Origin: a virus
Reading direction: 5' to 3' (one strand)
Virus record (IMG/VR): IMGVR_UViG_3300029552_000001
Length of the DNA stretch: 64,000 nucleotides
This document shows positions 1-64,000 of this stretch, in pieces. Position 1 is the first letter of the stretch; every line of letters begins with the position of its first letter. The notes beneath the pieces were generated by a model. It was given only the letters and a program-made list of their open reading frames with translations, was not told the DNA's origin and made no database searches. The position numbers were made by a program, and so were the translations under genes.

Positions 1-41
1 GGAAACGCCGCTATTTAACTCTATAAAGGAAGGAGGCTATT

Positions 42-458
42 ATGGCTTGTGTTTCTAAAATAGGGTCTCTTTATGAGTTGGTCACGAAGAACGTGGTAGT
101 GACTACTACCAACACCATCTTCGGCATCAACCCAAGGATATGGCTGTCCTTGCCATGCGAGGGCCTTCTGCTGCTGAAAATCCGGCAGGTGGTTCCGACA
201 ACAGGCGAGACATTGCCAGTACAGATAGCTGTCCCAGCGAATAGCACCGTATCCACGGTAGGTGATGACACATGCTGCCCGGTAACCGGCGTGGCTGTGG
301 TGAACCCGATCAACGTGGCTGTGACCGGAGCGGCTATGGTTAACAACACCGAACGCCTTGTTTATTTCAATAAGGTAAGGGGTGTATTGAGGCTCATGGA
401 TTGCTGTGTGCCTACAACTTCCGCCTCGGCGTCGGAGACGACTGTTGATGAGGAATAG
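42..458 (+). CDS. hypothetical protein (late block)
   Basis: 138-aa ORF with AAGGAGG about 7 nt upstream of the ATG. First gene of the co-directional rightward block. No motif recognised. Confidence 0.55.
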   Translation: MACVSKIGSLYELVTKNVVVTTTNTIFGINPRIWLSLPCEGLLLLKIRQVVPTTGETLPVQIAVPANSTVSTVGDDTCCPVTGVAVVNPINVAVTGAAMVNNTERLVYFNKVRGVLRLMDCCVPTTSASASETTVDEE

Positions 459-477
459 GTTAGATTGGATGTCTAAT

Positions 478-495
478 GGGAGGGTATTCCCTCCC
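478..495 (+). other. GC hairpin GGGAGGG-TATT-CCCTCCC in the intergenic gap
   Basis: Perfect 7-bp stem with a 4-nt loop, 20 nt after the stop at 458. No clear T tail, so terminator status is uncertain. It overlaps the first ATG (476) of the next ORF. Confidence 0.4.
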
Positions 496-511
496 GCTTA
501 AAAATCGAGAT

Positions 512-1009
512 ATGTTTAGAGACTTAAAGAAAGGATTTCAAGTATATACGCTGGATACGTCCGATGTTCCGGTGTTCAGGATGGGGAATGTGGTTAACGT
601 GTCCGAGCCTAGGTTCCAGCAACCCCAGATGGGTCAGATGGGGCAATATCAGCAACTACAGGATAGGGTGATAGACCTTACCGTGGAGATAAACGGGTCT
701 TCCATGACCTATGTCGTACCGGAGAGCAGGGATGTCGCTATGTCCAATAACATAACTTTGGCCTGCTCGGTCGATCCGATCATGAACCAGCTTAACGCCG
801 CTAAGAGAACCAGCTCCGATATTCTCGATAGTATCGATAAGCATAGGAGGACGCTAGAGGCTTGTGATTCGATCCTTGAGGAAATCAATCCGGCTTTTAA
901 GCAGACTAAGGATCAAGACCGGAAGATCAAGAATCTTGAGGAGAAAGTCGATAGGATGGGATCCTCTTTCGATGAGCTAAAAGAGTTGTTAATTAAAAAA
1001 TTAGGTTAA
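512..1009 (+). CDS. hypothetical protein with coiled-coil-like C-terminus
   Basis: The ORF track gives 476..1009. I prefer the in-frame ATG at 512 because 476-495 forms the GC hairpin. The C-terminus is KIKNLEEKVDRMGSSFDELKELLIKK. Confidence 0.55.
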   Translation: MFRDLKKGFQVYTLDTSDVPVFRMGNVVNVSEPRFQQPQMGQMGQYQQLQDRVIDLTVEINGSSMTYVVPESRDVAMSNNITLACSVDPIMNQLNAAKRTSSDILDSIDKHRRTLEACDSILEEINPAFKQTKDQDRKIKNLEEKVDRMGSSFDELKELLIKKLG

Positions 1010-1010
1010 G

Positions 1011-1379
1011 ATGAGAGTTATAGATTTAGGCGGCGGTCACGATGAGGACTACAATGACGAGATCTACGATCGTAGAGGCGGCCGTGGACGTAGCAGACGT
1101 TCGGATGGGACTTACATGGGTTATGGTGGTGGAATATATGACCATTATGGCAAGGAGCATGACGGTAGGATGGATGAGCTAGAACGCCGTGAGCGTGATC
1201 TTGAAAGACGTGAGAGGGAGCTGGAACGTGACGAGCGTGAGCTTGAGAAACGTGAGAGACTCCATGAACGTGAGGACGAGATGTATCGCAGGGGATGGTT
1301 CGGTGAGCGCGGCATCCGTGACGAGTACGAAGGTACCGAACCGTATATGCGCAGGGGACGCAGGAGTCGTTACTACTGA
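1011..1379 (+). CDS. highly charged Arg/Glu/Tyr/Gly-rich protein; possibly the N-terminal part of a longer readthrough product
   Basis: 122-aa ORF starting 2 nt after the previous stop. Low-complexity run RRERDLERRERELERDERELEKRER. It ends at a TGA (1377-1379) that is followed by open in-frame sequence. Confidence 0.6.
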   Translation: MRVIDLGGGHDEDYNDEIYDRRGGRGRSRRSDGTYMGYGGGIYDHYGKEHDGRMDELERRERDLERRERELERDERELEKRERLHEREDEMYRRGWFGERGIRDEYEGTEPYMRRGRRSRYY

Positions 1380-1472
1380 GGAGCAGACGCCGATGACCCG
1401 GATTATAAGCGGTATATAGACACCCATGGATATCACTTTTCCAAGGAGCTGGCTAGGGAAGCCGCTGACAAG

Positions 1473-1766
1473 ATGCTTAACGCCGACGGGTCCAAGAGAA
1501 GATGGACGATGGAGGACGCTAAGCAGATGTTCGATAAATGCGGGGCCAAGAAACCTGATAACGCCACTTGGGGAGATATCCAATATCTGTTCGCTATGTT
1601 CTATAGCGACTACTTTCCTAAGGTATTGGATTGCGACCAGAAAATAGTCAAGGCTGTCTTGGCTTATCTGGAAGACCCTGACGCCCCGGAAGGGACGGCG
1701 TTCGTAAGGTATCTGGCGGTGCGGTGCTTCGTCGGTGACACAATCAAATGGAGTGATATGATTTAG
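1473..1766 (+). CDS. hypothetical protein (MLNADGSKRRW / FYSDYF motifs); in frame with 1011..1379
   Basis: 97-aa ORF from the first ATG. The 31 codons upstream (1380-1472) are open, protein-like, and contain no ATG/GTG/TTG. Same frame as the preceding gene. Confidence 0.6.
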   Translation: MLNADGSKRRWTMEDAKQMFDKCGAKKPDNATWGDIQYLFAMFYSDYFPKVLDCDQKIVKAVLAYLEDPDAPEGTAFVRYLAVRCFVGDTIKWSDMI

Positions 1767-1785
1767 GTTTGATACAACGTTGGAG

Positions 1786-1824
1786 AACCCTGTCGGCAAT
1801 AGAATACCGATAGGGTTTCTTTTT
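1786..1824 (+). terminator. rho-independent terminator
   Basis: AACCCTGTCGG / CCGATAGGGTT forms an 11-bp stem (one G-U) with a 10-nt loop, followed by TCTTTTT. It lies 20 nt after the stop at 1766. Confidence 0.7.
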
Positions 1825-1997
1825 GATCGTAGCCTTATTATGATTACATTTGTTCGAGGTAGATCTTTTGTTCATAGGAAGGGTGGGCGGGAATGAAAAA
1901 AGGCATCCTCACGGACACCCTTCCCCTTTGGTTGAAAATCACTTAAAACATTATGAGTTACTACACCGCAAATATAGATAATTAAATACAAACTGCA

Positions 1998-2327
1998 ATG
2001 GGTAAGGGGTATTATTGGATAGAGCCAGTGGATCAGACGTTAAATGATTTCCAATTTTATAAGGCACGTATCGTAGGCGATCCTGAATATGACGAGAAAC
2101 ATCATCGTGTTATATTGAGGACTGATAAGTATTTCCCTGTCGGAAGTATCTTCCATGTCTTAAAAGACCCAGAGATGTTTGTTATAGAGAGGAAGTTTAA
2201 GACATGGGGGAATAAGTATGTCGTTAAGCCTTGTGAGGGTGAATGGGAATGGGAATCTGTCCAGAAACTTAAAGACAAGGCTATTATATTCCGTAGCGGA
2301 TTCCTGCACGGGGACGGCAGTTTTTGA
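1998..2327 (+). CDS. hypothetical protein
   Basis: 109-aa ORF in the rightward block. No motif recognised. Confidence 0.55.
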   Translation: MGKGYYWIEPVDQTLNDFQFYKARIVGDPEYDEKHHRVILRTDKYFPVGSIFHVLKDPEMFVIERKFKTWGNKYVVKPCEGEWEWESVQKLKDKAIIFRSGFLHGDGSF

Positions 2328-2342
2328 CACTTACCCGTATCT

Positions 2343-2351
2343 CCCCCCCCC
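2343..2351 (+). repeat. C9 homopolymer tract preceded by CGTATCT
   Basis: CCCGTATCT-CCCCCCCCC lies 6 nt after the TGA at 2327 and 29 nt upstream of the TATATTTG box. Confidence 0.9.
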
Positions 2352-2379
2352 TCGATTTCTTGGTATTTATGTATATAAC

Positions 2380-2387
2380 TATATTTG
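2380..2387 (+). promoter_or_regulatory. Bacteroidota-type -7 promoter box TATATTTG
   Basis: Matches the TAnnTTTG consensus, 19 nt upstream of the tail-fibre ATG at 2407. Confidence 0.5.
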
Positions 2388-2406
2388 AGCAAAAAATAAG
2401 TTTGAT

Positions 2407-4038
2407 ATGGAAGATTTTCAAGGTAAATACAATGGTAAGCAGATAGATCAGCTTTTGGATAAGGCTAATGATATTGATCTTACCAAATATGCTCTTAAGA
2501 CGGATAATGCCCCTACCGCCACGAAATTACAGGCGGCTAGGACCATAGCGCTGTCCGGGGCTGTTACCGGTAGTGTCTCATCGGACTTCGGAGGCAACGT
2601 AACTATCTCCACGACATTGGCCAATTTTGATGCCTCTAAGATCGCATCCGGAACCATCAGCATAGATAGGTTACCTAAGGCGGCTTTGGAGAGATTGGTC
2701 GTGGTAGCTGATGATACGGCTAGATTCGCCCTTACCACCGCTACGGCTCAAAGCGGTGATACGGTAAAGGTCACGTCTACAGGTAAGATGTATCTGATAA
2801 AAGACGAGTCTAAATTGAACAGTGAGGATGGGTATGAGCCTTACACGGCCAGTCAGGCTTCCTCCGTGCCTTGGTCCGGGGTTACGGGCAAACCAAGTAC
2901 CTTCACCCCTCCCACGTCCTCCGCTACCGTTCTTGGCGGTATTAAGGTAGGATATACGACTTCCGGGAAGAACTATAAGGTACAGCTGGATTCGTCCGGC
3001 AACGCTTACGTTAACGTTCCGTGGACGGATAATAACACAACGTATAATGAAGCCACGGCCGACACCTTAGGATTGGTTAAGATCGGCTATGCTTCTAATG
3101 GAAAGAACTACGCTGTGCTATTGGCTAATGGCAAGATGTACGTCAATGTCCCTTGGACTGACAGTAACACGACTTATACCCAAGCTACAAGCGATAATCT
3201 GGGTCTTGTTAAGATCGGGTATTCAGCTAACGGAAAGAATTACCCGGTAGCTCTTGACGGAAATGGTAAGATGTATGTGAATGTTCCGTGGACGGATACC
3301 AACACGACATACACCAATATGGGAGCCGCTTCTGCCTCAGCGGCGGGAAAGGCAGGTTTGGTCCCCGCACCTGCCGCCGGAGCGCAAGCCAAGTATCTTC
3401 GTGGTGATGGGACATGGCAAACTCCTCCTAACACCACATATAGTAACATGGGAGGAGCAACGTCCTCAGCCGCAGGATCGGCGGGATTGGTACCCGCTCC
3501 CGCCGCTGGTAAGCAGACGTCCTTTCTTCGTGGTGACGGGACATGGGTCGTACCTACTAATACCACATACGGATTGGCCTCTACTACAGCTAACGGCTTG
3601 TTGAGACAGCTTAATGGCAGTACATCCAGTTTCATGCGTGGAGATGGCACTTGGGCTACACCTCCTAACACGACATATGCCGTGGCCAATGAGTCTACTA
3701 ACGGTTTGATGGCGGCCGCCGATAAGAAGACCATGAACAGGCTTATAGGGGTTAATACGGTCACGACATTAGCTAACCTGCCTATTAGCAAGAGAAGTAT
3801 CACGGCTACGTTATCAGCCGCTACCACCCTATCCGTGCAGTCAGGGATGCAGATAGGGGAGGAGCTGATGATCAGGTGCGTCCCGTCGGCGGCCTTCACG
3901 CAGGCTATACCCAACTCCGGGGCTTATGTAAGCATGAGTGGTACTTCTATAACCACTACGGCTAACAAGCCTTTCGAGATAAATATCTGGTGTTACGCTT
4001 CAGGTAAGTATAGTATCGCCGTTAAAGAACAAGATTAA
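2407..4038 (+). CDS. tail fibre protein with two families of tandem repeats
   Basis: 543 aa. Three copies of LG(G/L)(I/V)K(V/I)GY...GKNY.V.L...G..YVNVPWTD.NTTY, then three copies of ...AG.AGLVPAPAAG....(F/Y)(L/M)RGDGTW..P.NTTY, then NGLMAAADKK. These are typical phage fibre repeat signatures. Confidence 0.8.
   Translation: MEDFQGKYNGKQIDQLLDKANDIDLTKYALKTDNAPTATKLQAARTIALSGAVTGSVSSDFGGNVTISTTLANFDASKIASGTISIDRLPKAALERLVVVADDTARFALTTATAQSGDTVKVTSTGKMYLIKDESKLNSEDGYEPYTASQASSVPWSGVTGKPSTFTPPTSSATVLGGIKVGYTTSGKNYKVQLDSSGNAYVNVPWTDNNTTYNEATADTLGLVKIGYASNGKNYAVLLANGKMYVNVPWTDSNTTYTQATSDNLGLVKIGYSANGKNYPVALDGNGKMYVNVPWTDTNTTYTNMGAASASAAGKAGLVPAPAAGAQAKYLRGDGTWQTPPNTTYSNMGGATSSAAGSAGLVPAPAAGKQTSFLRGDGTWVVPTNTTYGLASTTANGLLRQLNGSTSSFMRGDGTWATPPNTTYAVANESTNGLMAAADKKTMNRLIGVNTVTTLANLPISKRSITATLSAATTLSVQSGMQIGEELMIRCVPSAAFTQAIPNSGAYVSMSGTSITTTANKPFEINIWCYASGKYSIAVKEQD
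2926..3678 (+). repeat. intragenic tandem repeats of the tail fibre (3 + 3 units of about 36-44 aa)
   Basis: Repeat units read directly from the translation (aa 174-424). Confidence 0.8.
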
Positions 4039-4049
4039 TGATATAAGAT

Positions 4050-5099
4050 ATGAGCTACGTATATATAAACAGGGAAATATATCCCAATCAATTAGTTCAG
4101 GACGATCCGCTTGATGATAATTACGCCAAGGGCTATAGTTATGATGATTACATTAACGGGAATCCCGCCCCATGGATAGAGTTTGGGGAGGAGCAATTGG
4201 CGTTCAAGGAGGCTAATCCTAAAGCTACGGTTAAGGAGATTATCGAGGCTAAATTGGATGACTCAAAGCTTCTTAATGAGGAGAAATCGGCTAAGTATGA
4301 GGAGATCAGGACTTATGAGAATGAGAATCTTCATGAGTTTTTCTTGGATGACCAAAATATCTATATCCCTGAATATGATAGGCGTAACGCTTTGGCTGAT
4401 GGGGCTATAGCTGGTAAGATAACGATCATAGGTCTGGAGTTCGATATGACGGAAGGCAAGATCTTGATCGGGATGATGGATAAGTATGATAATGATCTGA
4501 TGTCGGCGTTAGGAGCCAAACAGAGGGAAGTAAGCTTAGCCACTACCGTAGAGCAGGTGAGGGCTATTGACGCTCAGTCCGGCTATCCAGATAAGGTAAA
4601 TATCACCATGACTTATGTCCGGCAACAGGCAAAGGAGAAAGATGTCTCCGATCCTCAGAAAGTGGCTGTCAGATTCTCCAGAATGGTGGTTAATAACAAG
4701 ACTATATCTTTATCCCCTAATGAGAAACTGGATGTTAAGGTTCTATTCCCTATATGGGGACAAGAAGGGGCGGAGTTCGGGTTGTCGGTGGATGCCGGAT
4801 TCTGTCTCAGGGTGGTGAAGGACGATACGGATATCCTTTATGAGGTTATTCAACAACATACATTATCAAAGGAATGGGAACCCGGATTAAATACGGCTTC
4901 CTTATACAAGGTCATTGATAAGGAGCATGCCGGGACCATAGGGGATCCTATCCCGTATTTCCCTCCAATGGAGATATTCAAGGATAAATATTACATCCAG
5001 AACGCTGATGTATATAAGTGCACTAGGGATAGCGGAACTCCTCTTAGTCATAATCTAAAGGACTTAGTAGGGTTGTATGTTGAGGTTGTACAGGGCTAG
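4050..5099 (+). CDS. hypothetical protein (tail-fibre-adjacent)
   Basis: 349-aa ORF starting 11 nt after the fibre gene. No motif recognised. Confidence 0.65.
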   Translation: MSYVYINREIYPNQLVQDDPLDDNYAKGYSYDDYINGNPAPWIEFGEEQLAFKEANPKATVKEIIEAKLDDSKLLNEEKSAKYEEIRTYENENLHEFFLDDQNIYIPEYDRRNALADGAIAGKITIIGLEFDMTEGKILIGMMDKYDNDLMSALGAKQREVSLATTVEQVRAIDAQSGYPDKVNITMTYVRQQAKEKDVSDPQKVAVRFSRMVVNNKTISLSPNEKLDVKVLFPIWGQEGAEFGLSVDAGFCLRVVKDDTDILYEVIQQHTLSKEWEPGLNTASLYKVIDKEHAGTIGDPIPYFPPMEIFKDKYYIQNADVYKCTRDSGTPLSHNLKDLVGLYVEVVQG

Positions 5100-5108
5100 T
5101 CGTATCTA

Positions 5109-5116
5109 CCCCCCCC
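5109..5116 (+). repeat. C8 homopolymer tract preceded by CGTATCT(A)
   Basis: GTCGTATCTA-CCCCCCCC starts 1 nt after the TAG at 5099 and directly abuts TATATTTG. Confidence 0.9.
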
Positions 5117-5124
5117 TATATTTG
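5117..5124 (+). promoter_or_regulatory. TAnnTTTG box (TATATTTG)
   Basis: Consensus match 64 nt upstream of the ATG at 5188. A second match, TATTTTTG, is at 5145-5152. Confidence 0.4.
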
Positions 5125-5187
5125 GCTTGTGATATGATACAAGTTATTTTTGGCATAATAAAATGACATTTGTAAATATATTTAAGT

Positions 5188-5847
5188 ATGGCATCACAAA
5201 AATTCGGTTTCGTAACCGTCGACCCGGTATCAGGATCAGGAGATCAGGCGGTTAATTTCTCCGGTGAGAAACACACCGGTCGTCTTCAACGCACTATCAA
5301 CCTTACGGTCACCACGAACGGCGGGGCTAAGAAGGCGTTGGTAGTTAATCAGGCAGCGGCTGCTGAGGTGGTAAGATCAGACAGCCCTAACGCTTCCGTA
5401 CAAAAGACAGGCGGTAATGTTACCATCACCGGTAAGTCTAACAGTACTAAGCTTACGTTCGCGGTCACGCCGGCTGAGGAGAACGGGCTTACGTTACAGC
5501 TCCCGGCTAACTACACGGCGGCTGGAAAGACTACGGCTAACGGAGCGGTTATCGCCGACGATCCCGGAGCCGCTGGCGAGTTCGTTTGGAGCATCACGAT
5601 CTCGGACGTACCGGCCAACGTCACGATCGAGGAACTGACAGCTACATTGAAGGTAACTGCCGCTGGTGGCCAGATAGCCAACGTGACGGTAACGCAAGCC
5701 GCTGGAGACTCTACTATCGAGCTTGACAAGGAGACTATTAACTTGGATGTAAATGGTACTCAACAGACGGTTAACGTAACATCTAATGACAGCTGGACAT
5801 GGGCGCAAGCTGCGGCTAGAACCGTATTGAGAATGATGGGACGATAA
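5188..5847 (+). CDS. BACON/Ig-like repeat protein (putative surface or carbohydrate-binding virion decoration)
   Basis: 219 aa. The segments VDPVSGSGDQAVNF...RLQRTINLTVTT...ALVVNQAA, ...ANVTVTQAAG and VNVTSNDSWTW fit the BACON pattern (sP.sG.G...R...itv...vtvtQ.g / vtsn..Wt), recalled from memory. Confidence 0.55.
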   Translation: MASQKFGFVTVDPVSGSGDQAVNFSGEKHTGRLQRTINLTVTTNGGAKKALVVNQAAAAEVVRSDSPNASVQKTGGNVTITGKSNSTKLTFAVTPAEENGLTLQLPANYTAAGKTTANGAVIADDPGAAGEFVWSITISDVPANVTIEELTATLKVTAAGGQIANVTVTQAAGDSTIELDKETINLDVNGTQQTVNVTSNDSWTWAQAAARTVLRMMGR

Positions 5848-5868
5848 TCAGTTTCTTTTCTCTTACTC

Positions 5869-5910
5869 AGACCCCGATCGACTAAAGCCGGTTGGGGTTT
5901 ATTTGTTTTG
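5869..5910 (+). terminator. probable rho-independent terminator
   Basis: AGACCCCGATCG / CGGTTGGGGTTT forms an imperfect stem (several G-U pairs) followed by ATTTGTTTT. Confidence 0.5.
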
Positions 5911-5911
5911 C

Positions 5912-5919
5912 TATCTTTG
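5912..5919 (+). promoter_or_regulatory. TAnnTTTG box (TATCTTTG)
   Basis: 24 nt upstream of the ATG at 5944. Confidence 0.5.
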
Positions 5920-5943
5920 CAATAGAACAAAAATAATACAACT

Positions 5944-6261
5944 ATGGCTAATGATTTGAATATTAATTGGAAGGACGGGGTAGGCGAGGTAACGGACCAG
6001 CCTCTGACCGTCAGTCCGGGGTCCGGGGCCGGAAGCGCCCCCGTTTCCTTTGGCTCGGTGATGAACAACGGTCTTGATCGGACTCTTGAGCTGGAGATAA
6101 CAACTCCAAAAGGTATTAAGAAGACGCTCACGGTGAATCAGGAGGGATGCCGGCAGGCTTATATTACGAGTGACGGCAAACGATGGCTGACTAGCGACAA
6201 TCGGGTGTATGGGGTTTTGAAAAGCGATGCTCCGTGCGAATGCATAGGTGATTGTCCTTGA
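5944..6261 (+). CDS. small BACON-like domain protein
   Basis: 105 aa. LTVSPGSGAGSAPVSF...NNGLDRTLELEITT...KTLTVNQEG fits the BACON C-terminal half pattern. Confidence 0.5.
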   Translation: MANDLNINWKDGVGEVTDQPLTVSPGSGAGSAPVSFGSVMNNGLDRTLELEITTPKGIKKTLTVNQEGCRQAYITSDGKRWLTSDNRVYGVLKSDAPCECIGDCP

Positions 6262-6340
6262 TATTTTGTTTTTACGAATTTTGTAATTACATTTGTGGCG
6301 CATGTCCATCACCATGCTTTTCGTCGCTAATTTATTATAA

Positions 6341-6382
6341 GGGATACCGGTCTGTGATGGGATCGGCATCCCTCTGTTTTTT
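6341..6382 (+). terminator. rho-independent terminator
   Basis: GGGATACCG / CGGCATCCC stem (8 of 9 bp) followed by TCTGTTTTTT. Confidence 0.65.
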
Positions 6383-6385
6383 AAT

Positions 6386-6660
6386 ATGGAGAAGATAAAT
6401 GTTTTCGATGTTCAGGTTCCTGATGGGAGACAAATCCGTTGTATGTCGTATAATAAGGTTACTTATTTTGATCTTGACGATATAAGTTATGTTTTGACTC
6501 ATACGATCTACATGATGTGGCTGACACTAAGGTAATGAGTGAGTTCCTGCACCGAGAGGGTGGTCGTTATTGGACTACGATAGATGGCGTAAGGCAGTTG
6601 TACCGTAGGATTGAGTGTAAGATGTGTTTTGAGGTTATAGAAAAATTAAAGGGATTATGA
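6386..6660 (+). pseudogene. Bro-N/KilA-N-like small gene split by a -1 frame change
   Basis: ORF a (6386..6535) is MEKINVFDVQVPDGRQIRCMSYNKVTYFDLDDISYVL.... ORF b (6535..6660) is MSEFLHREGGRYWTTIDGVRQLYRRIE.... The -1 frame is open from about 6480 and reads DSYDLHDVADTKVMSEF, so the two halves join across the T4 run at 6492-6495. Confidence 0.35.
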
Positions 6661-7058
6661 GAGAAAAGAAATTTGATTTCGTGATATATCCGTTGGATTT
6701 GATTATCACGGTTGGATTAGATTATAAGACGTTGTGTGATCGTTTCGAGAATATGGAACCTGAACACGAGGGGAAATGGGGAGATGAGGATGATATGGAC
6801 AAGGAGGCGTCTTTCGCAAATTTGGTAAGGGATAGGGACGATGATGATAAATTTGCCATACTTTGGAATTTTTCGAGCGACGATGATTTAATAATGAGAA
6901 ATATATGTCACGAGTCATTCCATATAGCAATGAGCGTATGCCAATTTTGCAACATGTCTCTTGGATTTAAGGTTGGAGAGGATGAACACGCAGCGTATAT
7001 AGCCGGCTTCGCTGGTGATTGCGTTAGTGAGTTCATCAATAGCAAGAATACGGATTAA
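6657..7058 (+). CDS. putative zinc metallopeptidase-like protein (HExxH)
   Basis: 133 aa with HESFH followed by GEDEHAAY. Acidic central region. Its ATGA overlaps the previous stop. Confidence 0.55.
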   Translation: MREKKFDFVIYPLDLIITVGLDYKTLCDRFENMEPEHEGKWGDEDDMDKEASFANLVRDRDDDDKFAILWNFSSDDDLIMRNICHESFHIAMSVCQFCNMSLGFKVGEDEHAAYIAGFAGDCVSEFINSKNTD

Positions 7059-7090
7059 GTCATAAATTCTATAAGGAATATAAGAATATC

Positions 7091-7122
7091 AGCCTCCGCT
7101 TATTTGTGGGGGCTTTTTGTTT
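7091..7122 (+). terminator. rho-independent terminator
   Basis: AGCCTCC / GGGGGCT forms a 7-bp stem (one G-U) with a 10-nt loop, followed by TTTTTGTTT. Confidence 0.65.
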
Positions 7123-7129
7123 ATCTTTG
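7122..7129 (+). promoter_or_regulatory. TAnnTTTG box (TATCTTTG)
   Basis: 16 nt upstream of the ATG at 7146. Confidence 0.4.
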
Positions 7130-7145
7130 TCAAAAACATGAAGTT

Positions 7146-10100
7146 ATGTCGAGTTGCGTAATTAAAAGGAATAAGGAAGGTAAGATAACCCGTGTCTTGA
7201 CCCCTTCCGGCGAGGTATCCACCTTGTTCGATAAGATAGCGGGTATAGCCGCCGTAAGTGACCTTAATAAGGCCGCTGAAGCTTATATGACTATTTATAA
7301 CGATAAGTTTAGGTCTAAGTTCGGGAACTGGACGAGATCCGTACCAAGGAATAAGGAGGCCGCCAGATCCATAAGCGCCAAACTTAACGCTAGCGAGTGG
7401 GGGCAACTTATGTCAGCCAAGGTCCTGTCCGTCATAAGCGACATGGATGCCCCAGCGTTGGCCAGAAGTCTTGGGAATAGCGACAATGTCGTGGCTTATC
7501 TTACTTCCGGAGAGGTAGGTGATGTCAATGATATGGCGGTGGTAGATACATCTACGGTACAGGAGGTGGATTTGGATTCCATAAACGAGGATAATATTGG
7601 CGATACGATACTGAAAGAGGCGTCATGGGATGATATAAGGGCTATCAGGGAGAATATAGATATTAAGGAGACAGCTCGTATGTTATGGAAGGCCGTGGGA
7701 AGCGCTTTTACCGGGCAACGACCTAATATTAGGGTGAAAGGCGGAAGTATAGACGGGGAGATCATATTTTCTGGCAATGTCTTGCCTTTAAATGATATTG
7801 AGAATTATACTCCTCCATCTTCAAGATTGGTATATGATTCCGGTGAGCCTCGCCTGTTCTTTAGATCGGATGACGGCAAGATATACGACTCTTACGCCAA
7901 CGCCATAAAAGGATCGTCCGGTGGGCGGGTCGAGGCCGGGTTCTTGGCCGGCAGTGTCGAGGAGAGCGACATCCCGTCTGGCACGACTGACATCTCCTTT
8001 GGCTCTTCCTCAATAACCCTTAATAACAGCGAGTCATTCATCCCGATCCTTGGTATTAGCTCAGACTCTAATATAAGCACCCGTGGAGGGTTCGTCAATT
8101 ACCTTATCAAGAAAGGTATGTTGAGCGGGGAACGTATAAGGTTAGGGGATAGATATTATCTTACCGGAGCCGGCAACTCTGATGGTCTTAAGATCTATAA
8201 CGCTATGGATGCCTTGTCTAGGCTAAGGAATAGATTTGGTAGTATGTCCTCTGAGATGAACGTATTAGGCTCCATCGGTTTTGATACGGAGATAGATAAT
8301 GATCTTGATCTTATCACGACATCAGGGGAGAAGGTTACGGTAAGCAGATCGGAGATCAAGGGCATGTTAAGGCAAGGCAAGTTCGAGGAACTTAATAATA
8401 AGTATGATGGGTTCATGGAGCTAGCCTTGTCGTTGATGATGGAGGATAACGCCTTGTACGGAAGTAATGTCCGTGGGGTTATTGAGAATGAGAAGGCGGA
8501 GGATCTTCAGAACAGGACTGATATCACCAACATCTTATCCACGTTAGGTATCCGGGTGATGGGTATGTCTGAGTATATGGATAAGTATAAGATGCGTAAT
8601 GGTATTGAGCCTTCGGCTAGGGCCTTATCCGATATGGCCAATGGGGTTATCGCCTTGGCTGAGGGAGCTACGGTAGAGGATCTTAATGAGGAGGTAGCCC
8701 ATTTCTTGATCGATACTTACCGTAACCAACAGGAGATTGACGAGGTGCTGGATTCTGTTGTCGGCACGTCGTTATGGAATCAGTTCGCTGGTCGTTACTA
8801 TGAGGTGTATGGGAAGGAATACCAAGGAGAGGAGCTGGATCGGATGGTGAAGCGGGAGATCCTAGGTAAGACATTGGCCCAGCGGTTCGTGCCGGGCATG
8901 GAACAGGCGGTAGAGGATCTGACCTCGTCCGAGGACGCCCAGCTCTCCTTGTTTGGCAGGATGGTACGAGCTATACGTAATTTCTTCTCCAGCCAAAGAT
9001 CGGATTTAAATAAGGTACTTGACAGGATAAAGGAGTCGGCGTTAGCTGATGATCCAAGCGCCTTTGACGTGCTTCTGCTAAAGGATAGCGATCATCTCAT
9101 GTACTCGTTATCGGACGTTGACGTGGCTAATAAGTTGATCAAGAACGGTAGGTCATTGGAAAGGCTATACACCAGATTGCAGAGGATGAGATCAAGCCAA
9201 AGCCAGAGGATCGGTGAGAGTATCTCCCTTCTTCGTGATATAGGCGAGAAGGTGAGACAAGTCGGGGGTGAGCTTAATAAAAACAACAACCTGTTATCCA
9301 CCAAGAGCGTTATAGCTACAGCCAAGGCCGAGGTGGAGTATTTGGTTACGGTTGCCAGTAGCTTGCGTAAGAGCGACAAGGGATTGGATTATGAGACGAT
9401 ACAGGTTATCGATAACGTATATGGGGAGATAGTACCGTTAATCAGGAATCTTCGTGGATTCGTCAATAATCAGGCGGCGGATTATTATGGCAACAACAAG
9501 GTTGGCATGGTAGAGGATATGGATGATATATTGCGGATGGCTGAGACATCTATGTCTGATATAAACGCCCTTCGTAGCGATCGTAACGAGGATTGGCTGG
9601 ATGGACAGCTCCGGATGTTTAATATCCCGGAAAGATATTGGAATGGGATAAAGAAGTTGATAGATAACATCCATAAGGATATCAATGTCATGTCCATGTT
9701 TTTCGGGACGTTAGAACATAGCGGGAACGCTATCTTGGGCATGTTAGGGCAACGTCTTGCCAAGGCTTATAACGACGCTCATGTTGAGGGCGTGGCTAAT
9801 ATCAATAAGATGACGAAGATGATGAAAGAGCGTGGATGGGGGATAAAGGATAATGAGGATCTTATACAGAAGATAAACGGTAAGAACTCTGATTACCTTG
9901 ATTCGTCCCGTGATTTCGCCAAATACGATTTACTATACAGGACCGAGCAGGCTAAGGCTATTATCGATATATATGATCTTAAGAATGTCATGGGTAAGAC
10001 CGAGAAACAACTTATTGATCTTCTTCTATCCGATAGAGGTCTTAAGGTGAAGACCCGTGACGACATAGTAGGATATGACGGGGATAAGCCTATTACGAAG

Positions 10101-13100
10101 GAGATATATCATGTATTCAAACCTACCATCCAGAATTTTGATATCTCGGACATGACGTTCGAGGATCAGCAACGATATCTCGACGCGATAAATAGGTGGT
10201 TGGATGAGAACCGAGAGAAACCTATGGTGCAGGCTTATTACGATAAGATCGAGAAAGTTAATAAGAAGGTCGAGGAAAGACTGGGTCGTAGGGTATCGCA
10301 AGCCACGTCCGATTTCATGACCCGTATCCGCAGGAGCCGGTATGTGGCTATGGATAAGTTCGTGAGGAACGGGAAGGTCGATTGGAAGGCGTTTCAATCC
10401 GATCCTATAGCTTGGAGATCTTATCTGGATATTTTACGTGACAGGGCTATAGCCAAGAGCGAGTGGTATTCCGATGGGACACCAAAGGAGGAGGGATCCG
10501 AGGCTCTGATGATGTCCGAGGAGATCAAGGCATGGGACGAGGCGTGGGCCGAGGAGTTCGGGAATACCAACGAGGGTCGTAAGGCTTCCGCCGAGTTCAA
10601 GGAGATACTTCGTGGGATAGAGCGGTCCGAGGGCGGCAAGGCTGCGTTTGAGTTCCTGCTAGCTGGCGGTCATCTTGGCTTCTCCAAGGATATGTGGGGA
10701 TCCGAGGAGGGTGATTATTACGAGAATCTGGTTGATAAGATCACGGAGCAATCTGTATCATCATCAAGGATAGAGAAGGTAGAGGAGGCGATGGCGACAA
10801 TAAACGAGATCAATGACCAGCTAAGACCTTTGCTTATTCAGTACCGGGACAGTACTAGATATGGCGAGTATGATTTCGATCGTCTTCGTGGATCATCGTC
10901 ATTAAGAAAGATAAACGAGTTATATGATCGTCTGGCCGAGGCTAAGAGTGTCATTAATGCCGCCGCTTCCGCTGAGGCTATTGAGATGGATATGCCTGAT
11001 ACGGTGGAGAGTGGAGTCACGGATTCTTACCGTAACGCTTTAAGGGATGCCATGGCATACGACAAGGGTATGGATGAGATTAAATTCGCCAAGGAACATA
11101 TGTCTGCCCGCTCCCGGAGTCAGGTGGATAGGATGGCCGCCAAGTTATCTCGGAAAAACCCGTCATGGACGACCGTGGAGGTATCGTTTTTGAGAAGGAA
11201 ATACGGTCCTGACTTCAATAATAAGCTAGCTAACGACATAGCGATGGGTAAGACTGATAAGATCCTTGTCGAGTACGCCAGAACCCGGTTGTATCCTTAT
11301 ATGAGGAAATATTCTCCCAAAGGGTATTCTGATTTCATCAGAAAGATAAATAACGGTATATATAAGGTATCCGAGTTCTTTGATGCCATAGAAAATGGTA
11401 TATCCGAGAAAGAGAGCGTATCCCGTTTCGGGTTCGATATTAATATGATTGATCTGACGATCAACAACCAGTGGCTTGATGAGGCCGATGCCGAGAGTTC
11501 TTTCCGTAATCCTAATTATAATCCCGATCTGGGTTATGGGTATCATACGCCTAGGTTCGATAAGTACAAGAACGAGGCTTTTTTCAAGAAATACGGTATT
11601 ACCAACGAAGGGGAGGAAGCTACGATCAATAAGGATAAGTGGGAGATGAGGAAGGAGCTGCTTAACATAAGCCGTAAGGCTATGGAGGATTATGATGAGC
11701 GATTCCGGAACATCTACCAAATACCACAGATATCCAAGGGCGGCGTGGAGAGGATGGTGCAGGCCGGGGTTGACCCGAAGGCGGCCATCGGCAACGCCGT
11801 ACGTGATATCGTTGGCGAGAGGGTGGATGACCCTATACATGGTCAGGGGCAAGACCTAGGAGGGATTGACGAGAACGATAACAAATATCGTATGATCCCC
11901 AAATACTATCTTAGTAAGCTGGAGAACGCCAACGACGTGTCCCATGACTTCGCCTACTCCTATTCCATGTTATCCTTGCAGGCTACCGCTTACAAGTATA
12001 AGAGGGCGGCCTTGGATGATGTCATGGGATACAGGAACATGATGCTGGAGACGCAATACGACGGCGGTAAGAACCCGGAGGCCACTCACGCCTATAGGAT
12101 GTTTCAGGACTGGGTTAACGCCAGTATCTATGATGTTAGGATAAATAATAAGCGGGCAGAATGGAATATAGGTAATTATAAGGTCGATCTTAATAAGCTG
12201 GCTCTTATGTTTACCAAATTCGTATCCAAATCCAACTTAGGCTTCTCCCCATTCGTCGCGGCTACCGGCGCCCTTACCGGGCAGGCCAACTTCCTTTTGG
12301 AGGGTATGGTAGGGCAGTATATAAGCAAGGACTCCATGAAATACGCCTATGGGGAAGCCCAGAAGCAGTTAAGTACGTACGTGTCGGAGATCGGGGATAT
12401 AAACCGCACCAACAAGCTATATGTCGTTGGAGAGGCTCTAGGCGTGTTCAATGTCCGTAACCGTGTACGATCGGCAGCGTATAACAAAATCTGGAGAACC
12501 TTATTCCGGGACCTGCCGTTTAAGATGATGGAGGTTCTTAACTCCCCGTTGGATCCGCAGGTCATTATCTCGGTCATGGATGATACCCGCCTATACGAGG
12601 GTCAGTTCTGGTCATACTCCAATTTCAAGGAGATGATGATGAAAGACAGAAATATGTCCGCTAACGAGGCTAAACGCGATTGGGAGCGTTTAAGGGATTA
12701 TTCTATGTGGAACATGGTAGATGTCAAGGACGGAAAGATCGTGGCTAAGAACGAGGCTAACAAGGATATTATAGACCGATATATACCCACCTTGTCCAGT
12801 AGGGTAAGGAGTATGGTGCAGATCTGTGACGGCGCCTTGAACGAGCAGAACCGGGTGGGGGCTAGCCGGAACGCTATCCTTAATATGGTGCTGCCTCACC
12901 GTGGATGGTTTATATTGGCCGTACAGCGGGCGTATAAGAAAGCCGGTTTCAATTTCCAAACCAACCAGTTTGAGGAAGGATATATGAGAACGTTATGGAG
13001 ACTGGCCGGTAATGTCTATGGATCGATGTCCGAGGGCAGGATGGGAGAGGCATATGACGTGCTTAAGGAAGAGTATGATAAGCTTACCCCCTACGAGCAG

Positions 13101-13592
13101 ATCAATATCAAGAGATCGATTATCAACATGGCGGTATTCGCTACGATGATGGCCATAGGACGGGCTTTGATGGGATATAGGGAGGATAATGAGGATAGCT
13201 GGTTCGGACAGTTCATTACCTATATCGGGTTCAGGACGATCAATGAGATCGCTTCCCAGACATCCCCGTTCATGGAGCTTAACGCCATAGATATGCTGCA
13301 AGATCCGCTGGTTACCGCCCGAAAGTTAGGCGATCTCACCGATCCTCGAAACTGGGATCCGTTCGCTACCGTCCAGACCGGCGTGTATAAGGGAGAGAGC
13401 AAGCTATGGAGGCAGCTCATGAAATTCTCGTTCGGTAAGCAATGGTATAATATCAAGACGGCTAGGGATATTAAGCAGACATCCGACTACTGGTTGATGA
13501 CCAACGGCATGACGATGGGATTCTTCTTAGGAGGCAGGGATAAGGACGAGTCCGGGGAGGACGCTAATTGGTACTTTGACAGGGGAAGATAA
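7146..13592 (+). CDS. giant virion-type protein (2149 aa; candidate ejection, internal or tape-measure-like protein)
   Basis: The track ORF 7104..13592 begins at a TTG inside the terminator, so I use the in-frame ATG at 7146 (MSSCVIKRNKEGK). Largely helical-looking, with hydrophobic segments near the C-terminus (FSPFVAATGALTGQANFLL, INMAVFATMMAIGRALMGY, MTNGMTMGFFLGG). Confidence 0.85.
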   Translation: MSSCVIKRNKEGKITRVLTPSGEVSTLFDKIAGIAAVSDLNKAAEAYMTIYNDKFRSKFGNWTRSVPRNKEAARSISAKLNASEWGQLMSAKVLSVISDMDAPALARSLGNSDNVVAYLTSGEVGDVNDMAVVDTSTVQEVDLDSINEDNIGDTILKEASWDDIRAIRENIDIKETARMLWKAVGSAFTGQRPNIRVKGGSIDGEIIFSGNVLPLNDIENYTPPSSRLVYDSGEPRLFFRSDDGKIYDSYANAIKGSSGGRVEAGFLAGSVEESDIPSGTTDISFGSSSITLNNSESFIPILGISSDSNISTRGGFVNYLIKKGMLSGERIRLGDRYYLTGAGNSDGLKIYNAMDALSRLRNRFGSMSSEMNVLGSIGFDTEIDNDLDLITTSGEKVTVSRSEIKGMLRQGKFEELNNKYDGFMELALSLMMEDNALYGSNVRGVIENEKAEDLQNRTDITNILSTLGIRVMGMSEYMDKYKMRNGIEPSARALSDMANGVIALAEGATVEDLNEEVAHFLIDTYRNQQEIDEVLDSVVGTSLWNQFAGRYYEVYGKEYQGEELDRMVKREILGKTLAQRFVPGMEQAVEDLTSSEDAQLSLFGRMVRAIRNFFSSQRSDLNKVLDRIKESALADDPSAFDVLLLKDSDHLMYSLSDVDVANKLIKNGRSLERLYTRLQRMRSSQSQRIGESISLLRDIGEKVRQVGGELNKNNNLLSTKSVIATAKAEVEYLVTVASSLRKSDKGLDYETIQVIDNVYGEIVPLIRNLRGFVNNQAADYYGNNKVGMVEDMDDILRMAETSMSDINALRSDRNEDWLDGQLRMFNIPERYWNGIKKLIDNIHKDINVMSMFFGTLEHSGNAILGMLGQRLAKAYNDAHVEGVANINKMTKMMKERGWGIKDNEDLIQKINGKNSDYLDSSRDFAKYDLLYRTEQAKAIIDIYDLKNVMGKTEKQLIDLLLSDRGLKVKTRDDIVGYDGDKPITKEIYHVFKPTIQNFDISDMTFEDQQRYLDAINRWLDENREKPMVQAYYDKIEKVNKKVEERLGRRVSQATSDFMTRIRRSRYVAMDKFVRNGKVDWKAFQSDPIAWRSYLDILRDRAIAKSEWYSDGTPKEEGSEALMMSEEIKAWDEAWAEEFGNTNEGRKASAEFKEILRGIERSEGGKAAFEFLLAGGHLGFSKDMWGSEEGDYYENLVDKITEQSVSSSRIEKVEEAMATINEINDQLRPLLIQYRDSTRYGEYDFDRLRGSSSLRKINELYDRLAEAKSVINAAASAEAIEMDMPDTVESGVTDSYRNALRDAMAYDKGMDEIKFAKEHMSARSRSQVDRMAAKLSRKNPSWTTVEVSFLRRKYGPDFNNKLANDIAMGKTDKILVEYARTRLYPYMRKYSPKGYSDFIRKINNGIYKVSEFFDAIENGISEKESVSRFGFDINMIDLTINNQWLDEADAESSFRNPNYNPDLGYGYHTPRFDKYKNEAFFKKYGITNEGEEATINKDKWEMRKELLNISRKAMEDYDERFRNIYQIPQISKGGVERMVQAGVDPKAAIGNAVRDIVGERVDDPIHGQGQDLGGIDENDNKYRMIPKYYLSKLENANDVSHDFAYSYSMLSLQATAYKYKRAALDDVMGYRNMMLETQYDGGKNPEATHAYRMFQDWVNASIYDVRINNKRAEWNIGNYKVDLNKLALMFTKFVSKSNLGFSPFVAATGALTGQANFLLEGMVGQYISKDSMKYAYGEAQKQLSTYVSEIGDINRTNKLYVVGEALGVFNVRNRVRSAAYNKIWRTLFRDLPFKMMEVLNSPLDPQVIISVMDDTRLYEGQFWSYSNFKEMMMKDRNMSANEAKRDWERLRDYSMWNMVDVKDGKIVAKNEANKDIIDRYIPTLSSRVRSMVQICDGALNEQNRVGASRNAILNMVLPHRGWFILAVQRAYKKAGFNFQTNQFEEGYMRTLWRLAGNVYGSMSEGRMGEAYDVLKEEYDKLTPYEQINIKRSIINMAVFATMMAIGRALMGYREDNEDSWFGQFITYIGFRTINEIASQTSPFMELNAIDMLQDPLVTARKLGDLTDPRNWDPFATVQTGVYKGESKLWRQLMKFSFGKQWYNIKTARDIKQTSDYWLMTNGMTMGFFLGGRDKDESGEDANWYFDRGR

Positions 13593-13611
13593 CTGATATA
13601 GTATGACAAAA

Positions 13612-13656
13612 AAATAGCCAGTCGATTGCTTAAAACAATCATATTGGCTATTTTTG
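13612..13656 (+). terminator. rho-independent terminator ending the late operon
   Basis: ATAGCCA ... TGGCTAT stem with an inner GATTG/CAATC helix, followed by TTTTTG. Confidence 0.65.
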
Positions 13657-13657
13657 T

Positions 13658-13690
13658 ATTCCCATCTATCCATCCCGGACGGATGGGAAT
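13658..13690 (+). other. second hairpin ATTCCCATC / GATGGGAAT
   Basis: Perfect 9-bp stem with a 15-nt loop that contains a nested CCATCC/GGATGG pair. Lies immediately upstream of the T5orf172 gene. Confidence 0.5.
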
Positions 13691-13705
13691 AAATAATTAT
13701 CAACT

Positions 13706-14827
13706 ATGAATGCAAATGTAAGCATTTATCAGGATTCCGTGAAGGATAGTAGTGGAATTTTGACGTCCGAATCCAACGAAATAGGGTCTTTGAAAATTAT
13801 CATGCCTGATAAATTGAATCAGTTGACAGCTCGATCGTCCTACATATGCCATATAGACGATTTCGTTAAAGGGAATAAAGATTATTATGGATTTGATATA
13901 CAATCTGATAGAGAAATGGAATATGATTATGAACTAATCATAAACAAAATAAAACATATCAATAACAATACTGGTAAACATGAATATATATCAATATTTA
14001 ATAATTTCCCTATATTAGGTTTTATGTTATGTCAGATAGCTAATTTAAATGACCTTAGGATTCTTGGTGGATACAGATATAGCATAAGATTGAAAAATAT
14101 ATCAGAAAGGGATATTGTTATAGACTATATAAATAGTATTTTTATAACATATGATAATATATGTATCTATAAAGTTGATAATATTGATGTTAGACGTGAT
14201 ATCCCTCGTGAATTTATCGATGATTTAAACGCTCTTTACAAAACTATTATTGATAACATTTTTGGATATAGATTTTCTATAAGAGTGGTGACTGGATATG
14301 ATAATTGTATAGTAGACAATATTGAGGTGTTTGTCCCAGTCAAGTCAAATATGGATATATCAAATAATGTATCAAATATGTTTAGAAAATTTCTAAATGC
14401 TAAAAGAATTGATTTTTTTAATTTAATATCTGTTTTTGAATATTTTAACGATATTAATAATTTGAGCATAGGACATCTGATAACTAAGATATATAAAGAT
14501 TTTGTCTATTTATATGATATGTCATTTGATATATTAGATAACAAGGTAGTATATACATATTTAGGATCAGGTAATATTGATGGTTATATTAAGATAGGTA
14601 AAACCAATAATATTGACAAAAGGGAAAATACGATAAGAACCGGTAATATAGATTTTAAGATAATAGCCTTTGTTGGCAGAGATATAGAAAATGAATTGCA
14701 TAGCAAATTTGAGATAAAAAGGATGGAAAGAGAATGGTTTCATTTATCTGATAATGATATAGACAATATAATCAACGAGTATGGTTTTATTCGGGTAAGG
14801 AACAGCGTTAAAGATAAAAAGATATAG
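13706..14827 (+). CDS. T5orf172 (GIY-YIG superfamily, MUG113-like) domain protein
   Basis: 373 aa and very AT-rich. C-terminal DGYIKIGKTNNIDKRENTIRTGN...ENELHSKFEIKRMEREWFHLSD matches the T5orf172 pattern (YIKIG.T....R........lE..lH..f...r...EWF). The N-terminal 280 aa are unassigned. Confidence 0.75.
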   Translation: MNANVSIYQDSVKDSSGILTSESNEIGSLKIIMPDKLNQLTARSSYICHIDDFVKGNKDYYGFDIQSDREMEYDYELIINKIKHINNNTGKHEYISIFNNFPILGFMLCQIANLNDLRILGGYRYSIRLKNISERDIVIDYINSIFITYDNICIYKVDNIDVRRDIPREFIDDLNALYKTIIDNIFGYRFSIRVVTGYDNCIVDNIEVFVPVKSNMDISNNVSNMFRKFLNAKRIDFFNLISVFEYFNDINNLSIGHLITKIYKDFVYLYDMSFDILDNKVVYTYLGSGNIDGYIKIGKTNNIDKRENTIRTGNIDFKIIAFVGRDIENELHSKFEIKRMEREWFHLSDNDIDNIINEYGFIRVRNSVKDKKI

Positions 14828-14876
14828 TTATATCATTGATACTTAATGTAATCCAAAAATGGATTTACATAATAAT

Positions 14877-14908
14877 AGAAGGATAGGCGATTATCATCCT
14901 ATCCTTCT
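14877..14908. terminator. bidirectional terminator hairpin between convergent genes
   Basis: AGAAGGATAGG / CCTATCCTTCT forms a perfect 11-bp stem with a 10-nt loop. Located between the + gene ending at 14827 and the - gene ending at 14916. Confidence 0.7.
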
Positions 14909-14915
14909 ACTGTTA

Positions 14916-15440
14916 TCAGCCCTTATACTTATCCACAAAATCATCCACATCCATATACTCACACCCGAAGTTTTCCGCCGTCTTCTTATCGGAGTCGGAG
15001 AACTGCCCTTCTTTTCCGGAAGCGTCCCCGATCATCATGATAGTATCGTATATGATCTTATTTTCCTCATCTACATTATCATTTATGAATTTGATATAAT
15101 CCATATACTGGTCTATCATCCCCGTATTTGGTTTCCTATTGATGTTATCTTTATCATTGTTGTCGCAATAAAAGTTGTATACGGATATATTGGTATAATC
15201 CTCCAATGCGCTTGATATATAATCGAATTTATATTCAAACATCTCTTTGTCTACGAAGCCTTTTTCTATACCTCCCTGATTTGATATGATTAGTATATCA
15301 TCAGGAGCGTAATTTTTGATAGCCTCAAACACGTCGAGTTTGATTTTCATATCCCATATACCTTTAGGGAATGTATTCCCTGATACCGTCTCAATCAGTG
15401 TCCCGTCTAAATCTGTTATTAACAATTTATATTTTTTCAT
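14916..15440 (-). CDS. polynucleotide 3'-phosphatase-like HAD-IIIA hydrolase (PNKP phosphatase-domain type)
   Basis: 174 aa with ITDLDGTLIETVSGNTFP, IISNQGG, NRKPNTGM and MIGDASGKEGQFSDSDKKTAENFG. This is the motif set and order of PNK3P/HAD-IIIA phosphatases. Confidence 0.78.
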   Translation of the reverse strand: MKKYKLLITDLDGTLIETVSGNTFPKGIWDMKIKLDVFEAIKNYAPDDILIISNQGGIEKGFVDKEMFEYKFDYISSALEDYTNISVYNFYCDNNDKDNINRKPNTGMIDQYMDYIKFINDNVDEENKIIYDTIMMIGDASGKEGQFSDSDKKTAENFGCEYMDVDDFVDKYKG

Positions 15441-15475
15441 GATTCAAAATTTAAATGATATATAATTACCTTACT

Positions 15476-15691
15476 TTATTCATATACTACTCGTCCCATT
15501 GCTCCTAATAGCTCTTTATCATCCTGCTCCTTTACCTCTACATAATAATATCCCTTGAAACAAAATTTCTTTTGATCGGGATCTGACAAGAACTTTTTAT
15601 ATTCCTCGAATCCTTCATCTGAAAGATAATAAGCTCTTCTTTTTTGTTGAAGTAATTCATCTGATTCTAATATCTGTTTTTTAGTAGCCAT
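15476..15691 (-). CDS. hypothetical protein
   Basis: The track ORF starts at a TTG (15745). I use the ATG at 15691 (MATKKQILESD...), giving 71 aa. Confidence 0.5.
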   Translation of the reverse strand: MATKKQILESDELLQQKRRAYYLSDEGFEEYKKFLSDPDQKKFCFKGYYYVEVKEQDDKELLGAMGRVVYE

Positions 15692-15722
15692 AATATCTGT
15701 TTTTTGGATGTGGTATAGATGA

Positions 15723-15878
15723 TTAATCTTTAGGAATAAACCCAACAGCCTTTTCGGTAGAAGCTCTTTGTTTTATAAAACATTCAGCTTCTTCCCATGA
15801 GGTTGCCCATATTTCACCGGCATACTTTTTGCCATTGATTTGATACTCTGTTACAAATTTCTTTTCTTCTTTTTTCAT
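15723..15878 (-). CDS. small hypothetical protein (51 aa, below the track cutoff)
   Basis: MKKEEKKFVTEYQINGKKYAGEIWATSWEEAECFIKQRASTEKAVGFIPKD fills the gap between neighbouring leftward genes. Confidence 0.4.
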   Translation of the reverse strand: MKKEEKKFVTEYQINGKKYAGEIWATSWEEAECFIKQRASTEKAVGFIPKD

Positions 15879-15928
15879 GTTTGTAATTTTTAAAAGTTAA
15901 TAAAACTAAGGTTTTAGACAATGAGGCA

Positions 15929-16243
15929 TTATATCCATTTTACGAAGTTTATTATCTTCTGTTTATAAAATTCAATGTCCACATGAGGAAGTCCCTCGAT
16001 GACGGATTTAAGAGATATAGGATCGTCCTCCCACTTCAAGTCCCTACCTGTTAATCTACGGATAGTACCTTTTGGGAGTACGATCGCCGAATTATGATCC
16101 TCGACGGAAAAATACTCATCGTCATGCGCCGATCTCTCATCCGTCCATATCTCTCCTTGCCGAGCGGGGGTGTTGTCAAGAATAATCTCATCACCATTCT
16201 TGTTCACAGCTAAAAATACTATTATTTGTTCTCCTATTTTCAT
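15929..16243 (-). CDS. hypothetical protein
   Basis: 104-aa ORF in the leftward block. No motif recognised. Confidence 0.55.
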   Translation of the reverse strand: MKIGEQIIVFLAVNKNGDEIILDNTPARQGEIWTDERSAHDDEYFSVEDHNSAIVLPKGTIRRLTGRDLKWEDDPISLKSVIEGLPHVDIEFYKQKIINFVKWI

Positions 16244-16257
16244 AAATTATAATTTGT

Positions 16258-16524
16258 TTACCAATCTCCTCCATCATTACCTATTCCTGAGATTGTAGTT
16301 ATAATATTATCTGGATTTGTACCTGCGTTAGGAAGCATCTCAGGTATAGGATTGTCTTCCCTATCACCATGCATCATGACAGTAAGAACCCCACTAGCGG
16401 AATACAACCAAAGACGTTTGCCGTCCTTCTCCCATTTCTTCGCTAATCTATTTAATGATTCAATCAGCTTACATTCTTCCGGGGTACATTCGATCCCTGC
16501 GTCAGTAAAATATTTTACTCCCAT
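16258..16524 (-). CDS. hypothetical protein
   Basis: 88-aa ORF in the leftward block. No motif recognised. Confidence 0.55.
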   Translation of the reverse strand: MGVKYFTDAGIECTPEECKLIESLNRLAKKWEKDGKRLWLYSASGVLTVMMHGDREDNPIPEMLPNAGTNPDNIITTISGIGNDGGDW

Positions 16525-16627
16525 ATTATTGATTTGTTTAATTTACGAGCCTCTGATAAGGCTCGTGTTAGTATATCCTTTTTTCTTATAATCTCCTTAT
16601 ATCTTTTGATATTCATTTTTATTATCT

Positions 16628-16981
16628 TCATAATAAGTTCTTTTGTTTTAATAACACCAACATCTTATTCCAATCAACATATCCTTTATCCGTGAGCGGA
16701 GTGCCGATATTCCTGTCATCTATATAATAATCACAATACAATTTTGGTGATGATGATACTGGCTCAGGATTGTAGTTCACCGAATACAGATTGATATGAT
16801 TATATCTAAACCAGTCTACGGCATCCTGTAGATATTTACCATCTCTTACCGTATACAATATCAGAAGATTCTTATCGCCCAATTCCCTCAATACGCTAGC
16901 GGCTCCGATATTGTCTCCTACATAAGGGTATAAGTCTGTCACGCATGTCCCATCGAAATCTATTCCTATTATTTTCTTCAT
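16628..16981 (-). CDS. small HAD-superfamily hydrolase
   Basis: 117 aa. GIDFDGTCV (DxDGT nucleophile motif), LYTVRD and YYIDDRN are consistent with a minimal HAD phosphatase. Confidence 0.6.
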   Translation of the reverse strand: MKKIIGIDFDGTCVTDLYPYVGDNIGAASVLRELGDKNLLILYTVRDGKYLQDAVDWFRYNHINLYSVNYNPEPVSSSPKLYCDYYIDDRNIGTPLTDKGYVDWNKMLVLLKQKNLL

Positions 16982-16991
16982 ATTATATATC

Positions 16992-17405
16992 TTATAATAA
17001 ATACTCTTCTATTTTCTTAGCCATATCAATAAGCATCTCACATCTAAGGTCGTTAAGATCCTTACAAAACCTCATCTCCTCCTCATGCTTTTCCTCCGGC
17101 GATCTGTTATCACTTATACTGTAGCATGGTGATGAGCATATCGGTATGGGCTTCATGGCATCTATGGCTAATTTGATAGCCTTTTCTTTGATATCGCTTA
17201 TATTAATTTCTTTTTGCATCCAGATCATACCGCTATCATGGCAATCAGGAAAATCGACATGATCCGGGTCACGTATTAAACAGCTTCCCTCGTTATAAAA
17301 ACAGCATCCTGTACAATGATCTTCTTTTATCTCCGGGACAGCCACGTATGTCATTCCTTTGTATATTCTAACTTCTCCTTTTCTTACCTTATTTATCTTA
17401 TTCAT
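16992..17405 (-). CDS. Cys-rich domain protein (C-x-G-C-x-F family, paralog 1)
   Basis: 137 aa with GEVRIYKGMTYVAVPEIKEDHCTGCCFYNEGSC. The same module occurs in 19511..20005, 48318..48758 and 49065..49550. Confidence 0.6.
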   Translation of the reverse strand: MNKINKVRKGEVRIYKGMTYVAVPEIKEDHCTGCCFYNEGSCLIRDPDHVDFPDCHDSGMIWMQKEINISDIKEKAIKLAIDAMKPIPICSSPCYSISDNRSPEEKHEEEMRFCKDLNDLRCEMLIDMAKKIEEYLL

Positions 17406-17680
17406 CTTATCAGATTTTTATATCCTACACGTTTTAATTCCTCTTCAGTAGCTTTCTTCTTCGGGAACTTCCCGTGCCATTTACCGGGCACCACGACATC
17501 ACGTCCGTCTGGGCTGGTAGCCAGCCTCCCGCATTCGCTGCACAGCCCCATGCCCTTGTACGGCTGTAGTTCCTTGGCATAGTCGAATTTGTCCACCATA
17601 TACTCGTTTGTCAACATCCAGTAACTAGACGTAGCGGTATTATCAACGCAACCGCATTTAGCGCATACAAATAAGCTCAT
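17402..17680 (-). CDS. zinc-ribbon-like small protein
   Basis: 92 aa with CAKCGC ... CSECG pairs. Confidence 0.55.
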   Translation of the reverse strand: MSLFVCAKCGCVDNTATSSYWMLTNEYMVDKFDYAKELQPYKGMGLCSECGRLATSPDGRDVVVPGKWHGKFPKKKATEEELKRVGYKNLIR

Positions 17681-17686
17681 AGTAAA

Positions 17687-18133
17687 TTATTTAATATCAT
17701 TATCCTTCTTATCATCGTCAATCCTCTCCACCTTAATCGTCCCCATATCACCTGAAGGTAACGTGATATCACTATACACATTATTCCAGTCCTCGTCAAT
17801 GGCCAACTGATGTAATATCGACCTATATATTTGGTAGGTGTTGCCGATAAGTCTCTTCCTATTTATCTTATCCTTACTGCCTCCATCGTACCCTATATGC
17901 TCAAAATCCTCAAGATCTGGGAACAACCTTCTTCTTATCGCTCGTGAGTTATTGACTATAAAGCTTCTTATCCCCAGCGTTTCCGTTCTATCCATATCAT
18001 TTATCAAAGTTTCCGTGGTATGCTGAAGATCCATGTCTCCGGCTGCGTATCTGCTTATGTCCTCCACGCACCGGGATATCAGCATCAGTTGTTCCCTTGT
18101 CAATGTTATTTTATAAAGTTGTTTGTTGTTCAT
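17687..18133 (-). CDS. hypothetical protein
   Basis: 148-aa ORF. No motif recognised. Confidence 0.55.
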   Translation of the reverse strand: MNNKQLYKITLTREQLMLISRCVEDISRYAAGDMDLQHTTETLINDMDRTETLGIRSFIVNNSRAIRRRLFPDLEDFEHIGYDGGSKDKINRKRLIGNTYQIYRSILHQLAIDEDWNNVYSDITLPSGDMGTIKVERIDDDKKDNDIK

Positions 18134-19109
18134 ATCCTTCTATTTTATTTATCATCTCGAATATTTTCACCGCTATCAACGGCACTATGGCATTACCATA
18201 AGCCTTTATTGATTCTTTTCTCCATTTCCCGTAAGGAATGGTAAGGTTGTCCACATTAAAGGGTAGCCCATCATTTCCTCTACAAATAGGGGACTGAGTT
18301 GGAAAACTCTTCCATTGAGTCGATCCCCGTCCATCCCAATCACGGCAGGCATATTTCTTAAAGAGTCTGTTCTCGGTGCTCCGTTGCTTTTTGTCATCTT
18401 CCTTATCGTACAAGAACCTGTGTGATCTGAGGCCACTGGTGTCGGTAATAAGTCTCCGTATTTTATCCCTTGTTTGGGAAGTGAACTCAAATCCATGAAT
18501 CTTGTCTTCCCGTCCTTGTCGCAAACCTTCAACCCTTGCGTCTGAACAGTCGGAAGCAATGAACCATATCCTATACCGTTTATGTGGCGCTCCGACACCG
18601 CAAGCTGGAACAATGATCGGTTGGACGGAATATCCTTCACGTTCAAGATCGTCGCAGATGGTATTGATGATATATTCTTGCTCAAGTATCGTTTCCTTGT
18701 AATTTTCTTCATCTTGATCACTTTTCGTTTCCACGTCAGTTTCACTACCGGGTTGAACCATATTGGTGATTCCAGCAACATTCTCGCCAATAATCCAGAG
18801 CGGTCTTGTCTCTCGTATGACTCTAAGCATTTCCGGCCAGAGATAACGGTTATCATCCGCTCCCTTTCGTTGTCCAGCGACGCTAAATGGTTGACAAGGG
18901 AAACCTCCGGTGAGCACGTCGATTTTCCCTTTCCATGAAGTGAAATCAGTTCTTTTAATATCTTCATATAATACTGTTTTTGGAAAATAATATTTTAATA
19001 CACTTTGACAGAATGGATCTATCTCGCATTGAAAGACATTGTTCCATCCTACCTCTCTAGCGGCTAAATCAAAGCCTCCTATACCTGAGAAAAGACTAGC
19101 GTGATTCAT
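18111..19109 (-). CDS. DNA (cytosine-5)-methyltransferase
   Basis: 332 aa with LFSGIGGFDLA (I), GGFPCQPFSVAG (IV), IIGENVAG (VI), GAPHKRYRIWFIA (VIII) and AYGNAIVP (X). Confidence 0.9.
   Translation of the reverse strand: MNHASLFSGIGGFDLAAREVGWNNVFQCEIDPFCQSVLKYYFPKTVLYEDIKRTDFTSWKGKIDVLTGGFPCQPFSVAGQRKGADDNRYLWPEMLRVIRETRPLWIIGENVAGITNMVQPGSETDVETKSDQDEENYKETILEQEYIINTICDDLEREGYSVQPIIVPACGVGAPHKRYRIWFIASDCSDARVEGLRQGREDKIHGFEFTSQTRDKIRRLITDTSGLRSHRFLYDKEDDKKQRSTENRLFKKYACRDWDGRGSTQWKSFPTQSPICRGNDGLPFNVDNLTIPYGKWRKESIKAYGNAIVPLIAVKIFEMINKIEGYEQQTTL
18206..18967 (-). CDS. 253-codon ORF in the +1 frame, nested entirely in the C5-MTase gene; coding status unresolved
   Basis: Same strand, offset 142 nt (frame +1) from the MTase start. 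Its translation contains SGRKCLESYER, LLPTPVASDHTG and QLSPLFVEEMMGYPLMWTTLPF. Confidence 0.35.
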   Translation of the reverse strand: MKILKELISLHGKGKSTCSPEVSLVNHLASLDNERERMITVISGRKCLESYERQDRSGLLARMLLESPIWFNPVVKLTWKRKVIKMKKITRKRYLSKNISSIPSATILNVKDIPSNRSLFQLAVSERHINGIGYGSLLPTVQTQGLKVCDKDGKTRFMDLSSLPKQGIKYGDLLPTPVASDHTGSCTIRKMTKSNGAPRTDSLRNMPAVIGMDGDRLNGRVFQLSPLFVEEMMGYPLMWTTLPFLTGNGEKNQ

Positions 19110-19510
19110 TCCATCTTATTTGATATTAATTTTTCTTTTATATGTTTAGATATATCAATTATCTCATCTTTTATATTGCAGTCATCTTTTAATAATGAAC
19201 CAAATATACATGATATGGCGCCCTTTAGGCCTAGCGCTATCCCTATCTCCAATATTTTTTTATCGGTATTAGAGATTTCTATAGGTTCATATAATATTGA
19301 TGATATGTTGTTAACGACGTATATTATATCATCTTCATTCATTGATGTAGATTTATCGACAATAGCTATAAAATCTTTTATAATCATAATATAAGCTATT
19401 TTTATTTCTTTTATCGTATCATCGCTTAGATGTCTATCTCTTATATGCCTTTCAACATACTTGTTTGCTAGATTCTCTATTTTGTTTGATTTGTCCATTT
19501 GTACTATCAA
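19106..19510 (-). CDS. hypothetical protein
   Basis: 134-aa ORF abutting its neighbours. No motif recognised. Confidence 0.55.
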   Translation of the reverse strand: MIVQMDKSNKIENLANKYVERHIRDRHLSDDTIKEIKIAYIMIIKDFIAIVDKSTSMNEDDIIYVVNNISSILYEPIEISNTDKKILEIGIALGLKGAISCIFGSLLKDDCNIKDEIIDISKHIKEKLISNKME

Positions 19511-20005
19511 TTATTTAGTTAATAATAGATCATAGTCCTCTTCATCTATACTCCCATTATTGTTGACATATATAATGAAATCATTTAAAAGCACGGACTT
19601 ATCCTTGGATAAGGCTTTTATAATAAGCTCTCCATCATCTTTCAACATCACATGCACAGTATCCCAGATAACATATTTTTGACATTCTTTCTCAATCTTC
19701 TTGATTGTTTTAAGTATTATCTTATACGTCTCCTCATATCTTTTTACTATTCCGCACAGTTCAGTCGTATTATATTTACGTATAGCCGTGAATATATATT
19801 CCTTTTTACAATCCCAGCATTTTATCAGTTTTTCTGATCCGCACGCCTTATTCTTGTAGAAGAAACAGCCCTTACATGGCTCATTATGGTCGTAACTTAA
19901 TACTACAAGCAGCTCCATGCCATTCTTGTATATCACGTCTCCTTGTTTCATCTTGTCTATTTTATTAATCTCATTATCAATATAGCAAAGTTGGATATTA
20001 TCCAT
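19511..20005 (-). CDS. Cys-rich domain protein (C-x-G-C-x-F family, paralog 2)
   Basis: 164 aa with GDVIYKNGMELLVVLSYDHNEPCKGCFFYKNKAC. Confidence 0.6.
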   Translation of the reverse strand: MDNIQLCYIDNEINKIDKMKQGDVIYKNGMELLVVLSYDHNEPCKGCFFYKNKACGSEKLIKCWDCKKEYIFTAIRKYNTTELCGIVKRYEETYKIILKTIKKIEKECQKYVIWDTVHVMLKDDGELIIKALSKDKSVLLNDFIIYVNNNGSIDEEDYDLLLTK

Positions 20006-20108
20006 ACTATAGATATCCAGAATGTTATACTCAACATAAGACCTATGTTCTTAGGTATAGGATCTACTCTCCTGAATGTAAGGATCATGAATACAAATGT
20101 CTTGAAGT

Positions 20109-20621
20109 TCATAATTTACGATATTTTTCTATATAGTTAACTATTAGATCCTTGACACCTTTAGGGACATTAATTAGCTTAAGGTTACCTTGGAATATAT
20201 CCTTACCGTACTCGTCCATGATCACCCCGAATGAAGGATTCATGATTCTTGTCGATATACATATCGGTTGGTCGGTATCGAATCTGATAACGGCTACCTT
20301 CTTCTCGTTTATCGCCTTCTTTAGGGCTATATAAAGCTTATGACCTTTAACAATGTCACAATTACCTTTCATGATCTTAGACATATATATGATATGCTCT
20401 TTCTTCACATTGCTGAGATTGTCCATCAGTTTAAGATCTCCACCAACAGATTTCCATTTTTTGAAGCAAGATATGCATAGACAATAACTGGACTTGGCGT
20501 TCCTCGGCATCATCCTGCTGCTACCAGCGGGAACCGTATCGCCACAGCAGACGCACGTCCGGTCTTTGTTGGTGCGTACTGGGCCATAGCTGTTTATCGG
20601 GTATTCTTTTTCTTTAAGCAT
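20109..20621 (-). CDS. hypothetical protein with N-terminal Zn-ribbon-like Cys pairs
   Basis: 170 aa with CVCCGD ... CLCISCF. Confidence 0.55.
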   Translation of the reverse strand: MLKEKEYPINSYGPVRTNKDRTCVCCGDTVPAGSSRMMPRNAKSSYCLCISCFKKWKSVGGDLKLMDNLSNVKKEHIIYMSKIMKGNCDIVKGHKLYIALKKAINEKKVAVIRFDTDQPICISTRIMNPSFGVIMDEYGKDIFQGNLKLINVPKGVKDLIVNYIEKYRKL

Positions 20622-21049
20622 CTTTTTCTGTTTTCAAAATTATCATCACCATATTCATAATTAGGACAAGCCTTATTGCTTGGGCGTCTCGTATAAGTCT
20701 TTTGCTCCCTATCATATTTCCTGTTAGGGTTTATATAATGGTCGCACACTTGCCAAATGGAGCAGCATACTTTCCCGTATCTTTTCGCCCATTCCCGATC
20801 ATGTAGATGTACACAAGTGGCGCAAGTTGGGTTCTTGAGCTTATCCTTATTCTCATCTATGATCTTATTGACCCGATCAAGAATAACATGCATTTTTTCA
20901 ATATTTATGACGTTAAATGCGTCTGGGCATGGAAGATATGTCATTGAGCTTATATCTATGTCCATTTCCTTGGATTTATTGTAAGCTGATTTGTATTTCC
21001 TTCTCATCAAATCCTTTAATTGATTTACTTTTCTCTCATAAGTCCCCAT
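20594..21049 (-). CDS. Cys-rich hypothetical protein
   Basis: 151 aa with CATCVHLHD ... CCSIWQVCDH ... CPNY. Confidence 0.55.
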   Translation of the reverse strand: MGTYERKVNQLKDLMRRKYKSAYNKSKEMDIDISSMTYLPCPDAFNVINIEKMHVILDRVNKIIDENKDKLKNPTCATCVHLHDREWAKRYGKVCCSIWQVCDHYINPNRKYDREQKTYTRRPSNKACPNYEYGDDNFENRKRCLKKKNTR

Positions 21050-21052
21050 ATT

Positions 21053-21283
21053 TCACTCAGTTTTCCATCCTTGTTTTTTCAATAGATCCACCATCATCTC
21101 CTTTATCTTAGGGCTAATGGCTTCGGTAAGTATATCAGCGGCCAAGTTAATAGAGAAGCTTGTCATTCTAGATTCTCCTATATACTTCTCGCTGGTAACT
21201 TCTTTCACATAGTCGTGAATATCCTTGATCATTTCATTTTGAGATCTTAGGAGATCCAGTATCTTATCGAGTTTATCATTCAT
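21053..21283 (-). CDS. hypothetical protein
   Basis: 76-aa ORF. No motif recognised. Confidence 0.5.
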   Translation of the reverse strand: MNDKLDKILDLLRSQNEMIKDIHDYVKEVTSEKYIGESRMTSFSINLAADILTEAISPKIKEMMVDLLKKQGWKTE

Positions 21284-21389
21284 CTTTTTTTCTCAAATAT
21301 ACCTGATAATAACCAGATAACCACTATCAAAAAGAAACACAACCCAAGCGCCTCATCCGGGTAATCATGCATAGCCTCTAAAATTCCCC

Positions 21390-22004
21390 TCATAACTTAA
21401 CATCCATTTTGTTGATTATCTTATAAAATATATCTCTAGTCAGCTCAATATCGTAAGTAGCGTCATGGAGCTTATTCTCGTCGATCTCAATACCCATAGT
21501 TCTGGCTACGGTCATCAACTTAAAGTTCTCCATATCGTTTCTTACGCCCATCAGGAACGGTGTCACCATAACATATACATCCATACAGTTAGGATAGAAC
21601 CATGATCCGAAATACTTATCCCCACATTGCTGGAATAAAGCCCGTAGGAAGCTGTTATCGAATCCAGCGTTGTTATACCCCACTAAATACATTTTATCCC
21701 TCTTATCGAACTTATTCACGTATTTGGATAATATACCAACTAACTGCCTGTATCCGTCTTCCATAGGCTGATAAGACTGCACTTGCTCCAAGGTAACGCC
21801 GGCCACGTCCAGCGCCTCCTGCTCTATCGTGGCGGCAGGGTTCGGGGCTAGGCGGATGTCGAACCTCTCGGCCTCCTGCCCGTCGATATCCACGATCCCT
21901 CCTATTTGGTGTATCCCGTTTCTCCAGAACTTAACCCCGGTTGTCTCTAAATCGAAAAATAGTAATTTACTGGTCATATTTTGTATATCTTTTAAATTAT
22001 CCAT
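21390..22004 (-). CDS. DEDDh 3'-5' exonuclease (DnaQ-like)
   Basis: FFDLETTG (ExoI), VGYNNAGFDNSFL (ExoII) and HDATYDIELT (ExoIII). The start is set at the internal ATG (MDNLKDIQ) to limit overlap with the upstream gene; the track start is 22034. Confidence 0.8.
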   Translation of the reverse strand: MDNLKDIQNMTSKLLFFDLETTGVKFWRNGIHQIGGIVDIDGQEAERFDIRLAPNPAATIEQEALDVAGVTLEQVQSYQPMEDGYRQLVGILSKYVNKFDKRDKMYLVGYNNAGFDNSFLRALFQQCGDKYFGSWFYPNCMDVYVMVTPFLMGVRNDMENFKLMTVARTMGIEIDENKLHDATYDIELTRDIFYKIINKMDVKL

Positions 22005-22221
22005 GATTTGAACAATTAAACGCCAACCATCCACTTACAACTCCCATCGCAAAAATAAACAAAATCATAAGTGATAACAGCGCCCAATCTTCTGTATTTA
22101 GTTTATTGCTCTCCTTCTTTTCAACATTGAAATCGAAATCAAATGTCGTATTATTAGCTATCTTCCCATCAATGCCTTTGTTATTTAAATGGAGTTTCTT
22201 TTTGATTTTTCTTTTATTCAT
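21997..22221 (-). CDS. small C-terminally anchored membrane protein (paralog of 22254..22649)
   Basis: 74 aa with C-terminal DWALLSLMILFIFAMGVVSGWLAFN. Confidence 0.5.
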   Translation of the reverse strand: MNKRKIKKKLHLNNKGIDGKIANNTTFDFDFNVEKKESNKLNTEDWALLSLMILFIFAMGVVSGWLAFNCSNHG

Positions 22222-22253
22222 GTTTTATGTCTTTTAAATTACCCATAATTCAA

Positions 22254-22649
22254 TCAATTAAATGCCAACCATCCGCCTGCAAATCCCATCGCTAAAACAG
22301 ATAAGATTATAGACGTGAATAATATCCAATCTTTTGCGCTTAGCTCATTATTATCTCTCTTTATTTTCTCAAGATAATCATATATAGCTGTATAAACAGC
22401 ATGGTGAATATTCTTGTCTCTAGCCCTTACGATATTATCATATTCATTATATCCTAGATTATAGGCGGCGCTTTCGATCCTCATATTCCCCGTAACCTTT
22501 TTATTTACATCGAAATCGAAACTAACCACTATATCGGTGGTTAGAGCGCTGGCGATTTTGCTTTTTATCTCATCATTACTGAGATTAGCATCGTGCACTA
22601 ATCGCTCATAGTCTTTATCGTCAAGAATTATCTGTTTTTTAATGTTCAT
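22254..22649 (-). CDS. C-terminally anchored membrane protein
   Basis: Internal ATG (MNIKKQIILDD) chosen; the track start is 22688. C-terminal DWILFTSIILSVLAMGFAGGWLAFN. Confidence 0.55.
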   Translation of the reverse strand: MNIKKQIILDDKDYERLVHDANLSNDEIKSKIASALTTDIVVSFDFDVNKKVTGNMRIESAAYNLGYNEYDNIVRARDKNIHHAVYTAIYDYLEKIKRDNNELSAKDWILFTSIILSVLAMGFAGGWLAFN

Positions 22650-22855
22650 ATCCCTAATATTTCTGCTACATAAACAAATCCATAACATATATAATTATCA
22701 GCGTCATGCTCACCCCAATTCACATGCCATACGACGGCGCACGGGAAATATAATGGCATATCCTCAGCCATAGGATCCTCTTTGAAGTCATCAATGTTTA
22801 TCTTCTCCCTCCACCTCCACAGGTCTTGGATATCGTTCAAAATTAATTTCTCCAT
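22646..22855 (-). CDS. hypothetical protein
   Basis: 69-aa ORF overlapping the end of the upstream ORF by 65 nt. The start is uncertain. Confidence 0.45.
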   Translation of the reverse strand: MEKLILNDIQDLWRWREKINIDDFKEDPMAEDMPLYFPCAVVWHVNWGEHDADNYICYGFVYVAEILGI

Positions 22856-23471
22856 AACTATGACGGATATTAGATGTTAGTAATTCTATAGCCAAGCTGA
22901 TCATGGCTCCCGCTTCAGTAAGTTGATTCATTTGGGCGTACATTTTATGCTCTGCATTACGATAAGCCTCTCTACTACTTATGGTGTCTAGTAAATCATC
23001 TATAGCGTTTCTAAGAAGATCGGTCATCCCATGCCCTCCTATGCCCTTGAAATAATAAATATCACGACCAGCGTAAAACATGTCCTGATATCTTTTAGCT
23101 ACATACTCTATCCCGGATAGATGGTATTTCTCGTTGTCTATCTCCACCTCTCCTTCTTCTATAGCTCTCAACAACTTCCAATCTATCTTTACATCAGCTT
23201 GACGATTTTTTACCTTTACATAGGCATATCCGCCATAATGAGAACCCAGCGTCCTCATCGTAAGTTCATTGACTTTTTGTTTGTCTCCATCCATAACAAT
23301 CTGGTTTTTAATGTTGATACAAAAGTAAGATTTAAACAAAAATAAAAGCATGAATAATATAAAAATAATATTAATCATGCTTAAATATAAATATATCCCT
23401 TCTAGTTCTCGCGGATATACGTATTCGTACTCATCTGGAGGAGATGTCTTATATTCAACATCGCACTCCAT
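22791..23471 (-). CDS. membrane-anchored hypothetical protein; its frame continues upstream into a paralog of the 68-aa gene
   Basis: 226 aa from the first ATG. The N-terminus MECDVEYKTSPPDEYEYVYP parallels the C-terminus of 23613..23819, followed by a TM segment MINIIFILFMLLFLF. Confidence 0.55.
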   Translation of the reverse strand: MECDVEYKTSPPDEYEYVYPRELEGIYLYLSMINIIFILFMLLFLFKSYFCINIKNQIVMDGDKQKVNELTMRTLGSHYGGYAYVKVKNRQADVKIDWKLLRAIEEGEVEIDNEKYHLSGIEYVAKRYQDMFYAGRDIYYFKGIGGHGMTDLLRNAIDDLLDTISSREAYRNAEHKMYAQMNQLTEAGAMISLAIELLTSNIRHSYGEINFERYPRPVEVEGEDKH

Positions 23472-23509
23472 ATTGGTGTAATAGTTATCCCCTTTTCTGT
23501 ATACTAACG

Positions 23510-23608
23510 CTACCCAACAGTCATATTTTTGCTGTATCCTATAAGAGGGACATTAGCCATAGGCGGATTATCCTCTGTTTTGTATCTTATTCTTGTTTCT
23601 TGTTTCAT
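23510..23608 (-). pseudogene. N-terminal fragment (32 aa), out of frame by one nt with 22791..23471
   Basis: MKQETRIRYKTEDNPPMANVPLIGYSK... parallels MSIKQITKLRYKTKDKPPMEGVPLLGYNK of the upstream gene. The frame is lost at an A5 run (plus-strand T5 at 23526-23530). Confidence 0.4.
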
Positions 23609-23612
23609 ATTT

Positions 23613-23819
23613 TCATGGATATAAATATTCATATTCTTCCGGTGGATATGTTTCAAATTCGGTGTCGTACTTCATACAAGTGTAGTACTTGTCTTTGCTT
23701 CTGTACACTACTATCCACGGACAGTCATATCTTTTGTTGTATCCTAAAAGAGGAACACCTTCCATAGGAGGCTTATCTTTCGTTTTGTACCTTAATTTTG
23801 TTATTTGCTTTATGCTCAT
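23613..23819 (-). CDS. small hypothetical protein (intact copy of the duplicated module)
   Basis: 68-aa ORF ending in YPPEEYEYLYP. Confidence 0.5.
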   Translation of the reverse strand: MSIKQITKLRYKTKDKPPMEGVPLLGYNKRYDCPWIVVYRSKDKYYTCMKYDTEFETYPPEEYEYLYP

Positions 23820-24193
23820 ATAATCTTATGTTTAAGTAATTCCATCATCATCGAAAACAATGTGTCTACAAGAAGTTTCTCGCTACTCCAATATATAGGG
23901 ATCTCATCTATATCTCTATACGTTACAGACCATGCATGTTCTAGCTTATAACATTCGAATGTACAACCCTCTATCTCATATGGGAGTAAATTCAGTAACG
24001 TCCCTACATCCCAAACAGGGTTGGATATATCCGGGGTAACGGCCTCGATCAGTCCTATACGACCAGCGTCATCCTCCATAGAATGTAATTGATCCAGATA
24101 CTTGTCTCTGAAACCGATGGCGGTGGAGATAGGGAGGCCGGCCTCGACCAGCACCCTCCCCTGTTCTTTTGTGGTGAATATCCTTTCTTTCAT
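23816..24193 (-). CDS. hypothetical protein
   Basis: 125-aa ORF. No motif recognised. Confidence 0.55.
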   Translation of the reverse strand: MKERIFTTKEQGRVLVEAGLPISTAIGFRDKYLDQLHSMEDDAGRIGLIEAVTPDISNPVWDVGTLLNLLPYEIEGCTFECYKLEHAWSVTYRDIDEIPIYWSSEKLLVDTLFSMMMELLKHKII

Positions 24194-24706
24194 CTAACCC
24201 TTGATCTTTTTCTCTACAGTAACGATCGTATCATTATGCCATCCCCCATGAGCCACGAGAAGAATCTCCTGCTGCTCGAAACCAAGACCGGCCCCTATAC
24301 CGCCGGAGTTCCATGCGCAGGTAATGACCACCCCGCCTTTCTTGGTGATCCTAGCTATCTCATTCTTCTGCCTAGCCCAATAACTAGATTGCGTTGTTTG
24401 CATATTAACAGATCTTCCAAGTCTTTTATACGACTCAGATACCTGCCTCGAAGAATATGGTGGATCATATAATACCATATCAGCCATATTATCCTTAAGA
24501 CCACGCAGGAAGTCTGTGGCGTCTTTATGATACATAGCTTTAGTATCAGGGTCAAGATCGTTGGTGATTGTCCCTATATCGCTGTTTCTGGCGAATGGAT
24601 CCACTATAACCATCCCCTCTTCTCGATATTTATCTATAAGTTCCCTTATCGGTTTTATGCTGAATGTCTCGCTGTTCGGCATTGACCATTTCTTGTTTAT
24701 AATCAT
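24194..24706 (-). CDS. small DNA N6-adenine/N4-cytosine methyltransferase (DPPY)
   Basis: 170 aa with IVDPFARNS (AdoMet-binding-like) followed by LYDPPYS (catalytic motif IV). Confidence 0.75.
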   Translation of the reverse strand: MIINKKWSMPNSETFSIKPIRELIDKYREEGMVIVDPFARNSDIGTITNDLDPDTKAMYHKDATDFLRGLKDNMADMVLYDPPYSSRQVSESYKRLGRSVNMQTTQSSYWARQKNEIARITKKGGVVITCAWNSGGIGAGLGFEQQEILLVAHGGWHNDTIVTVEKKIKG

Positions 24707-24878
24707 CTCTTAACTCTGTTTTAAATTTAAGCTTCATAGTACTTCTAGGTACAGGATCGCATATGTCATCCCACCAATTCTTGTGCCCTTTCGGTGGATG
24801 TATATCCTTTTTCCATAAAGATCCCTTAACTGTCTTGATTCTTCCGTATGGTCTCATTTTGCTCGTGTTTACCTTCAC
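24630..24878 (-). CDS. small basic hypothetical protein
   Basis: 82-aa ORF with a GTG start 4 nt after the upstream stop. It overlaps the DPPY MTase start by 77 nt, so its true extent is uncertain. Confidence 0.4.
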   Translation of the reverse strand: MKVNTSKMRPYGRIKTVKGSLWKKDIHPPKGHKNWWDDICDPVPRSTMKLKFKTELRDDYKQEMVNAEQRDIQHKTDKGTYR

Positions 24879-24881
24879 ATG

Positions 24882-25898
24882 TCACATTATATCCGTTTCT
24901 AATGACCCGAACATAAGCTCATCAGTAATCTTGCGAAATTCCTTTACAATATCATTTATCTGCTTACGTTCGATGCTCCTTAGCAAATGGGCTATCACAT
25001 CCACTGTCCATCCATTGCCCGCTAAAGACATGGCCGTATTTGGGGCTATCCCGTCAAGGTAATCATCCGGCAATGTCTGTAGCCTACACATCTCCACCGG
25101 GGTCAGGTATCTGAATTTGTCTTTCATGTCAAAGGCGTTAGGATATCTTCCGGGAGGTAGTGATGAGATCACGTTATCTTTCATGACTGTTGTCAGGCAA
25201 TTACTTTTCTTGATGGGAGTGGTATTCTTATCTTTTCTTATCTCCAGACATTGCGTTATTTTTATGCCCATGTCACAATCCTTTCGATACCCGTCCTCTC
25301 CTATCCTTCTACCGACAATGGTCCCTATATATCTCCCTCTTATGGCTCCCGGATTCCAACCCTTGTCATGCTCTAGAATATCATCCAATGATATATGCTT
25401 GTCTTTCGGCATTTCTACCGGCCAATTACACCAATAAAGGCGATGCCGGGTCTGTGCCGATACCAAGGCGCTATCGATCTCCACCGGCTCCACGCCAAGC
25501 TCCTCGGTGATCACCCAGCGGTGCTCGTCCCGCATCCGGACGTTCTCGCCCAAGAACAGGACCTTACCTTTGGTCTCCTTCCTTAAATGCTTTACGATGT
25601 CCGAGAAGCAAAAGAAAAGCCTTCCACGAGAGTCCATAAATCCCTTACCCTTACCTGAGCTAGAGAAGCTCTGGCAACAGAACCCTCCCATGACCAGATC
25701 TATATCTTTCCAAGGGATATCCCATGTTCTCCAGTTATTAACATCCCCTAATTGAATAATATTAGGAAAATGTTTTTGACTTACCTTTATACATGTCTTG
25801 TCTATCTCCGAGGCGTAGTAAGTCTCGATAGGTATGCCGGCTCTTTGTAATGCTAGATACCCACATGATATCCCGTCAAATAATGATAATACCTTCAT
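24882..25898 (-). CDS. DNA (cytosine-5)-methyltransferase, second type, with an atypical FCCQ catalytic motif
   Basis: 338 aa with LFDGISCGYLAL (I), GGFCCQSFSSSG (IV, normally PCQ), FLGENV (VI), SAQTRHRLYW (VIII), RYLTPVEMCRLQTLPDDY (IX) and AGNGWTVDVI (X). Confidence 0.88.
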   Translation of the reverse strand: MKVLSLFDGISCGYLALQRAGIPIETYYASEIDKTCIKVSQKHFPNIIQLGDVNNWRTWDIPWKDIDLVMGGFCCQSFSSSGKGKGFMDSRGRLFFCFSDIVKHLRKETKGKVLFLGENVRMRDEHRWVITEELGVEPVEIDSALVSAQTRHRLYWCNWPVEMPKDKHISLDDILEHDKGWNPGAIRGRYIGTIVGRRIGEDGYRKDCDMGIKITQCLEIRKDKNTTPIKKSNCLTTVMKDNVISSLPPGRYPNAFDMKDKFRYLTPVEMCRLQTLPDDYLDGIAPNTAMSLAGNGWTVDVIAHLLRSIERKQINDIVKEFRKITDELMFGSLETDIM

Positions 25899-25910
25899 AT
25901 TGTCTATTGT

Positions 25911-26129
25911 TTATCTATACAATTCTATAGTAATTATATTATCAAAATGATCTTTGGCTATATCTTCCCCTTCTTTTATAGACATATCAAATAAAGAAGC
26001 AGGGTATGATGTTATATAATCATTCGTATTTACAACAACCCTTATTTCCTTACTCTTATCCTTGACAAGCATCAATTCGTCTATCAAATCTTGTACTGTC
26101 ATATTTTTCTCCGCTTTCATAAATTCCAT
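25911..26129 (-). CDS. hypothetical protein
   Basis: 72-aa ORF. No motif recognised. Confidence 0.5.
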   Translation of the reverse strand: MEFMKAEKNMTVQDLIDELMLVKDKSKEIRVVVNTNDYITSYPASLFDMSIKEGEDIAKDHFDNIITIELYR

Positions 26130-26131
26130 TT

Positions 26132-26554
26132 TTATTTACTTTCATGGCCAAAAATATCCTTTTCGGCTATACGTAATATACATTTGTGTATCCCCGGCAA
26201 GACCTTAACCAATTTTATACCAAAATTTTCTCCCCTTTTAACAAAAGTCCATTTACCGTATATGACCCCATGTATCATATGTTGTATTATCTCCTTGCTA
26301 TCTGTCAAAAATACTTGATAATAGATACTGTTGACATAATTGAAATCCTTCCCATGATCATCTGCCGGTCTTAATATCATTACGGCGGAGGAGCATCCAC
26401 GGACGAACCCGTATATCTCAAGGCATTCATCAAACTCATAATTATCGCGTTCCTCATCATGAACATCCTTAACCCATTTACATGGTCTCCCGTCCTTAAA
26501 CGGGATCTTTAACTGTTTCTTTGCCATAATTGTTTTAATTATTAAATAATTCAT
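26132..26554 (-). CDS. hypothetical protein
   Basis: 140-aa ORF. A possible alternative start is at 26527 (MAKKQLKIPF). Confidence 0.55.
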   Translation of the reverse strand: MNYLIIKTIMAKKQLKIPFKDGRPCKWVKDVHDEERDNYEFDECLEIYGFVRGCSSAVMILRPADDHGKDFNYVNSIYYQVFLTDSKEIIQHMIHGVIYGKWTFVKRGENFGIKLVKVLPGIHKCILRIAEKDIFGHESK

Positions 26555-26604
26555 ATCTACCCTTCATCACCTATATTGCTTCTTTCTTAGCGTCATGCAT
26601 TGCT

Positions 26605-26805
26605 TTAAATCTGTTTCTTTATGACAATTTGGTTCCCGTATTGAGGTATAATGCATAAACCTTCATTCAATCCATTTATTTCCAGTTCCCCAAAATTATT
26701 TAGATTTATAATAAACTCATTACCAACCCAATCAAAAACTCGTATGCCATTTTTAACTTCTATTTCATCGTCACCGCAGCGATGATTAATAATATGCACT
26801 TTCAT
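26605..26805 (-). CDS. hypothetical protein
   Basis: 66-aa ORF. No motif recognised. Confidence 0.5.
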   Translation of the reverse strand: MKVHIINHRCGDDEIEVKNGIRVFDWVGNEFIINLNNFGELEINGLNEGLCIIPQYGNQIVIKKQI

Positions 26806-27044
26806 TACCTTCGTCCCTGTTGTCCTATATTTATAACTCTCAATTTATCATATTCCTCTGAAAGAATCCCATGATCAAACAATTTGTTAGCGTCTATCTT
26901 AAGACTTCTATAATTGTCAGTTATATTGATATCACTCCACAAGTTCAATTTTCCCTTATCATCCAATTGCATATGGATAAAACCTTTTGTCACCTTCTTT
27001 CCGGCTTTAAGAGCCTCTACGTCTTTATCGGTAATCTTTTTCAT
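26805..27044 (-). CDS. small hypothetical protein (weak DUF2829-like N-terminal pattern)
   Basis: 79 aa. The resemblance of DVEALKAGKKVTKGF is weak and from memory only. Confidence 0.45.
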   Translation of the reverse strand: MKKITDKDVEALKAGKKVTKGFIHMQLDDKGKLNLWSDINITDNYRSLKIDANKLFDHGILSEEYDKLRVINIGQQGRR

Positions 27045-27373
27045 GCTTTCGATATTTTATCATTATAGTTAAATTCATCTTTCATTCTGATCTTTATACC
27101 TCCATATGATAATTCCTTATGAGCTGTAACAAAATAATCAACCGCATCTTCATCTAATAAACTATGCGGACACCTTTCCCATACAGGGTTTTGATCTAGA
27201 TGACCCCATGTGGCTACAAGTAACCTATTCTTGTCATTATCAATAGCTATTTTGTATGTCCCTGTAGTAGCCTTACGTTTAATGATCGCTCCATTTAACA
27301 TCTGTTTCTTAGCCCAGCTCCATGAACCTCTCAACCCAAATGTTTTTATAACCCAGTCATTTATCTTCTTCAT
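27041..27373 (-). CDS. hypothetical protein, possibly DUF2829-like
   Basis: 110 aa. WAKKQMLNGAIIKRKA ... VWERCPHSLLDEDAVDYFV loosely fits the DUF2829 pattern (aL..Gkkv.R..W ... W.ps..DllaeDW.i). Recalled from memory and unverified. Confidence 0.45.
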   Translation of the reverse strand: MKKINDWVIKTFGLRGSWSWAKKQMLNGAIIKRKATTGTYKIAIDNDKNRLLVATWGHLDQNPVWERCPHSLLDEDAVDYFVTAHKELSYGGIKIRMKDEFNYNDKISKA

Positions 27374-27379
27374 TTCAAG

Positions 27380-28525
27380 TTATTTGTTAAAAGTGTAATA
27401 TAAATATAAATACATAAATTGGATAGGACTATTCACCATACCCTTATCAGTAGGATCATCGTATTTTTCAAGCCAAAAACGAAGCGCCTCCCAATCGATA
27501 TCCTTACGGTCACATACCATGCAGGCTAGGTTAGCCCCGAACAGCTCCCCGCCGCCGCTCAACGACCTGTTAAACCTCTTGGCTAGTCTTCTTTTGAATC
27601 CCTTATCATACCATATCCCGGAGGTAGCGGCATAGCAATAATAAGCGTTGTACTTCATTTTCACGCCCATCCTATCAAATAAAGACGTATGCCATATCCG
27701 ATCCAGAAAGAACACTATTCCACGATATATGAAAGTCCGGAGATCCTTCCTGTATTTCTTCCCTAAGAAGCTATCCACGCAAGATATAGTCCCGCCTGAA
27801 TAGTACCAGTTATTGGCACCTCTCTTGACCTTATCCGTCATCTTGAACTTATTCTTTCTATCCTCTACCCTATCCCAAGGCTTTAATTTATCCTCATTAA
27901 ATGTCGGGCAATAATGATAGTAATGATTGATCCATGACAGATATGGGTTGTATATCGTGTATCCATTATCGCTGACATATGAGTTCATATCATACCCAAG
28001 TTCCTTGGCTAGAATAGATCCCTCATCAGCTAATACCTTTAATATCGGATTTAAGTTCCATATCTGATCTTGGCTAACAAACATCGAATAGCATGGGTCT
28101 TCATCCTCTCCATACCATCCACCCATCCCGCTCACTATTTTATCCAAATCAAGTGAATAATCTTTCCCGGATGAAAAGTCATCTCTAAGAAAAAAACCTC
28201 TATATGGGATCATATCATGTATGCCGGGTTGGTCGTCAAATATGAACTTAGCGTTCTCGGTCAATCTAATCAATGTTTGCAAGACAGAGGATATATCTAT
28301 GGGTGCATATTCACACCCATAGACCTTATTATTTATCCAAAGATATTGAAGAAGCTCGGCTATATTAATAGTCCCGTCCTCCACATATCCTGTCTTGTTA
28401 TCGAAGTTTATTTTGGCTAGAGGTATATTACTCCCTTGTGGTTGGTCACTTTTTTCATTACAACAATGCACGAACCTGCCAAAGAATATATCCTTCCAGC
28501 CAAAATATTTATCCCTTATCGTCAT
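27380..28525 (-). CDS. hypothetical protein (381 aa)
   Basis: Internal ATG (MTIRDKYFGW) chosen so the gene starts just after the upstream stop at 28530; the track start is 28618. No motif recognised. Confidence 0.6.
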   Translation of the reverse strand: MTIRDKYFGWKDIFFGRFVHCCNEKSDQPQGSNIPLAKINFDNKTGYVEDGTINIAELLQYLWINNKVYGCEYAPIDISSVLQTLIRLTENAKFIFDDQPGIHDMIPYRGFFLRDDFSSGKDYSLDLDKIVSGMGGWYGEDEDPCYSMFVSQDQIWNLNPILKVLADEGSILAKELGYDMNSYVSDNGYTIYNPYLSWINHYYHYCPTFNEDKLKPWDRVEDRKNKFKMTDKVKRGANNWYYSGGTISCVDSFLGKKYRKDLRTFIYRGIVFFLDRIWHTSLFDRMGVKMKYNAYYCYAATSGIWYDKGFKRRLAKRFNRSLSGGGELFGANLACMVCDRKDIDWEALRFWLEKYDDPTDKGMVNSPIQFMYLYLYYTFNK

Positions 28526-28529
28526 AAGC

Positions 28530-28805
28530 CTATTTCTTGTCGTATAACGACATGACGTTAATAAGATCAGCTTTTCTGGCCATCCCCTCAAGTTTATTAA
28601 AGCCATCCATGTTATCACCGCTGACGATGATAGTAGGATATACCTCTATACCGTACTTGGATATTTCCTCCTCCGTGGCTTTGTTCTCCGGGATCTGGTT
28701 TAACGTGACCTCACCCTCATACTCCTGTAATGTGTTGGCGATAATATATCGCATGTAGTCGCTGTATCCAGCGTCTTTCTTCGTGAAAAAATCAATTCTT
28801 ACCAT
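28530..28805 (-). CDS. thioredoxin/glutaredoxin-fold-like protein lacking the CxxC motif
   Basis: 91 aa. IDFFTKKDAGYSDY sits where CxxC would be, and GIEVYPTIIVSGDNMDGF resembles the cis-Pro / GG region of NrdH/Grx. Confidence 0.45.
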   Translation of the reverse strand: MVRIDFFTKKDAGYSDYMRYIIANTLQEYEGEVTLNQIPENKATEEEISKYGIEVYPTIIVSGDNMDGFNKLEGMARKADLINVMSLYDKK

Positions 28806-28806
28806 C

Positions 28807-29133
28807 TCAAATAGTTATTAATCTGTTAATAATCAAATCAGCGGTAAATATAGCATTATCTACCTCATCTATACTCATCTTTCTCCCATCGAAATTGTTA
28901 GATAATAAATCCTTAACAATCTGATATCTACGCTGCTCCCAATTTACGTCTACATCAAAATTCAGATTCTTTACATAATCATAATTTAATTCATTATAAC
29001 TGTAACTGAGATACTTAACTATCGGGAATAGGCTATCATCAATAGTGCGCTTGATTACATTAACGTATTTACCTGTTCTTTTGTCGATAGCTCTTAATCT
29101 CTCATCTACTACTCTTTTTCCTGACTCTTCCAT
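28807..29133 (-). CDS. hypothetical protein
   Basis: 108-aa ORF. No motif recognised. Confidence 0.5.
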   Translation of the reverse strand: MEESGKRVVDERLRAIDKRTGKYVNVIKRTIDDSLFPIVKYLSYSYNELNYDYVKNLNFDVDVNWEQRRYQIVKDLLSNNFDGRKMSIDEVDNAIFTADLIINRLITI

Positions 29134-29729
29134 TCTATAAGCCCTTTGTTATGTTTATCGTAATATAATAACGCTATGGCGTTCCAGCATACGGCGGATA
29201 GATGCATGAATCCCTCCTTATCATATCTCTCCCCTTTCGTATAAGCAACCAAGTGTCTCATGAGTGCACCTAGATAACGATTGAACCCATCAGGTATATC
29301 CTGCCATGAGTTATCAGCGTACTTCTTGGCACCTTCCGTATATACCCTCACGATGTCCTCTATCTCAGCCAAAGGAAGGAGATCCCACCGGAGTTTACCG
29401 TCGGCCCGGTCGTCCTTCCCCGTCCCGTCCTTGCCTGGCAGCCCACCTCCTTTATTGGCGTCCTCATTCCCATCTGGCTGGATGATCTCCTCCGATAAGG
29501 CCTTATTGCTATTCATTACTATCTCCTCCGCCTCATCCTTGTCTATAAGCCGTTCCCTTATAGCTATATGTAGCGGCAATACCTCATCCTCTCCAGCCCA
29601 CATGAAACCATATCCCTTTGGATATAACGTTGATAATTTCATCGTACCTGTATTATCCGCCGTTCTTTCAACCTCCCAGATCTCACCCTCGCAAAAGACC
29701 TTGTCAAATTTATTAAATTCGTATTTCAT
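29109..29729 (-). CDS. protein with C-terminal DUF5664-like (dATP/dGTP diphosphohydrolase N-terminal type) domain
   Basis: 206 aa. KLRWDLLPLAEIEDIVRVYTEGAKKYADNSW ... LMRHLVAY ... EGFMHLSAVCWNAIALL fits the recalled family pattern. Confidence 0.6.
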   Translation of the reverse strand: MKYEFNKFDKVFCEGEIWEVERTADNTGTMKLSTLYPKGYGFMWAGEDEVLPLHIAIRERLIDKDEAEEIVMNSNKALSEEIIQPDGNEDANKGGGLPGKDGTGKDDRADGKLRWDLLPLAEIEDIVRVYTEGAKKYADNSWQDIPDGFNRYLGALMRHLVAYTKGERYDKEGFMHLSAVCWNAIALLYYDKHNKGLIEWKSQEKE

Positions 29730-30007
29730 ATCCTTTCCCCTCCCTCTTGGTGTATTCTTATTGCTACATCATCATCAAGTGAGGATAATGCTTTAATATG
29801 TAATAATATATCTCGTTCATCGCTCTTATTTTTCCCTGCAATACATGATAAAATATTACCATTCATTTCTATTGTAGCCCATCCTTTTATGACAGGTTCG
29901 TGCCTCTTCAGCTTAGCGGCATCTTCTCTCGTTATCCAATATTCTTCAAAGATTATGTCTGGATACATAGCTTTTATTTCCTCCCCGGTTTTATACCACG
30001 TTGCCAT
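29726..30007 (-). CDS. hypothetical protein
   Basis: 93-aa ORF. No motif recognised. Confidence 0.5.
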   Translation of the reverse strand: MATWYKTGEEIKAMYPDIIFEEYWITREDAAKLKRHEPVIKGWATIEMNGNILSCIAGKNKSDERDILLHIKALSSLDDDVAIRIHQEGGERI

Positions 30008-30022
30008 ATCTCATGTTTTTAA

Positions 30023-30250
30023 TTAATAAAACTCGCTTAAATCCCTGCATTCTGGTGTCTCTCCTGTCATAGAGTAAAGCTCACCAGATGATAGATGCAC
30101 GCAATGAACGGTCTTCCCGTCTATATACTCACTTCGCTTCGTGATCCCACAAATAGCGCAGCGTTGGATCCCCGGACCCGCCTTTATCCATGAGTGCCGT
30201 ACGCTCCTCTTCCTTGTCCTGTTGGTGTCATTAAGCTTTCTCATGATCAA
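30023..30250 (-). CDS. small Cys/His-containing protein
   Basis: 75 aa with CAICGITKRSEYIDGKTVHCVH. Confidence 0.45.
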   Translation of the reverse strand: MIMRKLNDTNRTRKRSVRHSWIKAGPGIQRCAICGITKRSEYIDGKTVHCVHLSSGELYSMTGETPECRDLSEFY

Positions 30251-30594
30251 TCCTCCAAGACCGTTACAATCTTATCTTTCCCGATAATAACCTCATTTCC
30301 GCTTCTCACATCAAAGCATCTCCCTTCATCTGCCTCCTTGAAATAAAGAGCGCCATTGTACTCGAATAAACCGAAACCGTAATCATCTAGCTTCATCTCG
30401 TTAAGTTTATTAAATTTATACACGTTTTTCATATTCTCCATATTATATTGCATTACTGGAAATATCATTATGATACTTATGCCTATTACAAGCAACCCTG
30501 TGTAAAACTTTTGTGAATCATATTTTTCCCATCCCTCCATCATCATGGCAAAGGAGATTACTGTTATTATAATAATAGATATCAACCCTACCAT
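30247..30594 (-). CDS. membrane protein (two N-terminal TM segments)
   Basis: 115 aa with MVGLISIIIITVISFAMMM and FYTGLLVIGISIIMIFPVM. Confidence 0.55.
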   Translation of the reverse strand: MVGLISIIIITVISFAMMMEGWEKYDSQKFYTGLLVIGISIIMIFPVMQYNMENMKNVYKFNKLNEMKLDDYGFGLFEYNGALYFKEADEGRCFDVRSGNEVIIGKDKIVTVLED

Positions 30595-30595
30595 A

Positions 30596-31462
30596 TCACA
30601 TCCTCCTTTCTTTCAAAAATCCCATCATATCCTCCACGCTAAGCTGGAATCCGGCAGCCGCCTTATGGCCTCCTCCACATGGGTTGGCCTTGCGTGCCAG
30701 CGCCGAGACATCCACCTCCTTCTTGGTGGTATAGAACGAGCATCTGAAGAATCTGCCGTTCCAGCAAAATGGCATCATCAAATCATGTTTTCTAGGATCG
30801 TACATAGACTCGAATGTGGTGGAGTTAAACTCCGTAGTATTCATACATATCGCCTTGTATCCAAATATATCTGCCTCGAATGAGAACATCTTCATTTCTC
30901 CTCTGTTTTTCTCGATGATATATTCTATTATGGCCTCGCCATTTCTTATCATATCAGAAACAAACTCGCCATTCGCCTTGTTTAGCACCTCCCTGACCAT
31001 GTCAACGTCAAGCCCGCAATACCCTCTCATCCCATATTGGAATGAAAGAACGTCACTCCATTCGAAGCGATCATGATCCCATACATCATAAGCGCTCAAT
31101 AATTTTACCACGTCAGGGGTTTCGATATCATCGAAAAGATATTCCCACGTAAGCTCACAAGCCGCCGTTCCGATACGTCTTTTGCCTTTGACATTATAGT
31201 CCTTCACAGCTTCTATCGCCGTCTTATGGTGGTCTATCCATGTGACATCTATCCCCTTGTCTTCCCATTCGTCGAATAAGAATCTCGTTCTATCGCCAAA
31301 TGACACGTCAACTACAAACACCTTATCATATTTATTCACGTCAGGTATTTCCTTGCCGTAATTGTAAGGAAGAAGATCAATGTCCCCTTTGAAATACTTT
31401 TTTACTATAGCCGCTGACATTACTCCGTCAAGATCAGCCTCATGATATATACATCCTGTCAT
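30596..31462 (-). CDS. DHH-family phosphoesterase (RecJ/NrnA-like)
   Basis: 288 aa with HEADLDGVMSAA (motif I), VFVVDVS (II), WIDHHKT (III, DHH) and GGGHKAAAGF (DHHA1). Confidence 0.8.
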   Translation of the reverse strand: MTGCIYHEADLDGVMSAAIVKKYFKGDIDLLPYNYGKEIPDVNKYDKVFVVDVSFGDRTRFLFDEWEDKGIDVTWIDHHKTAIEAVKDYNVKGKRRIGTAACELTWEYLFDDIETPDVVKLLSAYDVWDHDRFEWSDVLSFQYGMRGYCGLDVDMVREVLNKANGEFVSDMIRNGEAIIEYIIEKNRGEMKMFSFEADIFGYKAICMNTTEFNSTTFESMYDPRKHDLMMPFCWNGRFFRCSFYTTKKEVDVSALARKANPCGGGHKAAAGFQLSVEDMMGFLKERRM

Positions 31463-32919
31463 AATCTGTTGTTTTTGATTAAAAAATCTATGTATTCTTT
31501 TATATCCTTGTTCCTGTCATTATCCCAGTCAAATGTCTCGTTTATGAATTTGAAATACGATACTGGAATCGAATGAAACATCCATCCACAATACTTGCCG
31601 AATGTCATCACCGTAGATCCAAGGGGATGATCCGGCCTTCCGGGAACAGGGGCGGCGGTTACGCCCTGCGCCAGCCCCCTCCTACGATCTTTCTTGGCGG
31701 CTTTGATATCCAGATCTGTTTTCGTTACCTTATCCCCCATCGGGATATTAGTTATTAGCTTATCGCCGATAAACATTCCCCATCCATACCCCTTGTAGTT
31801 CTCTATACTAAGTTTCCTTATATCACCGAACCTTGACGAGTTGTTACAACAATCAACGACCAAAGCACTATCCTTTCCGTCTTTTATACGGACTGCCCTT
31901 CCAAGCCACTGATAAAACGACGAGAACGAGAATGTCGGCCTTCCTACTATCACGCAATCCAGACCCGGATGATCGAATCCCGTACCGAGGGCGGAATAGT
32001 TGAACACTACCTTCGTCTTACCTGACTTGAACCCCTCGACTATAGCCTCCCGCTGTTTCTTTGGCGTGCCTCCGTGAACCACTTCCGCCATGCCAGCGCA
32101 TATCTTTGCGTTCATCCATTCGGCGGCGGTATTGCAGCTCTCAACAGAATCCATAAACACCAGTATAGATCTGCATACGTCTTTTAATACCATCAACCGA
32201 CGTAAAATAAGGTTGTTTAAGCCGTTTTTTCTCACCGCCTCACTAATAGACTCGGCCGTATATTCGGAGCCGTTAGAATTAAGTTTAAGGGCATCTCCAT
32301 TGAAATCCCATGTCTCATATTTAAGAGGTGTCCAAAATCCTTGCCTTATCATCTCCTCCACCTGTATGACATGGATTAGGTTCTTGAAATATACCGGTCT
32401 CATACGAGTGATGAAATTAAGCTGGGAATATGACACCTGCCCTATCGACATCGTTTTAAGCCTGCATGGTGTAGCGGTAAACCCTATCACCTTTTTCGGT
32501 TTCAGTTCATTCATGAATGTCATGAACTCACTGCCGTCCTCCGGGCTATACCCGGCATGAGCCTCATCTATCAACACGTTCCTGATCCCCATCTCCTTAA
32601 GCTGACCAACAACCTTCTTGATAGACCCTAACGTGGCGTATATCATGTTAGACAGTTCTTTCTTTCCACAGGAAGCGGAGTAGATGGTAGCCGGTATGCC
32701 ATACGACGTTATCTTGTTGTGGTTCTGTTGCAGCAATTCTTTTGATGGTTGTAAAATCAGCGTCTTATCTCCCATCAATCTAGCCGCCTCTGCTATCAGC
32801 AGTGACTTACCGCAACCTACAGGACCTACGATCAATACCGGATCATGTCTATCAGAATTTATGTAATCGGAGATACTTTTAACACACTCCTCTTGATATG
32901 GTCTTAATTTGTAAATCAT
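31459..32919 (-). CDS. SF2 DEAH-box helicase with a C-terminal DUF3820-like tail
   Basis: 486 aa with LRPYQ, GPVGCGKS (I), LIDEAHA (II), GFTATP (III) and QWLGRAVR (VI). The C-terminal MTFGKYCGWMFHSIPVSYFKF resembles the DUF3820 motif. Confidence 0.85.
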   Translation of the reverse strand: MIYKLRPYQEECVKSISDYINSDRHDPVLIVGPVGCGKSLLIAEAARLMGDKTLILQPSKELLQQNHNKITSYGIPATIYSASCGKKELSNMIYATLGSIKKVVGQLKEMGIRNVLIDEAHAGYSPEDGSEFMTFMNELKPKKVIGFTATPCRLKTMSIGQVSYSQLNFITRMRPVYFKNLIHVIQVEEMIRQGFWTPLKYETWDFNGDALKLNSNGSEYTAESISEAVRKNGLNNLILRRLMVLKDVCRSILVFMDSVESCNTAAEWMNAKICAGMAEVVHGGTPKKQREAIVEGFKSGKTKVVFNYSALGTGFDHPGLDCVIVGRPTFSFSSFYQWLGRAVRIKDGKDSALVVDCCNNSSRFGDIRKLSIENYKGYGWGMFIGDKLITNIPMGDKVTKTDLDIKAAKKDRRRGLAQGVTAAPVPGRPDHPLGSTVMTFGKYCGWMFHSIPVSYFKFINETFDWDNDRNKDIKEYIDFLIKNNRL

Positions 32920-33098
32920 TTGGATTTGTAGTTATCAAAAACGTCTTTTACGTACTCTAGTCTTATAGGGCATTCCCGACCATCATCCATCTTCACCATC
33001 AAAGTCTCTTTGGTCTTGCTTATGGCTATCACCTCTCCTACTCCTATCTGGGTATGGACTATATCGCCTAGCTTTATATTACATTTGATCATGGTCAA
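32916..33098 (-). CDS. small hypothetical protein
   Basis: 60-aa ORF. No motif recognised. Confidence 0.45.
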   Translation of the reverse strand: MTMIKCNIKLGDIVHTQIGVGEVIAISKTKETLMVKMDDGRECPIRLEYVKDVFDNYKSK

Positions 33099-33681
33099 GC
33101 TTTTTATTAAATTCCTCTATCTTGCTCCTGTCTGTCTCCTTGGTCATCTTAGCCTCTTCCTTAAACATATCATACCCTTCCCGGATATTGTCGCCAACCA
33201 TATTCTCTATCATCTCCCTTAGCTCATCGCTTCTTACGGCAAAAGATATCTGGAATGATTTACTTGTGCCTTTCATCAGGTAATCAATCTCCTTCTTACA
33301 TTCTGTCATTAACCGATCCAGATTATCGAACTTAACGAACTTGGAGTTGCCATTGGCTTTTCTTACCCCATCCTTGAAATCCTCCAATATCCCGTTAAAT
33401 ACATCCGCCATACACATCATGGAATGTAGCCATACCAGCATATTGAATTTATATTCATTATCAGCATTATTCATCAAGCCTATCAAAGACTCACTTTTTG
33501 TCAACATGATTTTAGATTCTCGATCTACGATATCCTTTATCTCCTGCCGGCATTTCATGGCACCAACGAAATCCATTTTAGAATAACATTCATTTGATTT
33601 CTCTACCAATTTCCTAATATCCTTTCTAGACATCAGAAGATCCAATACCTGTTTTTCTCTTTCGTTTTTATCCATAATCAT
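33079..33681 (-). CDS. hypothetical protein
   Basis: 200-aa ORF, helical-looking. No motif recognised. Confidence 0.55.
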   Translation of the reverse strand: MIMDKNEREKQVLDLLMSRKDIRKLVEKSNECYSKMDFVGAMKCRQEIKDIVDRESKIMLTKSESLIGLMNNADNEYKFNMLVWLHSMMCMADVFNGILEDFKDGVRKANGNSKFVKFDNLDRLMTECKKEIDYLMKGTSKSFQISFAVRSDELREMIENMVGDNIREGYDMFKEEAKMTKETDRSKIEEFNKKLDHDQM

Positions 33682-33740
33682 TTATTTATTGACACAAATA
33701 TAATTAAAGCCTAGATATTTACCTAGGCTTTTTAATAAAG

Positions 33741-34769
33741 TTAATCTTTTTTATTCTTTCTTTTTGACTCATCCCAATCCGATGAGTACCTGCATGTCCC
33801 TTGTTTGTGGATCGAGAAATCGCACCAAAAACACAAGGGCTTGGGGCGGGGTTCAAGGCAGGCCGGCTGGCGTCCCATGAGGTAGCGCTTCTCGTACTTA
33901 TACCCCTGTTTGGCGTCGTCCCAAACGTGAGCTTGATAGCTATCTATTTTATTTGTCTCGAAATCATACATATCAAGGAGAATATCGTTAAGCTCCTTGA
34001 CCGACCTCTCTACTTTCTCCTTATCTACCTTCACGTTCTGATTGTCCAGCATGCGGGTAAAGAAATAGCTGCACATATCCGGTAATACCTTGTACTTTCT
34101 CAGTATGTAGAAGGCGTATATCGGATGCTGGAGATTATGAAGCAGCTTGTCTTCATCGAATAACTTTCTCCCGGACTTCCAGTCTATCGTATACATGGCT
34201 ATCCTGTCCTTTGTCTTATACTCTCCACGCCAGTCCACCGATCCTATGATATGCACCTTATCGTACGTCACGCCATCCAAGGTAAGTGGCTTGGGTAGCT
34301 TATAGGGCAGGACGAAGCTCTCCTCCACGCCGGCCGGTCTCGACCCCCGGACCACCTTCTCCATTGGCGTAAGATCAGACCATGCCTTCTTATAATTGCC
34401 AGCAGCATCCTTCTCAAACAACCCCACAATCCATCTTATTAACCTAGCCGCATGTTGCATGGACTCGATCTGAGATTTTACGCTATCAAAAGGTATCTTC
34501 TCTATATCGGCGTAATAGTTAAATGCCTTACTCATGTCCTCATAAGAAGGTCTGCATCCGTTCTTGAAGAAATACTCCATCGTCTGGTGGATAACCGTAC
34601 CATATGACGTAGCCTCATGCTTCTCCGTGGATCTGTGACCCTCCACGTAAGTCTTATACCACTTATACGGACACTGGACAAACGTGTCTATCTGCGAGTA
34701 AGAAGCGGCGAGAACCTTCTCTCCATTTATTATCTTACACAAGAGATGTGTCTCCGGGATAGTCATCAT
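33741..34769 (-). CDS. PD-(D/E)XK nuclease, Cas4/RecB-like, with a four-Cys cluster
   Basis: 342 aa with VQCPYKWY (N-terminal Cys), GSVDWRG, TIDWKSG (DxK), QHPIYAFY (QxxxY) and C-terminal CFWCDFSIHKQGTC. Confidence 0.75.
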   Translation of the reverse strand: MMTIPETHLLCKIINGEKVLAASYSQIDTFVQCPYKWYKTYVEGHRSTEKHEATSYGTVIHQTMEYFFKNGCRPSYEDMSKAFNYYADIEKIPFDSVKSQIESMQHAARLIRWIVGLFEKDAAGNYKKAWSDLTPMEKVVRGSRPAGVEESFVLPYKLPKPLTLDGVTYDKVHIIGSVDWRGEYKTKDRIAMYTIDWKSGRKLFDEDKLLHNLQHPIYAFYILRKYKVLPDMCSYFFTRMLDNQNVKVDKEKVERSVKELNDILLDMYDFETNKIDSYQAHVWDDAKQGYKYEKRYLMGRQPACLEPRPKPLCFWCDFSIHKQGTCRYSSDWDESKRKNKKD

Positions 34770-35205
34770 CGAATATATTTAAATCAAGTGATGTTTCGTA
34801 TAAATCATATGCTATATTTTGAAGGTGATGGAATCCTTTGATATCAATTTTAACAACTGTGTTACCCCATAAACGTGTGATACTTAAAACGTAATCTTTT
34901 GTTATTGTCATATCCCCTTTATTGCGGTAATCATGATTATCATAATCGTTAAATCCAATCCAATCCAATATCCTCTCATTCAAGCTTATTGGATAAACAT
35001 CACATTCGGAAGTATACCACTTTATTGTGCTATTATCAATTCTGCGTTCGAGAATCAAACTCCCTTTGTCCTTATGCATACCGGTAATACATCCTATCCT
35101 CCATATATTACCATCCTTATCTTTCACAATATTGCCTATTCTTAACTCCTTAACTGAAATCATATTCTTCCTCCTCTTTATAATCGTCATCGCAATCATC
35201 AACAA
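34735..35205 (-). CDS. hypothetical protein
   Basis: 156-aa ORF. No motif recognised. Confidence 0.5.
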   Translation of the reverse strand: MLMIAMTIIKRRKNMISVKELRIGNIVKDKDGNIWRIGCITGMHKDKGSLILERRIDNSTIKWYTSECDVYPISLNERILDWIGFNDYDNHDYRNKGDMTITKDYVLSITRLWGNTVVKIDIKGFHHLQNIAYDLYETSLDLNIFDDDYPGDTSLV

Positions 35206-35250
35206 GAGGGGTCTCTAACCCCTCTTCCCAATCATCATATCCGAAATCCA

Positions 35251-35535
35251 TTATTTACCCTTAACCCAATCATACAACATATCCACAAAAATCCCTACAG
35301 TTAGTTCATCGACAGATTTATCGCCAAAGACATCATCCGATATCCTTATATCCATCTTTTCTTCAATCCCCATCAATACCTCTAATAAATCAAATGGATC
35401 CATAGCTAGATCAGATGACAAATTACTTTCTTCTCTTACATCGTCAATTACCTCTATATTATTAATGTAATTGAACTTATGCATTTTCTCGAATATCTCT
35501 TTCCTCGCTATCTTCAATATTTCATCTCTTTTCAT
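35251..35535 (-). CDS. acyl-carrier-protein-like protein with a degenerate attachment site (DPF instead of DSL)
   Basis: 94 aa. SSDLAMDPFDLLEVLMGIEEKMDIRISDD aligns with the ACP helix II region but has Pro at the phosphopantetheine Ser position. Confidence 0.55.
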   Translation of the reverse strand: MKRDEILKIARKEIFEKMHKFNYINNIEVIDDVREESNLSSDLAMDPFDLLEVLMGIEEKMDIRISDDVFGDKSVDELTVGIFVDMLYDWVKGK

Positions 35536-35806
35536 AATCCTCTAAATAATCATCCAACATATTTATAAGCTCTCCTACCGTCAATTCGTGATAAGGCTTG
35601 ACGCCAAGTGCCTCATCGGGTATACATTTACCCGTTTTCTTTTCCACTTCCATTATGACTTCTACAAAATCAAGGGAATCCATAGCCATATCCGTATCCA
35701 GCTTATCCTCGTTCATTATCTGAGCGGCATGATCAAGACCATTAAATTCACCCATCTTCTCGAATATCGCCTCCTTGACTACTTTTTCAACTTCTTTTCT
35801 TTCCAT
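35522..35806 (-). CDS. acyl carrier protein-like protein (canonical DSL)
   Basis: 94 aa. LDTDMAMDSLDFVEVIMEVEKKTGKCIPDEAL parallels E. coli AcpP [29 protein letters not shown]. Confidence 0.7.
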   Translation of the reverse strand: MERKEVEKVVKEAIFEKMGEFNGLDHAAQIMNEDKLDTDMAMDSLDFVEVIMEVEKKTGKCIPDEALGVKPYHELTVGELINMLDDYLEDYEKR

Positions 35807-35807
35807 A

Positions 35808-36506
35808 CTAAATCGACATTTTCAATCTTCTACCTAATTCTTTTTTTATATCCGATATCCTTTCGATATCCATCTTAACATCGCCCGTGATGGCGTATTC
35901 CTTATCCATTCTCTTGGGGGGATCCGGAAGCCGGCTTATGGCGAACAACCATGCCAGCTCCTTGTTCTTGTTCTCCCTAAGATACAAGTCAGACGTCATG
36001 CCATACATTTTTATGATCGTATCGAATAACGTTGATTCCGATAAACTCATATGCACGCTATACACATTTGATGGTTTCCAGATCAAGTTATCCAATCTCA
36101 TCGTATACTCACGTTTAAGATCTATGTGGGATATTACGGCCCTTACTATAGGTTCTTCCTTGAAGTTGGTGTTAGCCACAAACCAGATAAGCCTTTTTTC
36201 CACCTCCTTGATAGCTCCTGTATCCTTACCCGTATCGTTATATACCCCAACGATACGGTCCCGGATCCCCTCGACCTCCGGTGTCAGACCGGGTGTCTCT
36301 ATCAGCATCAGCAGCGATCCTCCCCTTGGCGTTATCTTCCACTTCCCATTCTTCTGAAGCTCAATATAACCAGATGCTTTATAACTATCTATTTTCTCCT
36401 TTGGAATGGTGTTAGCCATCTCTTCTTTTTGCCGGATCATCAAAAGATATCCAACATCAGACATCGTTAATCCTGATGTCATCATCTGTTCAAAATTTAT
36501 ATACAT
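35808..36506 (-). CDS. hypothetical protein (replication-module neighbour)
   Basis: 232-aa ORF. No motif recognised. Confidence 0.55.
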   Translation of the reverse strand: MYINFEQMMTSGLTMSDVGYLLMIRQKEEMANTIPKEKIDSYKASGYIELQKNGKWKITPRGGSLLMLIETPGLTPEVEGIRDRIVGVYNDTGKDTGAIKEVEKRLIWFVANTNFKEEPIVRAVISHIDLKREYTMRLDNLIWKPSNVYSVHMSLSESTLFDTIIKMYGMTSDLYLRENKNKELAWLFAISRLPDPPKRMDKEYAITGDVKMDIERISDIKKELGRRLKMSI

Positions 36507-36517
36507 ATGTAAATAAG

Positions 36518-36856
36518 TTAAAATATTGACCTAATCTTTCTGGCTACCCTCTCGACTATATCGGGATGATCATTTCCGTTATATATATCTATTAGCGTAT
36601 CTATTATATGTAACCTTATGTTTTTCTTTGATGAATGAAACCAAAAATCTCCATTTTTTCTGTTTACAGGTTTGAACATCTTCAGTTCTGGTATAAGATA
36701 ACACGCCACACATGATCTTTCAGCAAGTGATAATTCAACCGCTGTCCTTTCTATTGCTATGCATATAAACGCATAATTATCATTCTTTATTAGATTGTAA
36801 GCTCTTCTCAACACCCTAAGGGCGTCTGCTTTCGATAATCTCTTTCCCTTTTTCAT
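36518..36856 (-). CDS. hypothetical protein
   Basis: 112-aa ORF. No motif recognised. Confidence 0.5.
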   Translation of the reverse strand: MKKGKRLSKADALRVLRRAYNLIKNDNYAFICIAIERTAVELSLAERSCVACYLIPELKMFKPVNRKNGDFWFHSSKKNIRLHIIDTLIDIYNGNDHPDIVERVARKIRSIF

Positions 36857-37457
36857 ATTGTTTTACTGTATAAGATTCATTAGCCATACCAACCCTACCA
36901 ACTGATATAGATTGATTTATAGATTGGTTAAGATGCCCTACAACCGACATCTTAGCCCTAACCGTATTGGCGCATCTTAGAAGGATTCGATAATCCTCTA
37001 ACGCCCTCTCGTATCTTACGTCCACCCTAGCCCTTTTATCGGCGTCAGTCATGCTCTTGCATGTCCCGTCCTCCCTCAAACTTATAGCTATCTTATCCCG
37101 TATGATCCTGATATCATCCTCGGCTATCACCAGCTCGGCGTCAAGAACGCCCTTGTAAGAGCTAAGAAGATCCTCTACCGCCACTACCTCCCGCTTCAAG
37201 TTCTCCAATTCCAATACCATTGAGTTATCGTTCATTCTTTTATACTCCTGTACTTTATTGGATACCTCATCACAGATGCTCATGATCTCCTTCTCCCTGT
37301 CCCGGTTTATGATATACCTGATACTGTATTCGGCCATTTCCTTTAATGAGGATATGATCTCTCGTATGCCCATCTTGTTTTCGGTGGAGAAATTGGCTTT
37401 TAATAACATCTCCATCCCTTTTATGATGACAAGCAAAAAATTTTTTCTCAATCTCAT
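36816..37457 (-). CDS. hypothetical protein (helical)
   Basis: 213-aa ORF starting 3 nt after the helicase stop. No motif recognised. Confidence 0.55.
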   Translation of the reverse strand: MRLRKNFLLVIIKGMEMLLKANFSTENKMGIREIISSLKEMAEYSIRYIINRDREKEIMSICDEVSNKVQEYKRMNDNSMVLELENLKREVVAVEDLLSSYKGVLDAELVIAEDDIRIIRDKIAISLREDGTCKSMTDADKRARVDVRYERALEDYRILLRCANTVRAKMSVVGHLNQSINQSISVGRVGMANESYTVKQYEKGKEIIESRRP

Positions 37458-37459
37458 GC

Positions 37460-38602
37460 TTAATAAGGTGTTTCGTCATGTACTACATTGAAATCATCAC
37501 TGGGCGGTATATATTGTTGCTCCAACGGGATACTGGGAGGCGGGGGCGGTAGCGTCACCACAGTCGTGTCCGGCTTGCCGCTACCCACTGGGGCGTCCGA
37601 GCCTCCCGGTCTTTCTTGGCGCACCACCCCTCCATCAGGATAATATCGCTCATATCCTTTCATGATATCTACATGTATCGCATCAATCTCCTCTAATGAC
37701 CGTTGACGGACCTTTACGATATGATGGAACAATAATCCATCCACACGGAAGGATCGTCTTGACTCGCTCTTGAAACGTTCCAGATTAGGATACCATCCTT
37801 GCGGAAATTGCATGTATGAGGAGTACCCGTATCTTTTCGGTATATTTAACGCTACCATAGCCGTACATAACTGTCCCAATGTATCTGATTGATAAAAATC
37901 AGATTGCTTTGGCATATGATCCTTTGGATCCCGCCGTCCTTCGATATCACGATTGAGTTGGGATATTATAAGAAAGAAAATATTAGGAAAAGTTCTTTTA
38001 GCGATATTACACATGGTTATCAACGAGTCGATATTTCTTTTGGCGTCTCCTGAACCTTGTACTAGAGCCGTATGATCTATAGACACGAATACCATTTTCT
38101 TATCCTTGTTTATTGGCATATACTCATTCCATAGAAAGTTTTGAAGCTCATCTACGGTTGATGGTTTAGGGATGTATGTTATTCTGCTAGAGTTCTCTTC
38201 TCTAAGGCATCTCTGCATTTCTTTTACCTCATCTTCTGACATCTCGTTAAGGAGTATATCTTGTATGTCTTTCCCCATTTTTTTTGATAGTGAACGTAAC
38301 ATCAAATCTTCTGGGTTCATCTCAAACTCACATCTTAACCATACATAATCATCTGCCTGTGGATTGATATTGACATTCATCACATTGCTCATGATTTTTT
38401 GCGCCAGATAAGATTTGCCAACTCCGGGCCTAGCGCCTATAGCCACCGCATGTTGTGGGTAGAACCCGCCCAGTAACGCCTTGTCAAGATAAGCGTATCC
38501 AGTACGAGCCGGGAGAAGCTCTCCCGACTGATACTTTCTTATCCTCTCATAGGCATCCATGATAATCTCCTTGGATGACCTCCATATCCTATCCTCACTC
38601 AT
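37460..38602 (-). CDS. DnaB-like replicative helicase (RecA-fold C-terminal domain)
   Basis: 380 aa with YLDKALLGGF, GARPGVGKS (Walker A), VSIDHTALV (Walker B-like) and SQLNRDIEGRRDPKDHMPKQSDFYQSDTLGQ (DnaB H4-like). Pro-rich C-terminal tail. Confidence 0.85.
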   Translation of the reverse strand: MSEDRIWRSSKEIIMDAYERIRKYQSGELLPARTGYAYLDKALLGGFYPQHAVAIGARPGVGKSYLAQKIMSNVMNVNINPQADDYVWLRCEFEMNPEDLMLRSLSKKMGKDIQDILLNEMSEDEVKEMQRCLREENSSRITYIPKPSTVDELQNFLWNEYMPINKDKKMVFVSIDHTALVQGSGDAKRNIDSLITMCNIAKRTFPNIFFLIISQLNRDIEGRRDPKDHMPKQSDFYQSDTLGQLCTAMVALNIPKRYGYSSYMQFPQGWYPNLERFKSESRRSFRVDGLLFHHIVKVRQRSLEEIDAIHVDIMKGYERYYPDGGVVRQERPGGSDAPVGSGKPDTTVVTLPPPPPSIPLEQQYIPPSDDFNVVHDETPY

Positions 38603-38886
38603 CCTCTTGCGTTTCTATCGCCAGCCGTATCGGATTTAGATCCTCTGTTAGCTGATCTTGATTTATATTTTAACCCCTTAGCCGTATGGCATAGATCCTT
38701 CCCCTTCCGATAAGCCTTACCCTTTAGCTTATCGGTCTTGTAGTTCTTGCGACCCAACTCCCGTCTCTTGGCTTTCTGCTCAGGTCTGGCGTTGATCTTC
38801 TTATCCGTCTCAGCCTTCTTCTTTCTGGCTTCCGGATGTGTTCTGTAATATTCAGTCGATCTCCCCATCCTCGTCCTCCTCATCAT
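38599..38886 (-). CDS. highly basic small protein
   Basis: 95 aa, Lys/Arg-rich. Confidence 0.45.
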   Translation of the reverse strand: MMRRTRMGRSTEYYRTHPEARKKKAETDKKINARPEQKAKRRELGRKNYKTDKLKGKAYRKGKDLCHTAKGLKYKSRSANRGSKSDTAGDRNARG

Positions 38887-39157
38887 AATTATAATCCTCT
38901 ACGATAATATCCTCTCCATCTAAATATGAGGCTTTATCTCCGAGTCTGCTTCTCATGCTCTCGTAAGGATCATCCCCATCTTTTATTTCCCACACACATA
39001 AGTGCGGACCTATTATATCAATAAGCATGTTGGCCTTATCCTCGCTTATGCCTTTTTCTATCATCTTATCTCTGCATTTGTAAAAACCACATGTCTTGTT
39101 AAACACTGATCCTCCTACATAAAACCCTGTCTGTTTGTGAATGAAAATTACTTTCAT
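38852..39157 (-). CDS. hypothetical protein with an acidic C-terminal tail
   Basis: 101 aa ending in YNYDEEDEDGEID. Confidence 0.5.
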   Translation of the reverse strand: MKVIFIHKQTGFYVGGSVFNKTCGFYKCRDKMIEKGISEDKANMLIDIIGPHLCVWEIKDGDDPYESMRSRLGDKASYLDGEDIIVEDYNYDEEDEDGEID

Positions 39158-39180
39158 GTTCTGTCAATTTTTATTAATAA

Positions 39181-39726
39181 TTATTTTTTGTAATCACCGT
39201 AACTCATGTCAGCGTCACACACCACCAAGTCAGTTACCTTATCCACTACATGGAATAGATGCTCCGGACATCCGTGGCATGCGCTACCGCCTATCGCTAT
39301 CGCCTTATGCCTAGGGCAGTTATTCCCCCTCCCTCCATCATATATCTGTATCCGATTATCACTATATGTCTTGATATGTCTCATGATTTTAAGTAATGAT
39401 GGCAAAGACATCTTGTAAGGGGATATATGCTCCTCCGGTATCATAAGCTCACCGGATAGTTCTTTGTAAAGATCATGTCTATCATGTCCTGTTTTTATTA
39501 AGAATACGTTGATCTCGGTCATTACCATATCCATAGACCTAAGGAGATCCGGCTTGGCTAACCTACCTACAGGTTTACCCGTAGAATCGGATCTCATCCA
39601 AGCCCCACACTTCTCGCACCCAACTTGCTTTCCCTCCACCGTATTTATCATAGTGGATGGGGCCTTGCAATACGGGCATACGGATCCGTTTAACATAGCT
39701 TTCTGGGCTAAAGATAGCTCTCTCAT
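39181..39726 (-). CDS. zinc-finger-containing hypothetical protein
   Basis: 181 aa with CPYC...CEKCG and a later CPRH...CHGCPEH. Confidence 0.55.
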   Translation of the reverse strand: MRELSLAQKAMLNGSVCPYCKAPSTMINTVEGKQVGCEKCGAWMRSDSTGKPVGRLAKPDLLRSMDMVMTEINVFLIKTGHDRHDLYKELSGELMIPEEHISPYKMSLPSLLKIMRHIKTYSDNRIQIYDGGRGNNCPRHKAIAIGGSACHGCPEHLFHVVDKVTDLVVCDADMSYGDYKK

Positions 39727-40010
39727 GCCTTTTCTTGTATTTTGACATTAAATAGATCACAGAATCTATTAAAATTCCTGTTCTCTATTCTCATATCCTC
39801 CTCATACCTGTCAACTGATTTGATGAAATCATTATAACAGTCCTCGCACATCCATTGATTGATTACTGCTACATAATAGCCCACGGATGTAGGTCTGTTA
39901 CACATATCGCAAATACCTAAGCACCCATATCTGGTGAGCTTATCCATCATCTCCTGTCTTGTTATTTCAAGCACCTTGAATTTCTTGTAATTGTCAACTA
40001 CCTTTGCCAT
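39723..40010 (-). CDS. small Cys-containing hypothetical protein
   Basis: 95 aa with CDMCNRP...CEDC. Confidence 0.5.
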   Translation of the reverse strand: MAKVVDNYKKFKVLEITRQEMMDKLTRYGCLGICDMCNRPTSVGYYVAVINQWMCEDCYNDFIKSVDRYEEDMRIENRNFNRFCDLFNVKIQEKA

Positions 40011-40950
40011 TGTAAATTTGTTTAATAATAAAATAATCCGCTATATCCATTCCCTCATTTATATTGGGTTTTGATTCTAGAAAATTACTTATCTCTATAT
40101 TCATCCCCCTCATATCCTTGTCTACCTTCTTTCTCCATTCGTTGAAAGCGTCGCCCTTATCCGGGTACAGGACTATCCGCCTCCTACCCAATGTCTCTAT
40201 CATCTCCCTTTTCAGCATATGGATACCGCCACAGGCCATAAACAACCTACTAGGGTACACGATGTTACAGATAACAGCCGTCTTCTCTGACTCTACTATA
40301 TACACCGGAGCGTCATTGGGATAGAAGTTGATAAGAAACTCCCCGAACAGGCATTGCCTAAGCAGGTAATCCTGACCGTCCAGTATATGCACCCAACATA
40401 CATGATCCATGGGAACCTTTACCCTCTTCCCGTCAGGCCCGTAGTCCATTATCTTCCCGGTCCGCACTACCCAATTCTTATCCAGTTGCCAGAACACACA
40501 GCACTTACCCCAGTCCCCGAATCTCATCATCCCCACCTTATACAAGCTAAATGCCCTATTGGTATGATACGATCCGAAGATATTGGATAGATAATCCTGA
40601 AGATCGGATGTCTCGAAAGGATTAAGCGTCTCAAACATCTTGCTTACCGGAATGCAGTTGGCTATATCCGGATCCATAGGAGGTCTGTACCTCCTTAATA
40701 CTTTGTTTGAATCGGTAAAAAGATCATTGTTCCCAAGTTCGCTCCCTGTTGGATATTTAAAGTAACCACATTTATTTTTATGATCACACACCCCAAACTG
40801 CTCTCCAACGATCTGACCGGTGGTTACGTCCACGTACGGCGTAAAACACTTATCCTTGCCGCATTGCGGGCACGTCAGCTTCCTCCTTGGTTTGCTATGA
40901 TCCAGCTCATACCGATGAACGCTCTTATTGAACTCCCTAAATTCCATCAC
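39994..40950 (-). CDS. DNA primase (Zn-finger plus Toprim)
   Basis: 318 aa. N-terminal CPQCGKDKCF...CDHKNKCGY zinc finger. C-terminal IVESEKTAV ... LYPDKGD is Toprim-like (E ... DxD). Confidence 0.72.
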   Translation of the reverse strand: MMEFREFNKSVHRYELDHSKPRRKLTCPQCGKDKCFTPYVDVTTGQIVGEQFGVCDHKNKCGYFKYPTGSELGNNDLFTDSNKVLRRYRPPMDPDIANCIPVSKMFETLNPFETSDLQDYLSNIFGSYHTNRAFSLYKVGMMRFGDWGKCCVFWQLDKNWVVRTGKIMDYGPDGKRVKVPMDHVCWVHILDGQDYLLRQCLFGEFLINFYPNDAPVYIVESEKTAVICNIVYPSRLFMACGGIHMLKREMIETLGRRRIVLYPDKGDAFNEWRKKVDKDMRGMNIEISNFLESKPNINEGMDIADYFIIKQIYNGKGS

Positions 40951-42392
40951 CCTCTCCTCTCATTCATGACTCTATATATATAGTCCCTCAGCGGCTCTTT
41001 CCTTACCAACTTATTAACATCAAACTCGCCTTCTATATCTAAGGATCCGATTCTTGATGTAACCGTATAATTAGTTTTCTCGAACTTATACTTTCCTTGA
41101 AGATATACTACGGTAGCCATATTCAATATAGGGTTGTCGGTCTGTCTTTTCAGCTTATATTGGCTGGTCTTTGCAGTAGGATCACCCGGAGCGAAGTTAT
41201 ATATCTCCTCTATCTCCAATATCTTTCCGTAGTTCTCCAGTATCATTCTTCTATATAGCTCAAGCTGGAAAGCGTACTCGTCATAGAAATTGCCCTTCCT
41301 GTTTGATTTGAAGTCCAATATAGCGAATATCCTCCTGCATCTCTTTATCTTCTTTTTCTCCGTCTTAGGCTGACCTTTCTTGGCTCCCGTCTTATAGAAC
41401 TCTCCTGTCTCGACCTCTATCTCCACTGTCTCCGGCTCGCTATCCATCTCCACCACGGCGTCCACCGAAGAAGCTACCTTTAACCTGCTTGACCTCAACA
41501 TCTTCTCGATCAATACAGGTTTTACATGTCTTTCCTTGCAGAATATGGCAAATGATATTAGATCCTCTATTAGCTCATCAATGTTATCCACTAATATCCG
41601 CTCCATCCTATACTTGTCTATTCTTAGCTTGGCTTCCTTGACCACCTTCCTGATCCATGTCGGGATCAGCTTTATGTTAACCCCGGTCAGATACAACCCA
41701 AATAGATAATGCATGATAGTACCTAAGTCAGCCCTATAGTTAGCGTAATCATCAGGGTCCTTGCCCTTGAGTCTCATCTCATTCTTCCATTTCTCCAAGG
41801 CTCCGGACGTATCACAATACCCATTGGCGATATTGTTAGTGGCTCCATCGTATATGATAGGATACCCATCAACATCCATCTCATAATACACGCGTTTGCC
41901 GGCGACAGTCATTCTATATAACACAGGTGTCGGGATATCCTTTATCCATTCAGCGGCATAATACTGTTGCTCTGTCTCCAGATCATACTCAACCTCCATC
42001 TCCTCATTAGGCTCGTTTTTAGGCTCTTCAACAGGCTTTTCCTCCTCGACCATATCTTTCTTCGGGACCGTTGATAAAACGTCTAATATGCCAAAGAAAG
42101 CGGTAAATTTAGGATCTGTATGATATGATCTTAATACTGGTAATGATGATCGCCAATAATATGACGACGCATTCTCGTCCTTTATCTTGCCTAAAATCTT
42201 GCCTAAAGCCGAACATCCTATCTCTCCATCATCCGCAATAGCCACATTGTGTCTCTCGGATAAACGAACTTTCATCTCATCAAACAATTCTTGATCGCTT
42301 ATGACTTCTATGATCGTCCCATAACTATATACTGTGTCACTTATAGCCTTATATCCTAGGTCTAAAAGTAATCTTTGTTTTCTTCTATCCAT
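40947..42392 (-). CDS. probable second PD-(D/E)XK (RecB-like) nuclease
   Basis: 481 aa with GTIMHYLF, SVDAVVEMD, AILDFKSN (DxK) and FQLELYRR (QxxxY) in the canonical order. Confidence 0.5.
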   Translation of the reverse strand: MDRRKQRLLLDLGYKAISDTVYSYGTIIEVISDQELFDEMKVRLSERHNVAIADDGEIGCSALGKILGKIKDENASSYYWRSSLPVLRSYHTDPKFTAFFGILDVLSTVPKKDMVEEEKPVEEPKNEPNEEMEVEYDLETEQQYYAAEWIKDIPTPVLYRMTVAGKRVYYEMDVDGYPIIYDGATNNIANGYCDTSGALEKWKNEMRLKGKDPDDYANYRADLGTIMHYLFGLYLTGVNIKLIPTWIRKVVKEAKLRIDKYRMERILVDNIDELIEDLISFAIFCKERHVKPVLIEKMLRSSRLKVASSVDAVVEMDSEPETVEIEVETGEFYKTGAKKGQPKTEKKKIKRCRRIFAILDFKSNRKGNFYDEYAFQLELYRRMILENYGKILEIEEIYNFAPGDPTAKTSQYKLKRQTDNPILNMATVVYLQGKYKFEKTNYTVTSRIGSLDIEGEFDVNKLVRKEPLRDYIYRVMNERRG

Positions 42393-42862
42393 GATAATAA
42401 TCTGGTTTTTAATTTACCATCCTCCTCGACTTTAGGTGCGAGATCCCTCATCCGTCTGGCTGCCAACAGCCATACGTTGCCAAACTCGTCCAAGAGCCGG
42501 CTGAAATCCATCGTATCTAACAGATAATCGAATTTTGCATGCTCATCAACCGTCAAGTAGATAATGTTATCATTATCCTCGGCAACTGATTTATATTTCC
42601 GTTTAGGGTATAAGTGGCATATGTTGCTTACCCCCGGGCATGGTATGTATGCGCCGGTAGCAGATCTCCTTGTCATACTCAATCTAGCCACATGGGCGCC
42701 AAAGAAAACGGCTAGGTTCTTCCCCTTTGGCTTGGCCTTCACCCGTATCGCCGCCCTTTCCTTTGGCGGTAGCTCCTTGGCTCTGCACGCGGGACACAAC
42801 CCCTTACTCCTTATGGTTACCATCCTCCCACATCTCTCACACGGTAACATCCTACCTCTCAT
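42362..42862 (-). CDS. Zn-ribbon protein with a degenerate HNH-like segment
   Basis: 166 aa with CERCG...CPACR, then ICHLYPKRKYKSVAEDNDNIIYLTVDEH. Confidence 0.45.
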   Translation of the reverse strand: MRGRMLPCERCGRMVTIRSKGLCPACRAKELPPKERAAIRVKAKPKGKNLAVFFGAHVARLSMTRRSATGAYIPCPGVSNICHLYPKRKYKSVAEDNDNIIYLTVDEHAKFDYLLDTMDFSRLLDEFGNVWLLAARRMRDLAPKVEEDGKLKTRLLSWIEENKDYF

Positions 42863-43221
42863 GCCTTTTTCTTTTTATAACTTTTGTTGAACTCCATAAG
42901 GCTCATAGCCCTATACCTCTTAAGCCTATTAATCTTACCCTCAGTCCAATCTTGATCCTTGAAGTTGATGATCGTATCGAATATCTGAGCTAGTTCCCGG
43001 ATATTAAAACTCCTGTTTTGTATCTTCTTATAGAACCCCGATCTGCTATATCCTAATTTAGAAGCTAGATAAGTTTTGTTAGACAATGTGAGGATACGAT
43101 AAATCGTACCCTCCATTTTACTTATCTCCATCAACTTCTCGGCTATGGACGACGTGGTTTCGTAGCTAGCTTTACTGTCTACTATCCTCATTTTTCTCCG
43201 GATTCCTGATCTTACCATCAA
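42859..43221 (-). CDS. putative helix-turn-helix DNA-binding protein
   Basis: 120 aa. NKTYLASKLGYSRSGFYKKIQN is HTH-like. The start is uncertain because it overlaps the upstream gene. Confidence 0.45.
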   Translation of the reverse strand: MMVRSGIRRKMRIVDSKASYETTSSIAEKLMEISKMEGTIYRILTLSNKTYLASKLGYSRSGFYKKIQNRSFNIRELAQIFDTIINFKDQDWTEGKINRLKRYRAMSLMEFNKSYKKKKA

Positions 43222-43636
43222 ACTCGTAGAAGTCCATCAGTTTCTTCTCTTCCTTGATACAAGTGACAACGAAATCTGATATGGTTCCTTTCATGCCTTC
43301 CTCGAAATTCTTTTTGGCATGATCAAGGTCATTGGCCCGAACGATGTAGTTAAACGCCTTGCGTTTCTCATTGTTCGATTTCTCGTCTATCGTAATATAA
43401 TCAGCCGTGACCTTATAGAACCGGTCTCCATCCATGGCAAACAATTCCGCTATCCTGAATCGTTTGATATCAACGCTAAACTCACCGGATATGAATGGCT
43501 TCATCTCCTCTATGATTCTAGCCTCACATTCGGTATAAGAAAAGGCATCTACTAAATACTCTTCCTTTACCTTCTTCTTCATGCCGTTCTCGGCATCGGT
43601 CTCATAAGAAACCGTACATTTAAACCAATTGTGCAT
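43172..43636 (-). CDS. DUF4494-family protein (Bacteroidota-associated)
   Basis: 154 aa. MHNWFKCTVSYETDAENGMKKKVKEEYLVDAFSYTECEARIIEEMKPFISGEF closely follows the recalled DUF4494 pattern. Confidence 0.7.
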   Translation of the reverse strand: MHNWFKCTVSYETDAENGMKKKVKEEYLVDAFSYTECEARIIEEMKPFISGEFSVDIKRFRIAELFAMDGDRFYKVTADYITIDEKSNNEKRKAFNYIVRANDLDHAKKNFEEGMKGTISDFVVTCIKEEKKLMDFYEFDGKIRNPEKNEDSRQ

Positions 43637-43637
43637 T

Positions 43638-44324
43638 TTAATCTATATTATTGTTAAACAAAGGATAATCTTTTATTCCTTCACGAATATATCTTTCCGT
43701 ATCATCATCCACGCCATAAGCCTTCTTGAAAAATATCATAGCCTTATCCGTATCATTATCCACCAGTGGTAGATATTCCCTTGCAAAAAGCGACCTAAGA
43801 TAGTTCATATTATCAATCCTATGTCTTATATCGGCTACTTTATCCCATATCTCGACCCGAATTTTACTCATTTTCTTCATATTTCTCTCATATCTCTCTA
43901 GCTGGTCTTTATATTCCGCCTCAATCTTATCGTTCTTATCCTTGATAGACTTATAGGTCTCCTCGTCTTTCGTATCAAACATCGGAGTATGTTTGATATT
44001 AATTATATCCAATTTGCTGTATAGCTTTTCATTGGATACGGTGAAATCATATCTAGTCCTGTACAGATCAAAGTCACTTAAGAACTTAGCTATTTTAATA
44101 GCATCATCCTGATCAAGAACGGCTATATTCAATCCTTCTAAATAGTAGAAGAAATGGGATGGAGAAATAGGTTTACAGTCATATGTCCTCATGATTGGAG
44201 GCTCATCCATAAACCTGACACCTTCCTCCGCACATCTTATTACGATCAATTTCTCTACCTGCTCATCAGTAAGATCATATATCTCCTGATCGGTCATCTT
44301 ATCAATTGTCTTCATCATCCTCAT
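43638..44324 (-). CDS. hypothetical protein
   Basis: 228-aa ORF. No motif recognised. Confidence 0.55.
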   Translation of the reverse strand: MRMMKTIDKMTDQEIYDLTDEQVEKLIVIRCAEEGVRFMDEPPIMRTYDCKPISPSHFFYYLEGLNIAVLDQDDAIKIAKFLSDFDLYRTRYDFTVSNEKLYSKLDIINIKHTPMFDTKDEETYKSIKDKNDKIEAEYKDQLERYERNMKKMSKIRVEIWDKVADIRHRIDNMNYLRSLFAREYLPLVDNDTDKAMIFFKKAYGVDDDTERYIREGIKDYPLFNNNID

Positions 44325-44583
44325 CCTCCGATATCGTTACAGCCTTTGTAAACTTTTGTTTATAGACCTCACCCATAAGGCAGGCGAAATCCCTATCATC
44401 CATACTAGCCATAGTATTGGCCTCTACAATAAGACTCATCTCGATGTTCTTTACCAAGATTTCATAGTTATCATCATCTTCTTTATAGAAAATGACTTTA
44501 CCACCATACTCGAAACCATCATCCCCGGTCTTAACCATATCGATGATCCTCTCTAACTCCTTTACAAATTTACTCTTTTTCAT
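44302..44583 (-). CDS. hypothetical protein
   Basis: 93-aa ORF, the first gene after the promoter/terminator pair. Confidence 0.5.
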   Translation of the reverse strand: MKKSKFVKELERIIDMVKTGDDGFEYGGKVIFYKEDDDNYEILVKNIEMSLIVEANTMASMDDRDFACLMGEVYKQKFTKAVTISEDEDDEDN

Positions 44584-44605
44584 ATGTGTAATTTTTATGT
44601 GTCTA

Positions 44606-44613
44606 CAAAAGTA
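44606..44613 (-). promoter_or_regulatory. TAnnTTTG box (TACTTTTG on the - strand)
   Basis: 22 nt upstream of the ATG at 44583. Confidence 0.5.
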
Positions 44614-44667
44614 GGCATTTTGTTTTTGAATTAAATTAAATAAACATTATTAATAGTTAATACGCTT

Positions 44668-44720
44668 AGGTGATTATATACCATTTTACACTAAAATCGT
44701 AAAATGGTATATAATCACCT
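44668..44720 (-). terminator. 22-bp perfect inverted repeat (terminator or operator/origin-like element)
   Basis: AGGTGATTATATACCATTTTAC - 9 nt - GTAAAATGGTATATAATCACCT. This is the longest perfect hairpin seen in the window. Confidence 0.55.
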
Positions 44721-44956
44721 TATCCTCCATATATCTTAAGCCCTTTTATATTGTATTTGCTTATATCCATACACAAATTACACCCTCCATGACAACAACA
44801 CCACGAGCAAAAGGCTAGTCGCTCCTGCTCCGGCCTACCTTGAAACTCCACTGCCGCCCTATACCATGCCGGGGATAATACCCTGACCTTCTCCGGTACG
44901 GGCGGTGTCATGAGCACCGATCGCCGCCTTCCTTTGGCATCCTCCCTACCTCTCAT
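44720..44956 (-). CDS. doubtful small Arg- and Cys-rich ORF within a GC-rich island
   Basis: 78 aa with FCSWCCCHGGCNLC. No SD or promoter box. It overlaps the upstream stop. Its composition differs from neighbouring genes. Confidence 0.3.
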   Translation of the reverse strand: MRGREDAKGRRRSVLMTPPVPEKVRVLSPAWYRAAVEFQGRPEQERLAFCSWCCCHGGCNLCMDISKYNIKGLKIYGG

Positions 44957-45431
44957 CTGGATTATCTTTTAACAGTTCAGCTATCTTCTCATCCTTCAAC
45001 ATATTTTGCTTTCTCATGCTATCTACAACAAAGGCAGCGAACGCCATATCATACCTTTTCCTTAACTCATTGACAAAAGATTTGGCTTTTGATTCTACCA
45101 TTGTCTCGATGTTGCTGTCTACAACTTTCTTCATCCTGCCTCTTATAAACTCGTCTACTGTCAACTCCTCATCCATATAATCTAACCTGAACCTATATTT
45201 CTTCTCGCTGGCGTTCTCGACAAGATCGTTCATTGATTCTCTCGCTATATCCTCAATCTTCTCTGATATCGGATTGGATATTTCTCTCATCAACTCATTC
45301 TTGAACTTTTCTTTAAGTTCATGTATTATAGCTAACCTGACCGAGCTGGTAAACCCCTCTTTCAACGTCGCTTCATTGTACATAGCTTCCTCGAATACAT
45401 CTTCCAAATTTAATTCTACTTGAATTTTCAT
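44946..45431 (-). CDS. hypothetical protein
   Basis: 161-aa ORF. No motif recognised. Confidence 0.55.
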   Translation of the reverse strand: MKIQVELNLEDVFEEAMYNEATLKEGFTSSVRLAIIHELKEKFKNELMREISNPISEKIEDIARESMNDLVENASEKKYRFRLDYMDEELTVDEFIRGRMKKVVDSNIETMVESKAKSFVNELRKRYDMAFAAFVVDSMRKQNMLKDEKIAELLKDNPDER

Positions 45432-45483
45432 ATCATTATATTTTAATAAATTATAAATTTTTTAGGCATATAATTATCATGTA

Positions 45484-45852
45484 TTATTTCCCCTCATCTT
45501 TTAATATTAATTTCTTCCCGATCTTTTTAATTTTTGTCGGTCTTGATAATCGATAGTCTCTTTCTATCGGTCTATTAAGTACATCATCCTTGTGCCCCTT
45601 GTATCCTTTCTCGTAAGCACTAACCCTTGCGCAAAACTCAACCACATCGCCTGGCGATAAATCAGCACCACTAAATCCTTTTGTTAAATCGAACCACAAA
45701 TGATCTGATACTATTTTGCTATCAAGTGTCACATCTTGTAAAAGCATCGTTTTTACAGGTCCAATGTATCCATTCCTAAATCCCAATCTAACAAAGGTTG
45801 CTGTAAACACATGGCGTCCTTTTGATCCTATTGTTCTCAACTCTTCTCTCAT
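45484..45852 (-). CDS. hypothetical protein
   Basis: 122-aa ORF. No named domain recognised. Confidence 0.55.
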   Translation of the reverse strand: MREELRTIGSKGRHVFTATFVRLGFRNGYIGPVKTMLLQDVTLDSKIVSDHLWFDLTKGFSGADLSPGDVVEFCARVSAYEKGYKGHKDDVLNRPIERDYRLSRPTKIKKIGKKLILKDEGK

Positions 45853-45860
45853 CTCCTTTC

Positions 45861-46658
45861 TTATTTTTTATTCATAAAACCAGTAATTTTCTTCAAATAC
45901 CCTTTTGTCATCTCAATAAAGTTCACGCAATCCAGCTTGCTCAACTTGTAAATCAAAGCCGGGTTATGAATTACGGCTATAATTTGTGTTTGCGGTTTAT
46001 GAAATGACAATACTTTGTACAGATCCATGATATTGTCAATATCTAAATTCCTGTCCGGCTCATCCATAATGATTGTATACTCAAAATCCTTCTCCATTAA
46101 TACCACATGATTGTCTTTGTAGTATTTTAAAAGATTGTCGATCCTGTTTGCCCAGAACTCATTTGACTTTTTCTTAAATTCCATAAGTTTCTGTATCGGA
46201 AACGCATACTCATCTTGGTTAAACACAAAATCAAAAAGCGAGTTCATGGCATGAAGGTTCTTCTCCCCAGAGGACCTAGATGCTCCATTCATATACAAAC
46301 TTAAATTATTGATATTATCCAATATATCATCCTTTCTCATTTCAGTTTGCTGTAGGAGATGGAATACCTTCCCGATATAATCCGACTTAATACTGATCCC
46401 GTCAAGCACCTTGTCATCATCAAATATATCCGGGAAATACAATGCTTCTGACGGTAATTCAGAACACATCTTTTTCTCGCACAACATGTACTTCGATATC
46501 ATATTCAGGAGGGTTGATTTCCCGCTCCCGTTCTTGCCTACAATCACATTCACGCCGGGCTTGAATATAAACTCAGAGCCATTTTTGAACGCTTTTATCT
46601 TTTGGATATATTTAAATGGAGTCTTCTTGTTGTCGTCTATCCTTATAGAAGTTATCAT
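45861..46658 (-). CDS. stand-alone ABC/AAA_21-type ATPase
   Basis: 265 aa with GKNGSGKSTLLN (Walker A), RSSGEK (signature-like), IIMDEPDRNLD (Walker B / D-loop) and AVIHNP (H-loop). Confidence 0.78.
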   Translation of the reverse strand: MITSIRIDDNKKTPFKYIQKIKAFKNGSEFIFKPGVNVIVGKNGSGKSTLLNMISKYMLCEKKMCSELPSEALYFPDIFDDDKVLDGISIKSDYIGKVFHLLQQTEMRKDDILDNINNLSLYMNGASRSSGEKNLHAMNSLFDFVFNQDEYAFPIQKLMEFKKKSNEFWANRIDNLLKYYKDNHVVLMEKDFEYTIIMDEPDRNLDIDNIMDLYKVLSFHKPQTQIIAVIHNPALIYKLSKLDCVNFIEMTKGYLKKITGFMNKK

Positions 46659-46679
46659 CTTATATGATTTTGTGTTGAA

Positions 46680-46919
46680 TTATTTAAGCCTTTCATTAAT
46701 TGCCAAATCAAATATCTTATCAAGACATTTCCTCATCTCCGCCGCCCCGATGATCGCCTTTCGATTCCCGAACGAGAGCCACGAAGTAATGAACCCACTG
46801 ACCTCCGCGTCCCGCCCGGAATACCGCCTTGGGAACTGGACGGGATCGCTGGCAATAAAGTCGGCGGTTTCGTATTTGTCCGCCATGCATTTCGGCATGT
46901 CTACAAATTTGTCATTCAT
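46680..46919 (-). CDS. N-terminal fragment of a TIGR02757/DUF2400-family protein
   Basis: 79 aa. FIASDPVQFPRRYSGRDAEVSGFITSWLSFGNRKAIIGAAEM fits the recalled N-terminal pattern of proteins that are normally about 250 aa. Confidence 0.5.
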   Translation of the reverse strand: MNDKFVDMPKCMADKYETADFIASDPVQFPRRYSGRDAEVSGFITSWLSFGNRKAIIGAAEMRKCLDKIFDLAINERLK

Positions 46920-46922
46920 TGT

Positions 46923-47696
46923 TTATCCCTTCATTTGTTCGCATGCCAATCTTTCAAGTTCCGGTGTAACGTTGGTATTCATTATGCCTTTCAAGCAAGG
47001 GCATTGTCGCCAGACTATATCATAAATCTTTGACAATTCAATCAAAGCCTCATTGTTTGATTCAACTGTCATAATCCAATTGTCCGGCGATATCTCTATC
47101 TCCCTGCATGGTATTTCTTTCTTGCCTTTTGGCATATATCCGTTCTGATAGTCTTTTACATTACATCTACCAAAATATCTTCCAGTGAGTATTCCGTTTT
47201 CGTCCGTCTCAAACAACCCTCCTATCCATCCTATCTTATGGATGTTCTCCGTCCACGTTCGAGTGGCGAATAAAAACTTTTTTACAGGAACTTTTGAAAA
47301 TGCATCAACATCATGGATACTCCCGTCCGGCTCTTTGAATATCGATGATTTTCTTTTATTCTGGCAACTCCCGTCTAAGCCTATTTTTTCCCATTCGCCA
47401 TCGTCAAATCTCAAAGGAGAGATTATATCAAAACTGCAAAGTTTCTTGACGAGATTGATTTCAAATGGTGCCGAGAATCCGCTGTTACCATGAGAAGAGA
47501 ACAGCGCGACAGCTTCTATTACCTGTTCGCGCATCCATTTGTTAGGACCGTCCTCTTCTTTGCTATATCCGGCTAATTCCAATTCTCTTATCGCATGTTT
47601 ACATAAATTACTGTTTGCGATAATATACCGAAGAGCCTTCTTGTTGATAAGGCTCTTCTTGCTCATTTTCTTTACAATTCTTCTACTCTTTTTCAT
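46923..47696 (-). CDS. hypothetical protein
   Basis: 257-aa ORF. Its last 12 codons lie in the 36-bp repeat copy A. Confidence 0.55.
   Translation of the reverse strand: MKKSRRIVKKMSKKSLINKKALRYIIANSNLCKHAIRELELAGYSKEEDGPNKWMREQVIEAVALFSSHGNSGFSAPFEINLVKKLCSFDIISPLRFDDGEWEKIGLDGSCQNKRKSSIFKEPDGSIHDVDAFSKVPVKKFLFATRTWTENIHKIGWIGGLFETDENGILTGRYFGRCNVKDYQNGYMPKGKKEIPCREIEISPDNWIMTVESNNEALIELSKIYDIVWRQCPCLKGIMNTNVTPELERLACEQMKG
46929..46964. repeat. 36-bp direct repeat, copy A
   Basis: CTTCATTTGTTCGCATGCCAATCTTTCAAGTTCCGG matches 52468..52503 at 35 of 36 positions. Confidence 0.9.
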
Positions 47697-47736
47697 GTTT
47701 AATGTTATTTAATGTTTTAATCACCAATCTCCTCTA

Positions 47737-47871
47737 TCATTCGTATTGTGCCATGACCATCTGTTTCGCGAAATCTTTGTACGCCACTATTTTTCGCAGG
47801 TTTGCTCGCATTCGTATTTCCCCGATACCGCCGACCGGAGACAAGGCGCCTGTATTAACACCTCTTCCCAT
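47737..47871 (-). CDS. small hypothetical protein (44 aa, below the track cutoff)
   Basis: AAGGAGG lies 7 nt upstream of the ATG. Sequence MGRGVNTGALSPVGGIGEIRMRANLRKIVAYKDFAKQMVMAQYE. It fills an otherwise empty GC-rich gap. Confidence 0.4.
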   Translation of the reverse strand: MGRGVNTGALSPVGGIGEIRMRANLRKIVAYKDFAKQMVMAQYE

Positions 47872-47904
47872 GTTTATTCCTCCTTGTTATATAATTGCTT
47901 GTTT

Positions 47905-48321
47905 TTATATTCCAACATCCTTCCCATCCTCTTTAACCCAATTAACTGTATCGCAATACCAACAATACCCTGTCTTGGAATCCTTTTTATGAGAATGGGA
48001 TCCACATGTGGCGCACCAATAATTATCATCCATATTGTATGTATAACTTTCATCCTCATGCATTTTGGCTATTCTAGCTACCCTATCCTCCAGCAGATCC
48101 TTTAGATAATGGCATTCGTAAGGTCTATCCTCTTCCTTTAATATATAAATATCGATATCCATCATGCTCCCCATCCTGTCCGTACACATACACTCGGCGG
48201 CATGGCGCACGTTCCCTTCCGGCATCCCCGGAACTATCTCCCGGATCACCGCCTCCATCTTCTCTTGGTATTCGGTGTCTACCTTGACCACCAAATCCTC
48301 TAATTTATCTATTAAACTCAT
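47905..48321 (-). CDS. hypothetical protein with C-terminal Cys pairs
   Basis: 138 aa with CATCGSHSH...CWYC. Confidence 0.55.
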   Translation of the reverse strand: MSLIDKLEDLVVKVDTEYQEKMEAVIREIVPGMPEGNVRHAAECMCTDRMGSMMDIDIYILKEEDRPYECHYLKDLLEDRVARIAKMHEDESYTYNMDDNYWCATCGSHSHKKDSKTGYCWYCDTVNWVKEDGKDVGI

Positions 48322-48758
48322 GATCTTTTTACTTCTTTGTATATGACATCTGTATTGTCTTCCCTATCTATATTGCAACAACAAGAATACATGCAGTAAT
48401 AACCCCTGTTATTAAATACACATCCATCACAACTGCTATCATCAATCTCTATTACCTCCAATTCTATTTTCTCCATGCCGGTATTATATTTAAATATACT
48501 ACCTATCTTATGATATCCTATATCCTTCAAATACCTTATATGATTATTTTCGTTAAATAATCGGTTGATAAATACATCCATTTTATCGTTTAGACCATTT
48601 TTATCTAATAACCCCTCGCACTCATTTTTATTAAATCCAAAGGATATCATAAAATATTTTGCCATATCAAACCTTTCCAGTTCCACCAATTTTTGTATGC
48701 ATAGCCATATTCCTTGTCTTATGCCTTCTTCTTTGGCTTCTTGCACTCTATCTCCCAT
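48318..48758 (-). CDS. Cys-rich domain protein (C-x-G-C-x-F family, paralog 3)
   Basis: 146 aa with KIGSIFKYNTGMEKIELEVIEIDDSSCDGCVFNNRGYYC. The N-terminal half is paralogous to 49065..49550. Confidence 0.6.
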   Translation of the reverse strand: MGDRVQEAKEEGIRQGIWLCIQKLVELERFDMAKYFMISFGFNKNECEGLLDKNGLNDKMDVFINRLFNENNHIRYLKDIGYHKIGSIFKYNTGMEKIELEVIEIDDSSCDGCVFNNRGYYCMYSCCCNIDREDNTDVIYKEVKRS

Positions 48759-48769
48759 ATTATTTTGTA

Positions 48770-49051
48770 TTAATTAAGTAACAATATTTCTCTTCGCTCT
48801 ATTTTGATCATTGATGGATTATCGTCATGATCATACCAATATAGATACCATATACCTCCTCTATTGGCCTTCCACATCTTCCCTTCATATTCCCCCGATG
48901 GGATCGTTACTGAATATTCTCTAAGACCCTCAAAGGTTTGTTTGGTCATTAAAGCGTATTCCTCATCAATTTCTATGTATCTCCTATGGGGCTGTTTCCA
49001 TAACATCCCACGTTTGTCTGTTATCTTAGGTATTATATTCTCTCCATTCAT
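48770..49051 (-). CDS. hypothetical protein
   Basis: 93-aa ORF. No motif recognised. Confidence 0.5.
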   Translation of the reverse strand: MNGENIIPKITDKRGMLWKQPHRRYIEIDEEYALMTKQTFEGLREYSVTIPSGEYEGKMWKANRGGIWYLYWYDHDDNPSMIKIERREILLLN

Positions 49052-49064
49052 GATGCTTTGTAAA

Positions 49065-49550
49065 TTATGTATTAACTATTGTATATCTAACACTCTCCCC
49101 ATCTTCCCTTTCGCATCCCAAGCAACCTGATTTTACGCAATCATATATATAATTTTCAAAAGCGCATCCCGAACATCTATCACACTTATCTACTCTTAAT
49201 GTCATTTCAGACATACCAACTTTATAGTTAAAGACTTCCCCTATTTTATGATACTTAATATTTATACATATAGTATCGTTTTCACTTATAGTACTGCCTT
49301 CACTTATCATATTCTCACGTCCAAACATATTGTCAATAAACTTAATCATCTCATCATTGAATGATTCGCTTTCTTCTTGCAGCTTCCTACATTCATCCTC
49401 GGTCAATCCACAAGAAGATACCAGCTCCTCTGCGGCTTGCGTCCATCGCCCGTCGTGAGCCAGCTCCTGAACCGACAGCCATACCCCTTGGTTCATGCCC
49501 TCCATTCTTGCCTTATCTAAAATACCCTTATCCTCCATATCCTCGATCAT
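49065..49550 (-). CDS. Cys-rich domain protein (C-x-G-C-x-F family, paralog 4)
   Basis: 161 aa with KIGEVFNYKVGMSEMTLRVDKCDRCSGCAFENYIYDC. Confidence 0.6.
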   Translation of the reverse strand: MIEDMEDKGILDKARMEGMNQGVWLSVQELAHDGRWTQAAEELVSSCGLTEDECRKLQEESESFNDEMIKFIDNMFGRENMISEGSTISENDTICINIKYHKIGEVFNYKVGMSEMTLRVDKCDRCSGCAFENYIYDCVKSGCLGCEREDGESVRYTIVNT

Positions 49551-49779
49551 TTAAATTCTTGTTTATTATAACAATCTCTATATCGTTTAACGTCTTATCT
49601 TTTAATATTTTTTCTACTGTTCTTGGAATGACATTAAAATCTTTATTGCTAAGCTTATTATCCACCATAATCTCAATCAACTGCTCTATGGTAAGCCCAA
49701 GCTCATTATGGATATAATTCTTTATCGCTTTATATTCCTTACTTCTGCTCATAATCAATCTCCTTTCTCTTAAATTCAC
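49528..49779 (-). CDS. hypothetical protein
   Basis: 83-aa ORF. The start is uncertain because of overlaps. Confidence 0.45.
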   Translation of the reverse strand: MNLRERRLIMSRSKEYKAIKNYIHNELGLTIEQLIEIMVDNKLSNKDFNVIPRTVEKILKDKTLNDIEIVIINKNLNDRGYGG

Positions 49780-50152
49780 CTATGTTTAATATCCCTCTAT
49801 CTCCTTCAAGTGCTAAAGAGATCGGAGGTATTGGCATATATAATTTAACTACCCCGTCATCGTAAAATGGATGCGGATATTTATGATACTTGGCAAATTT
49901 GCTCCAGCCTTTAAAGAAGTAAGCCATGGAAATACTTTCTCCATCAGTGACAAGATAATAATCATCTACATCCGGTAGCCCATCGCTTATTTTTATCCAC
50001 GGTGATTGCTTTGACCGCCATTCGGCACCGGATTTAAAACCAGAAGCAATCATCTCTTTAATGGCAGAAATGCCGTTCGGTACTCCATTTGTTCCAAACG
50101 AACTAATAACCGATCCTGCGTATTCAATCGCTACTTCTACTGTCTGTTTCAT
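49739..50152 (-). CDS. hypothetical protein with a DUF551-like C-terminal pattern
   Basis: 137 aa. SPWIKISDGLPDVDDYYLVTDG ... VKLYMPIPP resembles DUF551 (W..v.d.lP ... WmPlP), recalled from memory. Confidence 0.5.
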   Translation of the reverse strand: MKQTVEVAIEYAGSVISSFGTNGVPNGISAIKEMIASGFKSGAEWRSKQSPWIKISDGLPDVDDYYLVTDGESISMAYFFKGWSKFAKYHKYPHPFYDDGVVKLYMPIPPISLALEGDRGILNIGEFKRKEIDYEQK

Positions 50153-50391
50153 AATTCCCCTCTTGCTTTAAGTCTTTTGATTGCATCTTTTCTTGAGTAT
50201 GCACAGATCTTTTTTCCTTTAATCGTGAATTCTTTCAACTCTCTAGAAGTCGATGGGCGTCGATAATCAGGATTGAATCTCATCCCTTCATTTGACAATC
50301 TCTGATTAGAATAAATATTTTTATCGGCAGTCATCGTACTTTCCATAGCTAACATTGCTAATGTTTTGAGCATACTTCTTTTTAAACTCAT
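50149..50391 (-). CDS. hypothetical protein
   Basis: 80-aa ORF, the first gene of the leftward run that begins at the large non-coding region. Confidence 0.5.
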   Translation of the reverse strand: MSLKRSMLKTLAMLAMESTMTADKNIYSNQRLSNEGMRFNPDYRRPSTSRELKEFTIKGKKICAYSRKDAIKRLKARGEL

Positions 50392-50569
50392 TTGATTTCT
50401 ATATTTTTAAATGTTATTAAATCTTTTCTTTTTTTGATCTTGAAGAAGTTCACATTTTTGATCTTACTACATTCTATGAACCTTTCTAAACCTTATTTAT
50501 TGTTTTGAGATTGTTTACCTTTCTCAAAACAATTTCTTATCTTTCAATCTTCTTTTGCTTAGATCCCCT

Positions 50570-50686
50570 TTATATATTATAAGGTGATTGAGTCTCTTGA
50601 TAGACATAACCTGTTACCGGAGACTTTACCGCTGCGCAACTTGATAACAAGAATGCCGTACTGATAAATAAGAATGCTTTTTTCAT
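50570..50686 (-). CDS. 38-aa putative lipoprotein (below the track cutoff)
   Basis: MKKAFLFISTAFLLSSC|AAVKSPVTGYVYQETQSPYNI has a classic signal peptide plus a lipobox-like LSSC. It looks more protein-like than the overlapping 76-aa track ORF. Confidence 0.45.
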   Translation of the reverse strand: MKKAFLFISTAFLLSSCAAVKSPVTGYVYQETQSPYNI

Positions 50687-50745
50687 TGTGTGTTTGTTTT
50701 TGCCCTCCCTGTCCCCTTCGTTCGGTGGTTTCTAAATATAAAGAA

Positions 50746-50982
50746 GCGTGGGGACTATTGGATGTTACCGTATCTGAGGCTCTGGACTGCCCACCACTCA
50801 ATAACAAACAACAGCCCCACGCCTTATGATTGTATATAGTTTGCCCCTAGAGGTATAAATATAACAACATAGGCGTAGGAGGCATCTTTGTCTATCATCC
50901 CGAGTGGTTGAAATTGTCCAGATTTCAAATACGAGATAATATCTTAACGCTTCTACGTCTTTATTCTAATACGTGGGGCAAA
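50746..50982. promoter_or_regulatory. cluster of CGTGGGG motifs and long-range complementary 8-mers (candidate iteron/operator or structured RNA)
   Basis: GCGTGGGG at 50746-50753, inverted CCCCACGC at 50815-50822, CGTGGGGC at 50972-50979. TTTGCCCC at 50840-50847 is complementary to GGGGCAAA at 50975-50982. Hairpin TTGAAAT/ATTTCAA at 50908-50928. Confidence 0.4.
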
Positions 50983-51048
50983 AATAGGTAAATTACATCT
51001 CTGTAATATATTAATATGCTTTAATATAAATGAATAAATAATAACTCA

Positions 51049-51067
51049 AATAGGCTTTTCGCCTATT
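51049..51067. other. hairpin AATAGGC-TTTTC-GCCTATT
   Basis: Perfect 7-bp stem located upstream of the promoter of the rightward cassette. Confidence 0.4.
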
Positions 51068-51137
51068 ATATCTCTACACTTGTCTACATTATGATAATAT
51101 TTGTTTATTTGCTACTTGATATATATCTGTTTTATCG

Positions 51138-51145
51138 TACTTTTG
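51138..51145 (+). promoter_or_regulatory. TAnnTTTG box (TACTTTTG)
   Basis: 23 nt upstream of the ATG at 51169. Confidence 0.5.
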
Positions 51146-51168
51146 TTTACTAATAAAAGACTATTGTT

Positions 51169-51330
51169 ATGGCTACATATACTAGACCTATCCCTACGTT
51201 AAGGGGGGAAGATGCTAAAATATTTAACAAAAAAGCGGACGAGGCATTAAAAAACAGGAAGAATGCCATTGTTTTTGATGAACATATAATAGAAATGAAG
51301 AAAATTCTAAAAAAAGCCAATATGATGTAA
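51169..51330 (+). CDS. 53-aa putative antitoxin/partner of the GNAT toxin (no RHH domain)
   Basis: MATYTRPIPTLRGEDAKIFNKKADEALKNRKNAIVFDEHIIEMKKILKKANMM. Its stop lies 4 nt before the GNAT ATG, and it is below the track cutoff. Confidence 0.5.
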   Translation: MATYTRPIPTLRGEDAKIFNKKADEALKNRKNAIVFDEHIIEMKKILKKANMM

Positions 51331-51334
51331 TACT

Positions 51335-51937
51335 ATGGGGTTCTTATCCGATAACTGTACTTTTAAGCCCCTCTCTAAAGCAATACTAACTAGTTGCTCA
51401 TCATTTTCTTGTGGGAATGTGGATTTAGATAACTTTTTTACTAACAAATCTATTAAGTACGAAGAAGAATTGTTAGGTAAAAGTTATTGTTTCGTATTAG
51501 ATGATAGTCCATGTGTTATCGTTTGTGCATTCACTATTTCTAATGATAGTATTGATACCTATATATTACCTAATAGTAGGAGCAAAAAAGTAAAAAATCC
51601 TATTCCACATGAAAAACATATGAGAAGATATCCTTCTGTTCTTATTGGAAAACTTGGAGTTAATATCCATTACTCAAATAAAGGGATTGGTACAGAACTC
51701 ATGAATTTTATAAAAAGTTGGTTTGTATCCCCTTCTAATAAAACAGGTTGCAGATATATAATTGTAGATGCTTACAATAATGATAAAACGCTTAATTATT
51801 ATATTAATAACGGATTTGAATTTCTATTTTCCACAGAAAGACAAGAGATCGAGTATGTTTATAAAAACGAAAATGAAAAGTTAAATACAAGGTTTATGTA
51901 TTTTGATCTCATAAAATGTATTAGCAACATCCTATGA
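51335..51937 (+). CDS. GNAT acetyltransferase of the AtaT/TacT/KacT toxin type
   Basis: 200 aa with FSCGNVDLDNFF (compare FDCGEEALNLFL in AtaT), YPSVLIGKLGVNIHYSNKGIGTELM (motif A) and IIVDAYNNDKTLNYYINNGFEF. Confidence 0.8.
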   Translation: MGFLSDNCTFKPLSKAILTSCSSFSCGNVDLDNFFTNKSIKYEEELLGKSYCFVLDDSPCVIVCAFTISNDSIDTYILPNSRSKKVKNPIPHEKHMRRYPSVLIGKLGVNIHYSNKGIGTELMNFIKSWFVSPSNKTGCRYIIVDAYNNDKTLNYYINNGFEFLFSTERQEIEYVYKNENEKLNTRFMYFDLIKCISNIL

Positions 51938-52068
51938 GATCAAGTTAATTATTGCGATAGCTGATTACAATTTTCTGCCGATGGTGTAAACTGGTATATA
52001 ATTACCAAAAACATTTTCATTCTATTCATAATAAACTTTATTTAATGCGTTTATTCTTTCTACGTTTT

Positions 52069-52278
52069 TCATATCCACCCCCTTTGTATTACATCGTTAT
52101 ACGTTATTCCGTTATCTTGAATTAGTCTCATAAACTGATCTTCGGTATAAGCCAGAGATTCCCCTCTGTTAGCCCTCTCTATATTCTCACTCATCATCCC
52201 CATAGCCTCTATCAAGGCCGCTGAGGAGTTGGCTATCAATTTAGCCGCTTCCATTATCCTACTATCGTCCATAATCAT
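52069..52278 (-). CDS. hypothetical protein
   Basis: 69-aa ORF. No motif recognised. Confidence 0.5.
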   Translation of the reverse strand: MIMDDSRIMEAAKLIANSSAALIEAMGMMSENIERANRGESLAYTEDQFMRLIQDNGITYNDVIQRGWI

Positions 52279-52457
52279 ATTACTTTAACTTCCTCGTTCC
52301 ACAAATGTCTTTCATATACCATGGTTGTTCCTATTAGGATTCCGGTATCTTCTCCCCAATATTCAAGTATTTGACTCCTGAATTTGTGACGCAATTTTTG
52401 TATTCCTCCCTTGTTTTTATCATAAGAAGAGTAATCCGATAATCTTACTGTCTCCAT
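52275..52457 (-). CDS. hypothetical protein
   Basis: 60-aa ORF with GAAGGAGG 6 nt upstream of the ATG. Confidence 0.5.
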   Translation of the reverse strand: METVRLSDYSSYDKNKGGIQKLRHKFRSQILEYWGEDTGILIGTTMVYERHLWNEEVKVI

Positions 52458-52467
52458 CGTTTACCTC

Positions 52468-52503
52468 CTTCATTTGTTCGTATGCCAATCTTTCAAGTTC
52501 CGG
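52468..52503. repeat. 36-bp direct repeat, copy B
   Basis: CTTCATTTGTTCGTATGCCAATCTTTCAAGTTCCGG. Here it is intergenic, containing only an orphan MPELERLAYEQMK... reading frame. Confidence 0.9.
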
Positions 52504-52521
52504 CATGGTGTTTGTTTCTTC

Positions 52522-52821
52522 TTATTTTCCCCCATACTTATTTCTCATTTCATTAATATAGCTCATATACCAATCTCTTATATCCTCTTCACTATCCATG
52601 CTATACTCTTTATTGAATGGATCGTATCTGATAAACTCCTCTGTTCTGCAGAATGGGCATGGGATCTCTTCCAATGGCTTGATTAGAACACCATCATCAC
52701 CTACATTATCCAGATCATACAATATGCCATCTATGCAAGTCGCGTCTGGATAATTCGCACCGAAAAGCGGGAATTCTGGACATGTGTTTCTCATACTTGT
52801 ACTATTCAAATTCGTTCTCAT
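52522..52821 (-). CDS. hypothetical protein
   Basis: 99-aa ORF. No motif recognised. Confidence 0.5.
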   Translation of the reverse strand: MRTNLNSTSMRNTCPEFPLFGANYPDATCIDGILYDLDNVGDDGVLIKPLEEIPCPFCRTEEFIRYDPFNKEYSMDSEEDIRDWYMSYINEMRNKYGGK

Positions 52822-53293
52822 ATTCCTTTCTCCTATCCACTTCCTTTAAATTCAAACCATCAGGTGTCAATATCTTCTTTTCCAACAAATCAAAGAGAAG
52901 CATCGCCCTTGACTCCACCTCTGTTTCCCCAAATCCGCTATATACTTCTGTTGGCGAATCGTAGGCATTGTAACGAACATAGGCAGCTTCGTAGTATTCG
53001 ATATCCTTATTCGGGAAATATTGTGTCAATTGCAACCAGTCATCCCATATTTTTGATTTACTGATATTTATCATACTTGGTAGTATCTCTCCAAGTTCAT
53101 GACTCATATAAGCCGGTATGAGGTCTCCTTCTTTTCTGTATGAATATCTCATTGTATTTTGTGCAATTGATTCTGTTTTGGATCCCCCTCCTTTCACCTC
53201 TTTCACAAAATAAAATTCCGACTCTGAATTTACACCCAACTCATGCAGCTTTAATGCAAGCTCATAAGGGCACATAAAATTTTGATATTTCAT
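52802..53293 (-). CDS. hypothetical protein
   Basis: 163-aa ORF. No motif recognised. Confidence 0.55.
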   Translation of the reverse strand: MKYQNFMCPYELALKLHELGVNSESEFYFVKEVKGGGSKTESIAQNTMRYSYRKEGDLIPAYMSHELGEILPSMINISKSKIWDDWLQLTQYFPNKDIEYYEAAYVRYNAYDSPTEVYSGFGETEVESRAMLLFDLLEKKILTPDGLNLKEVDRRKEYENEFE

Positions 53294-53294
53294 G

Positions 53295-53606
53295 TTATTC
53301 TATATTTTCGTTTCTGTAATCTCCTGCATAGTCCAACCATACCCTGTAATCATTTCTGTACTTGGTCGCCTTTATTTTCATATTCCGGGATATACTCTTA
53401 TTCACATTTTCACCAAGTACACTCCTTAGCTCCTTCTGTAAGACCGCCCCGATAAGAGGATAGACGTCCAAATAATTGCCTTCACACTTCTCGAAATCTA
53501 TTACCTTGTTCCCTATTGCCCGTTCTAATGCCTTGTCTATTGCCTTCACGATGGATTCTTGCACATCTTTATATCGATTGATAAAATCCTGTTCTTTATT
53601 TTCCAT
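53295..53606 (-). CDS. hypothetical protein
   Basis: 103-aa ORF. No motif recognised. Confidence 0.5.
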   Translation of the reverse strand: MENKEQDFINRYKDVQESIVKAIDKALERAIGNKVIDFEKCEGNYLDVYPLIGAVLQKELRSVLGENVNKSISRNMKIKATKYRNDYRVWLDYAGDYRNENIE

Positions 53607-53624
53607 TTTAATACATTTTTTATT

Positions 53625-54611
53625 CTATAAAAGATCCTCATTGCCCCCATAAGGGATACAATAAGTCCAAACCGTCCCATGTACACATTCATATCCATGA
53701 GAATTTACACCCGTTATTTCTCTAGCAAATAAACTAATATTCCATGCATCATCTTGGCTATTTCTTACCAATACTTTGTCAAATGGTTTTAACTTATACT
53801 CTGGCTCTATCTCAATACCAAAGAATTGTTTCAAACACATTTTGGCTTTAGGTTCTTCACTTGCCTTAAGATCGTTAATAAAATCTCGCTTTTCGTCCTC
53901 AGTGGCATATCTATATCTCTCAATATTATTTTGATTGGCAGCTCCATTGTCGAAATATAAATAACCCCCTTCTTGCCAAGAGGCATGATAAGACGTAAGG
54001 TATTCCCCGTTTGTATTCAATATGAATAAATAATCACCTTCTTCATTGCTCAATACATCCCCATCCTTAAATGCCGTATATTCCGGAATATTAATACAAA
54101 GCCTACATCCTCTTGCTCCTAGTCCATTATCAGAGAACCAGTCTGATGTTATACCATAATCAGAATAAATCACTCCTAGTGTATTAAACATCCCCCTATC
54201 TTTATTATAATACACTAACTCTACCTTATGATTATGTCCGACCGTTACAATCTCACCATCATATTCACCATTGCTAATTTTCTTTGCCAGTTCTAAGTCA
54301 AATGGTTTTGTTATCATTCTCTTTTCCATAATTTTACATGTATTTATATTGTTATTTTTCACTTTAGCTATATTATCATCTTGTAGCAATCTTGCTTTAA
54401 GGTCATCTATAGTCCTTAAATCCATATTATATGTGCATAGATGAGCGCTCCCGTAACCGGTTAAATTGTTTATTACAGCCACATGATATCCGCCACCTAT
54501 CTTATACACTTCCTTGACCTCCCATATATCCCTGCTATCATATTCATATCTATTGTTCCAGTCTATAAAATCTTGCTTTATAGATACCATATCTCCTTTT
54601 TTAATATTCAT
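53625..54611 (-). CDS. hypothetical protein
   Basis: 328-aa ORF. No motif recognised. Confidence 0.6.
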   Translation of the reverse strand: MNIKKGDMVSIKQDFIDWNNRYEYDSRDIWEVKEVYKIGGGYHVAVINNLTGYGSAHLCTYNMDLRTIDDLKARLLQDDNIAKVKNNNINTCKIMEKRMITKPFDLELAKKISNGEYDGEIVTVGHNHKVELVYYNKDRGMFNTLGVIYSDYGITSDWFSDNGLGARGCRLCINIPEYTAFKDGDVLSNEEGDYLFILNTNGEYLTSYHASWQEGGYLYFDNGAANQNNIERYRYATEDEKRDFINDLKASEEPKAKMCLKQFFGIEIEPEYKLKPFDKVLVRNSQDDAWNISLFAREITGVNSHGYECVHGTVWTYCIPYGGNEDLL

Positions 54612-54789
54612 ATCTTCTTATGTGTTTATATATTATTTGCCTGTCCAGCCAATCCAACGAACATGGGCGGACGCCTCGCTTCCCTCCGCACGTCTTACCT
54701 ATACACGCCGGCTCCACCGGCAACGCCATCCATGACATTTTGGATGCCTCCATACCTCTAGGTACGATCAATTCCTTATTCCGGGTCAT
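54601..54789 (-). CDS. doubtful small ORF within a GC-rich island
   Basis: 62 aa overlapping both neighbours, with no SD. It shares a 21-nt motif with the island at 44721-44956. Confidence 0.25.
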   Translation of the reverse strand: MTRNKELIVPRGMEASKMSWMALPVEPACIGKTCGGKRGVRPCSLDWLDRQIIYKHIRRYEY

Positions 54790-55042
54790 GATTCTTTTTT
54801 TTAAAATTTATATCAAATTCCCGTATATTAAGTATCTCCTTGAAAACCATCTCTCTAATGAAACAACCCATTTTATGTATTTCATCTTCATTAGATATTC
54901 CCCACACTTCAACTGCTGCATGAATCGCATCTTTCATAGAGAAACAGATCTGAGTCCAATCACTATATTCTCTTTCATCGTTTAAAATATCTTGTATCTT
55001 TCTTTCGCAATGTTCTATATATTCTTTATTGAAATTACTCAT
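54776..55042 (-). CDS. hypothetical protein
   Basis: 88-aa ORF. No motif recognised. Confidence 0.5.
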   Translation of the reverse strand: MSNFNKEYIEHCERKIQDILNDEREYSDWTQICFSMKDAIHAAVEVWGISNEDEIHKMGCFIREMVFKEILNIREFDINFKKKNHDPE

Positions 55043-55083
55043 GACTTTTCAATGATTTTCATTATAAATTTTCTACTTAATTC

Positions 55084-55093
55084 ACCCCCCCCC
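55084..55093 (+). repeat. C10 homopolymer tract (G10 on the coding strand of flanking genes)
   Basis: Read directly from the sequence. Lies 42 nt upstream of the ATG at 55042 on the - strand. Confidence 0.9.
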
Positions 55094-55172
55094 AGTGGTT
55101 GATGCAGTGGTCGCAGCAATAAGATTCAGGCAATCATACGACTCTGCTGATGTCTAAATCTAATCCTTCGAA

Positions 55173-55199
55173 CGTTTCCAAAACATGCTATTGGAAACG
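55173..55199. other. hairpin CGTTTCCAA - 9 nt - TTGGAAACG
   Basis: Perfect 9-bp stem in the 205-nt GC-rich gap downstream of the - gene ending at 55248. No T tail. Confidence 0.4.
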
Positions 55200-55247
55200 C
55201 CATCGCTAAATCTGATAGTGATCGCACCGCTATGATACAAGCGTCAC

Positions 55248-56309
55248 TTAATTCCATCCTAACTGTTTTGCAATACTTTCCATTTCATTATACGCAATCC
55301 TGTGACATCCAGCAACCAATAGGTCGTTCTCATAGCTATTGATCTTCCATTTGTGACCGGTTGTATCCAATACCATATCGTGTTGGAATTTACCGCCATT
55401 ATGGAAGAATTTTATCAATTCCCAAAGTCTTTCAGCTTCGGTTCGTTTTATCTTGATATTCCCGCTGGTCTCAATTATACCATTCTTAATGCGAAGCCAT
55501 ACGTTAGGCTGGTCATCCTCCAAATAATAATGTAGATATAATTCTGGAATCTCGCCAGACTTCCACATCTCGATCTGTTCTTCAAATTTTTTCTTGCGAG
55601 CCTCATTTTCTTTTCTTCTTTTTTCAAGAGTTAAAGCCTCTTTTTTCGCCTGACTGTCTTCCCATCTCTGACATCTGGCCACATACTCAGCCCACGTTCC
55701 TTCACCACAAATCTCATCTACTATTACATTGGTCGTTCCTAAAGTTTCTAACGCTTGATGATTTAGCAATACCTCAAACACACGCTTTAACTCATGGACA
55801 TATTCACTTTTAATCTTATCCGATTCATAAGATAACTCATGTTTAGTTCCGATCCAGGTGTTTGCACTCTTTTTAAGAAGGCTCTTGGGAGTACCCATAT
55901 TAAAGAACTCAATATAATCCATTAGACTTCTAAATACTCCCCAAACATCCCTATAAGACAGGCTTGTTCTAACCTTCTTGTATTTCTCGATAACCTCTTT
56001 GATAAGCTCCAATCGACTGGTGATAAAAGCCATGCTGCCATCATCAGACATATTATATCCAACAGAAAATACCTTTGAGCCAGTTGGTATTGCACTACGA
56101 ACACAACGTTGATGTTTACAGGTGGAAGAAGAATAATACTTATCGTTAAGCAAATACGCCTTTTCACCACACTTATTTCTTACGATTCTTCCAACCTCAA
56201 AATGATAACCATAAGAATAAATACTTCTACCTTCAAAGAAAAGATTACTACCTCTTGCGGATTCTTCCTTTTCGTTTGCCCACAAATGAGCGACCATAGA
56301 GTTGTTCAT
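55248..56309 (-). CDS. hypothetical protein
   Basis: 353-aa ORF with N-terminal VAHLWANEKEESARGSNLFFEGRSIYSYGYHF and a central charged coiled-coil-like stretch. No named domain recognised. Confidence 0.6.
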   Translation of the reverse strand: MNNSMVAHLWANEKEESARGSNLFFEGRSIYSYGYHFEVGRIVRNKCGEKAYLLNDKYYSSSTCKHQRCVRSAIPTGSKVFSVGYNMSDDGSMAFITSRLELIKEVIEKYKKVRTSLSYRDVWGVFRSLMDYIEFFNMGTPKSLLKKSANTWIGTKHELSYESDKIKSEYVHELKRVFEVLLNHQALETLGTTNVIVDEICGEGTWAEYVARCQRWEDSQAKKEALTLEKRRKENEARKKKFEEQIEMWKSGEIPELYLHYYLEDDQPNVWLRIKNGIIETSGNIKIKRTEAERLWELIKFFHNGGKFQHDMVLDTTGHKWKINSYENDLLVAGCHRIAYNEMESIAKQLGWN

Positions 56310-56332
56310 ATCTATTAAGTTTTGAGTGTTAA

Positions 56333-56569
56333 CTATTGATTATACTTGCTAAAAATAACATCGACACAAGTTCCGCCAATAGCGTTTGCGTCATTATACG
56401 AATAAAAACCTTCTGTTCCCCAATCCACACCAACTGGACAACCATCTGCATGTTTTACAAAGTCATCAATTTCTTGCGCTTCCTCGTTAGATATTCCAGT
56501 GTAGTCACCATTAATCAAAGCCCCAATCCAATAAATCGGAAGCCTATATCTTATTATCTCTATATTCAT
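56333..56569 (-). CDS. hypothetical protein
   Basis: 78-aa ORF. No motif recognised. Confidence 0.5.
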   Translation of the reverse strand: MNIEIIRYRLPIYWIGALINGDYTGISNEEAQEIDDFVKHADGCPVGVDWGTEGFYSYNDANAIGGTCVDVIFSKYNQ

Positions 56570-56958
56570 AATCTCATCAATTTACAATGTGAATTTTCAA
56601 ATACGGGAACCATTCCATGCGCCCTGAAATACTCGGTCGCTATTTTAAAAGCGTACAAGGCAGGTCTTTCATGGATATTTCGTGTTGTCTTATAAAGAGA
56701 TATTGGCTGGCAAACATAGAATTTCTCATTACCAAGACACCCAAAAACCCCATCCAAATAACTTTCATCACAATTAGTGCCTCCCAGTATCAACAAATCA
56801 CATCCTGTCTTTCGTGTTCCGAGAATAAATGTCTTGTTCTTGTTTTCCGGAAGCATGAATATTTCCTTATCAATCTTAAACCAGTCAATCTGGCAACTCT
56901 CTACATCACGGCGAACAATCTCGTCAATCTCACGGGCATATTCTTCTTGTGTTTTCAT
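56566..56958 (-). CDS. hypothetical protein
   Basis: 130-aa ORF. No motif recognised. Confidence 0.55.
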   Translation of the reverse strand: MKTQEEYAREIDEIVRRDVESCQIDWFKIDKEIFMLPENKNKTFILGTRKTGCDLLILGGTNCDESYLDGVFGCLGNEKFYVCQPISLYKTTRNIHERPALYAFKIATEYFRAHGMVPVFENSHCKLMRL

Positions 56959-56968
56959 AAGATATGTT

Positions 56969-57715
56969 TTAAATAGTTCTTAATTTCTCTTCAATAAACG
57001 TATCTATCATCTTATAGTAACTTCCATCAAAAACGTAGTTGTTATATCTTTTTGTAAACTCTTTGGCCCAGTCTTGAATGATGTCGAATGCTTCTTCTCT
57101 GCTATAACATTTCAACTCCGTTAATCTCTCCACAGCTTCCGCTGACATCTCTTGAAGATTCCGGATGTAAGTTGGATTAACGCTATATGGAGGTTCTTCT
57201 TCATCCAGCATAACAATTCTTGGTTTGTTTGCCGACCGGCATTGCTCAGCGGTTTGGGTAAATCTCTGGAAATATTCGGCATCATACTTATTCCCATGAT
57301 AATCAATGAAAGCAATCTTATCTCTATATATCTCACAGGCATTTAAAGATTCTCGTGTCGATCTTTTTATTGGTCTTGATCCATCCCATAACCAGCCATA
57401 AAACTGTATACCATCCCAGATAAGACATGATAGATATCTTAGAGAAAAAGACTTTATATCTAATATCTTATGTTGTATAGGATTAACTTCCCGCTTAGCA
57501 TCTTCAAGAGTTTTGTATATAGACGTACTTGTCTCAATTTTACCCTCTCCCAATTTGCTTCCAAACCAAAAAATATATTCGACATACATATTTCTCCTAC
57601 AAATACCTGGATCTTTTACTATCATGCCACGATATTTCGCTTCACGGATTACCCCGTCCCTATGCATGAATACCCTTATTCCAAAGGGTATATCATAAAT
57701 CAATACATTACACAT
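56969..57715 (-). CDS. hypothetical protein
   Basis: 248-aa ORF. No motif recognised. Confidence 0.55.
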   Translation of the reverse strand: MCNVLIYDIPFGIRVFMHRDGVIREAKYRGMIVKDPGICRRNMYVEYIFWFGSKLGEGKIETSTSIYKTLEDAKREVNPIQHKILDIKSFSLRYLSCLIWDGIQFYGWLWDGSRPIKRSTRESLNACEIYRDKIAFIDYHGNKYDAEYFQRFTQTAEQCRSANKPRIVMLDEEEPPYSVNPTYIRNLQEMSAEAVERLTELKCYSREEAFDIIQDWAKEFTKRYNNYVFDGSYYKMIDTFIEEKLRTI

Positions 57716-57722
57716 ATCTTAA

Positions 57723-58418
57723 TCAATTTACATGTTCATATATATCCCCATTCTCATAATAAAGTCGATCTTCATATTGATTATGATGAAGTTCCTCACG
57801 TATCGCATCTTCATTATCAGCCCAATACTCATACTCCTCATACCAGGACTTGAAGAAACTATCGTAACATCGCCCTATCAGATCCTCAAACGAGAAATCA
57901 TCCGGGTAAGTACACCATGCATTGTAATAATCAATTATAGGTTTCAGGAGATAATAATCATAACACATCCCTGTCAATGGGCAATTATCTCCATAGTCAA
58001 ACATCACCCTACTATACTTGTGCCTGTATTTGTATTTCCCATCAATATATTTACCTGACGTGGAGAAATACTTGCCCTTGATAATATATGGCATAATATT
58101 GTTGTTGATATATCTGAACAGTAATTTACCGCATAGATTCTCAGGGAATATATCACGATGATAATCTGTAGGGTGTTCATAAATAGGATCCTTGTATTTA
58201 AACTCATAACTAAAATCATATCTCTCGTATCCAACTTCCCAATTATAAACCCTAGTATCTGTCATATCCTCAAAGGCTTTCATTGACTTTTTATAGTCTA
58301 TGCCATAAGCATCCATACATTGCTCCATTACATTCCAGTGCTCACGCTCTATGATCCTTTCTTGTGAGTCTTTTGACAGCTCATCAAACTCATACAGTTT
58401 TAATACAATCTTTTTCAT
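57723..58418 (-). CDS. hypothetical Tyr/Asp/Glu-rich protein
   Basis: 231-aa ORF with AGAGGAGGG 4 nt upstream of the ATG. The acidic, aromatic composition could suggest a DNA mimic or anti-restriction role, but no motif supports this. Confidence 0.55.
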   Translation of the reverse strand: MKKIVLKLYEFDELSKDSQERIIEREHWNVMEQCMDAYGIDYKKSMKAFEDMTDTRVYNWEVGYERYDFSYEFKYKDPIYEHPTDYHRDIFPENLCGKLLFRYINNNIMPYIIKGKYFSTSGKYIDGKYKYRHKYSRVMFDYGDNCPLTGMCYDYYLLKPIIDYYNAWCTYPDDFSFEDLIGRCYDSFFKSWYEEYEYWADNEDAIREELHHNQYEDRLYYENGDIYEHVN

Positions 58419-58543
58419 AATCCCTCCTCTTTTAATATAATTAGATCCCTAACGTCAATCGAATGACATACGTACCTCCTTATGTTCACGCTTAGGGATG
58501 ATCGTGGCTATTCTCACGAACCACCACAATCCAGATTCAGATA

Positions 58544-59281
58544 TCATTCATCCTTTATCTTTACGAATGGGTTTTCTACATAAAACTCCACTACATCCTT
58601 AGATTTTATAGATGTCACTATACCGGTGGTATCCACAAATCCATCTGTTTCATCCATTGTCAAATCTTCTATTTTATCTCCCGGCAGAAAACAAAGATTA
58701 TAGTCTTGATCAATATACATAATCATCTTTAACCTAACCATGTCATCAATGATGCCTTTCATTCTCTCCACGACATCCAATTGATCATTACTAAGCATTA
58801 ATCTACTTTTTGATGATTCCACTAACCTTATGTCTCCATTCCTGTCAACTACAGTTAAGCCATTGAATTTATACACATCTTCACGTGTTCTGTAATATGT
58901 TTCCTTACAATAAATTTTTCCTTTATCATCTATTTCAACATCAAAATATTCCAACTTATCCTTGACAGCTCTTCCGTTTTTGTATTTCCACACATCACCT
59001 ATTGGAATGAACCCATATAATGACTCAAAAACATCATATATTGATAGTCTTGTCTTAGGAATGCTCTCGCCCTTTTTAAAACATTCTTCGGACGAATAAA
59101 ATAATTTCCCATCTAATGTCTTCTCAGTCCTACATCCTCCCCATGTTCCTACATATCTAACTACTCCATATGTAAAACTGATCAAGATCTTATCAATCTC
59201 AAACCACTTTAATCTTCCTGACATATCGTCAAAAAGATATCCACTCTCTAGATAAACCGATAAACATTCTCTAATTTCCAT
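58544..59281 (-). CDS. hypothetical protein
   Basis: 245-aa ORF. No motif recognised. Confidence 0.55.
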   Translation of the reverse strand: MEIRECLSVYLESGYLFDDMSGRLKWFEIDKILISFTYGVVRYVGTWGGCRTEKTLDGKLFYSSEECFKKGESIPKTRLSIYDVFESLYGFIPIGDVWKYKNGRAVKDKLEYFDVEIDDKGKIYCKETYYRTREDVYKFNGLTVVDRNGDIRLVESSKSRLMLSNDQLDVVERMKGIIDDMVRLKMIMYIDQDYNLCFLPGDKIEDLTMDETDGFVDTTGIVTSIKSKDVVEFYVENPFVKIKDE

Positions 59282-59310
59282 AACAATTTATTTTTTTTAA
59301 TTAAACAACA

Positions 59311-59649
59311 TCATTTGCCTTGATCACTATCCGTCTCAATATTATGAACAAGCTCATATAGATCATAATCACTACACTCTGCTAAACATAAAGAGAAGAC
59401 GCTCCTGTCGTTAATCAGGAAATAGCTATCTTCTAATATGAAGATAGATCTTCCTACCTCTAAAAAACAGTCCCATAACTCATTGCCTCTTTTATTGCCA
59501 AACACTTTCTGAAAAGTATGACGATCTGCCTTATTCTCGAATTTACGCATCCGTCTAATCCACTCATATCCGTGCCTCACTAAATCCAATCCGCCGGCTT
59601 CATCGAAGCTCCCGTTTTTATCAATCCATTTATTTACATCTATCAACAT
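59311..59649 (-). CDS. hypothetical protein
   Basis: 112-aa ORF. No motif recognised. Confidence 0.5.
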   Translation of the reverse strand: MLIDVNKWIDKNGSFDEAGGLDLVRHGYEWIRRMRKFENKADRHTFQKVFGNKRGNELWDCFLEVGRSIFILEDSYFLINDRSVFSLCLAECSDYDLYELVHNIETDSDQGK

Positions 59650-59655
59650 ACTCCC

Positions 59656-60045
59656 TTATAATATTACATTAAACAACTCGTTTAACCTATCTATCTCACT
59701 TAGGTATTCATCTTCTTTATCAAATCTAATTTGCGTCCCTCCCTCCAATCCAAAGGACAGGGTAAAGGATATGACCCAGCCCGATCCGTCCACGGCCTTC
59801 CCCTTGGGAACCCAAGACATCACCGTCTTCTTGGATATCCACCATCTCCCTATCTCAACGAAATCAGGATAGTTGTTCATTAAATACACCATCTGACTAG
59901 CCATCTTATTGACATCATCAAAAGACACTATATGATACTTGTTTCTTATCCTGACCTTCAAGAAGGGGTTATCCATATTATATGCCGCAAATGCTGATAT
60001 TACGGAACTGGAATATCTAACCCCTTTTATTATTACCCATTTCAT
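59656..60045 (-). CDS. hypothetical protein
   Basis: The track start at 60054 is a GTG. I use the ATG at 60045 (MKWVIIKG), which has AAGGAGG 8 nt upstream. Confidence 0.5.
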   Translation of the reverse strand: MKWVIIKGVRYSSSVISAFAAYNMDNPFLKVRIRNKYHIVSFDDVNKMASQMVYLMNNYPDFVEIGRWWISKKTVMSWVPKGKAVDGSGWVISFTLSFGLEGGTQIRFDKEDEYLSEIDRLNELFNVIL

Positions 60046-60058
60046 ATACAACACCTCC

Positions 60059-60346
60059 TTATATTAAACTATCTAATATAAATTCATCTTCCTCCGTTCT
60101 CTCATCTATAGGCTTGTTTTGTACCGTTTTGACAAGATCAAGCACCTCATCCCAAGTCCTTTCTGATAGCGACCCGATATTTATACCACAACATCTACAT
60201 CCACTAGAAAACACTGGTATTGTATTCCCATCATACATTCTAACGAATTTGTATCCTATATACTCATTACATAAAGAACATCTTCTTAACGGAATGAATC
60301 TTATCTTACCGCTATTGACCATACTTATCAGCACTTCTTTATTCAT
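60059..60346 (-). CDS. small Cys-containing hypothetical protein
   Basis: 95 aa with CSLC...CRCC. Confidence 0.5.
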   Translation of the reverse strand: MNKEVLISMVNSGKIRFIPLRRCSLCNEYIGYKFVRMYDGNTIPVFSSGCRCCGINIGSLSERTWDEVLDLVKTVQNKPIDERTEEDEFILDSLI

Positions 60347-60347
60347 A

Positions 60348-60773
60348 TCATTTCCTCAATTTGTTTTTAACCTCCTTAACATATTTGGGAGAATGTAATC
60401 CCCTATGCAATCTTATAGCCCGATCTATATCCTTGTTCGGATTATGATGAGATTGATATATCTCGAACATTTCCCTAGCCTTGATAGGATTTGTTCTATC
60501 ATCGTATCTATACCGCTTTTTCTCCCGTTTAAGACACAATATCCTATTAACCTCATCTACATACACCTTTTTCATCTGCCACCTCCCTAACGCCCCTGAA
60601 GTGGCGTTGTACGCCCGATCGTCATCCCTTGACTCCACGAAAGATAGGGCGGCCGCCAGCTTATCCCATACCCGTGCCTCGACCACTGCCGGCTTCGGGG
60701 CGAGGGGCATGCCTCCGTTCCCTTTTGGTGGTGTCAATATTATCATCGTCATCACAAGTAAGTATCTTATCAC
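60348..60773 (-). CDS. lytic transglycosylase (SLT-domain) with an N-terminal signal/anchor; candidate endolysin or virion lysin
   Basis: 141 aa. N-terminal MIRYLLVMTMIILTPP, then FVESRDDDRAYNATSGALGRWQM (catalytic E-S ... G-x-x-Q pattern of SLT). Confidence 0.68.
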   Translation of the reverse strand: MIRYLLVMTMIILTPPKGNGGMPLAPKPAVVEARVWDKLAAALSFVESRDDDRAYNATSGALGRWQMKKVYVDEVNRILCLKREKKRYRYDDRTNPIKAREMFEIYQSHHNPNKDIDRAIRLHRGLHSPKYVKEVKNKLRK

Positions 60774-61321
60774 GTTCCCTTGTTTTTATAAAACTCCTCC
60801 CCGAATTTCACATTATCCACATAATCTTCCATACACTCATGAACAATTATATGAATATCCCCCTCCGTGTATGTTACCTCGGACATTAACCTCTCATTGG
60901 TCATCCACCAAGAATAACTATCAATATGCCGTATCTCAAATCCATGATCATGCAACGCATACATAACATTATATCTTAAATCCCTGTCCATCATCATACA
61001 CTCGTACACGATATAGCCATTGATACTTTCATGAGACCTACCGAACGTATAAACGTACCTACCCATCAACTTATACAACTCCCTTGCCATAGGATTCGGG
61101 ATCGCCTCATCCATATCAAAATCCCCATCTGGATCAATAACCCACTCTACATCCCGCTCATCAATACAAGCCCTAGGCATTCCTATTGTCCGTACATAAA
61201 GACGTGATCGGTGATCCTCGCTTAACACCGTCCCGATATACTTTTCCCCTTTGGCATATCCTATATTATGGTTGCCGGTTATATTAAATACAATTTCAGC
61301 TCCTATCTTAATTTCATCCAT
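60770..61321 (-). CDS. hypothetical protein
   Basis: The track start at 61327 is a TTG. I use the ATG at 61321 (MDEIKIG), giving 183 aa. Confidence 0.55.
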   Translation of the reverse strand: MDEIKIGAEIVFNITGNHNIGYAKGEKYIGTVLSEDHRSRLYVRTIGMPRACIDERDVEWVIDPDGDFDMDEAIPNPMARELYKLMGRYVYTFGRSHESINGYIVYECMMMDRDLRYNVMYALHDHGFEIRHIDSYSWWMTNERLMSEVTYTEGDIHIIVHECMEDYVDNVKFGEEFYKNKGT

Positions 61322-61498
61322 ATTCAAGATGTTTGTATCATTTGTTATCTTTTTTATACAAAAAGAGGATATAATGGCATAATATTATGATATCAAGACA
61401 CGAATGCGTTATCTATCATATTATCATACATATCCTCTATACAACGTCATTTATGGCATTATATCGTATATGATGCCGCAGGCCATAAATACATCTAA

Positions 61499-61741
61499 TT
61501 AACCCTTTTTTAAGGGCTTATTGCCATTTAGGTAACTAGCTATGCCTAATATTTTCGAAATAAGGGCTTTTTTAGCCTTATACTCATCGTTTATCCCTAT
61601 TATCGCATATCTGTATACCATCCCATCCTTCGACACCTCCACGCCCACGTATTTAGGCGCAACGGCATCCCTATGTAATACGATAAACGGGCTTTTGCCG
61701 TCTAGCTCATTTATCAACTGATTAAACTGTCGCCTTGTCAT
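61499..61741 (-). CDS. hypothetical protein
   Basis: 80-aa ORF. No motif recognised. Confidence 0.5.
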   Translation of the reverse strand: MTRRQFNQLINELDGKSPFIVLHRDAVAPKYVGVEVSKDGMVYRYAIIGINDEYKAKKALISKILGIASYLNGNKPLKKG

Positions 61742-62222
61742 CTGATAGTGATATTATTTCCATGTTATAAATACGATCTCTTTTTACCCTTATCTTCTCG
61801 CACAGCTCATCGAAGCACCCATCTTCTTCTAACCTACCAACATAATATGATACATTCGATTTAGAGCTTCCTTGAAGATATATATTTCCTCCTATATTCC
61901 TTGAGAAAAAATTAGGCAAGACCATCTTTTGCCTCTTATCCTTATTATCCATGTAAGATATAACGACAACCCATAATTCTGGCTTCCGTTCTTTTACAGA
62001 TAACATGAGATCAAGACTCGATTGACCATTGATATTCCTCCTGCCAGTTTCGTTATAACGAAGAATAATATAATCATTCGCGTTATCATCCTCAACCATC
62101 ACGACTATAGGGCGATCTCCCTTCCCATTATCACATAATACTCTTGGCTCTTTCCCGTTGCGGAGATACACCTTATCGTAATCTCCGTTTTTGTATATCT
62201 CAAAATCAAATTCTATCACCAT
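61722..62222 (-). CDS. hypothetical protein
   Basis: 166-aa ORF. No motif recognised. Confidence 0.55.
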   Translation of the reverse strand: MVIEFDFEIYKNGDYDKVYLRNGKEPRVLCDNGKGDRPIVVMVEDDNANDYIILRYNETGRRNINGQSSLDLMLSVKERKPELWVVVISYMDNKDKRQKMVLPNFFSRNIGGNIYLQGSSKSNVSYYVGRLEEDGCFDELCEKIRVKRDRIYNMEIISLSDDKATV

Positions 62223-62223
62223 A

Positions 62224-62448
62224 TTATTTTCTCCTATTGATGTATTGTTGCGTACGTCCTTCCTCTATTTTTTCGAAATAAAACTTATTCCCATATAACC
62301 GAGTGAAGCAGATGTTATACCCGAAATGTTCCGCGCGTCTGATCTGCGCGTAACCTCTACTGATGTCATTATTATCAATCAGCGTAACAAAACAATGTGA
62401 TCCTACTTCTGTATTCAAAACCAGATTTTCCCAATCTTTTGCCTCCAT
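62224..62448 (-). CDS. hypothetical protein
   Basis: Internal ATG (MEAKDWENL) chosen, directly after the upstream stop at 62450. The track start is 62535. Confidence 0.5.
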   Translation of the reverse strand: MEAKDWENLVLNTEVGSHCFVTLIDNNDISRGYAQIRRAEHFGYNICFTRLYGNKFYFEKIEEGRTQQYINRRK

Positions 62449-62449
62449 A

Positions 62450-62965
62450 TCAAATCTCCTTAAATAATTTTTTGTTATGATTATCGCTATTATACCATTT
62501 ATCAATATTATCGTACTGCTTTGGATAAACCCCATAAGACCTACACCACCTAGGTAACGGCCCGTTCAGCACGTCTAACGCCGCCTCAAGGTCAAACGTA
62601 GCTTCCTCCTTGACACAACACCCCGATCCACTTCCACAGCTCGGTATATAAGCTCTACTATACGCTACGCTCATCCCATATTCCCCATGACTCAGATACC
62701 CGATGTTGGGTGAATCAGGGAAGGCGTAATACAACATCGTATAATCACCCTTACTCCAACCTCTATTATAAGTATCATCCTGCCATGCGAAAACCCTGCA
62801 ACCGGTCTTCTTTAACTCATCAGCCGCTTTTCTTAAAATATTATCTCCCATATCATTTATATTTAAATTATGCCAAGGCGCCGGGAACCGACCCCGGGCC
62901 ATATCCGCACACGTACGATCATGGTATTCCTTCCGCCCCGCCAAGGCTTGGTTCAACATTAACAA
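62450..62965 (-). CDS. hypothetical protein
   Basis: 171-aa ORF. No motif recognised. Confidence 0.55.
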   Translation of the reverse strand: MLMLNQALAGRKEYHDRTCADMARGRFPAPWHNLNINDMGDNILRKAADELKKTGCRVFAWQDDTYNRGWSKGDYTMLYYAFPDSPNIGYLSHGEYGMSVAYSRAYIPSCGSGSGCCVKEEATFDLEAALDVLNGPLPRWCRSYGVYPKQYDNIDKWYNSDNHNKKLFKEI

Positions 62966-63312
62966 ACTTTCATATCCTCACACATCTTAAAAAAGACCTC
63001 TCTTATGATCCTCTTATACAAGATGTATATCTCATCATCATCCTCATCGAACTCCACGCCCCATGAACGTAATAAATATCTAATGTCGCAATTCGCTATA
63101 TGAATCCTAAATATGGATGGAACGCTCATTATGTAATCCTCAAAAGCTTTCTTAATCCCATCCCTTTTGATATGTTCTTTATACTCATCCTTGAACACGT
63201 TAAGCATAAAAGATAGATATTCCCTATCATATTTAAACTGCTTACCATAATTATCTGTATCTATATGATCCAGTATATATATTTCTATAGCGTCTCTATC
63301 GTATTTTGACAT
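62959..63312 (-). CDS. hypothetical protein
   Basis: 117-aa ORF. No motif recognised. Confidence 0.5.
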   Translation of the reverse strand: MSKYDRDAIEIYILDHIDTDNYGKQFKYDREYLSFMLNVFKDEYKEHIKRDGIKKAFEDYIMSVPSIFRIHIANCDIRYLLRSWGVEFDEDDDEIYILYKRIIREVFFKMCEDMKVC

Positions 63313-63572
63313 ACTTCTTCCTCCTCCTTTTGATATTTTATAACCTTTTTCTCCCCATACACTTTCGCTAACTGGATAAGTTGACCGGTAAACACCTTGG
63401 TACGGTGTTTTACGATCTTATCCACCAATTCCGGGCATCTGGTTCTCCACCTATAATTAACCTCACCTTTAGCTTTCTTCTTATAATACCTGTAGAATGT
63501 TACGGCTACTACCACTTCTCCATTCTGCTCAAAAGCAACCAAATCGTAATTGTTGTAAGTTATTTCGTTCAT
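63285..63572 (-). CDS. hypothetical protein
   Basis: 95-aa ORF. No motif recognised. Confidence 0.5.
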   Translation of the reverse strand: MNEITYNNYDLVAFEQNGEVVVAVTFYRYYKKKAKGEVNYRWRTRCPELVDKIVKHRTKVFTGQLIQLAKVYGEKKVIKYQKEEEEVCQNTIETL

Positions 63573-63874
63573 CGTGTAATATATTTTATAAATTCAATCA
63601 CTTTCTTTGGCAGTGAATCTATATCCTTCACTCTTTTACCAAAATTGTACATATGACTTCTATGCGGATAATAATCTCCCGCATACATCCCCACTCCTAA
63701 TGGATGGAATGGATCCTCACTACATGAGAAAACAGGATAATACACCACCCCATAACCATCCTTTATATTTTTATTTACATATACTATGGTATATCTATCA
63801 GCCACTTCGTCGCCAAAATCATATACTCTTACTTTTACTTTCACGCCATCCACATTTGTTATAATATTATCCAT
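63569..63874 (-). CDS. hypothetical protein
   Basis: 101-aa ORF with AAAGGAGG 6 nt upstream of the ATG. Confidence 0.5.
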   Translation of the reverse strand: MDNIITNVDGVKVKVRVYDFGDEVADRYTIVYVNKNIKDGYGVVYYPVFSCSEDPFHPLGVGMYAGDYYPHRSHMYNFGKRVKDIDSLPKKVIEFIKYITR

Positions 63875-63903
63875 ATATACCTCCTTTGTTGTTCACTATC
63901 CGA

Positions 63904-64000
63904 CTAATCTATTTTCCTTCCATATAAGGTGTATGTACCATACCATCCCCTATCCATATTTACCACCTCAATATGATGTATGTGATAACAACCATTAGCT
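63904..64000 (-). CDS. 3' end of a leftward gene truncated by the window edge
   Basis: Open frame ...NGCYHIHHIEVVNMDRGWYGTYTLYGRKID ending at a TAG (63904-63906). The 5' part lies outside the window. Confidence 0.4.
   Translation of the reverse strand, partial: ANGCYHIHHIEVVNMDRGWYGTYTLYGRKID

Follow-up and report, generated by a model that had tools for sequence, protein, structure and literature searches.

A phage-borne GNAT gene and its small conserved partner form a candidate toxin-antitoxin-like module of Bacteroidota

The cassette at 51138-51937 of the window, by which we mean the whole 64,000-nt stretch of viral DNA analysed (IMG/VR record IMGVR_UViG_3300029552_000001), belongs to a rare, patchy and mobile two-gene family spread across the Bacteroidota. 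Its second gene encodes an acetyltransferase which, judged by sequence and model comparisons, is a diverged sister to the tRNA-acetylating toxins of type II; its first gene encodes a small basic partner. We lean, if only modestly, towards reading the cassette as a TA-like module with a new type of antitoxin. GNAT toxins are among the main families of translation-blocking toxins, and it has so far been mostly the DUF1778 partner that gave them away. A phylum-wide family of about 1,000 partner clusters, in which a toxin-like GNAT is joined to an unrelated 52-residue protein with no DNA-binding domain, would add a new antitoxin type. As the module is missed by Pfam, NCBIfam and PADLOC, current TA and defence finders would overlook a recurrent module of gut Bacteroidota and of the plasmids and phages that belong to them.

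Layout and composition of the cassette

The cassette comprises the following features, all on the plus strand.

51138..51145, +, TACTTTTG, Bacteroidota-type -7 promoter box (TAnnTTTG), read directly, 31 nt before the partner ATG
51169..51330, +, partner gene, 53 aa, basic (pI 9.8), C-terminal ILKKA, candidate antitoxin (from the ORF and its homologues)
51335..51937, +, GNAT acetyltransferase gene, 200 aa, of the same kind as tRNA-acetylating toxins (from sequence and structure matches)
51899..51947, +, hairpin across the GNAT stop codon (inverted repeat I8; MFE -17.9 kcal/mol)

The ORF check confirmed both ORFs that the preliminary description had placed here, with a spacing of 4 nt. Its statement that the cassette is the sole rightward unit in about 49 kb also held, as the GNAT is the single unshadowed plus-strand ORF of at least 60 aa past 15.3 kb; its overlap with minus-strand ORFs is 0 %. 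The GC content of the cassette is 0.26-0.32 vs 0.36-0.42 in the flanks, and positive GC skew is confined to approximately 51000-52050. The low GC, together with the location in a mosaic accessory block that is missing from the nearest complete phage (see below), agrees with an AT-rich insert on the opposite strand, as had been proposed.

TAnnTTTG is the -7 consensus of Bacteroides promoters. The motif is not enriched across the window (59 sites vs 50.7 +/- 7.2 expected), so the single copy in front of the partner gene means little alone. The claim that the cassette has its own promoter box gains its backing from position: of 81 distinct homologous loci, 65 have a TAnnTTTG in the 100 nt ahead of the partner gene, usually between -25 and -38, and the box in the window, at -31, occupies this recurring site. 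The conserved position across loci supports the box as a putative promoter.

At the other end of the cassette, the terminator scan identified no intrinsic terminators in the region, and the Rfam scan of the region gave no significant match. The hairpin across the stop codon (z -3.2) was equalled by one of 200 shuffles; it is AT-rich, has no T-run behind it, and could possibly serve as a terminator or 3' stabiliser.

Relationship of the GNAT to tRNA-acetylating toxins

The GNAT had been assigned to the AtaT/TacT type, and both sequence and structure searches bore this out. Sequence and model alike place it nearest to KacT, AtaT, TacT and GmvT among proteins of solved structure, all of them tRNA-acetylating type II toxins. 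Searching PDB with phmmer, we recovered KacT (2.4e-6), then AtaT and TacT, with the GNAT aligned over its full length; every significant sequence match in PDB was a toxin of this type. The family profile (hmmsearch against PDB) had toxins as its best 15 matches, and Naa60 came next, six orders of magnitude below the best. The AF2 model of the GNAT reached a pLDDT of 91.5, and in the Foldseek search against PDB the top 38 matches were all GNAT toxins (E 2.8e-12 to 1e-8, target-normalised TM 0.69-0.82), the remainder starting from 4.7e-7. Alignment to canonical Bacteroidota GNATs linked to DUF1778 gave an hhalign probability of 98.9 % (E 2.4e-17), with an identity of only 28 %. The GNAT also matches phrog_1758 at 1e-33.

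Homology searches for the GNAT resulted in 1,336 matches, and the window protein is 54-71 % identical to 85 aligned ones. In the family, which we defined as proteins of about 195-210 aa, the window GNAT has every signature column (FxCG..DL..FF, GKSYCF, FTxSNDSI, NKTGCRF and Y156), and the motifs quoted for it earlier do align with KacT and AtaT. The toxicity of AtaT needs Y144, G108, R95, F30, P84 and the alpha3 lysine cluster, the latter being the basic cluster that grips the acceptor stem of tRNA (PMC7595197). In the phmmer alignment, Y144 of AtaT (Y145 of KacT) corresponds to Y156 and G108 to G119; the catalytic Tyr and this Gly of the acetyl-CoA site (Gly117/Gly119) are invariant in 86 family members. 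By the same phmmer alignment, with conservation read from the family alignments, R95 falls on R/K106, F30 on F34 and P84 on P91, and the lysine cluster corresponds to R82/K84/K85/K87 within the basic cluster R82-K87, so it is retained and enlarged. The situation is different for the basic residues of AtaT alpha1, H34/R37/R40, which are not conserved in the family and of which the first is mostly replaced by D38.

Most likely, the GNAT would transfer an acetyl group from acetyl-CoA, by means of Tyr156, to the alpha-amine of aminoacyl-tRNA or to a similar polyanionic substrate, and translation would thereby be stopped.

The small partner and its possible role

The preliminary description had allowed for a small ORF that is not conserved with the GNAT. 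We saw the opposite: all 102 loci that could be tested have a partner homologue directly ahead of the GNAT, separated by -1 to +29 nt (mode 2), and partner and GNAT divergence are correlated (r = 0.87). The partner family contains 985 representative protein clusters with the start conserved at Met-Ala, and the length is 51-56 aa, typically about 52. The window protein fits the family motif MA..I[KR].IP.L...A..F ... IL.KA. Among this protein and 43 homologues, M1, P9, A16 and F19 are invariant and Ala2 is at least 90 % conserved. The best-conserved part is formed by the N-terminal ~20 residues, even where the GNATs are only 38-43 % identical. P0122, a close cluster relative 96 % identical to the window partner, matched the partner family profile with E 1.5e-14.

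On these comparative grounds we regard the small ORF as a real gene. It might otherwise be taken for a leader or regulatory region of a housekeeping-type acetyltransferase that yields no functional protein, as it is too short for common ORF cut-offs, contains no domain that is known and is listed in RefSeq only as 'hypothetical protein'. We consider this very improbable, because the ORF is intact at the matching position in all 102 loci despite an amino-acid identity of only 27-47 % between distant members, the Met-Ala start is kept across the clusters, and purifying selection is apparent from dN/dS values of 0.23-0.39 (96-99 % of the pairs are under 1).

The partner was said to lack an RHH domain, and indeed neither RHH nor DUF1778 was found using Pfam, PDB and hhalign. 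PF08681 is absent from the window partner and the 43 homologues, and none of these 44 proteins contains any Pfam domain, DUF4065 included. The partner profile matched no antitoxin and no other entry in PDB, and NCBIfam and PADLOC returned no informative match for the partner and contain no model for the pair. The suggested likeness to the segment with which DUF1778 neutralises toxins, at its C-terminus, failed: against 16 same-phylum DUF1778 proteins the hhalign probability was 1 %, and the weak alignment fell on the RHH half. With no match from Pfam or PDB either, we rejected the idea of a truncated DUF1778. We also inspected partner entries of 80-113 aa as possible RHH fusions. Their conserved Met-Ala start is internal and the sequence before or after it is unconserved, so these are miscalled starts or frameshifts, and we rejected the fusion idea. 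Neither is the minimal size a speciality of the phage, as had been supposed, since all members have a partner of 51-56 aa, on chromosomes Bacteroidota-wide, plasmids and phages.

The canonical GNAT/DUF1778 systems (AtaRT, TacAT1-3, KacAT, ItaRT, GmvAT and AtaRT2) offer the closest comparison. Their GNATs are homologous to ours over the full length and share with it the catalytic Tyr, the acetyl-CoA Gly, the equivalents of R95 and F30 and the basic alpha3 cluster. The systems are also alike in having the small gene first and the GNAT second, tight spacing, an own promoter and a mobile, patchy distribution. However, the canonical antitoxin has about 90 aa with an RHH domain and neutralises via its C-terminus, whereas the partner here is without detectable DUF1778 homology and has its conserved element at the N-terminus. 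The GNAT here differs as well: it has about 200 aa, carries an insertion close to its C-terminus (modelled as helix 168-176) and lacks the alpha1 tRNA-binding residues. Moreover, the charge pattern is reversed: the median pI is 10.2 for the partner and 5.8 for the mostly acidic GNAT, vs 6.8 for same-phylum DUF1778 and 9.1 for its toxin. For an enzyme that binds tRNA, acidity would be less expected.

An experimentally tested precedent for a GNAT toxin with a swapped antitoxin is DUF4065-VcaT (PMC9177977). In such DUF4065-GNAT pairs (VcaA-VcaT, clade C, PMC9177977) the partner is likewise unrelated to DUF1778, but the partner here is far smaller and has neither DUF4065 nor another Pfam domain. 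The same study (Bikmetov et al., NAR 2022) noted toxin-related GNATs preceded by short ORFs without predictable DNA-binding domains. These loci were placed outside the 'true TA clade' and their function was left open, a non-toxin role being possible; the short ORFs were called divergent and no family was defined (PMC9177977). Our module fits this account of TA-like bicistronic loci, the likeness being one of description, whereas its partner is one coherent family of 985 clusters with strict linkage and a common motif. The question left by that study, whether the short-ORF loci are toxins, becomes directly testable.

In the reading that we favour, the cassette would be an autonomous two-gene module, in which the gene for a basic, roughly 52-aa protein is followed within a few nt by that for a GNAT of some 200 aa, under an own TAnnTTTG promoter. 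The partner most likely neutralises the GNAT by direct binding via its conserved N-terminal ~20 residues. As no DNA-binding domain can be recognised in it, autoregulation of the operon via RHH and operator is improbable. We also modelled in-frame read-through pairs as single chains with AF2, using 24 loci in which partner and GNAT are in the same frame and reading the stop codon as Gly. The mean pLDDT was 61, with only 24-50 in the partner, at which confidence the interface is not readable.

The features of the partner may also be viewed differently. The GNAT could acetylate the partner itself, either on the Ala2 alpha-amine, in the manner of RimI/RimJ or the Naa enzymes, or on lysines, and the acetylated peptide would then be the functional product. 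The invariant Met1 and conserved Ala2 in the best-kept part of the partner fit this view, as does a lysine-rich, basic partner next to a mostly acidic enzyme; the N-terminal acetyltransferase Naa60 is among the nearest non-toxin structural neighbours of the GNAT. Strict co-inheritance would suit an enzyme and its substrate as well as a TA pair, and PMC9177977 leaves room for a non-toxin role. However, the toxins are far closer, with 38 toxin chains ahead of the N-terminal acetyltransferases and an at least 40-fold gap in Foldseek E-value. The alpha3 cluster, which in AtaT holds the tRNA acceptor stem, is not only kept but enlarged. Moreover, selfish or defence modules are typically distributed as this one is, being rare, patchy, multi-copy, linked to mobile elements and unaccompanied by a conserved metabolic neighbour. 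We regard the enzyme-substrate explanation as rather unlikely.

A variant of the toxin-antitoxin reading would make the partner an antitoxin that acts as a pseudo-substrate. Once Met1 is cleaved off, the free alpha-amine of Ala2, within the conserved motif A..IK.IP.L, would enter the active site of the GNAT and imitate the aminoacylated end of tRNA, so that the partner either blocks the site or is slowly N-acetylated and released. This would explain the N-terminal conservation, the pairing of a basic partner with an acidic enzyme and the function without RHH. We put it forward as a speculation with a small chance of being correct. If true, it would be a self-timed antidote consumed by the enzyme, able to work with no DNA-binding domain and no protease, and a mechanism of neutralisation not described for any GNAT toxin.

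Phage island and distribution of the module

The surroundings of the cassette are covered by two further features, to which no strand applies.

46746..51998, variable accessory island of 5.25 kb with a Tad3 homologue, small ORFs, a structured non-coding stretch and the GNAT cassette (from the comparison with G001)
50583..52006, mosaic block sharing 99-100 % identity with related phage contigs, with differing neighbours (blastn, L009, L010, L011 and L092)

The nearest complete phage, G001, lacks the island; there, the segment matching 45533-46745 of the window (99 %) is followed by about 290 nt and then by the counterpart of 51999-52466. The right-hand junction of the mosaic block recurs at 52006-52010. 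In the related contig L092 the cassette is partly deleted, with most of the GNAT gene and the 3' end of the partner gene lost. Being deleted there and missing from the complete relative, the cassette is dispensable in phages.

The carrier, a gut phage, is apparently a virulent Bacteroidales phage. In the complete relative we detected no tyrosine integrase, and addiction in the style of plasmids or prophages is therefore not an obvious use. In the phage, the module is a horizontally acquired accessory pair that may serve phage-host or phage-phage conflict rather than addiction as on plasmids. Circumstantial backing for a role in phage-host conflict comes from the Tad3 homologue in the island (E 2.9e-34), located about 3.4 kb from the cassette; Tad3 is an inhibitor of Thoeris. 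With this neighbour and a cultivable carrier, Bacteroides phage BS-TP1 (host B. salyersiae BG8), it can be tested whether phages employ such modules against hosts or rival phages.

The same setting might suggest that the phage GNAT is an anti-defence or host-takeover effector which acetylates a host protein, with the partner as a chaperone or timer. AcrVA5, for instance, is a phage-borne GNAT that acetylates Cas12a. Cas12a acetylation is mentioned in PMC13728456, and phiKMV Rac is a phage GNAT acting on RNA polymerase (PMC7552054). Both resemble the GNAT here as phage-borne GNATs of accessory or early regions engaged in host conflict. A cassette close to a strong Tad3 homologue, in a variable island that the nearest complete phage lacks, would agree with such an effector, as would a complete relative in which no tyrosine integrase was seen, and phage GNATs in these roles have been described (PMC7552054). 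However, a dependence on a small, conserved partner encoded upstream is not known for AcrVA5 or Rac, and the family here is mainly bacterial; since the same pair is mostly chromosomal in Bacteroidota, a phage-specific target cannot be the function of the family. AcrVA5 and Rac are also absent from the top 50 PDB structural neighbours of the GNAT, and BFVD contains no close viral structural relative, the best match (1.9e-7) being a generic GNAT. Given, in addition, that phages can dispense with the cassette, we find an effector role distinctly improbable.

Regarding relatives in bacteria, we considered the 'GNAT toxin' of the cfiA element of B. fragilis, but it is described as Elp3-like and represents a different family. 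The module itself was detected in none of 200 evenly drawn Bacteroidota genomes, but in three copies in one Segatella copri genome. Its hosts are free-living and gut Bacteroidota, with marine and soil genera included; it is present on two plasmids as well, and three diverged lineages occur in viral contigs. Segatella copri DSM 18205 is a strain that carries the pair on a plasmid. No third conserved gene accompanies the pair, the largest flank cluster being present in 5 of 75 loci. The neighbours vary from locus to locus, with resolvase, IS605-family (TnpB/OrfB) and Y1 transposase genes among them.

The cassette and its transcription signals

As proposed in the preliminary description, two adjoining ORFs follow a putative promoter box in the window:

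51138-51145: box TACTTTTG (TAnnTTTG motif), 31 nt 5′ of the partner ATG
51169-51330, plus strand: partner ORF, 53 aa
51335-51937, plus strand: GNAT ORF, 200 aa, 4 nt after the partner ORF

The window consists of a plus-strand arm reaching to about 15 kb, followed by minus-strand genes. Past 15.3 kb, the GNAT is the sole plus-strand ORF of at least 60 aa not shadowed by a minus-strand ORF, which agrees with the cassette being a lone rightward unit. The cassette has a GC content of 0.26-0.32 versus 0.36-0.42 in its flanks, and positive GC skew is confined to approximately 51000-52050, all other intervals profiled (48000-55000) being negative. The TAnnTTTG motif is not enriched across the window (59 sites against 50.7 ± 7.2 expected), but 65 of the 81 distinct homologous loci have it in the 100 nt 5′ of the partner gene, usually between −25 and −38, so the promoter call is based on this conserved position and not on one occurrence. 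The stop codon of the GNAT lies inside a hairpin (−17.9 kcal/mol, z −3.2); a scan of the region for canonical terminators came up empty.

Relatives of the GNAT and of its partner

Searches of Pfam returned only GNAT-family matches below threshold (Acetyltransf_7, 25.2 bits, cut-off 27) and those of NCBIfam and PADLOC no useful match, while PHROGs gave phrog_1758 ‘acetyltransferase’ (1e-33). In the PDB sequence search, all matches at E ≤ 0.001 were type II GNAT toxins, with KacT first (2.4e-6), then AtaT and TacT, and the alignments span the whole GNAT. With the family profile, the best 15 matches were all toxins (2.9e-9 to 1.5e-4), followed by Naa60 (2.7e-3). The AlphaFold2 model, built with 86 homologues, is confident (pLDDT 91.5, pTM 0.87), and its best 38 Foldseek matches in the PDB (E 2.8e-12 to 1e-8) were KacT, AtaT, 7byy (‘bacterial toxin’), TacT1-3, AtaT2 and GmvT, with NAT10 and Naa60 following from 4.7e-7. 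Profile-profile comparison with 13 Bacteroidota GNATs whose genes lie 3′ of a DUF1778 gene gave 98.9% probability (E 2.4e-17, 28% identity over 143 columns). The GNAT is thus of the AtaT/TacT/KacT kind, as first suspected.

We transferred the AtaT residues important for toxicity (PMC7595197) to the window GNAT via the PDB sequence-search alignment. The catalytic Y144 corresponds to Y156, G108 of the acetyl-CoA site to G119, F30 to F34 and P84 to P91, all invariant in the family, and R95 is kept as R/K106. The α3 lysines K77/K79/K81/K82, which in AtaT grip the tRNA acceptor stem (PMC7595197), are kept as a cluster (R82/K84/K85/K87; SRKKKVxK in the family). In contrast, the AtaT α1 residues H34/R37/R40 are absent from the family, which mostly has Asp at position 38.

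Regarding the partner, a single-sequence search recovered only 11 close relatives. Nevertheless, a gene of 51-61 aa lies directly 5′ of the GNAT in a marine metagenome contig, Prevotella, Galbibacter and another phage-like contig, its product being 27-47% identical to the window partner. A scan of one genome per species yielded at least 379 confirmed stretches. The partner was present in all 89 loci reaching upstream of the GNAT (of 91 loci collected) and in 13/13 further testable viral loci, i.e. in 102/102, so the small ORF is indeed conserved with the GNAT. It measures 51-56 aa, with a gap to the GNAT of −1 to +29 nt (mode 2), and evolves under purifying selection (median dN/dS 0.23-0.39, 96-99% of pairs below 1, with dS near saturation for many pairs).

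The partner profile recovered 985 clusters (E ≤ 0.001) from 1.84 billion representative proteins. RHH fusions are absent from the family, since in the entries of 80-113 aa the conserved Met-Ala start is internal and the sequence before or after it is unconserved. The profile had no match in the PDB or Pfam, in line with the suggested absence of an RHH domain. The same description also likened the partner to the C-terminal neutralising segment of DUF1778. This likeness is unsupported, because hhalign against 16 Bacteroidota DUF1778 antitoxins gave a probability of 1% and the sole alignment fell on the RHH half; of the original interpretation, the toxin-like GNAT stands and this part does not. 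The best-conserved region is the N-terminus (M1, A2, I5, K6, I8, P9, L11, A16, F19). A giant protein of 5602 aa (P0135) showed 14 short matches to profile positions 5-17 (E 6.6e-20 overall), which could reflect repeats of an IKSIP.L-like motif or be an artefact of composition.

The N-terminal motif persists beside GNATs only 38-43% identical, including that of Bacteroides phage BS-TP1 (L143, PQ571274; locus at about 2275-2484, GNAT 38% identical to the window's). There, the motif MARPIKNTPVLYGKDAERF begins at an internal Met of gp121 (E 2e-7), a gene annotated upstream of the GNAT with a length of 167 aa, so the annotated start is probably miscalled. BS-TP1 is an isolated temperate phage of B. 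salyersiae BG8 with an integrase adjoining the module, and offers a cultivable test system.

Charge pattern and proposed function

Compared with canonical DUF1778/GNAT pairs of the same phylum (median pI 6.8 for DUF1778 and 9.1 for the toxins), the charge is reversed: the family has a basic partner (10.2) and an acidic GNAT (5.8), the window pair having 9.8 and 8.0. This counts against a simple transfer of function from the canonical pairs and lowers our confidence in tRNA as the GNAT substrate. Together with the lysine-rich composition and invariant Met-Ala start of the partner, it suggests that the partner may itself be a substrate or pseudo-substrate of the GNAT.

A previous study (PMC9177977) equates the ‘true TA clade’ with DUF1778-linked GNATs, and reports a validated DUF4065-linked clade. 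It notes that related acetyltransferases outside the true TA clade come after short ORFs devoid of DNA-binding domains; such loci, it suggests, may be TA pairs with unidentified antitoxins or serve other functions. Our literature search found no experimental work on the small-partner/GNAT family. The pair is one member of a coherent Bacteroidota family, so far uncharacterised, whose most plausible mode of action is that of type II GNAT toxin-antitoxin systems, with the GNAT as putative toxin and the partner as candidate antitoxin. As the defining DUF1778 protein is lacking, the pair should not be filed under the DUF1778/GNAT family.

Four lines of evidence make the pair an autonomous, mobile module. 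Partner and GNAT divergence co-track (Pearson r = 0.87), and the flanks hold no third conserved gene (largest flanking cluster in 5/75 loci). The distribution is patchy and multi-copy: the GNAT family occurred in 0/200 evenly drawn Bacteroidota genomes (E ≤ 1e-30) and DUF1778 in 28/201 genomes of the same sample, Runella carries both, and the Segatella copri chromosome (G002) has three GNAT copies (2338551-2339147, 2350237-2350827 and 2609063-2609656), two only 12 kb apart. Finally, the neighbours include resolvase, IS605-family (TnpB/OrfB) and Y1 transposase genes and integrases, and two Bacteroidales plasmids carry the pair, labelled in RefSeq ‘hypothetical protein’ and ‘GNAT family N-acetyltransferase’. 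Copies with Segatella-like or Bacteroidales-like sequences were also seen in MAG bins labelled Acutalibacteraceae, Lachnospiraceae, Oscillibacter and Bacilli (L031, L038, L054, L087), reflecting either binning contamination or transfer beyond Bacteroidota.

The cassette within a variable phage island

The window comes from a large phage of Bacteroidales type and encodes helicases, a DnaB-like helicase and exonucleases on its minus strand. The surroundings of the cassette contain:

45861-46658, minus strand: P-loop protein, 265 aa; SMC_N, AAA_23 and AAA_21 matched at the N-terminal Walker A region only
46923-47696, minus strand: Tad3 homologue, 257 aa; Pfam PF25185 ‘Type I Thoeris inhibitor’ (E 2.9e-34, 117.8 bits, cut-off 27)
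46928-46964 and 52467-52503: 37-bp direct repeat, 36/37 bases identical, none expected by chance
50570-50686, minus strand: 38-aa ORF (MKKAFLFISTAFLLSSCAAV...)
50690-50990: structured stretch of ~300 nt, apparently non-coding, relatively GC-rich
50979-50986, minus strand: TATTTTTG box

Three related phage contigs (L009, L010, L011) carry the cassette at 98-100% identity. The block 50583-52006 is common to L010 and L011 at 99-100%, and L009, whose sequence starts with the GNAT, matches the window from 51335. The adjoining sequence differs from contig to contig, with the right-hand junction again at 52006-52010. A 90-kb metagenome phage contig (L092) retains a deletion remnant (L092:3001-3180) missing window 51286-51865, in which the N-terminal 36 residues of the partner are joined to the C-terminal 23 of the GNAT to give 59 aa. 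The nearest complete phage genome (G001, 146 kb, with inverted terminal repeats) has nothing corresponding to window ~46746-51998; the 265-aa P-loop protein just beyond this island is 99% conserved there. No tyrosine integrase was found in G001, and the phage carrying the cassette is apparently virulent.

Given the deletion in L092, the absence of the island from G001 and the Tad3 homologue sharing it, the cassette is a dispensable pair of accessory genes within an island of the counter-defence type. A role in phage conflict is plausible on these grounds, the location saying nothing about mechanism. The 37-bp repeats flank ~5.5 kb in which both the cassette and the Tad3 homologue lie, and may act as a site of modular recombination.

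The structured stretch lies within the 99-100% mosaic block and folds stably on both strands (minus −99.2 kcal/mol, z −6.6; plus −96.1, z −5.5; 0/100 shuffles as good). It had no match in an Rfam scan, and its DNA gave one 72% match, to the faecal phage record MT835917. Judged by its sequence, the neighbouring 38-aa ORF resembles a lipoprotein signal peptide and has a candidate lipobox Cys.
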